Assembly (NCBI GenBank): GCA_000934665.2
Contig: JYFJ02000353.1
Location: forward strand, 62,001-126,000
Length of the DNA: 64,000 nucleotides
Direction: 5' to 3'
Source: Catajapyx aquilonaris
Lineage: Eukaryota
The translations under genes were made by a program, and so were the position numbers. The notes under the pieces were generated by a model. It saw only the letters and a program-made list of their open reading frames with translations. It was not told the DNA's origin and searched no databases. Shown here one piece after another: positions 1-64,000 of this stretch (position 1 is its first letter; the number at the start of each line of letters is the position of its first letter).

Positions 1-364
1 TACCTTCATTCCAACCTGAGGTCACTTTCCCTGACCCAGATGACCTCTCATCGCAACCTGCTGGCATCTCCGCCGCCTCCCACCATCTACGAGGAGGTCG
101 GACCATCCGACTCATCATCTCCGTACAGCTCCGTGTACTACAACTCGACCCATCCCAAACGGGTCAGCTTCTCGTCGCTTCGAGGTTTGAACCTGGGCAT
201 ACCCGAACCTCTGTACGAAGGCGTGTACCATGTCAATCGGGCCAAAGGTCGAGTGGACAGGCTGTCCACTCATGGGGACGACGACTCAGTGTTCGGTGCG
301 GACGACGAAGCATCGGTCACCACCAACGGGTCATACTCTTCGGCATGGGACCGTGACAACGATG
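1..364 (+). CDS. 5'-truncated large coding exon, probably the long N-terminal isoform of the SRCIN1/KIAA1217-like (CG32809-like) gene
   Basis: Frame 1 is open from position 1 (YLHSNLRSLSLTQMTSHRN...WDRDND) and is followed by an abrupt switch to AT-rich sequence. Donor G|GTGAGC at 364/365 is phase 1, compatible with the 4628 micro-exon and the 54028 exon. Assignment to this gene is an inference from phase compatibility. Confidence 0.7.
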
Positions 365-1334
365 GTGAGCAAAATTATTAGTTAGTTTAACCAATTATTC
401 ATTAGTTATATTTTAGTAGTGCATACTACATACTTTTTAACAGTGCCATTGATTCCTTGGGCATATACTTGAGCACCAGTTATTTTCCGGTTGCGGATTT
501 TTATTTCTGGTGTTTTTTTTTTTGAGAGAGAGAGCAAATATGCACCATGTACCGGCCAGTTGTGCCCGAAGCTAGGTCAGACTTAAAAAAACACAATGTA
601 GTGAACTATAAATGAATCGATATTTTGGGCTTCCCGAACAAAAATATATGCCCCAAACACGGCTGTCGACAACATAACCAAGTTAAACTGGCCAAACTTT
701 TCGCATTTTCCATTCCCAGCTCTCGAATAATAACAATTGTTTGCCGATTTGTTTTTTTTTTGTTTTTTTCGGGTCCCGTTTTTTTTTTGTACGAATGGGA
801 CGTTTTGTGACAGTTTTTTCCTCGGGGTTAGTTGTACATTGCAGCCATAAACTGTTATTTCCGAGGACGCTATAAAAAAGTCGACTGGAATAATATTTTT
901 TTAAAGATTGTGAGTTGTGGATTCCAGCAACCAGATGATATAGGGTGAACAACCAGTCACTTATGCTATTTACGTACCACCCTGTTACATATTTAACTCA
1001 TGAAGCTCTTTTGGTTGTTGACTAATAATTGTTCAGCGGCTGGACGGGACTGAAATAACCGCATAATTATTGCATTGCACAATCGCAATGCGTCAACAAC
1101 AGGTTATTAATTTCGCTTGGTTTTTGTCCTGGCTCTGTGACTGTCACACGTCAATTTTCAAAAGGGGGACATTTTTAGACCTGGAGCGCGACATAGCTCG
1201 CGAATAGCCTGCAAATTGTCGGCTTCATATAAAGCGTTGACGCGTAATTGGACGCAAAGTGTCGCTTAATTACTTACGACTTTGCTGGTTGTGCATAGAA
1301 GAAAAGACTGGTTAAAACTGGCGGGGTTTGGCCA

Positions 1335-1456
1335 CCAATCAGCTCGCGAGACGTGGCTAACGCTTATTGGCTAATCCGAACAAGCGTGCTGGAATCCGGC
1401 CAATAAGCGCGAGCCACGTTGTGCGAGCTGATTGGCCGGATTCCAAACTACGCTTG
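1335..1456. repeat. Two overlapping imperfect inverted repeats, CCAAT-rich (probable MITE remnant)
   Basis: CCAATCAGCTCGC..ACGTGGCT..CGCTTATTGGC pairs with GCCAATAAGCG..AGCCACGT..GCGAGCTGATTGG (1335-1435). CAAGCGT..GGAATCCGGCCAAT pairs with ATTGGCCGGATTCC..ACGCTTG (1381-1456). Confidence 0.7.
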
Positions 1457-4400
1457 CTGATTGGTTGATACCGAATATATGCTAATAGTGGATACAACGT
1501 GGTGTGAACCCAACTTTTTGCGATTGTTAGGACAGGATGCCGATTGGACTGTTTTTAATGAAAAAGGTGTTGGTCTGATTGGCGTGTGGTGTCTGAGGTG
1601 CTGCCGGGTGTTTCCATATTATTAGGCCACAGGACTGGGTGGTGGTGGCAGCATTATTGGACTCGAGGGATGGAAATGCATTGGGAATGAATCCCATCCT
1701 CTCCCCAAGAGAAATCCGCCTTCAACCAGGCCGCACTCTATACCCCCCCGATCTATTTTAGATTGCATTCGAGCATAGCCCAAATTCTGAGGGTAAAAGG
1801 AGTGAAGTCGCCGCTTTACATCTCAAGGCGATTCTCAGTCGACACCTAACGGGATTTCAGGGGGACCATATTTCGAAGGTTTATTGCCAACTCGACCCGG
1901 TTTTCTTTTTTTTTTTCATTCTTCGTCGCAGTGCTATTTATGGTTCTTATGTGAGAAGGGTGTGAGTTGTGTAAAGCCTAATTGCGACACCCTGTACATT
2001 TGTTGCAAACTATAAGCGGACCTAATATTGGAGCAAGGTATTTTTCAATACGGGTTAGTCTTCAGTATAATGAGTGTGCCTGCTAATTTTCGGTTACAAA
2101 CTTTGCAGGCGTGGACTGTACTGTACATACATTAGTTTGCTGCCCAATTTATTTTGCAGTGTGTCAACAACGTAGCGTCAAGATTATTTTGTGCCGGTGA
2201 ATAAGTTTGTTCACTCATCAGATCCGATTATCCTAACTCTCCAACAAAGCCCGGCTAAATTTTATTACGCCAACATAACAAGGACCTAAACTACCTAATA
2301 TGAGACAAGTCTAAGCTTTTGTAGGCACAGGCCACCGCGCATAACCTATAAATTTGTTACGATATTTTTAAAAGACTAACATAAGCGTAATAGTGATGTT
2401 ATCATGTTCATAAAATTGCCACTTTCAATAATTTGGATTTTTTCCCTTTGCGTTCATACAACCGGGCCTAATCCTGCAACCGGATTTGATTTTTTTTTCT
2501 CTGCGATTTGCAGAAATCTGGCAAGGAATTAAGTTCCGCAAGCATGGCGCTTGTGATCGATCGGATTAAACGAGGTCTGATACTGATCGAGCTCGGCTTC
2601 CTTCCCGGGAGTTCATCCAATATTGTGATAACAGTGCCAATTGGTCCGTTCAACCGAGTCGAATGCAAGAGGGATGGTTTATATAATATATTTTGGGAGG
2701 CTGCAGAGGAAGATCCTACAGCTCAAGGATTCGTGGCACAGATATGTCATCGACATAATTGTGCCCTTTGTCCTGCTTAATTAGGGCCTTGAAGGCGTTG
2801 CCGCTGCAGAGGCCTAAACCTCCCTGCATTTCCGATGGACGAATTTATATGCTAATCTTATATATCCTCGAGCCTCCTTTTTTCGTCTAGGATTTCTCAG
2901 ACGTGGACCGCCCTAATTCCGGATGTATGGAATGGTTGCATGCTTGGAATCACCGCTTTTACTTCGCTTTGCACGTATGATCAGTTTTGCATAATATTAT
3001 AGGTTGAATGAAAGTTCACGTTTTGTATGATGTTGGCCATTAGCGGCACACATGTTGGGCATCATTGTGCATTGTGTGAAGGTTCTAAAGAGGGTTATGG
3101 ATGTGTAATACATGCGGACGGTGGAAACCCTAGAGGTCGAGACATCAGGGATGTGAATAGCCATCAAAAAGCCTAAACCCAAATAAGGGCCGTTGGCACT
3201 GTGCCAATGCTCCAGAGGTCAGTCATGTCCTGCGAATGTGCTTCTCCAGACTTTTCGATAATTAATGGGAGATAGCAAATCTACATTAGGTTATTGTTAT
3301 AGACTGCTTACATCTGAAATGGATAATGCGAATGATATAAATATTGCAATCCATATTCCACTGCGAGATGAGTGTATACATCCTATGCATCATTTATTGT
3401 GAAACAACATGCACAACATATGCTCCACTCAATATTTCAAGCAAATGTTTTTTATGCGTTTGATTGCGAACTTTCACGAAATGATTTTTCTAGACTGGTA
3501 CAGTACAGCATGTTTTATTTAGTCAAAATTTACAACGAGTTTCAGCACGAATCTGATCATGTGCATACATGTAGCCTTCACGAGAGGATGAAAATCAACA
3601 GGCTCTAGTCGCTTCGCAATAGGATTGTTTGCGTTGTGTTGATTAATCACAACCCTGTTAGATGTCATCCATAAATTACATCCTGCGATTGGTTTGGGAG
3701 AGTGAGCTCAAAACAATCTGTGCATGACCATTGGGTGGGAGTCGCACATGAATGAGTATTCATCTCCGTAAGGTTAACTTGATTCGCAATCAAAATTATT
3801 GGTGATTACAAATTGTCAACATACACCGTGCAATTCACAGTGCCTAATTACACCCTTTGAATGTTTAAAAATAGTCTACAAGTACCAATTGTGTCTCTCT
3901 GTCGCAAGTTTGAAGCCAGGCAGCATCAAACTTGCATGAAGGTAAGTACGTCAAGCTCATAAGACGGGTTGTCATGGGGACTCCTCCAGTCCCAAATCGT
4001 GCTCTTCATACCCGTTTTACTGCCAATTATTCCCGGTTCTTCTGTCATTTTGTTTATACCGTTACCTAGCAACAGTAATTTTGTCACCCCTCGATGGGAC
4101 CTGCGGACGTCAGTTGATGTTGTCTCTATAGGAGCAAATAAAGACAGGAACATTGTCCTGGTTTGTGTTATACGTACAAGTTGAAGGTAGTTGGGATCAC
4201 CATGCATATTAATCGGTAATATCGGCCGTCTTATACGTCCATATACCAAAGTTCGGTTGGTTGGTCGAATGTAACCAGCTGCCAGCTTGACTTGGAGCCA
4301 ATTTCCTTTGAAACAAAAGCCAGCAGATGGAATGAACAAAGGTCGATTACCCTTCCTTCTCTCTCCGCATAACTGCAATGCCCTACCTGCATATTTTACA

Positions 4401-4627
4401 CACTTTATGAATTATGAGCCTTTCCTCCCTGATGTCTTGGCTGGGGAGCTCTTAAGAAGCGGAAGAAACGGCTGCAAGATTTCCCCCANTCCCCCCCCCC
4501 CCCCCCTTCTTCTTTCCTCGAGATATATGTGATAGTTTTTGTGCTGATCGCACCTGCGACCAGCCAGTAAACATATTTTCAGCCCTTTGCTAAAATGGTT
4601 TTTGCAAAAAAAAATTTGTCTTTCCAG

Positions 4628-4666
4628 AATGGGTGTACAGCGCAGTCAAACGCCGCCACACTACTG
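4628..4666 (+). CDS. 39-nt symmetric micro-exon (phase 1-1), (E)WVYSAVKRRHTT(G)
   Basis: Acceptor TTTGTCTTTCCAG| and donor |GTGAGT. The length is a multiple of 3 with no stop, and it joins exon 1-364 to exon 54028 in frame. Confidence 0.7.
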
Positions 4667-5143
4667 GTGAGTAATTACACTGCTATTTTATCAATCATGT
4701 TTTTTTTTGGACACCGTGCTGTTTGATCAATATTGTGCTGACTTGGCCTCAAAAAAAAAGTTTGAACCATGCTCGCAGATCATAATCATATAGAGGTTCG
4801 TGCATTATTCACGTCGAATTCAGGCTTCTCTCATATTATATCATGGCAGCAGACATAATGTGACGACTTTGCATTGTTGCCCCGCCCGAATTCTGTGCCG
4901 TTCAAGTAGCTTCCAAGCTTCTTGAACCTCTTGAGATTCCAACGGGGGCCTGATTTATGCCTGGCTATGCGCATTACATTCTCCAGGACGGGCTTCAACA
5001 AACCAACAGACACATTTGTCACCAATGTGTATGGCAGGAAAATGCAAAAAAGTGTCGGGGGAGAGAGGCTCCGATTAAAAAGTAGGCTATATCTGGCAAC
5101 ACCGCACCAATAGGAAAAAGACTACCGGCAATAAATTTTCTCT

Positions 5144-5144
<1 letters not shown>

Positions 5145-5179
<35 letters not shown>

Positions 5180-5190
5180 NCCCGCCCCCC
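5145..5190. repeat. Poly-C homopolymer tract containing an N
   Basis: About 45 nt of nearly pure C. Similar C/G tracts lie at 4483-4506, 48138-48158 and 51687-51704. Confidence 0.9.
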
Positions 5191-5464
5191 TCCGGCATAC
5201 TGCCCCCCTAAGGCCAAGGGCTTATCTTCAGCAAGTGGAAGTTTCTGGGCTGAAGGGCTATAGGTTTGGATGTGAGTGGGTGGGTGGGTGGGTTGGTTTG
5301 GTGGGTGGGGCTAGATTTATAGCCGCTCAGTTTCCCAACCTCGCAATTCTGGAAGCCCAAGGCCCTGGAATAAAAAGGTATCGGTGCTCGCACATGGCCA
5401 GATTCAAATGGTATTTCTAGCACACCCTTTTATCTCCGGAAACCTGGAGTGTGATATCTTCTAA

Positions 5465-5920
5465 TAGGGTTGGGGGTGATATTTCGATACGCTCAATGTG
5501 CGATCGATATTTTCTGAATATCGTGTATATATACCAGTAATAGTTATGCCTGAACCGTACAAACTGATTTATGAATTCAGTTATTTGATTTTAGTTTTTT
5601 TTGGTATTCTAATGGCGATATCTGTTTCTATGTCGGTATGATGATAAGTAATCTGCTTGAGAAAACAGGATTTCGATATATGTACGGTACTGTATGATAC
5701 ATACGAGATAACGACACTTAGGTATCGATATCTCTATATCTGTATATCATATCGTAGAATGGCATTCGATTTTTAAACAATGTCGATTTTTGATAATACA
5801 GAATGATATTCGATATTTATTACATGATCGATTTTCGATATACATATAGAGTTAATGCCGTATTTGTGCGATATCGATTTTTGATATATGTAATGAGATT
5901 CGATATTTATGCATTATCGC
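5465..5920. repeat. Degenerate AT-rich repeat built from TCGATAT/TCGATTTT units, possibly a decayed DNA-transposon subterminal array
   Basis: More than ten TCGAT(A/T) cores. AATGA(T/G)ATTCGATATTTAT recurs at about 5802 and 5892, a period of about 90 bp. Confidence 0.55.
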
Positions 5921-8599
5921 CTTTTTTGCATAAAAATTAAGATTCGCACAGCATGCTAATTTTTTTTGGGGGGGGGAGGGAAGGAGTCGCACGGAGAAGT
6001 TAGGGAAAAAATGTAATTATTTCGCCATTAATCACAAGCTGGTGTCAGATGAGTCGGAAAAGTCTTATGTTTTGTTTCGGTCCTTTTGCGGTAAAAAAAA
6101 GACACAGCGAGAAGAGCGGAATTAAGGAAGTTTCATATGGTTCAACAGCTTTTAAAAAAAATAAAGTTTTGAACCGGTGATTAATCATCTCCGTGCTAAT
6201 AGGACAAGACGGTCAGCAAGTTCCACCGTAAATGTAGTGTATTATTTTGGGGCGACGTCCCTTGGTGTTGTCTCGGGAATATCAGAGCGTGAAGGATGCT
6301 GAGGGTTTATGGCGGCAGGATTTCAGAAAGAGAGAAATGGTCTGGGTCGTAGGAAAATGGTCGGCGTAATAAATTATATTGGTTTCCGTCGTGGAACAGG
6401 GAGGAGAAGAAAAAAAATATATAGGAGCCACGTCCAAAGTTGCCACTTTCGGAAGATTCAAATGAATATTCAGTGGCCCCAAAAGAACAATGAAGCCTCC
6501 CCCGTAAAGTTTTGGCACGTCTAAAGGGCAGGAGAGAAGTTGGCCTTATCTGGTGCTTGTTCAAGGAAAGGGTCAAGGAGGCTCGAACTTTATGCAGGTC
6601 GGTGTACTTTTCCTATAGGATTGCGATTGGCTAGATTTCTCACTATGTTAGATATTATTATTGATGGAAAATATGTGGCAGAATAATTGAGGCACACTAT
6701 AGACATCTCATTAAATATTTAGCTAACAAGTAAGTGTGGAGGTTTATTCCAGCCATGAATCTTGAAAACGAGTAGTTACATAACGAGAAAATGATTGCCT
6801 CGCACTTTGCCTGCCTAATGAATTAGGCGACGCACAGGGACGCGCCGTCACCTCATTGCCGTCGCGGGTAGGATTCCGCAAACATGGGAGAGGAGAAACA
6901 TCCATTCTTGCGATCAGAAGATTCCTTCCCGAAAAAGCAGGGAGAGAGCAAAGCAAATAAGAGTTCTCCTGGAAAAGCAGGAGCCTACTTTACTTCCAGC
7001 ACACCGCAAGTGTCGCATGCTGGAGAAAATACCATCTGGCTTCCATATTACTTGCCGATAGCATTTTGGACCATACTGCCAGGATGCCAGGTTGCAGTTA
7101 TGGGAACATTTCGGTGCTGTGCCCCCTTCCTAGTATGCACCGTATCGTGCAGAAGCTTGTTTGGTTACCTGGCTTCCAGGATGAGCCGCCACCTTTTTGT
7201 TGACATTACACAGTAAATACACGCTCACATAACCGCCCGCCGCGCCGTGTCGCTTGAAAGGTACACAGATATGCGTGTGACTGTAATGGTACGTGCATGT
7301 CAAATTCATGTGCTTTCGAGGGGATGGTGGATGTGTCAAAGAGAATATTTTTATGTATTTATTTATATTTCATATCCAGGACGCTCTGATGGGATTTGAT
7401 GCGGGTATGTGTGTGTGTGTTTTTTGTGCGACATGTGATGCAGCAGGTCAATTCGGAACATTTGCGTATCCAGTTGTTTTTTGTGCACTCCTACTGCATT
7501 ACCTTGCTCAGTTTAAAGTACGGTACTGATTTTTATCAGATGTGGGATACGCACAGGTGCACATTATTAGCGTGTTTTGATAACTTAATATAGTGGAAGG
7601 GTTGGTTCATCCGAGTTGAAATATATTAATGCAAATTTTGCAGAATTGCGGCATATTAACTATTTTGGCATAACTGTTGCATGTAAAATGCGTATCCGTT
7701 CCGAAATGTTCCGTTTCATATCCAAATGGTAACATTTCCCTTATAAATAGGTGGAATAAAAGGGACATTCCGACACGAATAAGTCAACCATGGTGTTGAC
7801 AACTCCCTGCTCCTTTTTTAAAATCATCAGCAGGGGAATAAAAAAGGACCGTCCGTAAAATTCATAGAACTGTGGCCTGTGTGTGGTGGGGCATTAATGA
7901 GGCAAGTTTGAGAGAAGTGCTTCGGGGCCTGGCTGGATGCTGCAACCGTGGGAGGCCCCCCCCCAAAAAATGTATAAAAAAGTAGAGGGTGGGGCTTGGG
8001 GTGGAAGTGCCTTTTGAGCTAGTTGGAGAATAATGAGGGATGGATTAATTGGATTAGGGATTCGATTAGAGAGGGGGCCGGATGGGAAATTAGGCCACCG
8101 ATGGAAGTCATATTTGCGGCCCACGAAAGATGCTTATGGGGGAAGATAGTTATGAAACAATTGACTCCCCCAAAATATTCGTAGTGTCAATTTTGTTTTG
8201 AGTTGTCCTACCGTTTACTGTTGCAAGTATTGAGCGATATCCGAAACACACTGTAGTTTCCGAATCCTAAATGTGTTTTCCCGGGCATTGATTGCTGTAG
8301 GTAGTATATGAGACCAGGGAGGGTTTGGATGGTTGGGAGGGTATGTTATATGCGAGTTGCTTGAAGGTCCAGGTGGACCGGGGGCTTCCGGGGAAAATGG
8401 GGTAGGTCACGTGATGGTGGGGGAAAGCGGGGGGGAATAGCGGGGAGGAAGGGAGGAGTCGAGAGAGAGAGGCTGTGTTGTGAGAGCGTGGAAGAGAGGC
8501 GGGCAGGCGGGAAGAGTGTGCGCGGGTGGAACAGGAAGTGAGGTCAGGCGTTGACCCGGGGTCAACTTCAAGGCCGTTGGCCCCGGGTCATCATCCGCC

Positions 8600-8633
8600 A
8601 TGTTCGTCTGGAGGCAGTGCGTCTCCTTGGACG
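8600..8633 (+). CDS. Candidate alternative first coding exon, MFVWRQCVSLD(G)
   Basis: ATG in CCGCCATG context, consensus donor G|GTAAGT in phase 1, and a purine/G-rich promoter-like stretch upstream (about 8400-8560). Confidence 0.55.
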
Positions 8634-11600
8634 GTAAGTAAATCTCGGATTAGTCGCGTGATCTGAGATTAACTTGATGCAACTGATATTGACTGCTTCT
8701 AGTGTGACAGCTAGGGGGGAGGTGTAATTAGTGGGAGTCGAGACCCTCTTGTGTAAAGTGGTGTGGCTCGACGTTTTGGAGAAGTGTGTCACAGGGTTGC
8801 GATACGTGGGGGGATGGGTTTGCCGCCTGTGGAAAGTGACGTGCTTGGATTACATCCAAGCGAGAAGAAAGTTGTCGTATGGATTATTGGACGACCCGCC
8901 ATTCTTCTTCTCTCTTTTTTATTATTTTTTGGGGGTAATGGAGGATTTAAGAGTAGGCAATAATCATGAAACGGTTGCGGTGCTATTGATTAAAGTTTTA
9001 TTATTGTAGAAACGGGGTAATGCACGGTTTTGGCTGGTTCTCTGAAAATTTCCAGTGAAATTGTCCAGAGGGCAAACTTTCGCAACTTCGGTAATTCATG
9101 AGACTACTTCGCGTTTACTCTGTTACATATTCCATCAAAATTATCCCCAGAAAGGTTCATTTTAAAGGCTAATACTGTTTTGTATTCTTCCTTTGAGCTA
9201 ATCAGGTGGTTGTTTGCTCAACATGTACCAATTATTATTCTCTGTCACATTTGCTTATTATTAATAATATTAATAATTTATTAATGATTGCCGATTTTTT
9301 TCTCGGATCAAACAGGCTCGAGTGGATATTAGATTAGTATTACTTCCTTGCTTTTTGAGGCAAATAAATTGTGTGCGAATCCCAGCTGGCTTTGCAATTA
9401 TTTTCGGTACCTAAAAGCATATTCCTGTGCAGGATTTTCCGTGTACCCTTTGTTGAATGCACGTAGCAGACGGGCCTAGCCTATGCCCTTTTCCTGTCGG
9501 GTCTTGTTTGCAACTGGTTACGAGACGGATGTAGGTACATTAGGTAAACAAGCGGCCCGAGTGAATCCTGCTGGGACCAGCTCCGGATGAATTCTATACG
9601 GGTAGGTCCGGGAGGTATATAGGACTATGTAAAAAACCTGGTGCGAGGGACAAGACTTTTAGTTGTGAGATGGCGTGCTGGATTCGGAGATGGAAAAAAG
9701 GAGATATGGTGAATAGGTTGGATGTAGCCTATTCGCCCACTTGCTCACTTTCCCATCCATTCCTATTCTCTCCTTCCTTTTTTTCTCATTTTCTTTTTTT
9801 TTCTTTCGATCGATTTCCACGCACGCTTAAACTCACTTTACCGCGTTTTTAGACCGCCCGTGACACTTTCCTGCTCTCGGGCATTCTACCAGATACCATC
9901 CTTGTCTACCTCCAGCTTTTCAAAGGGGCCCTAAAGTTGGCCTTCGTATTATATGAATAAGGATGGGCTCCCTAATGGATGGAGAGTCGCGTCGTTTGTA
10001 TGCCAACATGTGGAGACCTGAAGTTCAGAAAGAGTTACATTAAAATGACTTCGAGATACCATAGTTTGAAGACTACAATGTCACGTATGAGATAGCTTTA
10101 TAAGTTTTAAATATGATTTATGTATAGCAGCAATTCCCATGTGGAAAGTTCCGGTGAGAAACTTTCCACGACAACAAAAATGCGATTTTGATCGTATTGC
10201 AAATCAAGGCTTCGTATTGATGTATCCGTCTGCAAAGTCACCATGGAGACCTGAAATCTGAGCCGAAACTTACAAACTCACTTTGCTTTCTGGCCAATTT
10301 CTGCAATGTATACTTCCCATCCAGCCAAAGAGCATCCGTGCCTACAGTGTAAAACTAACACGCTTATACCTTACAACCGCAACCTTTTCTCGAAAGTACG
10401 ACAAAAGCGGAAACTCCTTTCTAAAGCTCCTGCTTCTGACGCAGAGCAAGAGAAAATAATATGATACATACTGCTGCATTGCATTACTATTTTGAGCTTA
10501 CTTTGTTTTGCAGCGAATTCCGGCCATGCTGATTTTCATTATTATGTGACCGTGTCAGCTAATGAATATTACTCGTGATAACATCTCCACGTAGGGAATG
10601 TGGTATGATAATTAGCGCAAGTATGATTTACACCCAGGGAATAATCGTCTTTCCTTTTTTTGTGCGCTTGTAATGCAACTGCTCGTTGTTGACGACGTGC
10701 CAAGCGAGTTTATCCGATGTTGTGTATTTTTTATGCTTTCGGATGAACTATCCAGCTTCGAGCCCTGCTGCATATCATTTTTTAGGCATGAACTCCAGCC
10801 AATCGCGTTATCTGAAATTTACCCATAGATCCTCCACACAGCTGCATTACACCGAGGCTGACTTATCTATGGGGAATGTAACCCTCTTCCTGGCTTCACT
10901 CAATTGGTTTGTTTACTACAATATAATGGAATAATTAATTAGGATGGCGTAATGACTTCATCACGGCGTAATTGTGTATATGCTAACGCGTTGTAGGGCA
11001 TCAGGTGCAGCAGCCAAAATCCCCCGACTAAGTTTGTTCAAAAAGTTATTTCGAGCAAATACCGCTCTATATGAAATTATTTTGAGTAATTATTTAGCTC
11101 AATTTGGCTTTGAAAGCATTGTTCCGGTCAGTTTGAGTAATATTTGAGGGTGCTCTAAGAATTGCATGATTGCACCCAAAAGCATTTTAGATCTTGACTA
11201 CACTTGGCAACAGTGTAACCTTGCCGGGTATTTTCCTCCCTTCTTTTAAATTACCTCGAAACATGAATACTCGAGCGGAAAATGACTTTTTTTCCCATTA
11301 GCTCAGACCGCTTCCGATCTTAAGTGAAGAAGAGGTTGGCACACAAACGCGTTCTTTTTTCTCTCTTTTTTGAAAAAAAAGAAGAAATAAATAAACGAGG
11401 CAAGTTAGCCTCTTTTTTTGACTGTATAATATCATTGGCAGGGACAGATTGGAATGATTATTCCAAGGCTGAATCCGGTTGTCAGGACTGGAAGGAAGTT
11501 AAGATTGATGGCACGTCTTGGGTTTAGGTGTTGTCGGCAGGTGGACGTAAAATTCCAGGAGAAAAAAGGGTCTCCGCAAGTGTGATGGAGCCGACTCTCC

Positions 11601-14600
11601 AGAGACGTTTTGGAGCTATTTAGGTGGAGGGTGAAGTGCCTATCGTTCTTTGAATTATAGCCTGGGTTCCTATATATTCTTCGTTTTTAGTACACCGCAG
11701 ACCCCTTGGCTTGCACCTTAATTGGTGATTAGGGAGTGACACAATAAGGTCGGGATGGAGGACATGGATGTAGTAAAAAATTGAGAGGGGGAGGTGGGGT
11801 CAGAGGTCGTATGTCCACTTACTTGAGCAAAATTAGTTATTAGAGGGGATTATAAGGTCGTAATGCAGCTACGGGATCGAGTGATGAGCGAGGCTCGTAT
11901 ATGTCTGGTATGATGAGAAGTGGTGGTAATAGAGGATGTAATATGATGGTTCTATACTGCCACTGTTGTCTAGATGGAGAGAAAGCCGATATTAAAAGTT
12001 CAAGCCCCTTGGACAATAATTATCGAAAATGGCTATGTACAGTACGTAGGTAGTTGCTTACGTGTGTTGTATTATGTAGGCTTTAATTTGAACGAGCCCA
12101 CTTGAAGAAGAAAAAATAGTCCATAAAAGTATGAGTGTATCGACATCTGCATTGCGCTGTTACTTAGTACATTATAAGTAATTAACATTCATGCACATGT
12201 AATTGAGAATAGTGCAGACATGTGAATATTCCAACAGGAATGGAGCATTGCGCCGAATATCAGAATGCATTATACGTATGTATAGCGTGTATAGCCATAA
12301 ATGCTGCCGCACTTGGGAGAGGTTTGCAGTACAGAGATTCTAATGTAGAGTGACCCGGCCAATAATTGGAGGGCTATTCAGACTCATTAGTTTCAGGCCA
12401 TGAAGACAAATGTGGATTAGTTGAGGCATGCCCCCATAGAGGCTGGGTAATGGTCAGAGCCGTCTTTCGTGACCTCATCCTCGGAAATCCATGGCCACAA
12501 TGAGCTTGTGGCAAATTGTGGATTTGGTGGCAGGAAGGAATTTTAGGCTATATTTCCCGCTGCCTCCGCCGCCTTTATAGCCGGGCGTTGGGGGCTCTCG
12601 CTCTCTGTACAGTGCTGTAGCTGCAGTGGCCCTTGACGGCCTTTCAACAATTCGAGGCTCGGATTTTCAAGACCCGCCCATGTGTATGACCGCAAGCAAT
12701 TGGTTATGTCAGCTGCTGCTTTGCCGGCACCAGGTAGCCACCCACCCGAACAGTCTGATCGCTGGAAACGAGTCGGAATCAGCCGAACCCACAACAATTT
12801 TCCGGATAAAAAAAGGGTGTCAACGGGAGCTACTGTATTGGTGGCAACAGCTGTCCCTGTACTCTGTTAACATTATTATCGGAAAACTCGCTATACTTAA
12901 AACTAACACCCACTGAGTGCTTTTAATCAACTTTGCTCAATTTGATGCAGTAACGCAATGTTGTGCCCATTAGTCGGGAACTATTTTTTGCAGTACCAAA
13001 ATTATAGACTGGACAGCCCTCAGCCACAGACAAAATAATCAAAGATGTGTGATCTGTGTAAGCGAGTGATTGTTGCTTAAGAGTTACCACATTGTTGTCA
13101 AAAAGACATGACACCACACTTCTGACCTGCCGTGTGTTGCAGCATACTGTAACCGACTTCTGAATGAATGGCGTCGTACATCAGCTTACACTAGACTAGA
13201 GAAACTGTTGCTAAAACAATAGGTGGTGTATTTAGCTGCATGGTAATTGGACGCCTAATAGGCACGTAATAAAGCCGCAGTTGGCAGAAGTGTAGCCCCG
13301 TAATCCCTGGGGCTTGCCTGCAGTATTTTGTTGCTGTAGGATGCAGTTTTGTAAAAGCATTAATAATGAGATGGCATGTTCTTAAAGTCGCGTGCGAGTT
13401 AAATGAAATTATAACGCCAGTCACATTTTTCTAATGAATTTCGAATGAATTTTCTAATGTCATTTTTTGTGTTCGACTGTAACGTGTAATGATACGGAGT
13501 ACTGTACCCGGACTGTACCCTCAAGTGCCAAAAAAAAATGATGAAAACCCACTGTAGGATTACTGGCACCTAGTCCTCATTCCTGTATTGCTTAGTTGGA
13601 GTAACACCGCAAAATTGGTATTCCGGATTAATTTGTGGTGGTAGACCCGCGTCTGTGACAGGATCAGCCTTTAGACGGCTCAAACCTCGTTTTTGCATAA
13701 TCTCCTTGTGGGTTGTGTGTGCTTAAAACTTGATCTGCCGTTCATCCTAGCTCTGCAGGGCCACCCGCATCACACTCCCATCGTTGTCTAACTTGCAGGA
13801 TAAATGCGGAATGATGGTTCCGGCTGGCCAGACAAAACTCGCGCCTTGCTCGAGAAACTACTAGCAGATCTTAACAAGAAATACAGCTGCAGAAATATCA
13901 CTTGGTATGGTATAAAAATCTGACTGGTCCATCGTGATCGATATCCAGGCAGTTTTTCATTGCCCAGAAGATTTATCGTCGCATGAAAAAGAGCAGTCAC
14001 AATCGAAACGTTGTAAACATCTGGGAGGGCATTTAACACAAGCTGACATTTGGAGAGTAACACCAGTAGTATGATGCTTATATGCAATACCTTTTTTTCA
14101 AAATTTGGACATCATATACTGGTTAGCTGGTTAATAAATGTAAGGTGTACAATGTATTACATAGTGTATATTTAGGATTATGAGGGTTGTGGATTTGTCA
14201 TTTCCCGTATTTCAAACTGGCTCAGATGGACCAGTACAGTGCCACAAGTTGGATATAGACCTACTGTAGAGTGTGTACTCTACAGTGCTGTGCTTAGCCT
14301 GACGTCGGAAAGTCAAGAGGGGATAAGAGGGTCGGCCGGAGAGGAGTGGTTTCTTAGGAGAATTGCCCTGTCCCTAGAGATTGGCACGAATGATTTCACT
14401 CAAACTTACGAGTTAAGTCTTGAAGTTACAGTCACAACCCCCCGATTAAGTTACACCGTGTCTTTCAGACGACCGCTTGCAATTTAGGAGCATTTATAGC
14501 GTAGATTCCTTTCCCTTCACTAATTTGAATAGTTCTGCACTAGCTGGATGCCTAAGTGTACATCACTACCCCTTTGCCGTACAGACTTGATGAAAACTGG

Positions 14601-15584
14601 GTTGAACTTATCATTTACACTTTTATAGCTCCAATGAAGCTGTTCCTCTCAGCCCTGCTCCCTCAGGGATGTAAAAAAAAAAGGAGAGAACAGCACCTCT
14701 GTTCATGTCCCTTCAATTCGTGCCTTGGAGTCATCCCGAGCGACACGAACTAACGCCAATTGGTTAGCTCAGCTGCAGAATATCGAAGCAAAATGCAAAC
14801 TAGCTCCATCCTTTTACATTCTCTTGAACAAAGTTGGAGGTTCGAGAGTTTGGCAGACGTTTCCAAAGAAAAGAAGAAAAAAAGAGTGTGGGTATATATG
14901 TGGTGGTGGTGGGGGTGAGGTAGGAGTAGGAAGGGAAAATTGCTGCTGCCATCTCCCGTGGGCTCGGACAGAATGGGCTCTTGCCTAACGAGAAGTTGAA
15001 TAATAGATGGGGGTTGCGAGGCGAGGCGGCGGAAGATGAAAGGCCGCCATGTTGTCCCCTGAGGGAGTCAGCAGAGGGCATAGGAGGAAAAGCGATGTAT
15101 GCCCGCTTGCTATACCACCGGTACACTCACTTTCTGGCTCAAACCCGACATGCATTCAGCATACTACCACCTCGCTCTCTCTCTCTGTCCCCCAAAAAAT
15201 GGCCCTGTTGCCATGGGAATTCCTTTATCGGAAACTCTACAGGAGAAGAGAAGCGTCACGAGCAGTTTGGGTCAAAAACTGACGGAAAGTTCAAAAAAGC
15301 CACTTTTATGTGCGTCTTTGTGAGGATATATGCTTCACGGGCTACGACCCTTGGAGCGCTTTTCCACGCGGTCTGCAACTGACAGAAGCTATTAGCAAAA
15401 TTTTAAGCGACTAATTTACCTACGCCCTGTGCATGGTGGTCTCATGCTCATTTTGCGCTACATCGTTCGCGCAGTTTCCAATCGGATCCTGGAAAGTGCG
15501 TTTGTGCAATAACCATGAAGAGATTTTTATGATTGCGAAATTTTTCTGTGCTGTTGTGCAGGAGTGGAGCAATGAGTTCAATTA

Positions 15585-15616
15585 AAACAAACAAACAAAC
15601 AAACAAGCAAACAAAC
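15585..15616. repeat. (AAAC)n microsatellite
   Basis: About 8 units with one interruption. Confidence 0.9.
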
Positions 15617-17889
15617 CAGTCATGACGTGTCCATTCGACAGGACCAAAGTACAACATGAAAAGATTTTGCTGAATCCGGGGGTCCCTTATTGACAAGCCT
15701 CACTATAAATATCACTCCAGTAGCTATATACTCTCTGGCTAGACAGTATATACTATTTGAATGGCGTCGTCCTAACAAGCAGTTAGCCTAACTTTTTTGC
15801 GTGATCAATCCCATGTGCTTCCTGCCATTATTTACTTTTTCCTTAACGAGATCCGACACCATTACAGTGATGGACAGGAACCATTTCTGGGTCGTTTGCC
15901 TCTTCCATTTGCAACTCCCTCTGCGAATTTATCCACCAAAAATCGAGGATGGTACAGTCGCATACAGAGCTCCCTCGATGCAGATAATGACCTTTGGCTT
16001 AAATAGCACATTTCTTCGCGTACTTAATATCTGGGGTAATTATACGCAGTCAATTCAACGGTTCAGTTTGGACCACCTGCGTCCAAATTTACGCCATAGC
16101 AAGAAACACCTCGTCAGCAACTTAAATGTAAACTGAATTCCGCAGTCTTTCCTGGTGATTGGATCTTGATTCGAGCACGTTTACAGCGTTCAGCACATTT
16201 CAGTATTCTTCCCTGCTCACATTGTTACTATATCCGAAGGTGAGAACATTGCAGAAAATCAGTTTATATGTGAAACCACTACAAATGACACACTCACAAT
16301 ATTGTAAGAGTACATACAGTAACTTTTGGCCATCAATTTACTATTTAAATGAAAAGTAGGCAAATGGAGGCATCTGAAGAGGTTTGAAAGCTTCCCAGGG
16401 AGGGACAAAAAAAACCGCAGTTTTCAAATCATTTCGAACTATTCCGAATCAATAAAATTAGTAAACTAGTCCATGTTTTACTTCGTGCCCCAGCAAGGCC
16501 AAATATAAATTTAAATGGTACGACATCACACCTGATCACACTCAGTATGCAATATCGGTTTTAATGTTTGTCAGTTAAAACCGGATCGCCCTAGATTCCT
16601 CTACCCTATATTTACGCCCCACCCTGTAGGCTACATCCCCTCCCGGGCTATTAAATTCACTGCTTAATCCAGCGTCGATGCAGGTTATAGCAAAATATCA
16701 ATACTGTACCCTACCCCCACCCTGTCTCGTGCAGATATTTTATACTTGATCACCGCTCTGCCTGCACGAGTTTGCGCACTTATCACCCTCCAACAAGAAG
16801 CGCTTCAAAAAAAATAAAATAAAAAAAATACAGAGAACGCGAAGAGAATGTAAAGCACTAGGAGGACCTTCCATGGTTTTCATGGTGCTTGATCCTGTGT
16901 GCTGGCTGAAGGATTACCGAGGCAACAGGGGGAATCAATCCTCCCTGGTGAATCCAACGAAAAAGCTAGCCCTCCCAGTTTCGGAAGCAAACAGAGTTTA
17001 GGAGAGACGGAGAGCCTGGGTGTGTATAGAGACGAGAAAAAGCGTCCAATCAGCACCCTTGTTGACTCGCACTACCTCAGTCTTTTTCTGCAGGCAACAC
17101 TGAAAGCAATCAGTGAAAAAGAGGTTCCTTTGAGAGAAAAGAGGGTCTTCCTGCTTCTAAAACCTTTGCACCCTTCATCAGCGGTTTTGCAATCAAGATG
17201 TTTAAAAAAAAAAAGGTGCGGCAAATACATGAACAAGTGATGCGGAGGAAACTGCGCTGGTTGAGTATGCCGGATCGATTCGGAAAATCCGGGCACAAGA
17301 GGAAGACCGGCCCCTGGTTTTTGGGAAAGGGCAAGGTTCGCGACCTCCGCCCGGATGCAACCTCACTTCTCGCCCGATTATACGTGTATGGTCCAAACAC
17401 TGCTGGGGCCAAGTCCATACACTAGAGTGGCTTGCACGCACAAGTAATTAATCCCCCAAGCGAGTTCCATTGAGGTTGGACCTTCAGCCACGTGTTCAGC
17501 CAGATGTGTTGGAGACCAGTTTAATCATGGCTTAATCATTCACACTCGCTATAAATGCCATGGTTCGCGTGTGTCTTGCGAGACCTGCAGTATGTGCGTA
17601 CAGTTAATTGTGGCATATGTGCGTCTGGGCCCGTTTCCATGGCAGCTAACTTCGATTGTGCGTGGTGAAGACGCAGTGTGTTGCAAAAGTTGGGAAAATG
17701 TTACAGGGAGGCAAAGAATAAATTAAAAGAAGGGTGTGAATGGGTGATTCAGGGCCTCGATTCAATCTAATATTTGCTTATAATGTTTTGATAGCCTCTG
17801 AAAGTAGCTGCTTAAAATAGCAAGCTATGCAGTTCTTTTAATTGATAGTTATTAATATTTTATTGTTGCTTTACAAAACTCAGTACGTT

Positions 17890-18230
17890 TAGAGAGATTC
17901 GAGTAAGAGAGTCGGCAACTTTCGACGTCACGTCGTCTCAGATTGGCTGGAGTAATTATGGACTGTTTGCTGTTACAATGGAGGCCGCCATCTTGCGTTG
18001 CTATGGAAATAGTGGCCGGCTCTGACGTCACGGTCGACTTCGATTGGCCTTCTGGCTGCATCCAATCGGCGTCGACCGTGACGTCAGAGCCGGCACTATT
18101 TCCATAGCAACGCAAGATGGCGGCCTCCATCGGAACAGCAAACAGTCCATACTGTAATTACTCCAGCCAATCAGCGACGACGTGACGTCACAAGTTGGTT
18201 ACTCTCTTCCTATTATATAGAGCCTCTCTA
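17890..18230. mobile_element. Foldback/MITE-like non-autonomous DNA element (long inverted repeat)
   Basis: The two arms (about 17890-18047 and about 18062-18230) are near reverse complements, e.g. ATGGAGGCCGCCATCTTGCGTTGCTATGGAAATAGTG versus CACTATTTCCATAGCAACGCAAGATGGCGGCCTCCAT. Termini are TAGAGAG...CTCTCTA. Flanks CGTT/CGTG could be a degraded target-site duplication. No coding capacity. Confidence 0.75.
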
Positions 18231-21200
18231 CGTGTGTTACATTATTTTCTGCAGGATATGCAAAAAAGTTTTTTTTGTGTGCCAATTCTCCTCGGGATAT
18301 TTGGAATTGATTTTGAGATGCCATCATTTTCTTGATCCTGTCCCGGATATAAAGTTCCATGGAGATGCCCATATATGAGCCTACAGGTTGTCATTTTGTT
18401 GGCGTAATGCACTTTCCGAAGTGTTGTCCTAAAACCGGAATGTAGGAAAATAAAATTAGCAAGCCAGGCTTGGGGAAACATATAAGAAGGGCACTGGGCT
18501 CTTTTTCCCCGCATTTTCAGGATTAAAATGTGCTGAGGGTGTGAGTAAATTGCATCGTAAGAGGTCAGAGAATGGGGAAGAAACTTTTTTCGAGTTTGAA
18601 TTTTTTGTGATAAATAAAAAAAATCCGAGTCCTCTTTTTTTTCTGGATTCGATGGTAGCTTCCGGCAGTCTCAACTCGGCTCAAAATTTCTGAATTGCAA
18701 ATTTTCGTCTCTGGAAGGTTGCGTATAGTGGAGAGAAGGGAGTTTGGGTAGTGGTAATGGCCAAAGTTAGCAGCTACCCCGGGAGACTATAAGCGGAAGT
18801 GACGTCGTTTTTCAATGGCCGCCCTTCCGCTCGGCAGATCACCGACTCTGACAGTTGCAATGCTCAAAACACGGCTTCTTTCACCAGTTATCCAGCCGAA
18901 TACTTCTCAAAAAATGGAGCCAACTTTGGAAAGTCACTGTTGGTTCAGAACTTGTGAATTCGTGAAATACAAGGTGGTCCAACAGCCAAATAACCGAAAG
19001 AAAAAAATATGCACTTGTCGAAGGGATAACTAAGTAAATAAATAAAATTAAATAATATTCACACCCTCGCCTCTTCTTGAAATGGGGACTTGAGAAGTGA
19101 ATGAACTGCAGAAATTTACAGCTCATAATAGAAATTCATCAAGCAAGAACCGAAGTTTCCGCGCATTGTAATTCTCTCGTTAACTATTGCACAGCAAAAA
19201 CAATTGTTGCCATAATTTTGCACGGACGAAAATTACAGCTCGAAAAACATTTTTGTCGAGCCGCCAAAAAGAAAATCCCCCTTTTCCGGGCCAAATGAAT
19301 AGAGGGGGGAAAAATGAGCGGCCCTCTGAAAAGGTTGGTGCGTGTAAAAATGAATTTGCGGGAAGGAATGAGACATTGATTCCATTAATGGGCAGGAAGC
19401 ATGTGGAAACTTCCACTCTGCCTCATTCGCCCTTTTCAAGCCAGATCCTAGTTTTGTCAGGTAATGACCTCAATAATTATGGAAACACCTCAGAAAAAAA
19501 GGGGACACCCAAATACTCTGGACATGAAACGAAGCTATTAATTTTTGATGAAACAGTCTAGCCTCAAAACATGTTCTGTTTTAATTTATGTTTATTAATA
19601 ATGCATTTAATTTCTGGAATATTTTGTCCCCCAATACATGCAGACATATTCAGGTGAATGCAGCGCATTTTATTTAATTATTCGCACAGTTGCTCCAAAA
19701 TTGCGAGGCAGGCTTCATGAGGCGTGTATTTAGAGTGCGGACAGCAATTAGGGGACGAGCAGGTGTCGTAATGATGTAGCTTGGGCTAGATTTGAGGCAT
19801 GAGAGAGCTGGAGGAAAAGGCGGTGAAAGTGAGTGGCAGGAAGAGGAAGAACGGGAGGAAAGGGCCCTAATCGCTTCCGAGAGCAGACTCTCCGAGTTGG
19901 TCTGAATCCTCCGTTGCCAGGCCTCCTTTCGCTCAATACCTACCAGACAAGAGAGACCTGTCTCCTCATCCGCCCCTTTACTTGCTGACACTTGGACACA
20001 GCCCTAAGCAGATGGAGCCGTGCACTTTCACACTTAACGTGACTGATCAGATTTGCAGACGATGTTGCAGGAGTCGGTGCTGATCTGCTGAATCCTGTTT
20101 GTGTATAGCAGCATTGGATGAATAGACGTATACACTGTACGACCTGTTCTGAAGGGAATTTATGTAAATAGATTGGTACTGTATGTCCCATAAATGATCA
20201 GGAAAAGCTGTTTTTATTTAGCCAAATTTGTCTTATTTATAGTTTTACCAACCAATGTGTTCGTCGCGTTTCTCATAGAGATTCTCTTGGGAACTTTTTA
20301 GGGACGAGAAAATTTATTCGGAAAGCTGGGCATGGCATACAATGGCTTCACTTTGAAGTCTACGCGGTTGAGTTGTTGTACGGGCTTTTGTATCGCGGTG
20401 GGAAATGAAAAATTAAAGCCCTTTGCGCGACGCACCTTATTCAGAAGTTCTGTGCAAGTTATTTATAGTTATTTGATCCGGCCTCTCTGTGCCTAATAGT
20501 TCACAAAAGAGCCACATTAGCGCAGTGAAGCAAATGTAGCGCTTACTAGCCAAACTGGGAGTACTCGAATTAAATGATATGTAGCCTATAACAAGTTCCG
20601 CAGTCCAAGGTAAACTTGTTGTTTGGTCCTTTCATGCTTATGTCAAGTATTTTTAAACATTACGCACCTTCATTGTTTTACCCCGATGGTCATACTTGTG
20701 TAAACATTTAATTCAATAATGATTTAGGGAATTCTGCACACTTCCAAGTTATTTGTACAGCAATACAACATGCCAGTTGAAAAGGTTCCTTAGGGCTTTC
20801 TCTACACATTGGAAGGGTTTTCTCTGTATAGGTCACATTGAGGGAGAAATCTCCCTTGGGAAATAAGCATAATTTACGACCCTGTGCACTGGGATGGCTG
20901 AGTGTGTCAGGTTTTGGGCTTAAGCGAATTACTCGGTGCATTATTAATACACGGTACACACCCTGCTATGCAAAACTCGTGCTCCAAGAAGAAGATTGTT
21001 AGCCGTTTTCCTGCTGCACCAGAATCTTGGCCCCGGTTCTTATTGGCTGAATCTCCGTGTAAAAACGCGATTTCAATCTCGGCGAAAGAGAGGATTTGCC
21101 GAGTTCAAATCGGATCTACCACGGCACGTTGAGTCACAGGACTTTTCAAAAGTCTTGAGATGGAATTTGTAAAGATGGGGGAGAGGGAGAGAGAAGATTG

Positions 21201-23222
21201 TTGAGATGCTCTGAGATGGGATGGAAGAGAATGCTGCTGATGCTGGGGAGGGTTGATTATTGGAGGTGGTGTTATCGAGGTAGAGGAACGGTGGGGGCAA
21301 ATGAGCTACCCCCCCTAGTAACGAACTGAGGACTGTGCAAACAGTTAAGCAATCAGCTAACAGACTGAGCAAATAACCAAACTGACTCGCTGCACCTCAC
21401 TAATTAAAAGCAGCAGGCGATAGCTCCTACTTACCTCAGTCTAGCTAGTGTTTCATCCACAATTTCTTTTGTGAGGGATAATAGGATTTGCTATTTTGTC
21501 TGACAGAATTTTTGAAATTTGCGCCAGGATGATATGGATAGTAACAGATCTTTAGGCTCTCAGCTCTCAGCAGAGAGCACTCTGGTGGAAATGATATATA
21601 TAAAAAAGGTTGCAATTTGCAGTGGGGCTCGCCCTAAAAGCCTCTCCGTAATGAAGCCCATGTTGGGATCGAGGGATGTGCTATAGGATTAAGCTACAGT
21701 GCATATTGTATCCACCTACACTCACAGAGATTCGAGATCAAAGGTTTCGCCAGTAAAAGATACCTTACCCGCACCTTCCTATGGAATAAGCTGACTTGAG
21801 TGAAAAAGTTGTCACATTTTTTCTTCAAAAAGTATGCATCGCTATATACTGCATTATATAAATAGCAGGTAATGGGGTTGAGTGGTGGTTATAAGGGCTA
21901 AAGTTGGGTGCTTGTGGGCCTTGATATGAATCGAGGATGTGGCCAGGCAGGCATCGCCACGTGCCCCTCAACACCTCACTAACTTAATTTACACATTTTG
22001 CCTTTGTGGTGGATCCTGTTATAGACCTGGGTCCAGCCAAGCCCGGCCACTTGAGATCCGTTTGTTTAATGCGGCTTCACCATGCCCACTTCCACTAGAA
22101 TGTTCGCCCATCGTCCTTTCCCTCGATATAAAGCTACTCTTCAAACTTACTTTTTCAAAAAAGGAGGCTGCACTTTTTAAATTTGTTTCGCCGGCGTCTT
22201 TGCGGCACACCCTGAACAACCGTCGTGTTTAAGCCCTTATATTTTAATGAGCTATCTGGATGTAGCCCTTGGATAAAGTGATGTCTGCATTATGAATGGC
22301 TGTACACAGGGACTAGTGCTTTTAATTATCTGCATGAAAGGCACTATCCAATCGCGCACGGCTTCCCAGTTGAGCTAATAAGCGGATCATTGAGTGAACA
22401 CGCAGGGCAAATTATGTTGGGTCTACCTACAGACTACTTTTCATTGTGATAATAGACTGGGAGGACTCATTACTTATGAGGTTTAAGTCGCATAGTGTGC
22501 ACAATTTATGATTGTTTTACTAATTTTTCACATGCTATTTGCGAAATTTTGCGAGCATCTTTCTGACCTGCATTTACCCTATATGAACGGTCCAGCAGCC
22601 GCCTAGGTTCATCTAAGCCCCCCATGCATTTGTAATGTGCTCCGCTAACGAGTAAGTCTCCATATTGATCAGCCTTTGACCGTAACTAATTCCCAACTAC
22701 TCCCCGTGAAATATCCGACCATAAACTCCCAAAAAAAAATCTGCTGGAAGAAGATCAGGCAAATTAGGTGGAGTGCCAACTGGTGTGGTCTCGACAGTCC
22801 AATAATCAAAGGAAGCTATTCGCCCAGTTCGTATGTGCACGAATTTTTAGCCATAGAAAGATCTGGGTGCTAATTGCATTTTGACACCTGTACTTTCAGA
22901 CTGGACCATAATTATTAGATTATGTGGGGGTATATAGGAAGGTTCCTTTTTCCAGGATCTGGCTGGGGTTGGCTTTGCTGGGGGTGGGGGATGCAGCTAG
23001 CTCTAGCTAGCATCGGGGGCGAGCTCTGTCGGCGGGCTGGGAGAGAGTTGATCAGTCGGGTGCAGGCGCCCAGCCGAGGTGGGCGGCCGGGCCTGGGCGG
23101 GAAAACCTAAGAAAAAAAATAGAAACAAATATTTTGGAAGGGGGGTGACACCGGTTGGTGGGGGCAACCTGTGTGTGTGCAAGACGGCCTGCTTACAGGG
23201 GGAAACGGATCTGGTTAGAGTC

Positions 23223-23253
23223 GTGTGGTGTGTGTGTGTGTGGTGTGTGTGTG
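23223..23253. repeat. Interrupted (GT)n microsatellite
   Basis: Direct reading of the sequence. Confidence 0.8.
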
Positions 23254-26200
23254 CCGGATATGCGTAAAATAATGTGTACAAAAACAGTGACGTCAGAAAA
23301 CGTCACTGATGTCGAATGGGGTTGGGTCGATTTTGCTGCCTCCCACTGGAGCAAAAGCGCTACCGGATTTTTTTTAGTGTGTTCCGACTGTTCTGCAGCC
23401 CTGGCTGAACTATGGGAGTGACCTAGTTTCTTTGTGTAACGGAGCTAGATCGGGTGATAGCCTATGATGGGAGGGGGTAAAAAGAGAGACATTTTCGGAG
23501 ACGATTGTCAGTCACAGTTGGGGCTCGAAGACAGCTACCGATGTCGGGGATTTGTGGGGTGAAATGGCAAAAAATTGGGGTTCGCATGTTGTGGTTGGGA
23601 TGATCAATGGAAACATGTTTGCAGTGATGTTGTGAACATTGGTAGCAAATTAGGGAGCTAATAGGTTTAAACTAGTGAAATTCAACATAAATTGGGCATA
23701 ACTTTATAAAATATTGGTCAGACTTTTGGTGACTTTAATTGAGAAAATTTGGGTCGTACTTGGCACCTGTCACAAAGCTGTTGCAGTGAATCCGTATTTG
23801 GGAAATATTTTACATTGCAGTAACTTACAGAATGAAATCGATGTTCTGCGGAGGTGGGAAGAGGGTAACTTAATATTCCAATTTATGTGATTGCCTAATA
23901 AAGCATAAATGTTATGTTGGTGTCCATCCGATCAACTGCGGCGTAATTATCATTAGCACCGGTGCCTGGTCCAGTTCGGGTGTCATCAACTCCCAATGTT
24001 TGCGAATCGAATTTACATCGGGTCATCGCGTTTATTTGGTTTTTCAACTCACCCTCGAAGTTGAGATGAAGACCCAATGGCATGTGATTGCATTGAGACT
24101 GGATTGCTCGGAATGCAAACAGCTGGCAAGGACACCCCAATCTTGCGCTTAAATCGGGTGTGATTGGTTCCGGCATTTCATCATGTCACATTGGCCAGAT
24201 TTCATGTAACACCTGACAAAGTACTTCCGCGTGACTGAAAAAAAAAGCGAAGATTGCATCGGGAGGTTCGGAAAAAAAAGTGCAAAGTGTGCGATTGGAG
24301 CTCGTGTTTGGCGTGTAATTACCTGCCAGTAGTAGAACCGGATTTATGGCGTTGGGTTACTCTGGATGACGTGGTTCGGAAGTAATATTTACTGGCCGAT
24401 TAGGGTGTTTTCCGCACGCAAGTGAGCAACTTCCCTCCACTTCCAGAAAACTGCAAAGGGCTGTATCCAGATGGCTTATCACGGGCTGAGTCACGATAAT
24501 AGCAGGGGGCTCTTCGCGATCTGGAGATTTGTCAGAGGGGGATTCGCCCTAGAGTGTTCAGGAATCGACCACATGGGGGGTAGGGAGTAGGAGGGGGAAA
24601 GGGGAGGGAGGGTTGACCAAGGATTTATCGCCCTCTGTACTTGCTTGTTTGTTTTGCCAATTGGAGGGAGGGGTGATTCGCGCTTTTTTTTCCTATCCAA
24701 TCGGGTGTGCGATTCAATTTGTTGGGGGAAGGAAATGTTGCAAGTGTCAGGTTCAATTGTTGTCAACAGCCCTTTGTAGGTGTCATTAATTTTCTAAGGT
24801 TCATTTCTTGCTGTAACAGTTTCGAGGATGCTGCGACCTTTGTTCTGCTGTCGCAAGACTATTCCGGACTAAAATAATGCATTTTGTCACCAGCTGGTGC
24901 AACAGAAAGCAAGGTGTTCACCTCTCAACAATATATTGAAAATGTCCCAAAAGTAGGGCTATATATTTAAAGAAAATATCGCAAAATGATATTTTCAACA
25001 ATAATGTGCTGATGATTTGACCCAAAAGCGATGTAATTCTGAATTATCTGGAAATAGTCAAATCCTTCAATTGTATAGCGAATGAATTGAAGTTGGGTGA
25101 GGCTTATACGTTGCGTAGGCGGGGTCTGTGCACTGTAGGCAGTAATTTGTAATTATGGACATACGCCACTTTGTAGCGACGGCCAGCTAGTAGTGAATGA
25201 AATGTTGTGCTTTTAAAGAAATCAAAGGGTACTGTAATTACGAGCTTATTAAGGCTAATGGGATAGTAAAATTTCGATTGGCGTGTGGACCAGCAATTAG
25301 CCGGTTAGGATCACGAGATTTGTTGGACCAGCAATGGTTAACGAGATTCTAGCTAGTAAATAAGGCCGGCTAAGTAGTAAATAGGCGAGCATCAACTGCG
25401 GAAACTTGTCAGTTTTCTTCCTTTCTCCGAGATTTTTTTGGATTTTTCTCTCTTTCTGTAGACGACACTTTTTGTCGCTTGGTTTCCTTTCCGCCTGAGG
25501 CGTTTCTTTCGTTTACGGAGCTTTCAAGTCCGCCGCGAAAAGAGCAACGGACGTTAATTTTTTTTTTCTCCTCCTTTTCCTGTGCATTGGTTGGGAATAT
25601 TTTCTCTCTCTTTTTTTTAAAAAAAACTTATGTTTATTCGATCTATCCAATTCGCCTGCTTCCTGATTTTGGTGCATGTCCTCTTAGGAGTTCTTGCCAG
25701 TCATTGTTGCCTTTCTGTCCCCCAAAAATCCCGAAAGACTTAAAAGGCGCAGTACTGCTGCACTATCTCTTAGCACATTGTAAAACATCGTTGTAGGCAG
25801 CAGGGTCCCAGCAGAAACCTGGACAATAGCAGCTGTCACGCAGTCGCGAAAGCATTGTGCGCTGTTTGAAGCGGATTTGAACCTTTCAAGTCCACAGCTT
25901 GGAGGCAAATGCATTATTAAGGGACACCCCCCCCTTTCCACATGGGAAGTTTCTGGTTGACTTAAAACAGCATGCTGCATCGCCAACAGCTCAGGCAAAT
26001 GTTGCACCAGCTTTTATGGCCGAATATGCAATCCCTCGAGCCTGCGTCATCAGCTCAGGCAACCCTACCCAGAACTATTAACCTAATACAGTAAAAATTT
26101 TATTCAGTTATAAATTTTACTCGTGGTCATGTAATTGGACAAATGGAACACCTTACCGGTATACTCACAATGCCGAGTGTGTGGGCAGGAAAATTTTCGC

Positions 26201-27951
26201 CCGATTCATGAAATGGTGGAATTATGCATTACAAGCGGAGTCGCTTATGTATGACCTAATTGGAATGTGATGTTGTTCTCGTCATGAATACAAATGGAGT
26301 TTTTGGTGGGCCATCCATAATGCGAAGAGCCCGGCTTATTTGGTGGTGGTGGTGGTGGAGGGACAAGACGCACGCTCGATTCTGGATTTTCGGTCACTCC
26401 AATCTCACGTCACGATCTGTTGGGGAGGGGAACAGACTGACAGCAGACACACACGCACTCACTCACACGCCTAGTGCTGTCAAGTCATGGGGACAAAAGG
26501 CTGGAACTAAACGGCTGGGCACGCTCACCTGTTGTAATGTGTACCTGAGAGGAGGGGGAAACTTTTGCAGGGGCGCTCCTTGATGAATATTCAGAGCGAA
26601 GGAGCTTTACACCTGGGTAGTAGAGTCTCCTGCCCTCCCACTACTGAACATAAGCAGCCCCCAGGGCGGAAGTGCAGACATGATAATTAATTCTGGGCGG
26701 ATGCTGGATGCATGTATGGCACGCGTAATTCACTTCTGTGCAGGGTTCTAGTGTCATGATTCTGACGTGTATTTGGGGGTTAATTTCCTGTGCACTCGTT
26801 TAAGTAGAGGTGTCATTTTGTCTGCGAAACTACCGACAACACACCGAATAAGCTAATAATATAGCTGATAGTGTATGAGTCGTATGCTTGTAACGCTGAT
26901 TAATTTAAAGGAAAGTGTTAATTTTGTATTAATTAATCGCAACATTTATTCGCTTTCAGATTGATAAATTAATTTTAGAATTTCAAATGAATATGCAATA
27001 ATCAAACAACGCCATAAATTAATAAAATATCAATTTTGATTTAAGCTGGGAGCTGACACTATGAATGTAACATTTTATTATATAGTAGCGAATTTTTCGC
27101 AATCCAAAGGATACCCTCATGGGCTGAAACTAACCCTCTAACGTTGGATCATTAAGAAACATCCTGTACAGAAGTGAGTTTTGCATGGACCACGTCGTGA
27201 ATCCCTGAAGGGTTGTACAAACCTAGGACAAGATTCAATAAATTGACAAAAAAAAAAGTTCCATGTCCCGGAAACAGGTTGGTAGATGTAGACAGCAATC
27301 TCCTTCAGTCCCTATACCTCCTACCTCCCTCCAGTGCGAAAGGTTCTCTCGCTTTCAAATGAACTGTAGCAGAATATTCTGCGGAACCTGGAGAGAGAAA
27401 AAAAATTTGACTTGAGAAAGGGAGAACCCTGCGCCATATTTTCCAATTCAGGATGATGACTCCCACGGGCCATTTTTTTTTCTTCTCCCAACCCACCCAT
27501 GAAAAGACCGGCCTTTCTCAGCCCGAGACTACTGATCGTGCTCTGATTACATTTTGCAACAATCTCGACGACTCATTTCGGAGAAGGTCCATTTTTTCCA
27601 CTCGTTTTAATTCGCTGTCTTGCGCGCAAGATATACACACTAACTCGTGCTATAGTTTGCGAAATCTCATTTTGCTCCGATCAAGTGGGGGTGTCGCAAG
27701 CAAGCAATTCAGAGTTGAAACGCGTTTTTATAAAGTCGGTTTCTGAATTGCTTTCTGGTGACTTCCTGATTGTTGGTTGACACCTAGGTGGATGGCAGCC
27801 TGCGGGAGTGTCGATCCGAGCACCATGTGAGAGTGTGTGCTGTGAGAAGATGTGTGTGGAGGCTGGGAGGATGGGGTAGGGGATGGGGGGAAGGGTTTAG
27901 AGAAGTGGGGGAAAGAGGGGTGGTGGGTAGTGGGTGGGTGGGAGTGGGGGA

Positions 27952-28033
27952 ATGTGCAGCCACTGCAGCGATTGTTGTGGTGAGAAGGAAGTTGAAGGAA
28001 GAGCAAGGGACGCCGACGACGAGGCCACTTCAG
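27952..28033 (+). CDS. Candidate alternative first coding exon, MCSHCSDCCGEKEVEGRARDADDEATS(G)
   Basis: ATG-initiated stop-free reading ending at CAG|GTAAAA in phase 1. G-rich upstream region, AT-rich intron-like sequence immediately after. Confidence 0.55.
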
Positions 28034-31000
28034 GTAAAAACAAATGGTTAAATCAAAATGACTAAGTGCAATAGAATTTGTTGATTTTATTACCTTTTTA
28101 TGACACAGTGTAAGAATTGTAAATCGCAAATGAAAATTTCCACACTAGTGGAAACATATTTTCGACATTATTGTTGCCTTATCATGCTAAAAATGGCTAA
28201 TACTTCAGGAAGTGGTTTTCAGACCAATAATGACGGGTAGGCTACTGTACCTAACCACTTCTGTGAATGTAAATTGAGCTGAAAAACAAAGCTACTCCGG
28301 ATTTCTACTAATGACACTGTGTAGCAAACGCAGTGAGAACAACTAGTCAAAAAAAATCACCATTACGCGAAGTTGAGCAATTACAAATGACTACACGCAT
28401 CGTGAAGCGGACATCGCTTTTCTGCTTTTGATATTGTCAGCCAGGCTTTTATCAATCCTGGATTTTTTACCTCACTATTTTTGTGCAGTCGCAGGAATCC
28501 CAAGTACGAGCAATTTTTACCGCATCAATCTGCTTATCATTGTTTTTTTTACGATCCATTGTCGCCTATGCAGGAATAGGCGTGGCAGCCGTCATACATA
28601 TGTATCGCCAAAGATAAAAGGTTGCAATCCCTAGTTTTTTGGAGTCGTACCACATCCATATTTCATCGCAGATGATTTTATCGATGTAAAACACATCCGG
28701 ACGCAGTTTATCGGAAATGATTTCACCATTGAAATTCATTCGGAAAACGAGTTCATGGTTGCTTCTGTTTGTAAAGGCAGAGGCTGCTGGGGAATTACAC
28801 CCGGTCCTGTATGGTGCTTGATCCGTGTCGATTTTCAATTCATGAAAACAGCCACAAGTACCCCTATAGTGTCAAGAGACCTTTCTTAACAAGTGGGTTT
28901 GGGTCACACTCGAATAAAACAAAACGTGTCCAGATGATATCACCCGGGGATATCCCGAATAAATAGAAGCGACCATGTAATATCTTCACAGCGCAGGGGT
29001 CGGGATGAGCTCCCGCTTTTCTAAGCGCTTTTAATTATCTGGGGAATTCCGCTTATTCAATTAAGCTTTTCCTCTGGGAAGGTTTGAATGGTGCGAAGGC
29101 TTATAGAGTAGGGGGCTCTCCGGGTATATATCCGCAATGGTGGTGCTGGGTAGATGGGTCAGCTTCCGCGAGCCTTTTGGGCAGTCGGAACATGTGCAAT
29201 CATGGCCGCCTAATTGTATTGACACTTACCCTGGCCCGGATGGTGCATGCTGGCTGGGTTGGCAGGAAGGAATTTCAACGCGCGGATCAAATGCGATTTG
29301 CCCAAGGAAGCTTTATCCTGACCTGTATGCGTCCATGACTGCTTCTCTGTAGGGGCATGATGGGAATTGCCAGGATATTCTCGCACATGTTTTTGTTGCT
29401 AAATTTGGACCCATTTCTACCAGTCACCCTCATTTTTGGGGGGGAAATGTTGAAGCTGGTATGCGGTTTGGCAGGGAGATGTTCTGGAAACATTCTTACT
29501 CGATTGGCAATGCCGCTGACTTGATGCGGTTGCCAGACAGATATGACCTGGAACACAAAGGAATGCGATATATTTTTTTTGAAAGGCGGCCGTTGTCTGG
29601 GAAAAGTATTCGGACTATTTCCCCAGCCGCGGAATAGATGAAGTTTCAGACCGTATCTTCATCTGAATTATTTTGCTGTGCATATACATACATATATTCG
29701 GCGAAGTAACGCCAAGTGAAAATGATGCATGAGTAAGTACAAGCCCAGCTTCAGGTACATGCATGAATGATGAAGCTTAGCCCCAGGGTTTAACCCCGAT
29801 CCACATCGGCGCCAGTGCTTTGGGTGCATGTGACTTAAGTCTTTGCCTCGTTACTCAAGTGCTACTGGGCAGCATCCCTGTGCCCTAGCGCCGCTATTGA
29901 TCGGAAGAAGACGAGAGGAGGGATGCTGGGATGGTGGGGTAGGCACAAGGACGGTCACTCACCTCACAACCAGACCTATTTCCTTCTCTACGTTGTACCT
30001 ACTGATCTACTATCGGTTTTAGGATGGGCTACAACTGGAATGCGACGCAATTATGACGTAATTCTCAGATTTTTTTTTGCCGCCGCCACTTTGATCTCGG
30101 ACTTCGCATAATTTTGCGAAAGAGACCTTTTTTTCTATTCTTCCGGAGTGACTTTACTATCTGGATTCAATAGTGTAGGAGGACGCTTGGGAATGAACAA
30201 AATGAAAACCACAAATGCGCATGGTATGTGGCGAAAAAACGCGCGCAATTTACTTATTCGGCGAAGGGATTTTATTTACGGACTTTTTTTCGAATGAGCA
30301 GTTTTGAACAAGTTGGTGTGTTTTTGTTGTGTGAGCTGAAATTGCAAAGTTGGGAGAGTTAGTTTCGCTGGAGAAGTTCAGTTGTGCTGATATACACAGG
30401 AGAAAAGTTTTTGGTTCAAACGCGGCTTGCGTTTTTGTGTATACAGTACTGGCTGGAATTTGTTATGTGATGTTATGTGATGAAAACTTGAACGTAATAA
30501 CGTCTAAAATTGAGCCCGGATTATTTCAAATTAAATGAAAATAATTATTGCATTTAAATTCTCCTTACATGACCGAACTTTTACTTTAAATACCTCAAGT
30601 TCTCAATGCAATGTGAAATCAAATAAGCACTGTAGACGGTGTGGAGCAGTACTTTTTGACGATGAAGCGCATTTGAACTCTTTATTTAATTACCTGTAAA
30701 ATGCAATGGTGGTGTTAAATATGGGCCAGCACTGAGACTGAATCATGAATGCAAATTACTGTCGGCTCATTAATACTATCCAGGCTAATTGTGCAAATTA
30801 ATTACATTTCCACCCTTTGTTTCCCTCTTTTGCTTTGCAATAATTTGCAATTGCGCGTCAGGGTTAATTTATCGACACAAAGAAGCAGTTTGTGTTGATG
30901 CAGATTCACATAAATTATTAAGAGCTATATATTTTGCTTGTTGGGAAGTAATATCTACCAACTGTACCCATTCATGTCCGTAGGGACCAAGCAATACAGC

Positions 31001-32625
31001 CACAAAAATCCACATGCTTAGTGGGGAGCAACCATAAATCCTGTCCGGTATCACGCATATAGCGCTCTCGAGTTTTCTCTCTTCTTTTTTTGCATACCAC
31101 ATGCGGCCATTGTCCAGTTGGAATAAGCTGAACGCACAAAAAGCCTACAGGAAAGATTTGAATAAATTATAGCACATTTGAGTGAAAAACTGCATGAAAA
31201 ATACTTTATTATTCGCGCTAGCAACACCCGTCATTTTTGCCTTACGAAACATTGGGTACTGTTATAGCCCATTTTTATCGGCACAGCAAGGTTGTGTCCT
31301 GGGGATATCCGATCTCATTTTAAGACAGTCGAGCGAAGTTGGCATTTCCTCGTTACAAGTTATGCTGACATGTCACATCCGAACATGTAAGTTACACGTG
31401 ACAGTGAGTGCCAGCGGACATGTTGGGTATGTCAGTGTGTATGAGAAAGGTGTGCAAAACTGTATGTGCCCTTCTTTCCAGAAGACGAGTGGGGTACGGA
31501 GGGCAAGCCGCGAGCAATGGCCGCCTCACATTTCAAAGGTATGTATACTGTACAGTCTACCTTGGTGAAAGCAGGGTGAAAGCGTGAAAGGCTTTTTTAT
31601 GGTTCCGGTACTGCATGCTCTTACAGCTAAGACCGAAAGCTGAATGGTGTTTTTTTAGGTCATCATATCGTAGCTGTTATTGAAAGCTCGCGTAGCAACG
31701 AATATTTTTGTGGGTAATAATCTACCTAAAATATCAGCAACGCCCAGATTTGCTAGTATGGAATTTCATTTCCCATGTGCGCATGTGGAGTTCAAGATGG
31801 TGCACTGACATGAGCATGTTCCTCGTGGTGAAGAAGTTGCGGGAAATGTTTGCACCAGCATTCAGTTGAAGAGAAGCAACGTTCAGTCAAATTCACTTGC
31901 TAGAATCGTTGCCGCTCTTTAAACTTGGCTGGTAGAGTGGACAATCGATAGCTATTTATCTCTCCCTCTCTTGGACTAGGCCATTAGGTCAATGCATCAA
32001 CGTTTACACTCTTACAGGGTGTTAGGAAAGTGTAATTATATCTTCCAAACGCTATGTACGTATGCTAGATATGTATTCATTAAAAAATACTCAGCCACAA
32101 CTCATTGTGGTAATTTTGGACTGCTACAAATTCTGTAGTATGTACTGTACAGTAACAAGGAAAACAAGGGATGGTGCATTATGAGAATTTACTTTCATCT
32201 TGTTTAAACAATTTGCACAAAGGAAAAAGCACATGCAAAAACAAATACTACAAAGCGTGTGTTGCGAAGCTGAAATGCAAATGTAGTTGATGTTAATTTT
32301 AGCATTCCGCATAAAAATAGTGTACGTAGTCTGGAATACAAAGCTAAATTTAGTTTGATAACCATATTCCGAGGAGTGTAAAATGTCAGCCAAATTATAC
32401 TTCTTGGCGTATTTGTATAGTAAATTGAAAGTCAATATGCTGAACTGCGAAAAAGAGGCTGTAATAAAATTGTTTCTTTTTGTTCCTTAACAATTTTTTT
32501 GTGCCGATCCTCCGATCTCATCAAAGTAAGAGTCTGTATTGGACGGGGGAATGCGGTCTTCATCTTCCTTTGCCGCGGAAGATTAAGTTCAGCGAATCGC
32601 AACGATTGAAAAAAAGAAAAACTTT

Positions 32626-32631
32626 TTTATT
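32626..32631 (-). terminator. Polyadenylation signal AATAAA of the nested gene
   Basis: AATAAA on the minus strand about 65 nt after the stop codon, followed by a T-rich tract. Confidence 0.6.
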
Positions 32632-32696
32632 ACCTTCTTACAAAGTGGGTTAAACTTACAGGGGCACATTTTGACTTCATTTTTCTTATACCCTCG

Positions 32697-32727
32697 TCAG
32701 CCGTAATAACCGTGGAGGTTGCTGCCG
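32697..32727 (-). CDS. Nested Gly/His-rich gene, exon 5 (GSNLHGYYG-stop)
   Basis: TCTGTCTTTTCAG| acceptor, TGA at 32699-32697. Confidence 0.85.
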
Positions 32728-34859
32728 CTGAAAAGACAGATATTTGCGATAATGCGCAAAAAATCATATTATAATTTAAGTTTAATAGACTATATCAATA
32801 TTTGCGTACCTTCCCTGTTGAGGTGGATGCCAACCTCCATGTCCGAAGCTTCCGTAGGTTGCAGTGTGTGGATGACCTCCATGTCGAACATGCCCACCGT
32901 ATCCCATTTGGCTGCCGTACCCTCCGTGACCTCCGTGACCCCCATGCCCTCCGTGATCTCCATGTCCACCGCCGCCCCCGTACCCGCGGTCATAATCTCC
33001 GTCGAAACTCCCGTAATTTTTCCTGCAGGTTAATTGCATTGACTCAATCTTTCTACAGGACTGAAGGGTTAGGAGTGCGGTTTTATAACCGATCTCATGT
33101 CACGTTTCGTGTACGTGATCGGACTTTGACATGTTGCTTTCCTGGAGAACTTGGAACCGCAATGAACTTTGCAACCCTCCCCGGCCTGAATCCTGCAGAT
33201 AAACGCTGACAAGGCAACGTGGTGTCAGTTGCTTACCCGTGAGAACCGTGAAATCCTCCTCCGTGGTTGCCGGTGGGCCCGTGGTTGTAACTGAAGCCAG
33301 ATAAGTACGTTAGAGGACAAATTGTGGCCATGAATATACAACACCCGCCAACAAGAAAAACACGCTGGATTCAAGCTGTTTTCCGGCAGTAAGTTTGTAA
33401 ATTATTTGGAAATGGAATTTGCAATTCTTATTAGAAACTTTCGTTATGTCATTTTTTTTACGAGCGTAACCGAGTGCGCACCTAAACTCGCGCAGCTCCC
33501 CTCAAGTGTAGCGTTGGAAACAAGTTATTGATATTGCCAACCGTGTACGCTGCGCGAACTCGATTGCGCTCGTAATTTCATATATATCACTCATTACCTT
33601 CCATATCCGGAGTCTCTGTAGCCCGGACTTCCGTGGCTGTATCCAGGAAGCGACAGGGCCGTAGCAATAGAGCAGAGGACGATGCTCAGGAGCTGCAATT
33701 TTAAACGTTCGAGACACTATTTTCGTCCGTAGCTCGTATTTCGCGGAGAATGAGAAGGGATGGGACCCGTCCACTTGACTTCGGAGAACTGGCCGTTATT
33801 GTTGCTTAAGGTTGTTTACAGTAACACGATTTCGTTTGATTCCCGCCATGATATCGCCCCTGTCCTTATGGGATGGGCCACTTCCTATTTCCTCAATAAA
33901 ACGCGAGCCAATTTCCCACGAGGTGCCTGTAGTTACAGCATAGCACAGGGTTTGATTATGCCCCGAGGCTGGCACTTGGAAACACGCACACCAGAAAAAG
34001 AAAAGAACTCTGCCTATTAGCTGATTGGCGAAAAGGAATGTTTTGCGGATTACTGCGAGGTCTAAACTCGGGAGGCCAACCTGATCAAAGCAATTGATGT
34101 ATGAGATTGCACAGGGGACCCAAGTGCGCCACTTGACCGTAATTAAACGCGTTAATCACACTGAGTATGCGAAGGCATGTGTTTGACCGGGAACCGAAAC
34201 CACATCTGATCTCTCGTCTAAATGCGGATCCATACGTAATTAACAACCAAATATATTAACTCGCAGTGTATAAAAATGTCAGGTGTTATCATTATGTGAT
34301 CACAGAGGCCAGTTTCATTTGGCGACTTTAATTAGTTACATTTTGCAGTAATATTGGTTGGTACAATGCTCGTTTTTTCAATAATGCAATTTTACTTGTT
34401 AAACTATATGAACCGCACAACTGCTGTTAATTATCAAAATCAACAGTGTTTATTCCTTTATGTGACAAAATTAGTTTGAAAATTTAGTGATGCTTGTGTT
34501 GTCAATAAAAAGCATGGAGCATGTTTATCAGTGAAGCTGACCTGGTAGTGTGGTACACAAAGTGGGCCGATGATGAACTTTTTGGCACTTTTTTTTTTTG
34601 CCCCCCATATCCCACCCTCATTTCAGAGGAAGCCAGATATCAGATATTGCATTAATCACGAAACTCAATTCCACCAGATTAATGGGCAGGATGCCCTGGT
34701 GCTTTCACAGCTCATCAATTAGTCTGTTGGACCCGTGTCCTTGTGCAAGTAAATGTCAATTCTCACTCCACGGATCACAACAATGCTGCAGACTCCCCTT
34801 GTACAAAGTGGAAAAATGTAAAGAGAAGAAAAACTCACGAAGAGTCCTGTAGCTGACAT
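32697..34859 (-). CDS. Nested antisense five-exon gene encoding a 137-aa secreted Gly/His/Tyr-rich protein; join complement(34859-34839, 33692-33598, 33290-33237, 33022-32810, 32727-32697)
   Basis: All four introns are GT-AG with matching phases (0,2,2,2); 414 nt in total. Product: MSATGLFLLSIVLCSIATALSLPGYSHGSPGYRDSGYGSYNHGPTGNHGGGFHGSHGKNYGSFDGDYDRGYGGGGGHGDHGGHGGHGGHGGYGSQMGYGGHVRHGGHPHTATYGSFGHGGWHPPQQGSGSNLHGYYG*. Hydrophobic N-terminal signal peptide, upstream TATA box, downstream AATAAA. Confidence 0.88.
32810..33022 (-). CDS. Nested Gly/His-rich gene, exon 4 (GGH repeat region)
   Basis: CCTGCAG| acceptor and AAG|GTACGC donor, phase 2 to 2. Imperfect 9-bp tandem repeats encode (GGH)n. 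Confidence 0.9.
33237..33290 (-). CDS. Nested Gly/His-rich gene, exon 3 (YNHGPTGNHGGGFHGSH)
   Basis: CTAAC branch point plus CTTCAG| acceptor, and |GTAAGC donor, phase 2 to 2. Confidence 0.87.
33598..33692 (-). CDS. Nested Gly/His-rich gene, exon 2 (signal peptide core LLSIVLCSIATALS and start of the mature peptide)
   Basis: TTGCAG| acceptor and AAG|GTAATG donor, phase 0 to 2. Confidence 0.87.
34839..34859 (-). CDS. Nested Gly/His-rich gene, exon 1 (MSATGLF)
   Basis: AAACATG start about 95 nt after the TATA box; donor |GTGAGT, phase 0. Confidence 0.8.
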
Positions 34860-34952
34860 GTTTCCCACTCAGTGGAGATGAAATTGCAGAAGAGCAACGT
34901 GGCGTAAAAGGCAGAAGCTTGACACTCCCTTGTTGAAGACGACCAACAGAGC

Positions 34953-34960
34953 CTTATATA
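34953..34960 (-). promoter_or_regulatory. TATA box (TATATAAG) of the nested gene
   Basis: Consensus TATA in GC-richer flanks, about 95 nt upstream of the ATG. It predicts a TSS near 34925-34935. Confidence 0.7.
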
Positions 34961-37900
34961 GACGGGGAACTCTGATGAGCCTCTTGGATGCTGCACCAAA
35001 AGGGCTATAGGAGGTGGTGGGGTGTGATCCAAACCCAACCCCCCCACCCTATACCCAATTGGGAACTTTCCAGCTAATCCCACAAAGAAGAAGTTGGTTC
35101 GCTTGTGGACGCGGTTCATTAGTTGGACCTGCCTCTCTCTACAGCTCTTCGCGGCCATTACAGTCCAGGCCCCCCCTCTCTTTTCTCCTCTGGCATGGTT
35201 TTTGTGCAGCACTTCAACACCCGGTGTCACTGACCATCAGGCTGTGAATGGACCCACCTTTCTCTCTATGATCAATTAGGCGGTATTGTGTATGGGACAA
35301 TCGGATACAGGGGGGGGGGACAATCAAGCGCGCCGGCAGGAGGGGTAATTCATTTTTCATTGGAAATTAGCCAAGACCTGGGGAAAATACAATAGGTCAG
35401 AATTTGAAAACTCAGCCGGACCTTGTCGAATTTATTGATTACCTTTGGAACAGTTGAATTTTTTAATTTGGTACTTGTCAAGACGAGGATGTGCAATAAA
35501 CTAGTGCGTGGCATATTCACGCGTGAACACCTGATAGCTGTAGCACAATAGTCGAATGAATCCCTATTGTTGCGACTTGCTTCAGCCAGGTCTGGACAAT
35601 GAACAGCTGGAGGTGATTCTAAGGAATTACGATGGGGACTATAGTGGGCGATATTGCGATGAACAGAACGTGTGTATGGGACTTGACAATGGGGCGGAGA
35701 TTTAATATGCGACAAAATAGAGGACCGGGAGTCAATGCACTAGCTAGATGACATCCACTAGTCCAATATCCAGCATGGATATAGCCCCATCTCATTGCAG
35801 CGCTTTAGGTATAGCTCTACCGGGGATTGCCTCTATAAAAAAAGGGAAGGTGGTTATACAGCGCTGTTGGGGGAATTTTCTGCTTCCGAAGCGCGCTTGC
35901 GGTATGACCGGGATCTGAAGTATCATCCCCTTTACAGTATATGTGCGGGCTATATTACTGGGGGAGGTATTGGTGTCAATAAAATCATGACAGTGCATAT
36001 TTTTTATATACTTAGTATTAGCAGGAGCGTGCCTGGATGCAGTATCCAAATGCCAAAATTTGAAGGGGTGGTAACTTTAAGTGCATTGATTAATCACTGA
36101 AATTATGTTGTCGTATAGTAATGGACTGGTTCTAATTTGTATTCTAAAAACAAGATACGGAGTGGTGCGAAATGAGCAATTTAGCTATTAATGACGACAA
36201 GTGTCACGGATTTGTATGAATTATGCTCCCATCTCGATGAATGTAACTACTAATCCTTATACACGCGGTGCTTGGACTTAATTTGCTATTAAAATCTGCA
36301 ATATAATTGGACCTGAGAAAGTGTTGCACAATTCATGGTTAATGTTATAGGGTAAGTGCACAAAATATTTCTGTGGCAACCATAGCACAGCATCGATCTC
36401 GAGCATGGGGAACGAGGTATGTACCATTCTAAGCTATTCACCAGTGCAATGAGCGCCCCTCGAATTGTCTCTCTCCCAGTTTTGCACCAAAGTGCCTCAT
36501 CTGAATTAGCTTGATCAGCAAGTTAGGAGAACTTATGCAGTGCAATACCAGTGCTGGTCTGGCCCAAATTGCATCGTAGCCAGTTTTCTAGCATTCGATT
36601 GCTGTGTAGAGAGAATTTTTTTTATTGTTCAACCGCGCACAACTTTCATATCAGCACAGAATTTGGCGCATACAAAAATGTATACAGTAATTAATGGTAG
36701 ATTTAGCTTTTTTTACATGCATTGCTTGTGCTAGCAGCAAACTACTCGGGGTTGATATTTTTCGTAGGAAAACTTCATAACAGAGAGTGGATTGCAAAGT
36801 TTTCCCTATCATCCTGGATGACTTCGGAGGGGTTCTTCAGGGAGAGCTTCCAACATTGGTCTGGAGAACATTCGGTTTTTCGTGCCCCTGAGGGGGATGG
36901 GATGAGCTCCTATCCGATGGGCAACAAGAGAACTGGAACTAATACTGTACTACCAACCAAAAACCACACTGTTCCGGTATCAAACAAGGGCTATAGCCTA
37001 CCGGGTTGAGTAAAGAAATGCCGAGAAATGCATTGCCAACTTTGTGTTCATGCTACTCGCGGGCCTGATATTTGCAGATGCCGTAAGTCGAAAAACTGAT
37101 TTGTCACAAAGTCACCCCGCATGTCACAAAGCATTGCGGAGTGACTGTGACAAATGTAAATGTGAAATTTTATGTAACGGATAAAATTATCGATGTGATC
37201 TGCACACGGATAAGAGGAAGGACGAGGGTACAAAAGCATTTAATGGAAAAACATTAAACCGTTTCTGCTGATACGTAAAACTCAAAAAACCGTCACAAAG
37301 TCATCCCCACTTACACCAAATGCTTTTGAAAATCACTAAAAGTAACTGCTTAAAAATAAGCAGCTTTGAACATAAAAAATTCCGAGGGCTCGGTGTAAAA
37401 AGAGCCCATCCCACACAAAGTAACTGTTGAGAAATGAAGCTGTACCGAGGGACGTTTTCCTGATAGTAATTATTTTTTAATGACCCATCCAAACCCGCGG
37501 AGGTTTTGCATGTCACTAACAGATGGTAGTAGCTACACAATAGTATAGAAAAGCTCGTTTGTTTTCTCGGTGCGGTATGGGCCCTTTCTGCACCCAGCAC
37601 AGCCCCTCAATTCAATTTGAACAACCTGATGTCAGTGAAATAAATGGGCAGTTGTCTTTGTACGTGTGTTATTTGACTGGATGTGATTATGCCGTACGTC
37701 ATTTTAACGTTTAATAACTGCCCAGAGGATTTTCCCAGACAAAATTGGACGGTGACAAGGCATGATTTAGAAAGTATTGAAAAACCTTCGTGAATGTTCA
37801 ATTAGTAGCTCTTTCCCTCTCCATGTCCGCTCATGCTCAATTTACCGCAGGTTTCACCGTACCGTACTGCTTTTATTAATAAAATCATGTTCATTAAGTG

Positions 37901-40900
37901 AATATTGGATCTTTATTGTTATCACGCGATATAAAATTTCGTTGATTTGAAGTCCATGAAGTGACTAAACACCGATTTCATCGTGGTGGAAATTTTTACT
38001 CGTTGGAAAAAGTGGATAATTGAAAAGGGAACAAAAAACGCAGCTAGATGGCTTCCTGGCGTTTCTGGTTTCCAACACTGCACTATTAAGCCCTCGGAGG
38101 CTCAAGACTGTCTCCGAGAATCCGAGAAGAAGAAAAAATGATCATTAGTTGTCGTAACTGTAGAAAATATTTTGTACGGCTTTAATTGTGCGGCAGAGCG
38201 CGGTCTGCAATTTGGAGTTGAAAATCCCAGCGAATTAAACCCATCATTTTCATGCTCATATTCTTCCACGTTTGAACGTAACACTGAGTAAATGCGCATT
38301 ACACGGCCAGACACTTGCCACTTAGTAACTATCCAAGGCAACTTTTATTCCCATGAAAAGTACGGTGTTCTCGATTGTGCTGTAAGGCACTGGAAATAAG
38401 GTAATATTAAAACACCACATTTCCTTGCAATCACCTTCAGGCTGCCAAAATTTCCTGGATGTGTGGCTTGTTGACACGCGTGGATGTGTGCTATGGATCC
38501 GCAACCAGATCATAGGGCAATATGCATAGTGACTTGCGCATGTCATCCGCTTTTTGTCCATTATTCTCGTAGAGACTATTTGAACAGTATGCAGCATCCC
38601 TTTTTCCAAAAAGAGATCAATAGCATCAGGGAAAGGAGGGCCTGACAGTTGCTATCTGATTGAATTTGGGCTGACGGCTTGTGAATGACCAAGTTGGGGT
38701 TCTAAGCAAGGGGCATTGATCTCTTTTCCAATTGATTTGCAGTGAAAGCGGTGATAAGCTGAAAAAGGTTAGGGTTTTCCAACCTTGTCCTTCAGAATTT
38801 GGCGTGCCATTAAAATTCAAAGGGACCATAATCGGTTGGATTCGGCCAGTCCCGTGTTGGTCACCGCCAAGGAAAAGCCAGAGTCATTTGAAAGCGAATC
38901 TGAAAGCACGCCTAGTTTCATCTCTTCACTTCGTCATGCTCTTTGCGCTAATCGCGTTACTCAGAATGTACAGGATTACAGGGTGTATTATAATGCACCT
39001 CCAACTCGTTAAACCACTTGTTCCTACTTGGCCGAATCGGATTTGGCCCACTTGCTGCTTATTATAATCGGGGCTTAAATGGCTCGGGAGCAGTGATTCG
39101 CTTATATATTTGGCCGCTTCAGTAATCAGTATTAAAAGGCTAAGCTGGCACGCTCTTACTTTTTACAGATGAGCTGATTTTACGTTAGTGTAAAAATTAA
39201 TATTAAATTACACTTCGATTCAAAATGCTATTTTATCAGATTGGGATGATAAAATTTTGTGATGTTGTTACACATGTATGTACGTTTGCAATCGTTAGTA
39301 TCCGTGCCCGGAACACAAATCGCGATACAGATTTGGCAACGTAATCGCCTTATCGGGAGCGAGTACGATTGAGGATTATCTCCTGGTACAGTACATCGCA
39401 GATGGGTGAAGATGTAGATATGACAATCCGCGCTGGATGGTTTTCATATGATTGGCCAGAAGTTGTGGACCCGTCCGCTGGAGGAAGCGTCGCTTGGCGT
39501 CGGTTCTGTGTTACGTTTGCCATCTGGCGAGCGACATTCCAAAGTCGATGCTGCCTTTAGTGTGCGGTCGTCCGCACCCATTAGAACAGGTGCTACAACC
39601 ATCGGAACCCACCATTCAGGACCTATTTGTTATTTAAATGACACCCACTGTCCAGTAATTGGGGGATGCAATTGGTTTAACTCCCTGAATTTTATGGTGT
39701 CGTTGACTTGGGTTTCGATCAGTCATTGGTCGAAATAGCCCTTTTTGGCCAAATTGCAATGAATTTCCGATTCTGATTGGAACAAATATCAACGAATCAA
39801 GTGTAGAACACAATACTTCCGGAGGCCCTTCAAGGCAGAATAAATCCGGGGAATCTTGACAATAATTCGCCAGCAGGATATTTGGGGAAAGGTGTCAGCT
39901 CCCAGTGCAAACAAAAGCTATTGATTCAGTAGAAGCAACGTTTATAGTACACTCTATCGCAGTTTTTTGGGGGAAAGGACAATGGCGTATGTGGCCAGGT
40001 GTCACGTGCCATTAATCCAGCCAAGTACGGCTGATGATACGGAACGTGGGAGAAGGTACCCACAAAAACCTCGTTTTCCTCCCTCCAGTACCAATTGGAT
40101 TTTATCCGGAAAGCGTGCTATTCGCACGTGTGTAGGAATCTCATCGATTTATCCGGGGCTTCAAATCATTTTGCCTGCAGAAAAAAACTCAGCTCTTTCC
40201 TCATCATAATTCACGTCTCAGGCTTTCCATCCCTCGAAGCTCAAAAAGGGTTGAAATTGTTGACTTACGTCGGCTCGATTGGGCCTCTGGTATTTTTTTG
40301 GGTGGAAGAAGAGGGTTGGGTGTTGCAAAGTGGAGAATACAAAAATCCGAGGGGTGATGCATTGGTGTCGGAGGCAAATCCGGGGGGCTGCATGCTCAGG
40401 AGCCTTCGAGGCTTGGAGATATCTTCTGCCGGGGAAAATACGGTCCTGATCGGAGAAAGTTTCTGGGGAAATTCCTGATCTTCTTCCCAGATCTTTTGGA
40501 CTTTTCCACCTTTGGGCGCCCTCAAAGACGTTTATCTCGTCGGCGAGGAAATCTGTCGAGCGAAAGGTCCAAGACTCCCCCACCCAAACCAACTCTTAAC
40601 GCTCCACTACTTTTTTTGACGATCCGACTTCAGGATCGGAATTCCGGATCTTTTCTTAACTTCCCTTTGGAATATCCGCCAATGATTAATTTCTCACCCT
40701 GATATGGTCGTTCACGGACTTACGATGTGACTGGCAGGATATCGCCAAGATTGTCCATAAAATGAAGTTTTTTTCCTCTACGATAAAAGTCCTGTTCAGT
40801 CTAATATTGTATAAAATGTTTCTAGAGCACATAGAATCTGTATGAAAATTTCATCGAAATTATTATTACGAGTATATGAATGTTTTTTATGGAAATTTAG

Positions 40901-43900
40901 AAATTTGCTGTTCCGTTGGCTGTTCCGTTGGCTGTAGGGTGATAAGTGGTTGTTTTTCTCCCGTTGACTATGTGTTGCGATAGTATTTCGGAGGCTGAGT
41001 GTCATAGTAGTGTCTGCCAGAGTCGATAATATGTGCTGATGAGATGAGAAGGGCCCCGGTTGGTGTCAGTGAGGGCGGTCGAGCCTGCTGCCCTCGAGTG
41101 GATGCAGCCTAAATCTGTAGGCCCACCCAGTTTCCCTACAAGCAATTGTAGGCACTGCCTAGTGTGCAGTATGGGACTCACTTGTCCAGGTCCCTCCGCC
41201 GCCGCCTATTGATTGTCGGCGCAGTCAGAGCCCCAGCTTGCCACACCCAACCCATAGAACCGCACTTATAGCATTCCTCGGCTTATCCCACCCCCACGTT
41301 CAAATGCAGCTCTTTGGGTGCCAAGGAGCCTCCCTCGTTTTTGGAGGAATGACTCTAGTGCAGGCTCCTTGCACGTCTTCTTGGGAGGGGTTTTCTTTTG
41401 TAGAGGATGCCTGGGAGTCAACAGCATCCAGGCCTTTCCAGGATGACATTTACACCGCGCGGGGGGTGCATTAATATTAAGCGCGGTAATATGCGCGTAT
41501 GAAGTATGGCGCCATCTGACTGGGAGGCGGATGCTGAGCGGGGAGGACAGTATTTTTCACTTGCAAATGTGGTGATGTATAGTGACCGCGCCAGGTCTAA
41601 TGGCCGGTTGTATCAAAGCATATTAAGGATTATTCCGATTATTCGCGGTGCTTTATTAATTTCGTGTAGGGTGTGACTGGGCCTAAGGGGTGAGTTGGAG
41701 AGATTAATTTATCGGCTGTTGACTGTAATGAAGGTAGTGGATAAACAGGAGAGTATCCGGCTGTAGGAGAAAATGAGACAGGTCCTGCGGATGATAGAAA
41801 TAATTTAACTGAATAGAACATGAACACAAGTACAGCGTGACTACAAATAATGGAGTACACATAGTAATATTTAATTATAGAAAATTGAGTAACTTACCTA
41901 TAGATCAACTCTAGGAAATGTCTCAGATTTTTTTTTTTTGAAGGCATATCTTTTGCATTTTGCAAAACTGTGCTGCTTGCAAGATGGCATAATGATCAGC
42001 AGTAGTTTAGCTAAATATTAATGCACGTTATTCCAATGCAGTTATATATCTAAGTTTGCAGAGCTTCTGTCAATATTTAAAACCCCACTCAGACCTTTCT
42101 TCTAAACTGGGACTTATTTACAATCCCAAGAAAAGCTGTAGGAGGTAAAGATGCTGACTCTAAGATGAGACCCAGTCCTACAATAGCCTGAAATCATAAA
42201 GAGAACAGGGGGAAATGTTCAAGAATACTGACGTATAGAAAGATTTATTTAAATCTCTTGTAAAAAAAAAAGGGGGAACCAATGCCTTTTAGCATATTCT
42301 CTGGAGATCACGAAAACCCTATTGAACACTTCTTCGAATCGAGCTTGATTGTGTATTTCCCCTCCTCGCACATTCATCTCATTATACCATCCCTCTGGAG
42401 GATTTTTTTATGAGCTTACCACTCGGGTTTCTCGAGAACCATCCAACAGAAGCACTCGTAGAAAAACTTCACCTTCAGGGGAATATTAAAAAGAAGCCCC
42501 AAGTTTGAGCTGCTTTAGCACTGAGTTTTTGCATAGATGAAAGAGGGCAAGGCCTTATAAGGGGAAAAATGACCCTCAGACAAAAGGGGGATTTTAAACG
42601 AAACGAAGCTGCATTGTCTAGATACTTTAGAACCTCTAGATGCATGTGATATTTTATCCAGAGTGAAAGCGTTCTATTTTCGCCTATTCTAAACCGCCTG
42701 CGCCTGTTCTTCATTTCTAAATTCTGCGGCGTATCAAAAACGAAGTTTGTACACCTTATTCCGCATAAATTAATGCGAGCGGCCACCGGTGGGGGGATCC
42801 ATGGTTACAGCTAAATGAATGTGGTAAAAACTGAAACTGAAAGTCGGTAAACTTTAATAATTACACGCAGGAAAGTGAAGTCTATAACCTATGTTTTCCC
42901 ATTACTGCTGGGTTAATTTAAAAAAAAAATGCTGTTTCAATCTGACCGCTGCCTATTGCATATGACAGGGATTCTAAACCTGCAAGCTCGGTGCAGTGGT
43001 CTACCTCAAAAAACCCTGCCCCCCTAGGCCCTATACATGCTGAATGGTAACTACTGTACTATGTACACGCAATGTATGCCTGAGCAATACGGGACTGTAA
43101 TTATATACCAGAATTTACGCCTCATATTTTTTCTTCTTCGATAACAGCATGTTGTGAATGTACGAGCAAAAGCGTACAGTTAAACATGTATGCACAGGGT
43201 AAAAAATCAGAACTGGCTAAGTATTTGAAGAGCATTAAAAATTAACTGCCCCACATTGGCATCACTTTTATTTGCAGTTTGCAAGAGATGAATAAATTTC
43301 GCAGTAACTCGTGCCTCGTACACAAAGAGCAACTGATGCATAATGTACTTGGTCCTTATTTGAGTGCCTGTTGAGAAACCCTCGTCCATATTACAAACAA
43401 GTGCCATGTTAACTCGTACCATATACCTATACTTCTCACTTGTGTACAGTGCACGTACGATTTGGCCAGTACAGCTTTAACACTAAAGCACTTGTCACAT
43501 TTTAAAGCGCTATCGGAATGTACACAACATATATTTCCATGTAGGGTGCACTGTCCAAGTCCGTAGTTTCAAGAGGGGCCACTGAATTCTTACTCCATAA
43601 GCAACAAACCACTAGAGCTAACTGTGCACCTGATTGTTGAACTTCAGTTGCTTCTCTTTAAACTGGCTGGAGCCTGGAGGAAGCAATCCATACCCTCTCT
43701 TGAACTGGGGGACTTGTATTGTGCACCACCCTGCAAAACCTACCTTCTCTATATATGATCCAGTATAAGCTCTGCACAGACATTTACGCCACATTGCTGG
43801 GAGCATGCAGACCGAATAACCAGAAGAATTGTCGAGCAGGGAGGTTTCAGTGGGACTGGGTTTTGCTTTGTGCAACGTAGTGTATGGACAGCCTGCACTT

Positions 43901-46900
43901 TCCATATATTCAGCTTATACGGAGGGTAGCCTTTACAGCCAGGCGCGGGTTAGCTAATTAGCGTTAAGTATCCATATGAGGATGTGCGACCAACAACTGG
44001 TCCAGAGCGGTAATAATGTGCCATGCACGCACCGGCATTATTGTGCTGAATGTGCTCTGTGCGTTGTTCTGGTGCGTAAGTCGGATATGAATCTGCTGCT
44101 TTATTACGCTCTTGTGTTGGGTAGGAAGCCTCCACACATGAATGCTGAAAGGTTGTGATTTTACTGCACTTGCGCACTTACATATGGTTGTTCAAATATT
44201 TGTATCAGCTTTGCACAGAGGAACAAAAATTTCAGCACAATCATTTGCGAATTTTCATTTAATGCTAATAGAGCTACGGTTTCCACAGTGTGGTGTTTGT
44301 TCTAATGGTAATTGATTTTGTGTTTGCAGAAGTAATATCGGCCCGGTTTTATATTTCCACCCCCACAAAAAAAGTAAAGAGGGGAAAAAAAATTCAATTG
44401 AGCGTATAAGTTGGGCTGAGGGGAACAGCGGTAGAGGCTTTGGCGGAAATGGTTGGAGTTCGATTTGTCATTATTTTGGCGAGAGGCGAGCTGGAAGAAA
44501 AAGAGTGTCCCACTTTGCGCTGCTCTTGCCTCCAGCTATGAAATCGGCTTCCGAGGCCAGCCTGGAATTTCATGGAATTAGCCTTTATGAAGACGTTCGG
44601 GAGGCTGCCAGTGCCAGGATATTAGGAGAGAGAGAGAGGACAAAAAAAAACCCGAAGAGAAAAATCTGTCGCGTACCGGAAGAGCAAAAAGGACGTTTTA
44701 TCTATATACAGGGTGTTATAAATGGACCGTCTTTTTTCATCAGATGCGATGGCTTCGGGGCAAATGATGTCAACCTGCTAAGAACCCAAAGAGACCTGTT
44801 ATTTCTCAAAATAACGGGACATTTTGCAATTCCTAATCAGAAATGACTTAACGTTGCGTCTGTGATGTTGGAAATAACATGTTTTGTCAGGGATATTAAG
44901 AAGAGTATATTTTTGAATGGTTTTCAGCTTGAACGACTTTTCTTATTGAACTAGGACGTTGCCCTTTTGAGTCGTTGTTCATTTCAATTCACTCTATCCA
45001 CGAATAGTACTCGTTAGCGAGTGATTTCTTCCACAATTTGCTTGGGTCGCAAAATTTTGTTAGATTAAATATATTGAACCCATACCTCATGGTGTGCGTC
45101 AATTTCGTAACCAAATCGACTGAAACTAGGACGCAACAGTTTATCTTGCATAATCATATTCGCTCGACAAAACTTTGCACTATGTTGCAGTGTGTGTAAT
45201 TACTCAGCAGCAGTATGCAGGGACGATGTATAATTATGAAGAGAAGTAAACTAGCGTAATTAAGGCGGTGCACAGTATTAGTCCTGGGGCTGTCACTGTA
45301 GTTGCTATAAGCGCCAAGTTATCAGGTCGCAAATTGCTTTCAGTTACATTATGTACAGCCTTAGTTCGAGTAAGGAAGAAAATTTTTCGGTAGCCTGAAA
45401 GTTGCCTAAATGCGGGCGGAGACCAAAGCAGAATATTTCAAAAGGTGGTCTGGAAGAAAGTTTGAGCTCGATTAATAATTTTGGTGGAAGTTGAATTTCA
45501 AACGTGACAATCGATGGGGTTTAACCACTGTTTATACACGATTAGCGTATATAATTAGATGAAGCGTCAGTTTACACTGAATAAGGACAGTTCCATCAAC
45601 TTAAACCTAACTCACCTTCTTGGGTTTTTCACTCCTTCCTTCTGCAGATTTTTGGGGTTGGACATCAGGGGGGGCCTTATGCGAATAAACTCTACGGGGT
45701 TTTGCGACGATAGAAATTCTAAGGGTAGATTTATTCGTACATCGGACGCAGCCAGCCGCCGCTCCAAAAGGCCCCGCCGCCACTTCATAAGTCTTCATTT
45801 AAAGCATGCAAATGAAGCAGAGGCCCAACCTTACCCCTACCGACCTTTTCCGGATGAAAAGAGTCTTCTCAGATCAAAGCCTGACTCCGGGGATGCAAAA
45901 AAAGAGAAGAAAGTTTGCACTTCTCTATTTTTTTTTACCTTTGTGCTACTTATTCGCGGTTCCCTCGCTCGTAACCTATTCGGAAGAAAAGTAGTTATAT
46001 ACTTTTTAACCAACTAACCAATATGGAACTTACAACCCTTACTTTTCCACCAAGCATTACTGACGACTGTGTATTCATCTTCAAGCTGCAGATTTTTTCA
46101 CCTGTGGGGAATCTTAATCATAAGAAAAGTTCGATTTATTTTTCCCCAGAAAGGCTTGGAATTGATTTTCAGGATCTTCTCATGTGGAATCGCGCATAAT
46201 TCATTTTCCTAATGAATTATAGCCACTTTACTCAACCCCCCTTTTCTGCCAGCTCATATAACAAAGGATTTGATAAAAAATAGTGCGGTCCTTCCTCTTC
46301 TCACGACTCCTTTTTATTACGCCCTCTGGTAACATCCAGTGATAGCCCATGTCCCTTAGCTTACTGACTACCAATCGGTTACATGAAATTAGGTCCTGTC
46401 TGGTTACCAGTCCGGGGAGTCGTATTAGCAGGAGCGGTGAACCCTTTGGGGCAATAATTTGGGAGTCACGCGATTTGTTTGCCGTTTTAATTTTATGCGA
46501 GAGGGATCTGCTATAACTGTTACAATTTAAAGAGAGGACGTGATTTTGCAGCATCCCATGCAGGTGTATTGGATTTAATTAATGTGAAGAAGCGTGACCG
46601 AGCAAAAATTTGCTCGCAATTCTTGAGGATGGGTATAGGAGCAGCAAAGGAGTTTTCTAAAGAATCTGCAAAGTGGAAAGTTTAGTGCGGGGAGGGAGGG
46701 GGGGGGGCTACCAACCATGAAGCAAAATGCCGGCGTCTTGTTTCGCTTACGTGAAATGGAAATTGGGTATGGAGGCTGAGGCTGGAGGATCTGAGGAAGG
46801 GTCCTGTGAAAGGGTACAGTTCACCCTTGAGTAAACTTACTGTCGAATTCGGATGCCGACTCTCTTTTATCCTTTATCAGGATCCATTGAACAAAACGAT

Positions 46901-48173
46901 ATGGTTGTGCAGCTAGTGGGTTTCTTTTTCCTAATGCTCGAGACATGCTTGGGATACTAATCTTGTGTATGATCATTACGTTCACAATGGGCTGTAACCG
47001 TGGAGCATTTGAGTAAAATAGATAAAACCGAATGGTATTAATTCAATCAACATTTCCACATAGCACTTGAATTTAAAAATTAAAGTTGAGGGAAGGATGT
47101 GAATTTGTAATTTTTAAATATAATTTAATTTCTGGATTAGTTTTGTGTCGCAATTAACTCGGAATTCCATCAAAGTTTTAGAATCATTATCATCATTGCA
47201 TTTGTAAACTTTTCTTAACTCTCGTAACTGTGAGGCCTTTATAATCATGTTGATACAGTATATACGTGTGCCTGCTGGAGGCAAATATTATGACGACTTT
47301 TAAAAAACTTTTTATTCGCCGTAATTGGTCTTCGTAATTCCTAATTAAGGCGGCAACAAAGGGCAGATCGAGGCAGATCTTGTTAAGCTTGTGATGCTGC
47401 TAAGAAACACAAGGCGCTCTTAATTGCAGAACCAGAAGAAGAAAAAAACATTTCTGAGGAACATGGTAGCTCTTGACGTCTATGACAAATTCTGTTGGCT
47501 ACACGGTAAATCTGGTAAAATACGGCCTAGCAGTGCACTGAAACACGTCTTAGGAGGGGGGGAAAGGTCACATAAATATTTTTCCAGGCGAAAAAATAAC
47601 GGCTCCCCCATTCCCCCCATGAGTTAGGAATTCGCACAGACGTTTACTATTTCATATCCTGCTCAGGTTATAATGCTGTACCTTACCGTGCAGAACTAGA
47701 CCCGGAGCGTACGTCGACGAGGATGCGTGCCTAATTTTAGTAATAATGCTAATAACATATTTATAACCCACGAGTGAGTTAAATCATGCAAAGCCTTACA
47801 ACGCAGCCACATATCTCGCGCATAAACCTTGCTGAACCCATGCTGTTCGACCACATATTCGCTTAATCCGATAAGCAGACTAAACGTATGAAGGAATAAC
47901 AACTATGCCTTTAATATTCTTATGCCAATAGTTTCACATATCAGTATTTTGAGGATTTTAAACATATTTAGTCCAAAATCAAATGATATCGGCAATAGGA
48001 AGTGCAGTGGCGAAGAGAACGAGCGTTTCTTGACGGAATCTGTCTGACACTCACAGTCAGCCTGGAAGGAAAACTGTATTAATTTTCGCCATCTGGGTGT
48101 GGCCATGCTTAAATATCCCTCGAAGGAGCGAATTTGAGGGGGGGGGGGGGGANGGGGGAAGGCTGTGCGGATG

Positions 48174-48214
48174 GTTCCCATGACAACCATGCGCTCTCTC
48201 TGTTCCATGGCAAC
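48174..48214. promoter_or_regulatory. Tandem pair of RFX X-box-like sites (GTTCCCATGACAAC and GTTCCATGGCAAC)
   Basis: Both closely match the RFX palindromic consensus GTTNCCATGGNAAC and lie 14 nt apart. Function is inferred, not shown. Confidence 0.45.
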
Positions 48215-48264
48215 CGCTTTTCCTTCATTGCATATGCAAAAGGGGGTTGGTATATACTATTCCT

Positions 48265-48290
48265 CTTCCTTCCTTCCTTCCTTCCTTCCT
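48265..48290. repeat. (CTTC)n microsatellite
   Basis: About 6 tandem units. Confidence 0.85.
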
Positions 48291-51200
48291 GTGTGGTTCC
48301 TGGTCCAGCAGGGATAGAGGCCGGAGAAAAATAGTGCATTACCAGCCGACATGAACCAAAGAGAAAGAATGCGGGTTGTTTGTCCATCGTGGGAGTCCAC
48401 TTTGCCAGACGTCTCTGTCAGGCAATTTGGATGCTGCGGGCCCGCTTTCATCCTCTCTCTAGGGGATTTCCCCCAATCTTATTTATCACTACTTTCTTTT
48501 TCTTCAACCCTATATAACCCTAGAGCTCTGGCCGTATCGTACCGAATTCAATTTACCAGCTAAAGAAAATCGATGCGATTCATAAATTCTTGTGCTTACG
48601 TGTTTTGTTTTTTTGGCAGTGGTCCGGGTGACATCACGGTTACTTGTCGAAGGAGCTGAGCTTTCCGGTTGAGAATTCGGCCTTCAACGAGTATAGATGG
48701 TGCACTAGGACCTTCCAATTAGGCTTCATTTACAGTGAGTCAAAACAGGCTGTCTGTTTGCGGGCCACCGTGGTTCAAATGAAAAGCTTAGGCAAATGTG
48801 ATTTGGTTTCCATGCCCCAGCCAGGATGCTGCAATGCGTTATTGAATTATGGAGCAAGTATTGTGTAGTCCGATGCCGGAATAAGGTAATTAAGCTCGGT
48901 TCACTATTTTGGCAATGTGCGTGTTAATTTTCCTTTCAAAATACGCGCTTTTCGGATGTAAATAATTAGCTGGACCGGACGAGCAAAGATTAATTGCAAA
49001 ATTTCCTACTTGTGCGCCCCCCCCTGTTGTTTGTAGAGCATCATCTTGGCCCCCTGGCGCATTTCCAGCTTAAAAAGCGGTGGCGTCACGAGTGCACAAA
49101 TGCTCTCGGTACGGCTCATGCAGATTGGCCATGGTTTTTGAGGCTGGAGGTCATTTCCGTCCCTGACTCAAGGGTCTCTTCCTGCATATTTGAAAATGAG
49201 ATCAGAAGGAAGCGGTGCGGAAGGCCCAAGGTCTTCCTAAATTTGACGCGCTATATGACCCAGCAGAAGAGCTGCTGCGAGGTGTGAAGAAAAAGAATAG
49301 GGTTGTGGGAGTGAAGACAGAATATACTCGGACTGGGTGGTTGTATGTGGTGTGTACCCTGGGGTTGTTCTAGCAGACGCGTTCCGGAGAATTAAGAGCA
49401 ATCGAAAGGTATTTTTAGCGACTTGAAGAGCAGCTGGGAGGAAGCCAAGAGCAGGAAGGTACTTGTCCCCTTGGTGGCAATTAGGCCGGACCAACTTCCT
49501 CTCGAGGTCACTGTCAAACATTTGAACAAGGAGTGGTGCAAGGAGCGTCCGAATGTGTTTGTTCTTCGGTGGAGCCAGAAATGTGGTGCTGGGATTGGTT
49601 TGTTTGTCATTTGTCGCGCCGATCAGACCTCAAAAAAATTGCAAGCCAAACCGCAATTATTGCATATGTTTGTTTAAATTTGAATAAAATTAATCGATAG
49701 GTATTTAAAAAATTGCTACAAGGTGAAGGAGCACCAAAAAGCCACTGAAAGTAATTTTTGCAAAGTACCGGCATTTAAAACAGAAACTAGTGACTATTTA
49801 CTCAATATTTGGACAGCTAATTACTCAAATTAGCTGAAACGAAAATATCGCCCAACTTTTGAGTGGAATGTTCAATCAAATATTTGAGCGTGTCCTGTTT
49901 GCACCAACTTCTTTATATCCTAATGTGCTCTCCATCCAGGTTCGTACACTTTGTAATGGTTTGTAATGCTAGGAATTAATGTATAAGGAGGCGGGTAAAA
50001 GCTCCCTGAAAGGCAAAGGTATCCCGACTGCCTCTCTGACAAATGAGGCTGTTGATTAATCAATGATTATTATGGGTCTCCGTTGCAAGGAAGTGTTCAG
50101 AGGGTAATCGAAAGTCCTGGGCCTGTGGGATGGGTATATGGCGTGGGCCTTATTGGCTGATGATGACATGTTTGCCGCCTCCACTGGGGGAATTGCCTCC
50201 TAATGTTGCCTCGTGATTGATCGGTTCCGTTGCCCAAACCTTGTTATTATTAATATCACCCGCAGTTTTCCCAGGAAAAGATATCCGTCTAGACCAATTG
50301 CAGTCATTTGCATCAAAAATTAGTTGTGCTAGCAACTGAAAAGAGACATGTCTGGGTTTTTTTTTTGTAGGCGTGCGTGTGTCATTTGGTTCATAACCGA
50401 GCAATTAGGATTTCATATATAAGTTATACATAATTAACTAAATTATGATTTTCTGTACTTCCCTGCTGCCTGCCAGAAGTACAGGGTGTTCCTGCAGACT
50501 CTATTTTAAGCATGATATGCTCTAAGGGTAACAGCCTCTCCAGGAAGATTCCACGTACAAATGACCACGCAGTTCAGTGTATCTGTCTCATTCTAAGTGG
50601 GCAGGCGGGAATCTCAAGAGCCTCGAGACGACCTAAAATACCATGCACGAGCGATAAGACTTGTAAAGGCTCCTTACAAAATATTAGTGCCCGGGTTTTC
50701 ATCCCTGTTCGTGAGCAGGGAAGTGAGCAGGGGATTTACACACCAACCACTGAAGACTCCCTGCTGAACTGGAAGAAGGTTTGTACCTGGCACCACTTCC
50801 TTTTTTACGCATAAGGAAGTGTCAGGACGGCTGTGGAAACGCCTCTTTCCACTGGGGGGGCAAAGTGCATCTCGTCATCTCTCACCTCCAGATATATCTA
50901 CTGTACTAAACTACATTCCGATGGTGAGAGGGCTCCACACGTGTCAGGCTCTGATATCACTCTGGATATATTCTTTCCCATTCTCTGGCTGATTCCGTCG
51001 ACGTAAGTACCTTTAGAGACCTTTGATGTTTCAGGATGAAAGGCAGTGGAAGACGGTACCTGAAGCCGGGGTTGAAGGTTATGACAGCTCGTTTGATGTC
51101 CGATTCTTCACGTTTTTCCGATTCCAGGGGACTTGTGACACTATCGGAGGTGGGAGTGGTCAATCGCTCGATAGTTTATTGGACAAAAGACCTACTAAAT

Positions 51201-53589
51201 GGACGCGCGTGTTGGACTCAGTTTTTATTGCGAGTGTCCACCGCCATTCGTGGCCGGGTTTTGTACCTAGTTTTATGATCATTCTGATTAGTGCTGTCCT
51301 ACTTTTAAATAACAAATACGAAGAATGAGCATTATTCCGGATTAGTTTGACAGCTACTTATCACGCAATACTTGAAAGCAACCAATTTTTAACTTGCAAC
51401 AGTGTTCATACATTTCCTACTCCTACGTAAAAAGGAGGCACGAAGCAACTGTAATAAAATAATTCAATTATAATGTTACTTAGCGTCCGCTAATACTGTA
51501 CCAAAAGGGGTATGACCCACCATAATAAGCAGGTAATTGCTCCTGGAAAACAAAAATACCCCACATTTGGATCCATTGTAAATCCACCCTCACTGTAATT
51601 ATTACGTGCTGGAAAGCCGCATTTTGACCTTTAAAATGTTGAATATATGCACAGAGATGAGGGTAAAAGTGGCAACATAGGTTGGACCCCCCCCCCCCCC
51701 CCCCTTTCCCTCCTCCAACAGCAAACTGGAGTTGGACGCCCCATTGCGTCAATATAGTCGGCAAGTGCCAGCCAGCCCACAGCCACCGCTTTATTATTAT
51801 TTTCTCTGCCTCGCTCCACACCAACACCGTCTGGACATTCAGACAATATGGCGGTACCCTTTATGTATTATAAGAAATATATCTTAAAGACAGGCAGCAC
51901 AGCTATATCTCTGCCCATACTTCCCGATTGTTTCGGCATGAGGCTGTGTTGCTTATTGACAGGTTAATGTCATGCTAGAGTTATTAGGTAAAACGTATGA
52001 CGCATTGTTATAGGAGACGATTGATTTCATGTTTGACAGGAGTATGGCCAGGTATTGATCAGCATATGATGTTATATAGAGGAATTAAGATGGGGAAATT
52101 ATACGACGCCTTGCTAGAGTGCTGATGGCCAGTCACGTTTGTCTGATTTTTTTGCCATTATAAGAGCAGATTGAAAGTGTACCCTTTCCGGCGGATTACT
52201 GCAGATGATGGGTTGTAATAAAACGCTTCATCAACCCTGATCCTGTAATAGGAAGCTTGTGTGTCCTACACTATGTTGCCAAAATTCCCTTGCCAGAACA
52301 TGCCAATATGCCTCGATAAAGCTGGTCTTGTGTCTACACCGGCTGTAACGCAATTTGATGATAATGGAATACTAATGGTCCATTTAGTAGGCATAACTGG
52401 CCATGCCGTGTGACCAGTCGCCGGGAATGCAGTAATTGGGCCTGCTTTTGTAATCATTTCTGGTATTTCATGCTACCATCCCCAATTACTGAAAAGAGCT
52501 GGAGGTTTGGCTTATGATCGGCTATCATTGCAGTATACAGTTGATTACATTTGACGGTTGCTGCTTCTCTCAGGATGACATGCACCTGCGCATTGGCCAA
52601 CTTTTGACGGACCAGAGGTCGACAGAAAGAGATGTTCCGACCCATCCGCGCCCCAAAAACAAACAAATCCTGTGCACGTGTGTTATCCTTGGGCTCGCTT
52701 ACATGTGGAGTCACGTGTCTAAACGCATTCTGCCTTCTGTCTAGCACCTGTCAAATGCCGCCATTTAACCTGTCCGATGCGCCATTTGCTGGCTGATAAT
52801 TAATATCGGCATCTTGCGGTTGTCGAATATACCGGAAACTTGTTCGATACGGAACATAATTAGTAATTAACCGATTTTGTGATTGGTAATCCACACTTCC
52901 GGTGTGCGCTGATTGTGCACTCATACGGCAGTCGGCAGTACAGCGATGCAACTTCGTCGTAAGTATCGAATCACCACGTTGACACAATGCACAATGTTTA
53001 TCCAAAGAGCGATGAGTCCAGACGGAATTCCAGTGTGAGGTAACACCCGCACATAGATGCTGCGGACTCTATTTTGGCATTGTAAAGAGGAGGGGGAGTG
53101 TGTGCGATGTGGCAACGCGGGTGCGGGCCGACGCCCTGGGCGCCTCCGACGCCGGCCGGGGATGCCTCTCGCTGGATCAGTTAGGGCTCTGCGCCCAATC
53201 CATCCACAGGAACCCCTCCGCACTAGTCTACCATATACTGGTGCTGCCCACTCTTCAACATACCATTTCTCTTGGGGACAGTGTGTGCGTGCGTTGTGCG
53301 TAGTCAGGCCCCCCCTCAAATTGACTTGTTTCCCCAAAAATTTCGGTAGTCTGCACGTAATGTGTACACGCGATGTATACATTTTTTTTTTCATTTAAAA
53401 AAAATTGGGTAGAGATGTGGGGGAGGTGTTTCACCTGTGACCAGACCGAGTAGGCAAGTTTCCGTCCGATCGATCTGTGCAACTGTGGGAGTGGAAGCGA
53501 CGTTGCCAGATTCCGGGTGCGGAAATTGGGAGATGTTGCAGGGAAGATAGTGGAGGGTGTCACTATGTCGATAGTTTCGGGTGTTGAGG

Positions 53590-53970
53590 CGGACGTGACG
53601 TGTACGTGACGTGCGGTTTCCCCGCTCCAACTTGCGCGGTCGTGGCTGTCCCCAAGAGAAGGGTTTCCTCAATGGTTAGTGAGGGAAGGTAGAAAGGACT
53701 AAAAAGGAGTCGATCTGTTCCGCCTATTTCCCGGCATGGCGTAGTAGAACTGGGGGTCTTTGCGCCTTGTGACGTCACGGGCAGCATGGCGGAATTCACG
53801 ATGTAGTAGTAGAATCTACGAGAGTCATGATGCCGTTCGTGGACAGCTCCGTCGAGTCCATCCCGCAGCTCATGGCGGGTAAGTCATTAGTTCGATCCCA
53901 GGATCGGGCATTAAAAGTGTCACGCTGTCGATGTCGCCAGTGTGACGGACCGTGACATGTGACGTCACGC
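53590..53970. promoter_or_regulatory. CpG/CRE-rich putative internal promoter around the proximal first exon
   Basis: Perfect TGACGTCA at 53770-53777 and 53960-53967, plus half-sites (GTGACGT) at about 53595-53612. Confidence 0.4.
53827..53878 (+). CDS. Candidate proximal alternative first coding exon, MMPFVDSSVESIPQLMA(G)
   Basis: Consensus donor G|GTAAGT at 53878/53879 in phase 1, 149 nt upstream of the 54028 acceptor, within a CpG/CRE-rich island. Confidence 0.5.
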
Positions 53971-54027
53971 TTTATGGCGGAAAAATGTTTGAAGCGACAA
54001 GGTGTGACTTGATTTGTGTCTTTGCAG

Positions 54028-54143
54028 GTCATACGAGCAGCAGAGAGGAGGAGGTGAGGCGTCGGGCACGTCGGGAAGAACCGCGACGTCACACGGTCGC
54101 TGGTGACCCCGTCGCAGGTCTGGCACGAACCATGGATCTGGAG
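54028..54143 (+). CDS. CG32809: SRCIN1/KIAA1217-like gene, first common exon, (G)HTSSREEEVRRRARREEPRRHTVAGDPVAGLARTMDLE
   Basis: Acceptor TTTGTGTCTTTGCAG|, donor GAG|GTCAGT, phase 1 to 0. The PRRHT and MDLE motifs match my recollection of this family's N-terminus. Confidence 0.85.
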
Positions 54144-56321
54144 GTCAGTACCATTTGCCCTCACATTACCAGTAGCAAAGCAATTAACCCATGGGAATAG
54201 CCAAAAAAAGATGGTCCTGGGGATGATGATGATGATGATGGTGCGGTGTAATGATGAAGTGAGGAAGGCGTTGATCGGATCGATGGATGATGCGGGCAGG
54301 AGATGAGCCAGTTTCCCGGATGGAGACGCTGCTGCTGCCCCTGCCGTCTCCATCACAGAATTACGCTCTCCGACAATGGTTTTTTCTCCCCTGGAAGTAA
54401 TACCGCAGCTGTTTATCCCAGCCTCAATTACAGGCGGTTACGTCATTTTTATGGATATGTAACGGATGTAGTTTGGACTGAAATGAACCGAATTTGGGAT
54501 GGTTGAAGTGGGTCATGCCAAGAACGCTTGGAATCTGACCTCTGACTGGGCCTGCTTCAGGTTGGGTTGCTGTAGGGCAAGGGAGCTGGGAGTGTGGAAA
54601 ATTATGTTAGTTTTGTAAACACCCAGCGGGCTCATGTCACACTTTGTGTCGGAAAAAAATATTTTGGGCAACTACTGCTTATTGTACTTTTTTGGTGTCG
54701 AATTAACAAGGCAATTAATAGTGAGGCATAAAAGTTTTACCACGAGCTGCTCTAAATTGGACATTCCTCTTTGCACGTACAGTACAAGTGTAACTTTTAA
54801 ACTTTGCGGACTCTTCTTTCTGCCCAAACTTTCCTTCAACTGTAATCTGGCCCTTGCACTACGCAGACTGTAGAACCCGAAGGCTCCCAAGAAAATGTTG
54901 TCAGAATACTCTCCACCTGTTGTCGCCTCCAAATTCACTCTGCATCCAAAGATGGTCCCAGCAGAAACAAGCCGACTGATTCGAAAGGCGGTGTATCGAT
55001 CTCATTTTCCTCTTTCACCATATTTTTACACGAATCCTAAGTAGTTTGTACCCGCCAAAAGCTGCATAATAGTTGCAATCTGATGCAGAATAGTATTTTT
55101 TCCCGGTTGATTGTGATTAGAGGGGGAGTATGGACCAGGAAGGGGCGCTTTTTCAATTAAAGAGTCGGGAGGCCAAAGGAAGCTGTTTGCTCTTCAAACA
55201 ACGGCCTTCTGTAATTAATGAAGGTGCCGAGGATTGCTTGCGGACCTCTTTTCCTCTCTTTGCTTTCACTCGACCGTACAGTACATTTCAAGCGCGAACG
55301 TTTTTTTGGAATTACAGGGGAGGGTGATGGGAGTGATTGCCTTCAGATCCGGTGTCTGGTCGATACATTTCTTATCTCCTGGTGTGGGAAGAGCCTGATT
55401 TTTTCAGAAGGTGCATGTACTGTATAGGTAAGAAGCTTTTGGACAAACACAACCGTAATCGACATATTTTCCACTTTTGATACATATGGCTTAAAAAATT
55501 ATTTTGAGTAAATTATGCACATATGAGCATAATTTTTGCTGGTGGCCGCTTCACCATATGTGATCGTTCAAATTAACTCAATGGCGAAAGTGGGTCAGAG
55601 TTACATCGTATTGAAACGTCGATATTATTTACACACGCTGCACCACAGCTGCCCCTGAATAAAACAGGGGCCTGAAACACAGTTTATTACGATGTGGCGG
55701 ATTATGCATCAACAAGCGATTGTTGTAATTTTTCAACGTTGCTTGCATGAGTCCAGATCGATCCAATATAGGTGTCCCCCTGGGACTTGTTTCTATAGCG
55801 AAAGGGGTACACGTTTAATTATCTCCACCAGTTATTCGCTTGTGTATATGGTTAGTACTTTGTGTCTCTTTTGAACAAAGGCGTGTCATGTAAGGCAGAA
55901 GGTACAATTATTCGCGCGCCATTCATAATTAGGACGCATAATTACATGCGACGAAGGCGACAAAACAGTGACATGCTGTCACACGTGAAATTGCGTGAGT
56001 CGCAACATTTCTATGCATTTAAAACTGTCGTGTGATGGGTCTCCTGATTGCCTAACAGACAAGTCAGGACAAACCTACTATATAGTATAGGTAGAAAAAC
56101 AAAAAAACGCAATTTTTGAAGCGATAAACCTCATCCCCGGCCATCGCGTGTATAATAATAACTGCCTTTATAGCCCATGGATGTTGTAGAGTTGTAGCCA
56201 TTAATTTATAAACACAATAGACCTAGGTGTATTACCGCTAAACAGTTTTCGGAAGCGGCATGCACGTTGTTAACACAATTAATTTTTATGCATGTTTTCC
56301 TGTTTGTTTTCCACGCATCAG

Positions 56322-56351
56322 ATGGGCGGAAAGTCGCAGCGTCGCATTAAG
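56322..56351 (+). CDS. CG32809: 30-nt micro-exon (phase 0-0), MGGKSQRRIK
   Basis: Polypyrimidine tract plus CAG| acceptor and a perfect AAG|GTAAGT donor. It is a GC-richer island in an AT-rich intron and preserves frame. Confidence 0.75.
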
Positions 56352-57816
56352 GTAAGTGTTTATACTATTTGTGCAAATTTCTCAGTTGTATTTTTTGCAA
56401 CATTGGATCTATTTCCTGCTCTTCGGTTTCGAGTGGGATTATTTTCCTAAGGAATATTTAATGCGTGTTTTACATGGTGAGGCGTCCGATTATCCTACTT
56501 TTCATCAATTTCTAAGCAATTATACCGTGAATTGAATTGGCTGCTGGAATAGGATGAAAGCTACAGTCAAGTCGGAAAGTATGATCAATAGAAATGCATG
56601 CCCTGCGACTACTATTTTTACAAATTTGAATGAATGAACACAAAATAAATTTATGCGCAATATTTTAAAAATGCGTGATCGGAGATTTTTTAATTAATTT
56701 GAGTGAATTCAACCTGGCCTTTAGTTTGCTGCAATGATTTTCTCCGCAGCTCGGGAACAATAGTTATTGTCAGTTCAACTTGGGCAATTTCGGTATAATG
56801 ATCTCACCCTGTTTCAAGCCCGTTGGTTGGGATATTTCGTGGTGAATTTGTAAAGGCAACGACACACTGAAATGTGAATGACCCTAGGATGGGAATTTCC
56901 AACCTCTATTGATTTGCATCGTGACTGAGAAAACACACAAACGGCTGTAAGTAAATATTGTGCTACGAGCATATGCTGTGGCCACATGAATCTGTCCAGA
57001 AGACTGATTTTAATAATTCCTCGTAGAAATAATTTACACATTTTCAGCACTGTAGTTGGATGTACAGAGTGAGTCATTCATTGCGATACTTTCCGACTTA
57101 ATGTATAGCACGACATAAATATGCTGCTTTTTGAACAATTGAGTGGAGTAATCTTTACATTATTCATGAGGGCAATTTTATCGATACATTATTAGGAAAA
57201 AGCGCCTAAATTTGGCAAATTCATAATGGAAATATTTGTAGGCATCGTTAGGCGTTTGAGAAAGAATAGTTCGGAAAAGTTGTAATGTTTCCCTACCCTG
57301 CGTATTATTTAGACAGTTTTTCTGTTGCCTTGCTGTTTTCTACGGTATTGCATGATCTGGTGCATCCATTAATAAATTACTATTTTTTTTGTAAGCCTGT
57401 GTGTTTATACTGTGTAAGGCTCCAGTATAGTTGTAGAAAATTCCTATAGATTTTTCTTCAGTTCCTAAAAATGTAAAGGGAAAAATGGACGGTCAACCTC
57501 ATAAAATTTTCCCTTATGTTCCATAGTCAGCATCTTTTCTGAGTAGATTCCTTTGGGGCCTGGCCAACTGGTATTCCGCTGCGGTATTATGTTCAGGAAG
57601 TACCAAATGGTCAACACGGGTGACACAGGGTGTGTGTTTTTAACCCCCAGCAGTGTCAACCCTTTTGACAGCATGACATGTGCCTGCAGGCGTAATAATT
57701 ACATGACACTAATACCTAGCAAAAGCCCAGTTGGTCCAGACCTGCCTGCTTGCTTGCCAGCCTTGGGTTTGATTAACCAACCCGGTTTGGACCTGTCCCT
57801 GTTTCTGCCCTTGTAG

Positions 57817-57945
57817 AACAAACAAGGCCCGACCCCTGACCTCGGCGGAAGAGATGCAGTTCTCGACCACCTGCAGCGCAAATACCCGCGATTTGCCCAC
57901 AAAATTGCTGCCGCTCCTGATGCTGTGCACAACCACCAGAGGAAG
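57817..57945 (+). CDS. CG32809: 129-nt exon (phase 0-0), NKQGPTPDLGGRDAVLDHLQRKYPRFAHKIAAAPDAVHNHQRK
   Basis: Acceptor CTGTTTCTGCCCTTGTAG|, donor AAG|GTACAT. RDAVLDHLQRKYP resembles the RDAFxxHLKxKYP helix recalled from vertebrate SRCIN1/KIAA1217. It is absent from the ORF track. Confidence 0.85.
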
Positions 57946-58937
57946 GTACATTCCTTCATTCGAGACACACCTTTTTTCCCCTTTTCCTCCCGCATCATCT
58001 GATAGGTAGGGCATTTCGAAATAATGGGCTTAGGGCTTTTTTTTTGGAAAGTGAGAAATGGCTCTTCTTTTTTGGAGAGAAGTCTCATCTTCTAGCCTTC
58101 GGGCTTTGATTAGGAGACCGTCAAATGGACTTAGACCTGGAGACTCAGAAGGACTTTTCTTAATTGGCTCCGGAAACCTGGGATCTGCGAGCTCACCTGC
58201 CTGTCAAACAAACTGGCGCCTTTTATCCACTTCTTCTTTCTTCCCCATCAGCATAATTTTTTGGGGCTCCCATCTTCCTTTTTGTACGGGCTCAAAGTTT
58301 TGCTGCAGGAGCCTACAGGACAAATCCCTCCTCGTTTTCTACCAGAAAAGACGGATTCATGCAGAATTCAGAGCCATATCGCACTCAGGCTGACTCCTTC
58401 ATAAATAACTCCGTGCGTTTCAAGTTAGCAGCGTTGTTTTTTTTTGTGCTGTAGTTTTCTCTCAACCGATATGACGTTTGACCTCTTCCTACTTCTTCTT
58501 TCACTGTGTGTGTGTGTGAGTGTAGAGCTGTCGTTTTTTGAGGTACAAGAAACCGCTTAGTTTGTTGTGGTTGTATATTTAACAGCTGTATTTTTGTAGC
58601 CTGTTGTGATCCGGTACCAAATTTGACCCGATAGATCCCTTCGCAAAGAGTTATTAAACAAATATTTTCCGTGTGTTCACGTGGTGCGATGAACTGTACA
58701 CATTGGCGTTGAATTGTAAATAACTGGGCGTGTCACATGCTGCTACAGTGCTCTGAAATCTGAAAAAAAAGTGATGTCAAACAATCGCTGTTGAAAGTAG
58801 CTATTTAAAAATTCACGTACCGTATGTCACATATTCGCGGACCTGGACTCAAAATTTGGGTATATTATTATATGACATCTTGAATCGTGCTGTGGGTGGG
58901 TGGGTTTGCAGTAAAATGCATTTTGTGATGTTTCCAG

Positions 58938-59109
58938 CAATCGACGTTGCCCAGAGGATATCCGGCGCCTTCCAGCACCATGTTCGACGACGACCCCGGA
59001 ATTATGTCGGAAGCCGAGACTTCCTCCACCGGGTTTCGACGAGGGGGAAAACAACGATCTTCGTTGCCTGTGGTCAGAACGCCCTCCAAGACGCTGGAGA
59101 GACCTTTAG
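58938..59109 (+). CDS. CG32809: Exon (phase 0-1), QSTLPRGYPAPSSTMFDDDPGIMSEAETSSTGFRRGGKQRSSLPVVRTPSKTLERPL(G)
   Basis: TTTCCAG| acceptor and TAG|GTGAGC donor. The MSEAE...GFxRG..R.SLPVVR....T.ER.LG signature is characteristic of the SRCIN1/KIAA1217/CG32809 family. Confidence 0.93.
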
Positions 59110-59333
59110 GTGAGCCAGAAGCTGGGTTCACACGGGGGAGTTGGGTCCTTGTGGTTGGAAACCACAAATCAGCACGTGCGATTGAGTTCACAAATCAGCT
59201 GACAGGTTGGGATATACCAATCAGCGGGCTGTACGCAACTGCAAAGCTGATTAGCGGATCTTAACCACAACTACTTCAAAGACAACGACCACCCGTGTAA
59301 ACCAGCTATAACGATTTTTGATGCCATTTCCAG

Positions 59334-59532
59334 GTCTGGTGTTCCTGCAGTACCGAAGTGAAACGAAACGGGCGCTCCTTCCCAACGAAATCACCTCCTT
59401 GGACACGGTCAAGGCACTCTTCGTGCGGTCCTTTCCAAAGCAGCTCACCATGGAATACCTGGACTCAAACATAGTCAAAATTTACATCCACGACTCTTCA
59501 AAGGACATGTTTTACGAGCTGGAGGATCTCAG
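59334..59532 (+). CDS. CG32809: Exon (phase 1-2) encoding the start of the AIP3 (actin-interacting protein 3/Bud6-like) domain, GLVFLQYRSETKRALLPNEITSLDTVKALFVRSFPKQLTMEYLDSNIVKIYIHDSSKDMFYELEDL(R)
   Basis: TTTCCAG| and AG|GTGAGT splice sites. Highly conserved family core (LxLQYxxETK...PNEITSxDTxxALFVxxFP...IYIxD...FYELED). Confidence 0.96.
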
Positions 59533-60618
59533 GTGAGTAGCTTGAATTGTTTCGGTACAATGTTTGAACCGCGCCTTTTTGGAGAAACGGACCTGGAGGC
59601 ATGTTTGATTTCGTGGGGTTTGACGTACCAGGCATGCGGCAGTGCCTGCGACGTTAGTGACAGCAGAAACGACACCCCGATTCCATTTGGAGACAATTGA
59701 GAAAATGAGAATTGGACTGCCTTGGATCGATAGTTCCCGGGCCTCTCTCTCTACACTGCAACTTGCTTGGACTTGCCCAATGTGAGCTTTTCCCATGTAG
59801 CTCACTAAGTAGAGTAAGTGCCCTCTGATGGCGGAGGCCATTACGACTCCGGTTACTTGCTTTTGCAACTGAGTCCCACCGGGTAGTTTTTTTTAAAGGG
59901 AAGGTTACTGCAACCTTTTGGTCGCCTGGACAGGAGTTGCATGCCAACGCGAATATTTTACTGGTATAGTCCACGGTCCCGTGCAAATTTCGGAGCATTT
60001 GCACTTTCACTCGGCCTAAATTGGTGCTGTTGCTTGTGAGCTGATGTGCTCCATGCTGGGAGGGCTGCAGCTTGGGTGTTGACAATAACAGACGTATTTT
60101 ACCTCAAGTTACCACCGTGCATGTCATTTGCCTAACAATTTTCCAGGACTGTTTCGCTATGGGCAGATTTTAAGAGATATTTTGTTCGTAATACTGCAGC
60201 ACATAGTTCGGTAATGGCACAAGCTTGCAGAGTAGTCATTCTACAGGATTAATTTTAGTAGAGGTGTCGTTGCCGCCTCGGTGTTGAGATTGTTAATTTT
60301 TAAAAGGGAGACCACGCACTTTTATCTATACTCTCCTATAGGCGTGTATCCGCCGCGAAGGAAGGTTAGGTCGTGGTTGGTGCAGCGTGCCCCTACCCCT
60401 GCCACATTCGGTCTCCTATTTCAAAAGTCATTCCTTCTTAAAAATACAGCATAATGGGGGGTTTTAAAATTTGCCAAGTGCTGCATCTCAAATGCCACCA
60501 AGTTGAAAATGATACTCTTGTGACAAAGGAATTCGCGACAGTTGGTCTGCATCATTGCGAAACATCCGCACAAATATAACAACATCTCTCTGATTTGAAG
60601 TTTGGGTACATCCGGCAG

Positions 60619-60763
60619 AGACATCCGGGACCGATCAGTGCTGCGGCTGTTCGAGTCCGACGTAAACGGCAGCGTGGTACCGCTCTGGGATCAGGACCAG
60701 TCGTACTTCAGCGAGCCAGAATTCGACTCTGAGTACCAGCACCAGCACATCCACAAGACCAAA
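60619..60763 (+). CDS. CG32809: Exon (phase 2-0), (R)DIRDRSVLRLFESDVNGSVVPLWDQDQSYFSEPEFDSEYQHQHIHKTK
   Basis: CAG| acceptor and AAA|GTAAGT donor. It continues the domain in frame (ELEDLRDIRDRSVLRL). Confidence 0.93.
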
Positions 60764-62456
60764 GTAAGTGACCGTAATTGTCGGATTTTCTCTTTCCCCC
60801 CCAATATGTGTGTGTGTGTGAGGTCCGTAGTAGGGATGTTGGAGGGTTGCGGTAAGAAGAGAGTTGGAAGCCAGAGAGCGAGAGGTTCAAAGACCCGGGG
60901 ATCGATCCCAGGAATCGATCCATGTAGTTCCAGTCGAGGCTGGCACTTTTGGAGAGGCGCCACTGGCCCACTTGGCCAGATGCTGCCTTCTAACACACCC
61001 CCCCACCAACCCTCATCCTTTCTCTGGCTGCTACGAAACACTTGTGTTCCTCAGAAAAACCTCTGTCTTCCACCATCGTCTTTTTACTTCCATTTCGGGA
61101 CCGGCCGAAAGGCCCACTTACAGCCCCCACGGGCCATTTCCACGCAACACTTTTGGTCTCACACAAAAAAGAGGAAAAGTTAGGTCGAGCAGAGAAGATT
61201 TGTCTGCTAGGTCATGATTTTGCGTTAACCTCCATTCCTGACGGGTTGGGTCGCGTCACATTTTGAGCTCGAACGTGAGCCACTGTCAACCACTGCTTAA
61301 ATGTCACCGTGTCCCCCCATTTACTTCTGTCGCATATGGAATTGTGCGGTAAACAGTACCTGCAACCTGATTTGCAAGGGAGATCGTGTTCCGACGCAGA
61401 ATCAATAACAATTCATTATTTGGAACAACCGTTGTGCTGTGTAAAGCGGGCTGAATTTTTTCTGACTTGGTTTTATAAAATGAATGGCATGGCTTGGGGC
61501 GTTTCTCTTGCCCCTGTAGGATACTTCCGGGAACGTAGGAGAGATTGCAGTGTTCAGAAGCTTTCAGGATGAAGGTTCATACGAGTCGCATTGCCCTAGG
61601 GCGGCCGCTTTTTGATTAGGTTTACTTGCGGAATATTTTGTGAATGCCCGAGAGGTTTTGTGCACGTTATAAAATGCGACAGTGGCTATTAATTTTTGAG
61701 TCGGGTCGTCTACAGTGTGGCCGGATTGAATGGGGCTACGTGTTTATTTTTGAAACATGTTTGTGTATATAGCTTTGTTGCATCAATGAACGGAAGAATT
61801 TCATGGTACTTACGTGTAAGTGCTTAATGGGGACATTTATTACAGGTGATCAACAAAGTATCGGCCTCGTCGCCGACACCGCAGCCTATCTATTGGCGAG
61901 GAGGTAAAGGTCAATGTTTCTGGCAATTGTTGACTGGTTGGTTGTTTGAGGGCCTTGAAACTTTTTTGGGACATAACCATGAAATGGCTGGAAACTAACC
62001 AACCGCACGAACTCTTTAACCAGTGACTGTTATGTGTACTGACTGTTTAGCCTGGAAAGTGTCTATCCCTTTCTCTCCCTCCACTTCTTGTTTCTGGCAC
62101 TTGCACGCTCACTATTTGTTTTTTCTCCACGAAGCAAACTAGCTAGCTAACACTGTACCTGTGTCTTTTTAGATATTCTCACTCCTGTCTCTCTGTCGCC
62201 TCTATTATTTTTTGCATTTTCTCTGTTTTTTGGTGTGTGGCTTATAATAAACAAAAAAAAAACTGCACCGTTTTTTGCGAGTAGTCAAGGCGCGTCAATC
62301 GCAAGTGGCAGAAATTTTTGAGACAGACGCGATATTTTTTGAGCAGAAAAAGTGAGCTCGATCCAGCAAGTGGAGGAAGATCGGGAACATAATTGGCTGA
62401 GTTTCCCTCCGAAGAGAGAAAAAAAAGACCTGACCCCTCCCAATCCTCATTTTTAG

Positions 62457-62619
62457 GGCAGCAGCAAAAGTGGCGGCAACTCTTCGGCCTACTACATGGC
62501 CCTGTCGTATCCGCCCACGGTCGCGGCCACGGCCACTTTGCCCCGGGGCCCACTTCTCAGGCCGTTTTCGCCTTCTCCGGGTCCTCCCGACAGAACCAAA
62601 CCTGTTTCGCCGGCCACAG
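62457..62619 (+). CDS. CG32809: Exon (phase 0-1), GSSKSGGNSSAYYMALSYPPTVAATATLPRGPLLRPFSPSPGPPDRTKPVSPAT(G)
   Basis: CATTTTTAG| acceptor and CAG|GTAAAA donor. Frame-compatible with both neighbouring exons; Pro/Ser-rich. Confidence 0.85.
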
Positions 62620-62845
62620 GTAAAATAACCAGCAATTTACCCCCCAAAAAATCAGGCCCAAATCAGAATCGGACATCGCGAATTTTTTGCGCTTTTTTTT
62701 CCATCCCCTGCCCTCCAAGTCCTTTTCTGCACGCCTGCTTTTCACATGGCATGGCCAGTGAGTGTGCTTTATTAGACCACCAGTTAATACCAACAAGTGG
62801 GTGACCTCGGAGAGAAAAATGCATGTCCGTATTGGTGTCCGTCAG

Positions 62846-63076
62846 GGTCAAGTCAGGCGCCGCCCAAGCCTCAGAGGAGCTATCAGCAGCCGCTTCTTCT
62901 GAAGCCGGCTGGTGTCAGGGGCGGCCCTCAGCCCCCGGTGCCCGTGCCCCCGGGCCAAGTGCCCTCTCCCAGGCCGGGTCAAGTAGCGCCCCAGCCCAGG
63001 GTGCCAGACAGAACCTACGGGCCGCCCACCTACATGTCGCCTCCTGAGAGAAGGGACGCTCTCTACTCCTCGCCAG
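62846..63076 (+). CDS. CG32809: Proline-rich exon (phase 1-1), (G)SSQAPPKPQRSYQQ...YMSPPERRDALYSSP
   Basis: GTCCGTCAG| acceptor, CAG|GTAATG donor, 231 nt, GC-rich, contains PxxP motifs. Confidence 0.85.
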
Positions 63077-63231
63077 GTAATGGCACGCAGAAACACTTGC
63101 CACTTGAGATTGACCTCATTGGCCCAAGTAGACCACTCATCAATGTGTAATTAATGATGTAGAGTAGCACTAATTGTCAGGGGTCAATTTTGGGGGGGCA
63201 GTAAAAAAAGAGTCGTGGTTGACTGTTCTAG

Positions 63232-63382
63232 ATCGACTGCATGCCGAGTCAGGGTACATATCTTCGCCTGAGAGGGGTCGGCCGTACCCGTCGTACCCGG
63301 CCACTGCGTACGAGGACCCGTACTACAGCCAGTACACATCCAGATCTGGATCAGTCACGCCGGTCATCGACGAAGAATCAAG
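63232..63382 (+). CDS. CG32809: Exon (phase 1-2), (D)RLHAESGYISSPERGRPYPSYPATAYEDPYYSQYTSRSGSVTPVIDEES(R); the gene continues beyond the window
   Basis: TGTTCTAG| acceptor and AG|GTAGGC donor. The GYxSSPER, YEDPYYSQY and GSVTPVIDEE motifs precede the coiled coil in arthropod members as I recall them. Confidence 0.9.
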
Positions 63383-64000
63383 GTAGGCCTGATTATTTCA
63401 GCGATTTGTCTCCGTGGAGTGAAATCAAGTCGAATTTAACCCAATTTTACTCGTAACACGTCGAAAAATATTGTAGAGGCTCATCAGTATAAAAATAGTT
63501 TCTACTCGATTATTTAATCATTGAGTATAGAAACTATTTATTTCCTGATATTTTGTACTGTACATAAGCTTGGAAGGGACGCCTCCAATTATTGGTAAAT
63601 ACGATGCAGATTTCACGATTAGGTGTGCGTTAATTCCAAAATCATTATCTTAGAGAGCACTTTCATTACCCATGTTCTATTGGGTCATTCAGATACTGAG
63701 GCGGGTTCACTGCTCAATTTAATGCCTGGGAAGGCAAGGGAGGGGCTGAATTAAATTAGCTGGGAGCAATTTGGAGGGGGAATGCCTGAGACTGTTTACC
63801 TGTTGTTAGCTACAGAGGAAAGTGACATTGTTTTGAGTCTCTAAATGAAATATATTGCGCTTCGAACTTGATCACGTCGCTTGCTCTTTCGTTTGGAGTT
63901 TTTTTTTTTCGTCCGGCTTTTCCGGATAATTGTTATGGCCAGCAATACTGAGTAATTTAATCGCGGGATGCGACGAGAGTGCTGGGCAGTGTCACACCGC

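What the first reader, a model, noticed from the sequence alone, without database searches (positions are those of the whole stretch)
32626..34960. Complete nested antisense gene for a small secreted Gly/His/Tyr-rich peptide hidden in a 49-kb intron
Seen in sequence: TATA box, five exons with GT-AG introns in matching phases, a signal-peptide-like N-terminus (predicted cleavage near ALS|LP), a mature region of about 116 aa dominated by G, H and Y with GGH repeats and no Cys, a C-terminal YYG-stop, and AATAAA. Established knowledge: this composition is shared by arthropod Gly/His-rich antifungal peptides (holotricin-3, tenecin-3), spider Gly-rich antimicrobial peptides (acanthoscurrins, ctenidins), low-complexity cuticular or cement proteins, and His-rich metal-hardened structural proteins. 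A terminal Gly is the substrate signal for PAM alpha-amidation. Inference: this is a probably unannotated, lineage-specific immune, cuticle or Zn/Cu-binding peptide; no chitin-binding R&R motif is evident. The short exons and low complexity make it easy for predictors to miss.
Basis: partly seen in the sequence, partly recalled or inferred. Interest (0 to 1): 0.8.

Follow-up and report, generated by a model that had tools for sequence, protein, structure and literature searches.

The report
Nested glycine-rich secreted peptide gene
A small, very probably real gene on the opposite strand inside a long intron of an arthropod gene encodes a floppy secreted protein rich in glycine, histidine and tyrosine, most likely a cuticle building block and possibly an antifungal peptide; both the arrangement and this kind of protein are common in arthropods.

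Summary
The five-exon minus-strand model is confirmed: GT-AG introns, phases 0/2/2/2, 137 aa, a signal-peptide-like start, and a 116-aa tail (Gly 37%, His 15%, Tyr 10%) ending YYG-stop. It lies in a 49,361-bp intron of the CG32809/AGAP005037 (AIP3-domain) gene. Of 7,272 candidate exons in that intron, only frames from exons 3 and 4 have this composition; none appeared in 20 shuffles. One caveat: an in-frame acceptor 30 nt upstream of exon 4 scores better and would add a Cys. No homologue was found, and no RNA run was listed, so expression is untested. Six other secreted Gly/His/Tyr genes of similar build, plus one Gly/Ser-rich neighbour, turned up in this genome; two also end YYG-stop. YYX is the reported C-terminus of epidermal NPLP4 proteins, so the terminal Gly is not a specific amidation clue. 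Best reading (0.5): a glycine-rich, non-R&R cuticle protein cross-linked through Tyr and His. Main rival (0.28): a holotricin-3/shepherin-like antifungal peptide, supported by neutral pI, GGH repeats and an exact kappaB-like site 100 bp upstream of the TATA box. The scan has already noted similar nested peptide genes elsewhere in this genome. New member of a known kind.

The parts
35061..35070 (+). Exact match to the insect kappaB consensus GGGRAYYYYY, 101-110 bp upstream of the TATA box, reversed relative to the gene; function untested
   Evidence: consensus as given in PMC11116330. 8 such sites in the window, 9.3 expected by chance
34964..34974 (+). Second kappaB-like word (one mismatch) just upstream of the TATA box; weak, about 0.35 expected per 150 bp
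34954..34960 (-). TATA box (TATATAA)
34860..34935 (-). Inferred 5' UTR, about 76 nt, no upstream ATG; only a minimal TCA initiator at 34936, no full TCAKTY
   Evidence: the start site is inferred
34839..34859 (-). Coding exon 1: ATG and the first 7 codons of the signal peptide; phase-0 donor GTGAGT
33598..33692 (-). Exon 2 (95 nt): hydrophobic core of the signal peptide and start of the Gly/Tyr/Ser tail
33237..33290 (-). Exon 3 (54 nt, phase 2-2): Gly/His-rich
33023..33052 (-). Possible in-frame 30-nt extension of exon 4 from an alternative acceptor with a CTAAC word and pyrimidine tract upstream; adds one Cys and an RK pair
32810..33022 (-). Exon 4 (213 nt, phase 2-2): main Gly/His/Tyr region with three tandem GGH
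32697..32727 (-). Exon 5 coding part, ending YYG then TGA (stop at 32699-32697)
32626..32631 (-). Polyadenylation signal AATAAA followed by a T-rich tract
4628..4666 (+). Host-gene exon upstream of the 49,361-bp intron
54028..54143 (+). Host-gene exon downstream of the intron (carries the conserved PRRHT word)
59334..59532 (+). Host-gene AIP3-domain exon; identifies the host as CG32809/AGAP005037
   Evidence: 89-97% identity among the 120 listed hits; PF03915, E 2e-08

Best explanation
An independent, TATA-driven gene nested antisense in a long intron of CG32809/AGAP005037, with no functional link to its host. It encodes a secreted, disordered, near-neutral 11.7-kDa protein of the glycine-rich, non-R&R cuticular kind (CPG-like, with an NPLP4-type YYX end). 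Proposed mechanism: epidermal cells secrete it at the moult. The Gly-rich chain packs flexibly into the matrix without a chitin-binding domain. Its 12 Tyr and 17 His are the reactive groups for oxidative or quinone cross-linking during hardening. The His are mostly charged at pH 5.5 (net about +12) and neutral at pH 7.4, and could also bind Zn. Shown: gene structure, composition, charge, single copy, and same-build genes in the genome. From the literature: the cross-linking chemistry of such proteins. Inferred: expression, tissue, timing, cross-linking and metal binding.
For: It meets three of the four features used to propose honeybee Gly-rich cuticle genes (Gly abundance, signal peptide, no mature Cys) and weakly the fourth (one GGY, no GGYGG); those genes were then seen in epidermis (PMC3766229 passages). 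GGXG and GXGX words, the stated CPG marks (PMC12426002), occur at least 3 and 4 times (non-overlapping counts). The YYG end matches the YYX C-terminus of NPLP4 proteins, several of which are reported high in epidermis at moult onset (PMC3032748). A small first exon is common in cuticle genes (14 of 24 in PMC3766229). True R&R cuticle genes of this genome carry tails of like composition: the best 30-residue Gly+His+Tyr fraction is 0.60-0.90 in 6 of 8 tails that I picked for looking rich, against 0.87 here. Tyr is 10% here against about 5% in holotricin 3 and 1 residue in tenecin 3 (counted by eye from the table in PMC5715947). Tyr of GGY repeats and His are reported cross-linking groups (PMC2542385; PMC8062583). 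Six same-build genes on five other contigs show this is a common gene class here.
Against: There is no expression data. There is no chitin-binding or other family motif, only one GGY and no AAP. An exact kappaB-like site lies 100 bp upstream of the TATA box; 0 of 6 same-class genes and 0 of 30 R&R loci examined (30 of 66 matches; TATA positions unverified) have one within 250 bp. A small first exon does not discriminate: this genome's defensin also has one. His content and pI match holotricin 3 closely. The CPG label is compositional and does not prove a cuticle role.
Confidence: 0.5

Rival explanations
1. A Gly/His-rich antimicrobial, probably antifungal, peptide that works like holotricin 3, tenecin 3 or plant shepherin. 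It would be secreted into haemolymph, possibly under NF-kappaB control and possibly C-terminally amidated. It would become cationic at low pH or bind Zn through GGH repeats, then act on fungal cells by uptake or as Zn-induced fibrils.
For: Mature pI is 7.07 and His 15%, against pI 7.41 (PMC5031766 Table 3) and about 15% His (by eye) for holotricin 3. It has six GGH, three in tandem; GGH repeats define shepherin I, whose Zn complex is antifungal (PMC10698721 passages). An exact GGGRAYYYYY lies at 35061-35070 and a one-mismatch word next to the TATA box; chance is about 0.02 for the exact site within 150 bp, judged after the fact. The terminal Gly is a possible amidation donor (established knowledge).
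Against: Gly is 37%, against 64% in holotricin 3 and 68% in shepherin I. The C-terminal word shared by holotricin 3 and tenecin 3 is absent. There is no WGATAR in the 540 bp upstream of the TATA box, although GATA sites usually accompany kappaB sites in insect immune genes. Only one of the two kappaB patterns I tried matched, and the window holds no more such sites than chance. The site could not be calibrated: the one clear defensin has none within 1 kb, and the PGRP promoter was not located. Tenecin 3 is constitutive (10.1101/284778), so a kappaB site is not an expected mark of that class.
Confidence: 0.28
2. A structural or adhesive protein of another secretion (egg shell, glue, seminal or gland product) or of a Zn-hardened tool, working like the Gly/His/Tyr-rich jaw protein Nvjp-1.
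For: Nvjp-1 has 35% Gly and more than 25% His, with abundant Tyr and acidic residues, cross-links through Tyr and stiffens with Zn (PMC9465683 passages). Here Gly is 37%, His 15%, Tyr 10% and Asp 4%.
Against: His is well below Nvjp-1 and the protein is under a third of its size. Nothing in the sequence points to a gland or tissue. The species was not identified.
Confidence: 0.12
3. A gene-like relic or silent gene: the model is intact but not expressed, or it is spliced differently.
For: Two acceptors are mediocre (80th and 56th percentile). No homologue was found in any collection searched.
Against: Promoter, five in-phase exons, stop and poly(A) signal are all intact. Differences among the repeats are mostly synonymous. 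Exons are GC-richer than introns (0.48-0.61 against 0.26-0.48). All four donors score above the 91st percentile.
Confidence: 0.07
4. A neuropeptide or hormone precursor that releases an amidated Tyr-Tyr-amide peptide.
For: Signal peptide, terminal Gly and an NPLP4-type end. Skipping exon 3, or using the upstream exon-4 acceptor, creates one RK pair.
Against: NPLP4 genes have no assigned signalling function and are not tissue-specific (PMC3032748).
Confidence: 0.03

Closest known systems
Glycine-rich non-R&R cuticular proteins (CPG; Bombyx BmorCPG1; honeybee GB12449 and GB12811)
   Different: Only one GGY and no GGYGG; higher Gly than the bee proteins (37% against 21-23%) with 15% His; no detectable sequence homology; epidermal expression untested.
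NPLP4 proteins (Drosophila, Sarcophaga, Bombyx; PMC3032748)
   Same: Secreted, with a C-terminal YYX (here YYG).
   Different: No homology shown; the paper's alignment figure is not held, so lengths and body sequence could not be compared. NPLP4 genes are clustered in silkworm, whereas this gene is single-copy and nested.
Holotricin 3 and tenecin 3 (beetle Gly/His-rich antifungal peptides)
   Same: Cys-free Gly/His-rich chain; neutral pI and about 15% His as in holotricin 3.
   Different: Lower Gly (37% against 64%), more Tyr, longer (116 against 78-84 aa), GGH rather than GGGH or GGHLGG repeats, and lacks their shared C-terminal word.
Shepherin I (plant GGH-repeat, Zn-dependent antifungal peptide)
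   Same: GGH repeats able in principle to bind Zn or Cu.
   Different: 28 aa with seven GGH, six adjacent; here six GGH, three adjacent, in 116 aa. Any likeness is convergent.
Acanthoscurrins, ctenidins, armadillidins
   Same: Gly-rich and linear; acanthoscurrins and ctenidins are of similar length (109-132 aa); one GGGF word as in armadillidins.
   Different: They are strongly cationic (pI 9.6-12) with 47-73% Gly; armadillidins carry 3-7 GGGX motifs, and this protein has one.
Nested opposite-strand genes, such as Pcp in the ade3 (Gart) intron of Drosophila
   Same: A small gene antisense in a large intron of an unrelated host.
   Different: Different host gene; five exons. Whether other arthropods carry a gene in this intron could not be tested.

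Membership tests
CPR (R&R) cuticular proteins | Chitin-binding R&R consensus (PF00379) | tested here: not met
   No Pfam hit for exons 2 or 4; recalled R&R regex absent; this locus is not among the 66 PF00379 matches in the genome
CPG (glycine-rich cuticular proteins) | N-terminal signal peptide | tested here: met
   Hydropathy and -3/-1 check; SignalP not available
CPG (glycine-rich cuticular proteins) | High Gly with GXGX/GGXG words | tested here: met
   Gly 37%; at least 4 GXGX and 3 GGXG
CPG (glycine-rich cuticular proteins) | GGY or GGYGG repeats | tested here: inconclusive
   One GGY, no GGYGG, 7 GY and 7 YG
CPG (glycine-rich cuticular proteins) | No Cys in the mature protein | tested here: inconclusive
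CPG (glycine-rich cuticular proteins) | Epidermal, moult-linked expression or presence in cuticle | not testable with these tools
   No RNA run was available to lay on the locus
NPLP4 | C-terminal YYX (X = L, V, I, G) | tested here: met
   Ends YYG; definition in PMC3032748 section 9
NPLP4 | Sequence similarity to known NPLP4 proteins | tested here: inconclusive
   No NPLP4 among the hits, but only exon 4 or its reading frame was searched and low complexity weakens the search; no direct comparison was run
Holotricin 3 / tenecin 3 | Gly/His-rich, Cys-free, near-neutral chain | tested here: met
   Gly+His 52%, pI 7.07
Holotricin 3 / tenecin 3 | Their repeat units (tandem GGGH, GGHLGG) and shared C-terminal word GGY[KQ]THG[YH], read by me from the two sequences in PMC5715947 | tested here: not met
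   One GGGH, no GGHLGG, C-terminal word absent
Holotricin 3 / tenecin 3 | Present in haemolymph and antifungal | not testable with these tools
   Needs proteomics and assay
Armadillidins | 3-7 GGGX motifs; armadillidin H/Q strongly cationic (pI 12) | tested here: not met
   One GGGF, no GGGF[HN][RS], pI 7.07 (definitions)
Acanthoscurrins / ctenidins | About 71-73% Gly, pI 9.6-10 | tested here: not met
   37% Gly, pI 7.07 (values)
Neuropeptide precursors | Dibasic or G-K/R processing sites around active peptides | tested here: not met

The most novel reading that the evidence does not exclude
An NF-kappaB-inducible, C-terminally amidated, Zn- and pH-switched Gly/His/Tyr effector. It would have arisen in this arthropod lineage from the cuticle-type Gly-rich gene pool by gaining kappaB sites, and would act as an antifungal or wound-sealing material through Zn-induced assembly, like plant shepherin. 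That would be a direct case of a structural low-complexity gene recruited into immunity, with its non-inducible look-alikes still present in the same genome for comparison.
Probability: 0.1. Interest if true: 0.55.

Novelty: new member of a known kind. Interest (0 to 1): 0.27.

Why it matters
As it stands this is an annotation gain: a gene with no detectable relatives that predictors could miss, belonging to an abundant class of small secreted Gly/His/Tyr proteins. It would matter more if the kappaB-like sites work. Gly/His-rich antifungal peptides are known from few insects, their origin is unclear to me (no source checked), and composition alone cannot tell them from cuticle proteins. A kappaB-bearing member beside kappaB-less look-alikes in one genome would let that question be tested with one expression experiment.

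Tried and rejected
Expression: no RNA holder was listed for window 32600-35000. This is no evidence either way, and it left no run on which to lay reads.

Homologue searches: the exon-4 reading frame gave 3 hits among 1,555 candidates, all unrelated frames sharing only GGH runs. Exon 4 against longer proteins gave 0 of 1,105. phmmer over 1.84 billion representatives gave 0 at E <= 0.001. Metagenome contigs gave 0 confirmed of 601 pattern matches. The ESM Atlas gave no usable hit for exon 4 or for the last exon of the C214 gene. The full spliced protein was not sent to any database, and low-complexity filtering limits these searches, so distant relatives are not excluded.

Paralogues: DNA and protein searches of the genome returned only the locus itself. 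Alignment scores to same-class genes exceed shuffles (z 1.5-5.2), but an R&R cuticle tail does too (z 5.1), so this reflects shared short words, not homology. The L013 row was in the wrong frame and was redone.

Pattern hits set aside: C1050, C2490, C6206 and C1207 showed no credible gene. C2024 and C2148 are short Gly/His runs, not followed. A GYYG-stop-AATAAA pattern gave 3 matches against 4 for its control and was uninformative.

Other checks: exon duplication was not supported (6 of 6 pairwise DNA scores within the shuffle range). The plus-strand ORFs over exon 4 were read as shadows. The acceptor giving an exon start at 33060 truncates the protein to 66 aa and was rejected. Calibration of the kappaB site failed: the defensin has none, the PGRP promoter was not found, and the attacin search found nothing, with its control also silent. 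The splice matrix rests on 12 donors and 10 acceptors; 6 of 18 donors and 6 of 16 acceptors were dropped because my coordinates were off. No structure was predicted, because a single low-complexity sequence would give an uninformative model. The species was not identified; the host exons place it among arthropods close to insects.
Full report
1. Observation. The model is in the sequence as described. The five minus-strand coding exons (34859-34839, 33692-33598, 33290-33237, 33022-32810, 32727-32697) are bounded by GT and AG, have phases 0, 2, 2, 2 and give 137 codons and TGA. TATATAA lies at 34960 and AATAAA at 32631. The only hydrophobic stretch is N-terminal. Cleavage after residue 21 fits the -3/-1 rule but is one of five compatible sites. 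The 116-aa remainder has 43 Gly, 17 His, 12 Tyr, 10 Ser, 5 Asp, 3 Arg, 1 Lys and no Cys. It has a mass of 11.7 kDa, pI 7.07 and net charge about -1 at pH 7.4 and +12 at pH 5.5.

2. Is it chance? Among 7,272 open-frame candidate exons on both strands of the host intron, 4 passed a Gly/His/Tyr filter, all from exon 3 or exon 4; no locus passed in any of 20 shuffles (thresholds were set after seeing the gene). The four adjacent GG[H/Y] units differ at 10 synonymous and 3 non-synonymous positions in pairwise counts, which points to selection on the protein. Donors rank at the 92nd to 99.7th percentile of intronic GTs under a crude matrix, and acceptors at the 80th, 97th, 56th and 96th. An in-frame acceptor 30 nt upstream of exon 4 scores better (81st) and has a CTAAC word and a pyrimidine tract. 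It would add 10 residues including a Cys. The composition of those residues argues against it, but only RNA can decide. I put the chance of a functional gene at about 0.93.

3. Host and surroundings. The plus-strand gene is CG32809/AGAP005037: its AIP3 exon is 89-97% identical to the 120 listed hits, whose named members are insects, and matches PF03915; further exons map in the window and beyond. The junction of the exons ending at 364, at 4628-4666 and at 54028-54143 gives an acidic-Trp ... PRRHT layout like that of orthologues. The exact DEW word occurs in 10 of 60 homologues that have PRRHT, and most of the others printed show close variants such as EEW or DDW. The intron is 49,361 bp. No second Gly/His/Tyr gene was found in it. 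The nested gene is single-copy by DNA and protein search.

4. Relatives. None was found outside the genome. These searches used single exons of low complexity, so they exclude close annotated orthologues better than distant ones. Inside the genome, codon patterns for GGHGGYG and GGH repeats hit 11 other contigs. Five hold clear genes of the same build: a TATA or TATA-like box, a short first coding exon, a signal peptide and a Gly/His/Tyr tail. They are C214, C1136, C1477, C4305 and C6000 (two in tandem), six genes modelled by eye. A further Gly/Ser-rich frame lies beside the C214 gene. The C214 gene and one C6000 gene end YYG-stop, and the other C6000 gene ends YYGR-stop. Their similarity to this protein is compositional; an R&R cuticle tail scores as well. 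So the gene is an orphan by sequence but a member of a common class. Earlier notes of this scan report similar nested or clustered secreted peptides elsewhere in this genome; these are unchecked AI notes, used only as leads.

5. How it most likely works. Best reading (0.5): a Gly-rich non-R&R cuticle protein. It fits the working criteria for such proteins in PMC3766229 and PMC12426002. It ends in the YYX reported for NPLP4 proteins, several of them epidermal at the moult (PMC3032748). It resembles the tails of true R&R genes of this genome. Tyr in GGY repeats and His are the groups reported to cross-link in sclerotisation (PMC2542385; PMC8062583). The steps from secretion to cross-linking are inferred.

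The main rival (0.28) is a Gly/His-rich antifungal peptide. In favour are pI and His content close to holotricin 3, GGH repeats as in Zn-activated shepherin I, and an exact insect kappaB consensus 101-110 bp upstream of the TATA box with a weaker second word beside it. None of 6 same-class genes and none of 30 R&R loci examined has an exact site within 250 bp of a TATA candidate. Against are the after-the-fact nature of that match (about 0.02 by chance; one of two patterns), no GATA site, no positive calibration in this genome's defensin, the constitutive expression of tenecin 3, lower Gly, higher Tyr and the missing family motifs. Smaller rivals are another structural secretion like Nvjp-1 (0.12), a silent gene (0.07) and a neuropeptide precursor (0.03).

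6. Membership versus likeness. It is not a CPR, armadillidin, acanthoscurrin or ctenidin, holotricin 3 or tenecin 3 family member, or a classical neuropeptide precursor: a defining feature was tested and not met in each. It meets the sequence-level marks of CPG-type proteins and the YYX mark of NPLP4, but the deciding feature, expression, was not testable. Failing the holotricin motif test lowers 'it is a holotricin', not 'it works like one'.

7. Novelty. Nested intronic genes make up about 6% of Drosophila genes, with Pcp in ade3 as a standard example (PMC3160391), and small secreted Gly/His/Tyr proteins are a known kind. The verdict is a new member of a known kind, interest 0.27. The most novel reading not excluded is an immune-recruited, Zn/pH-switched member of a cuticle-type gene pool (probability 0.1, interest 0.55). 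I make no claim that this gene is absent from print: my nine completed paper searches were about families and motifs, and the species is not identified.

8. What I saw of each paper. PMC7017220: abstract, introduction, part of the methods and found passages. PMC3032748: section 9 in full and passages; its alignment figure is not held. Found passages only: PMC5031766 (including Table 3), PMC12426002, PMC3766229, PMC8062583, PMC3160391, PMC10698721, PMC5715947 (including the peptide table), PMC11116330, PMC2542385, PMC9465683 and bioRxiv 10.1101/284778. No supplements were opened; CPG and NPLP4 sequence lists there could bear on the membership tests. Recalled and not from a call: the R&R regex, the second kappaB pattern, the role of a terminal Gly in amidation, branch-point spacing, and Pcp being a pupal cuticle protein.

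Noticed in passing
window 8600-8633, 53830-53878 and 56322-56351 (+): Short ATG-initiated exons with GT donors inside the host gene: probable alternative first exons of CG32809/AGAP005037. The first two are phase 1 and fit the exon at 54028.
   Followed up: partly
window 17902-18211: A 310-bp element with long inverted arms (58 nt at 97% and 57 nt at 86%). A similar-looking sequence lies upstream of the PGRP exons on G000:C460 (by eye), so it is probably a MITE family.
   Followed up: partly
L031 4373-5524 and L006 954-1800 (G000:C214): Two neighbouring Gly/Ser-rich genes. Both have a basic furin-like word (RPRR, RPKR) early in the chain and share an internal S-x-S-x-S..F..N.GPI motif; the second has a signal peptide, is GGH-rich and ends YYG-stop. 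A propeptide build like that of some antimicrobial precursors (recalled) makes them worth a separate look.
   Followed up: partly
L021 1342-1584 and 2651-2866 (G000:C6000): Tandem pair of very small secreted Tyr/Gly peptide genes with nearly identical signal peptides, ending YYG-stop and YYGR-stop, each with an intron just after the stop; NPLP4-like.
   Followed up: partly
L014 (G000:C1477), L013 (C1136), L020 (C4305): Three further TATA-driven secreted Gly/His/Tyr genes; the C1477 gene has GHGGY repeats and a His7 run.
   Followed up: partly
window 32697-34859 (-), codon use: 20 of 44 Gly codons are GGA, in line with earlier scan notes on tRNA-Gly(TCC) genes beside Gly-rich genes in this genome.
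   Followed up: no
L037 (G000:C206:39784-40523): A two-exon arthropod defensin gene (PF01097, E 5.8e-7) with a TATA box and no exact kappaB consensus within 1 kb.
   Followed up: partly
L074 (G000:C460, minus strand, upstream of the PGRP exons): A tRNA-like gene and a second copy with a 5-nt insertion lie just upstream of a PGRP-type amidase gene; seen by eye, no tRNA scan was run.
   Followed up: no
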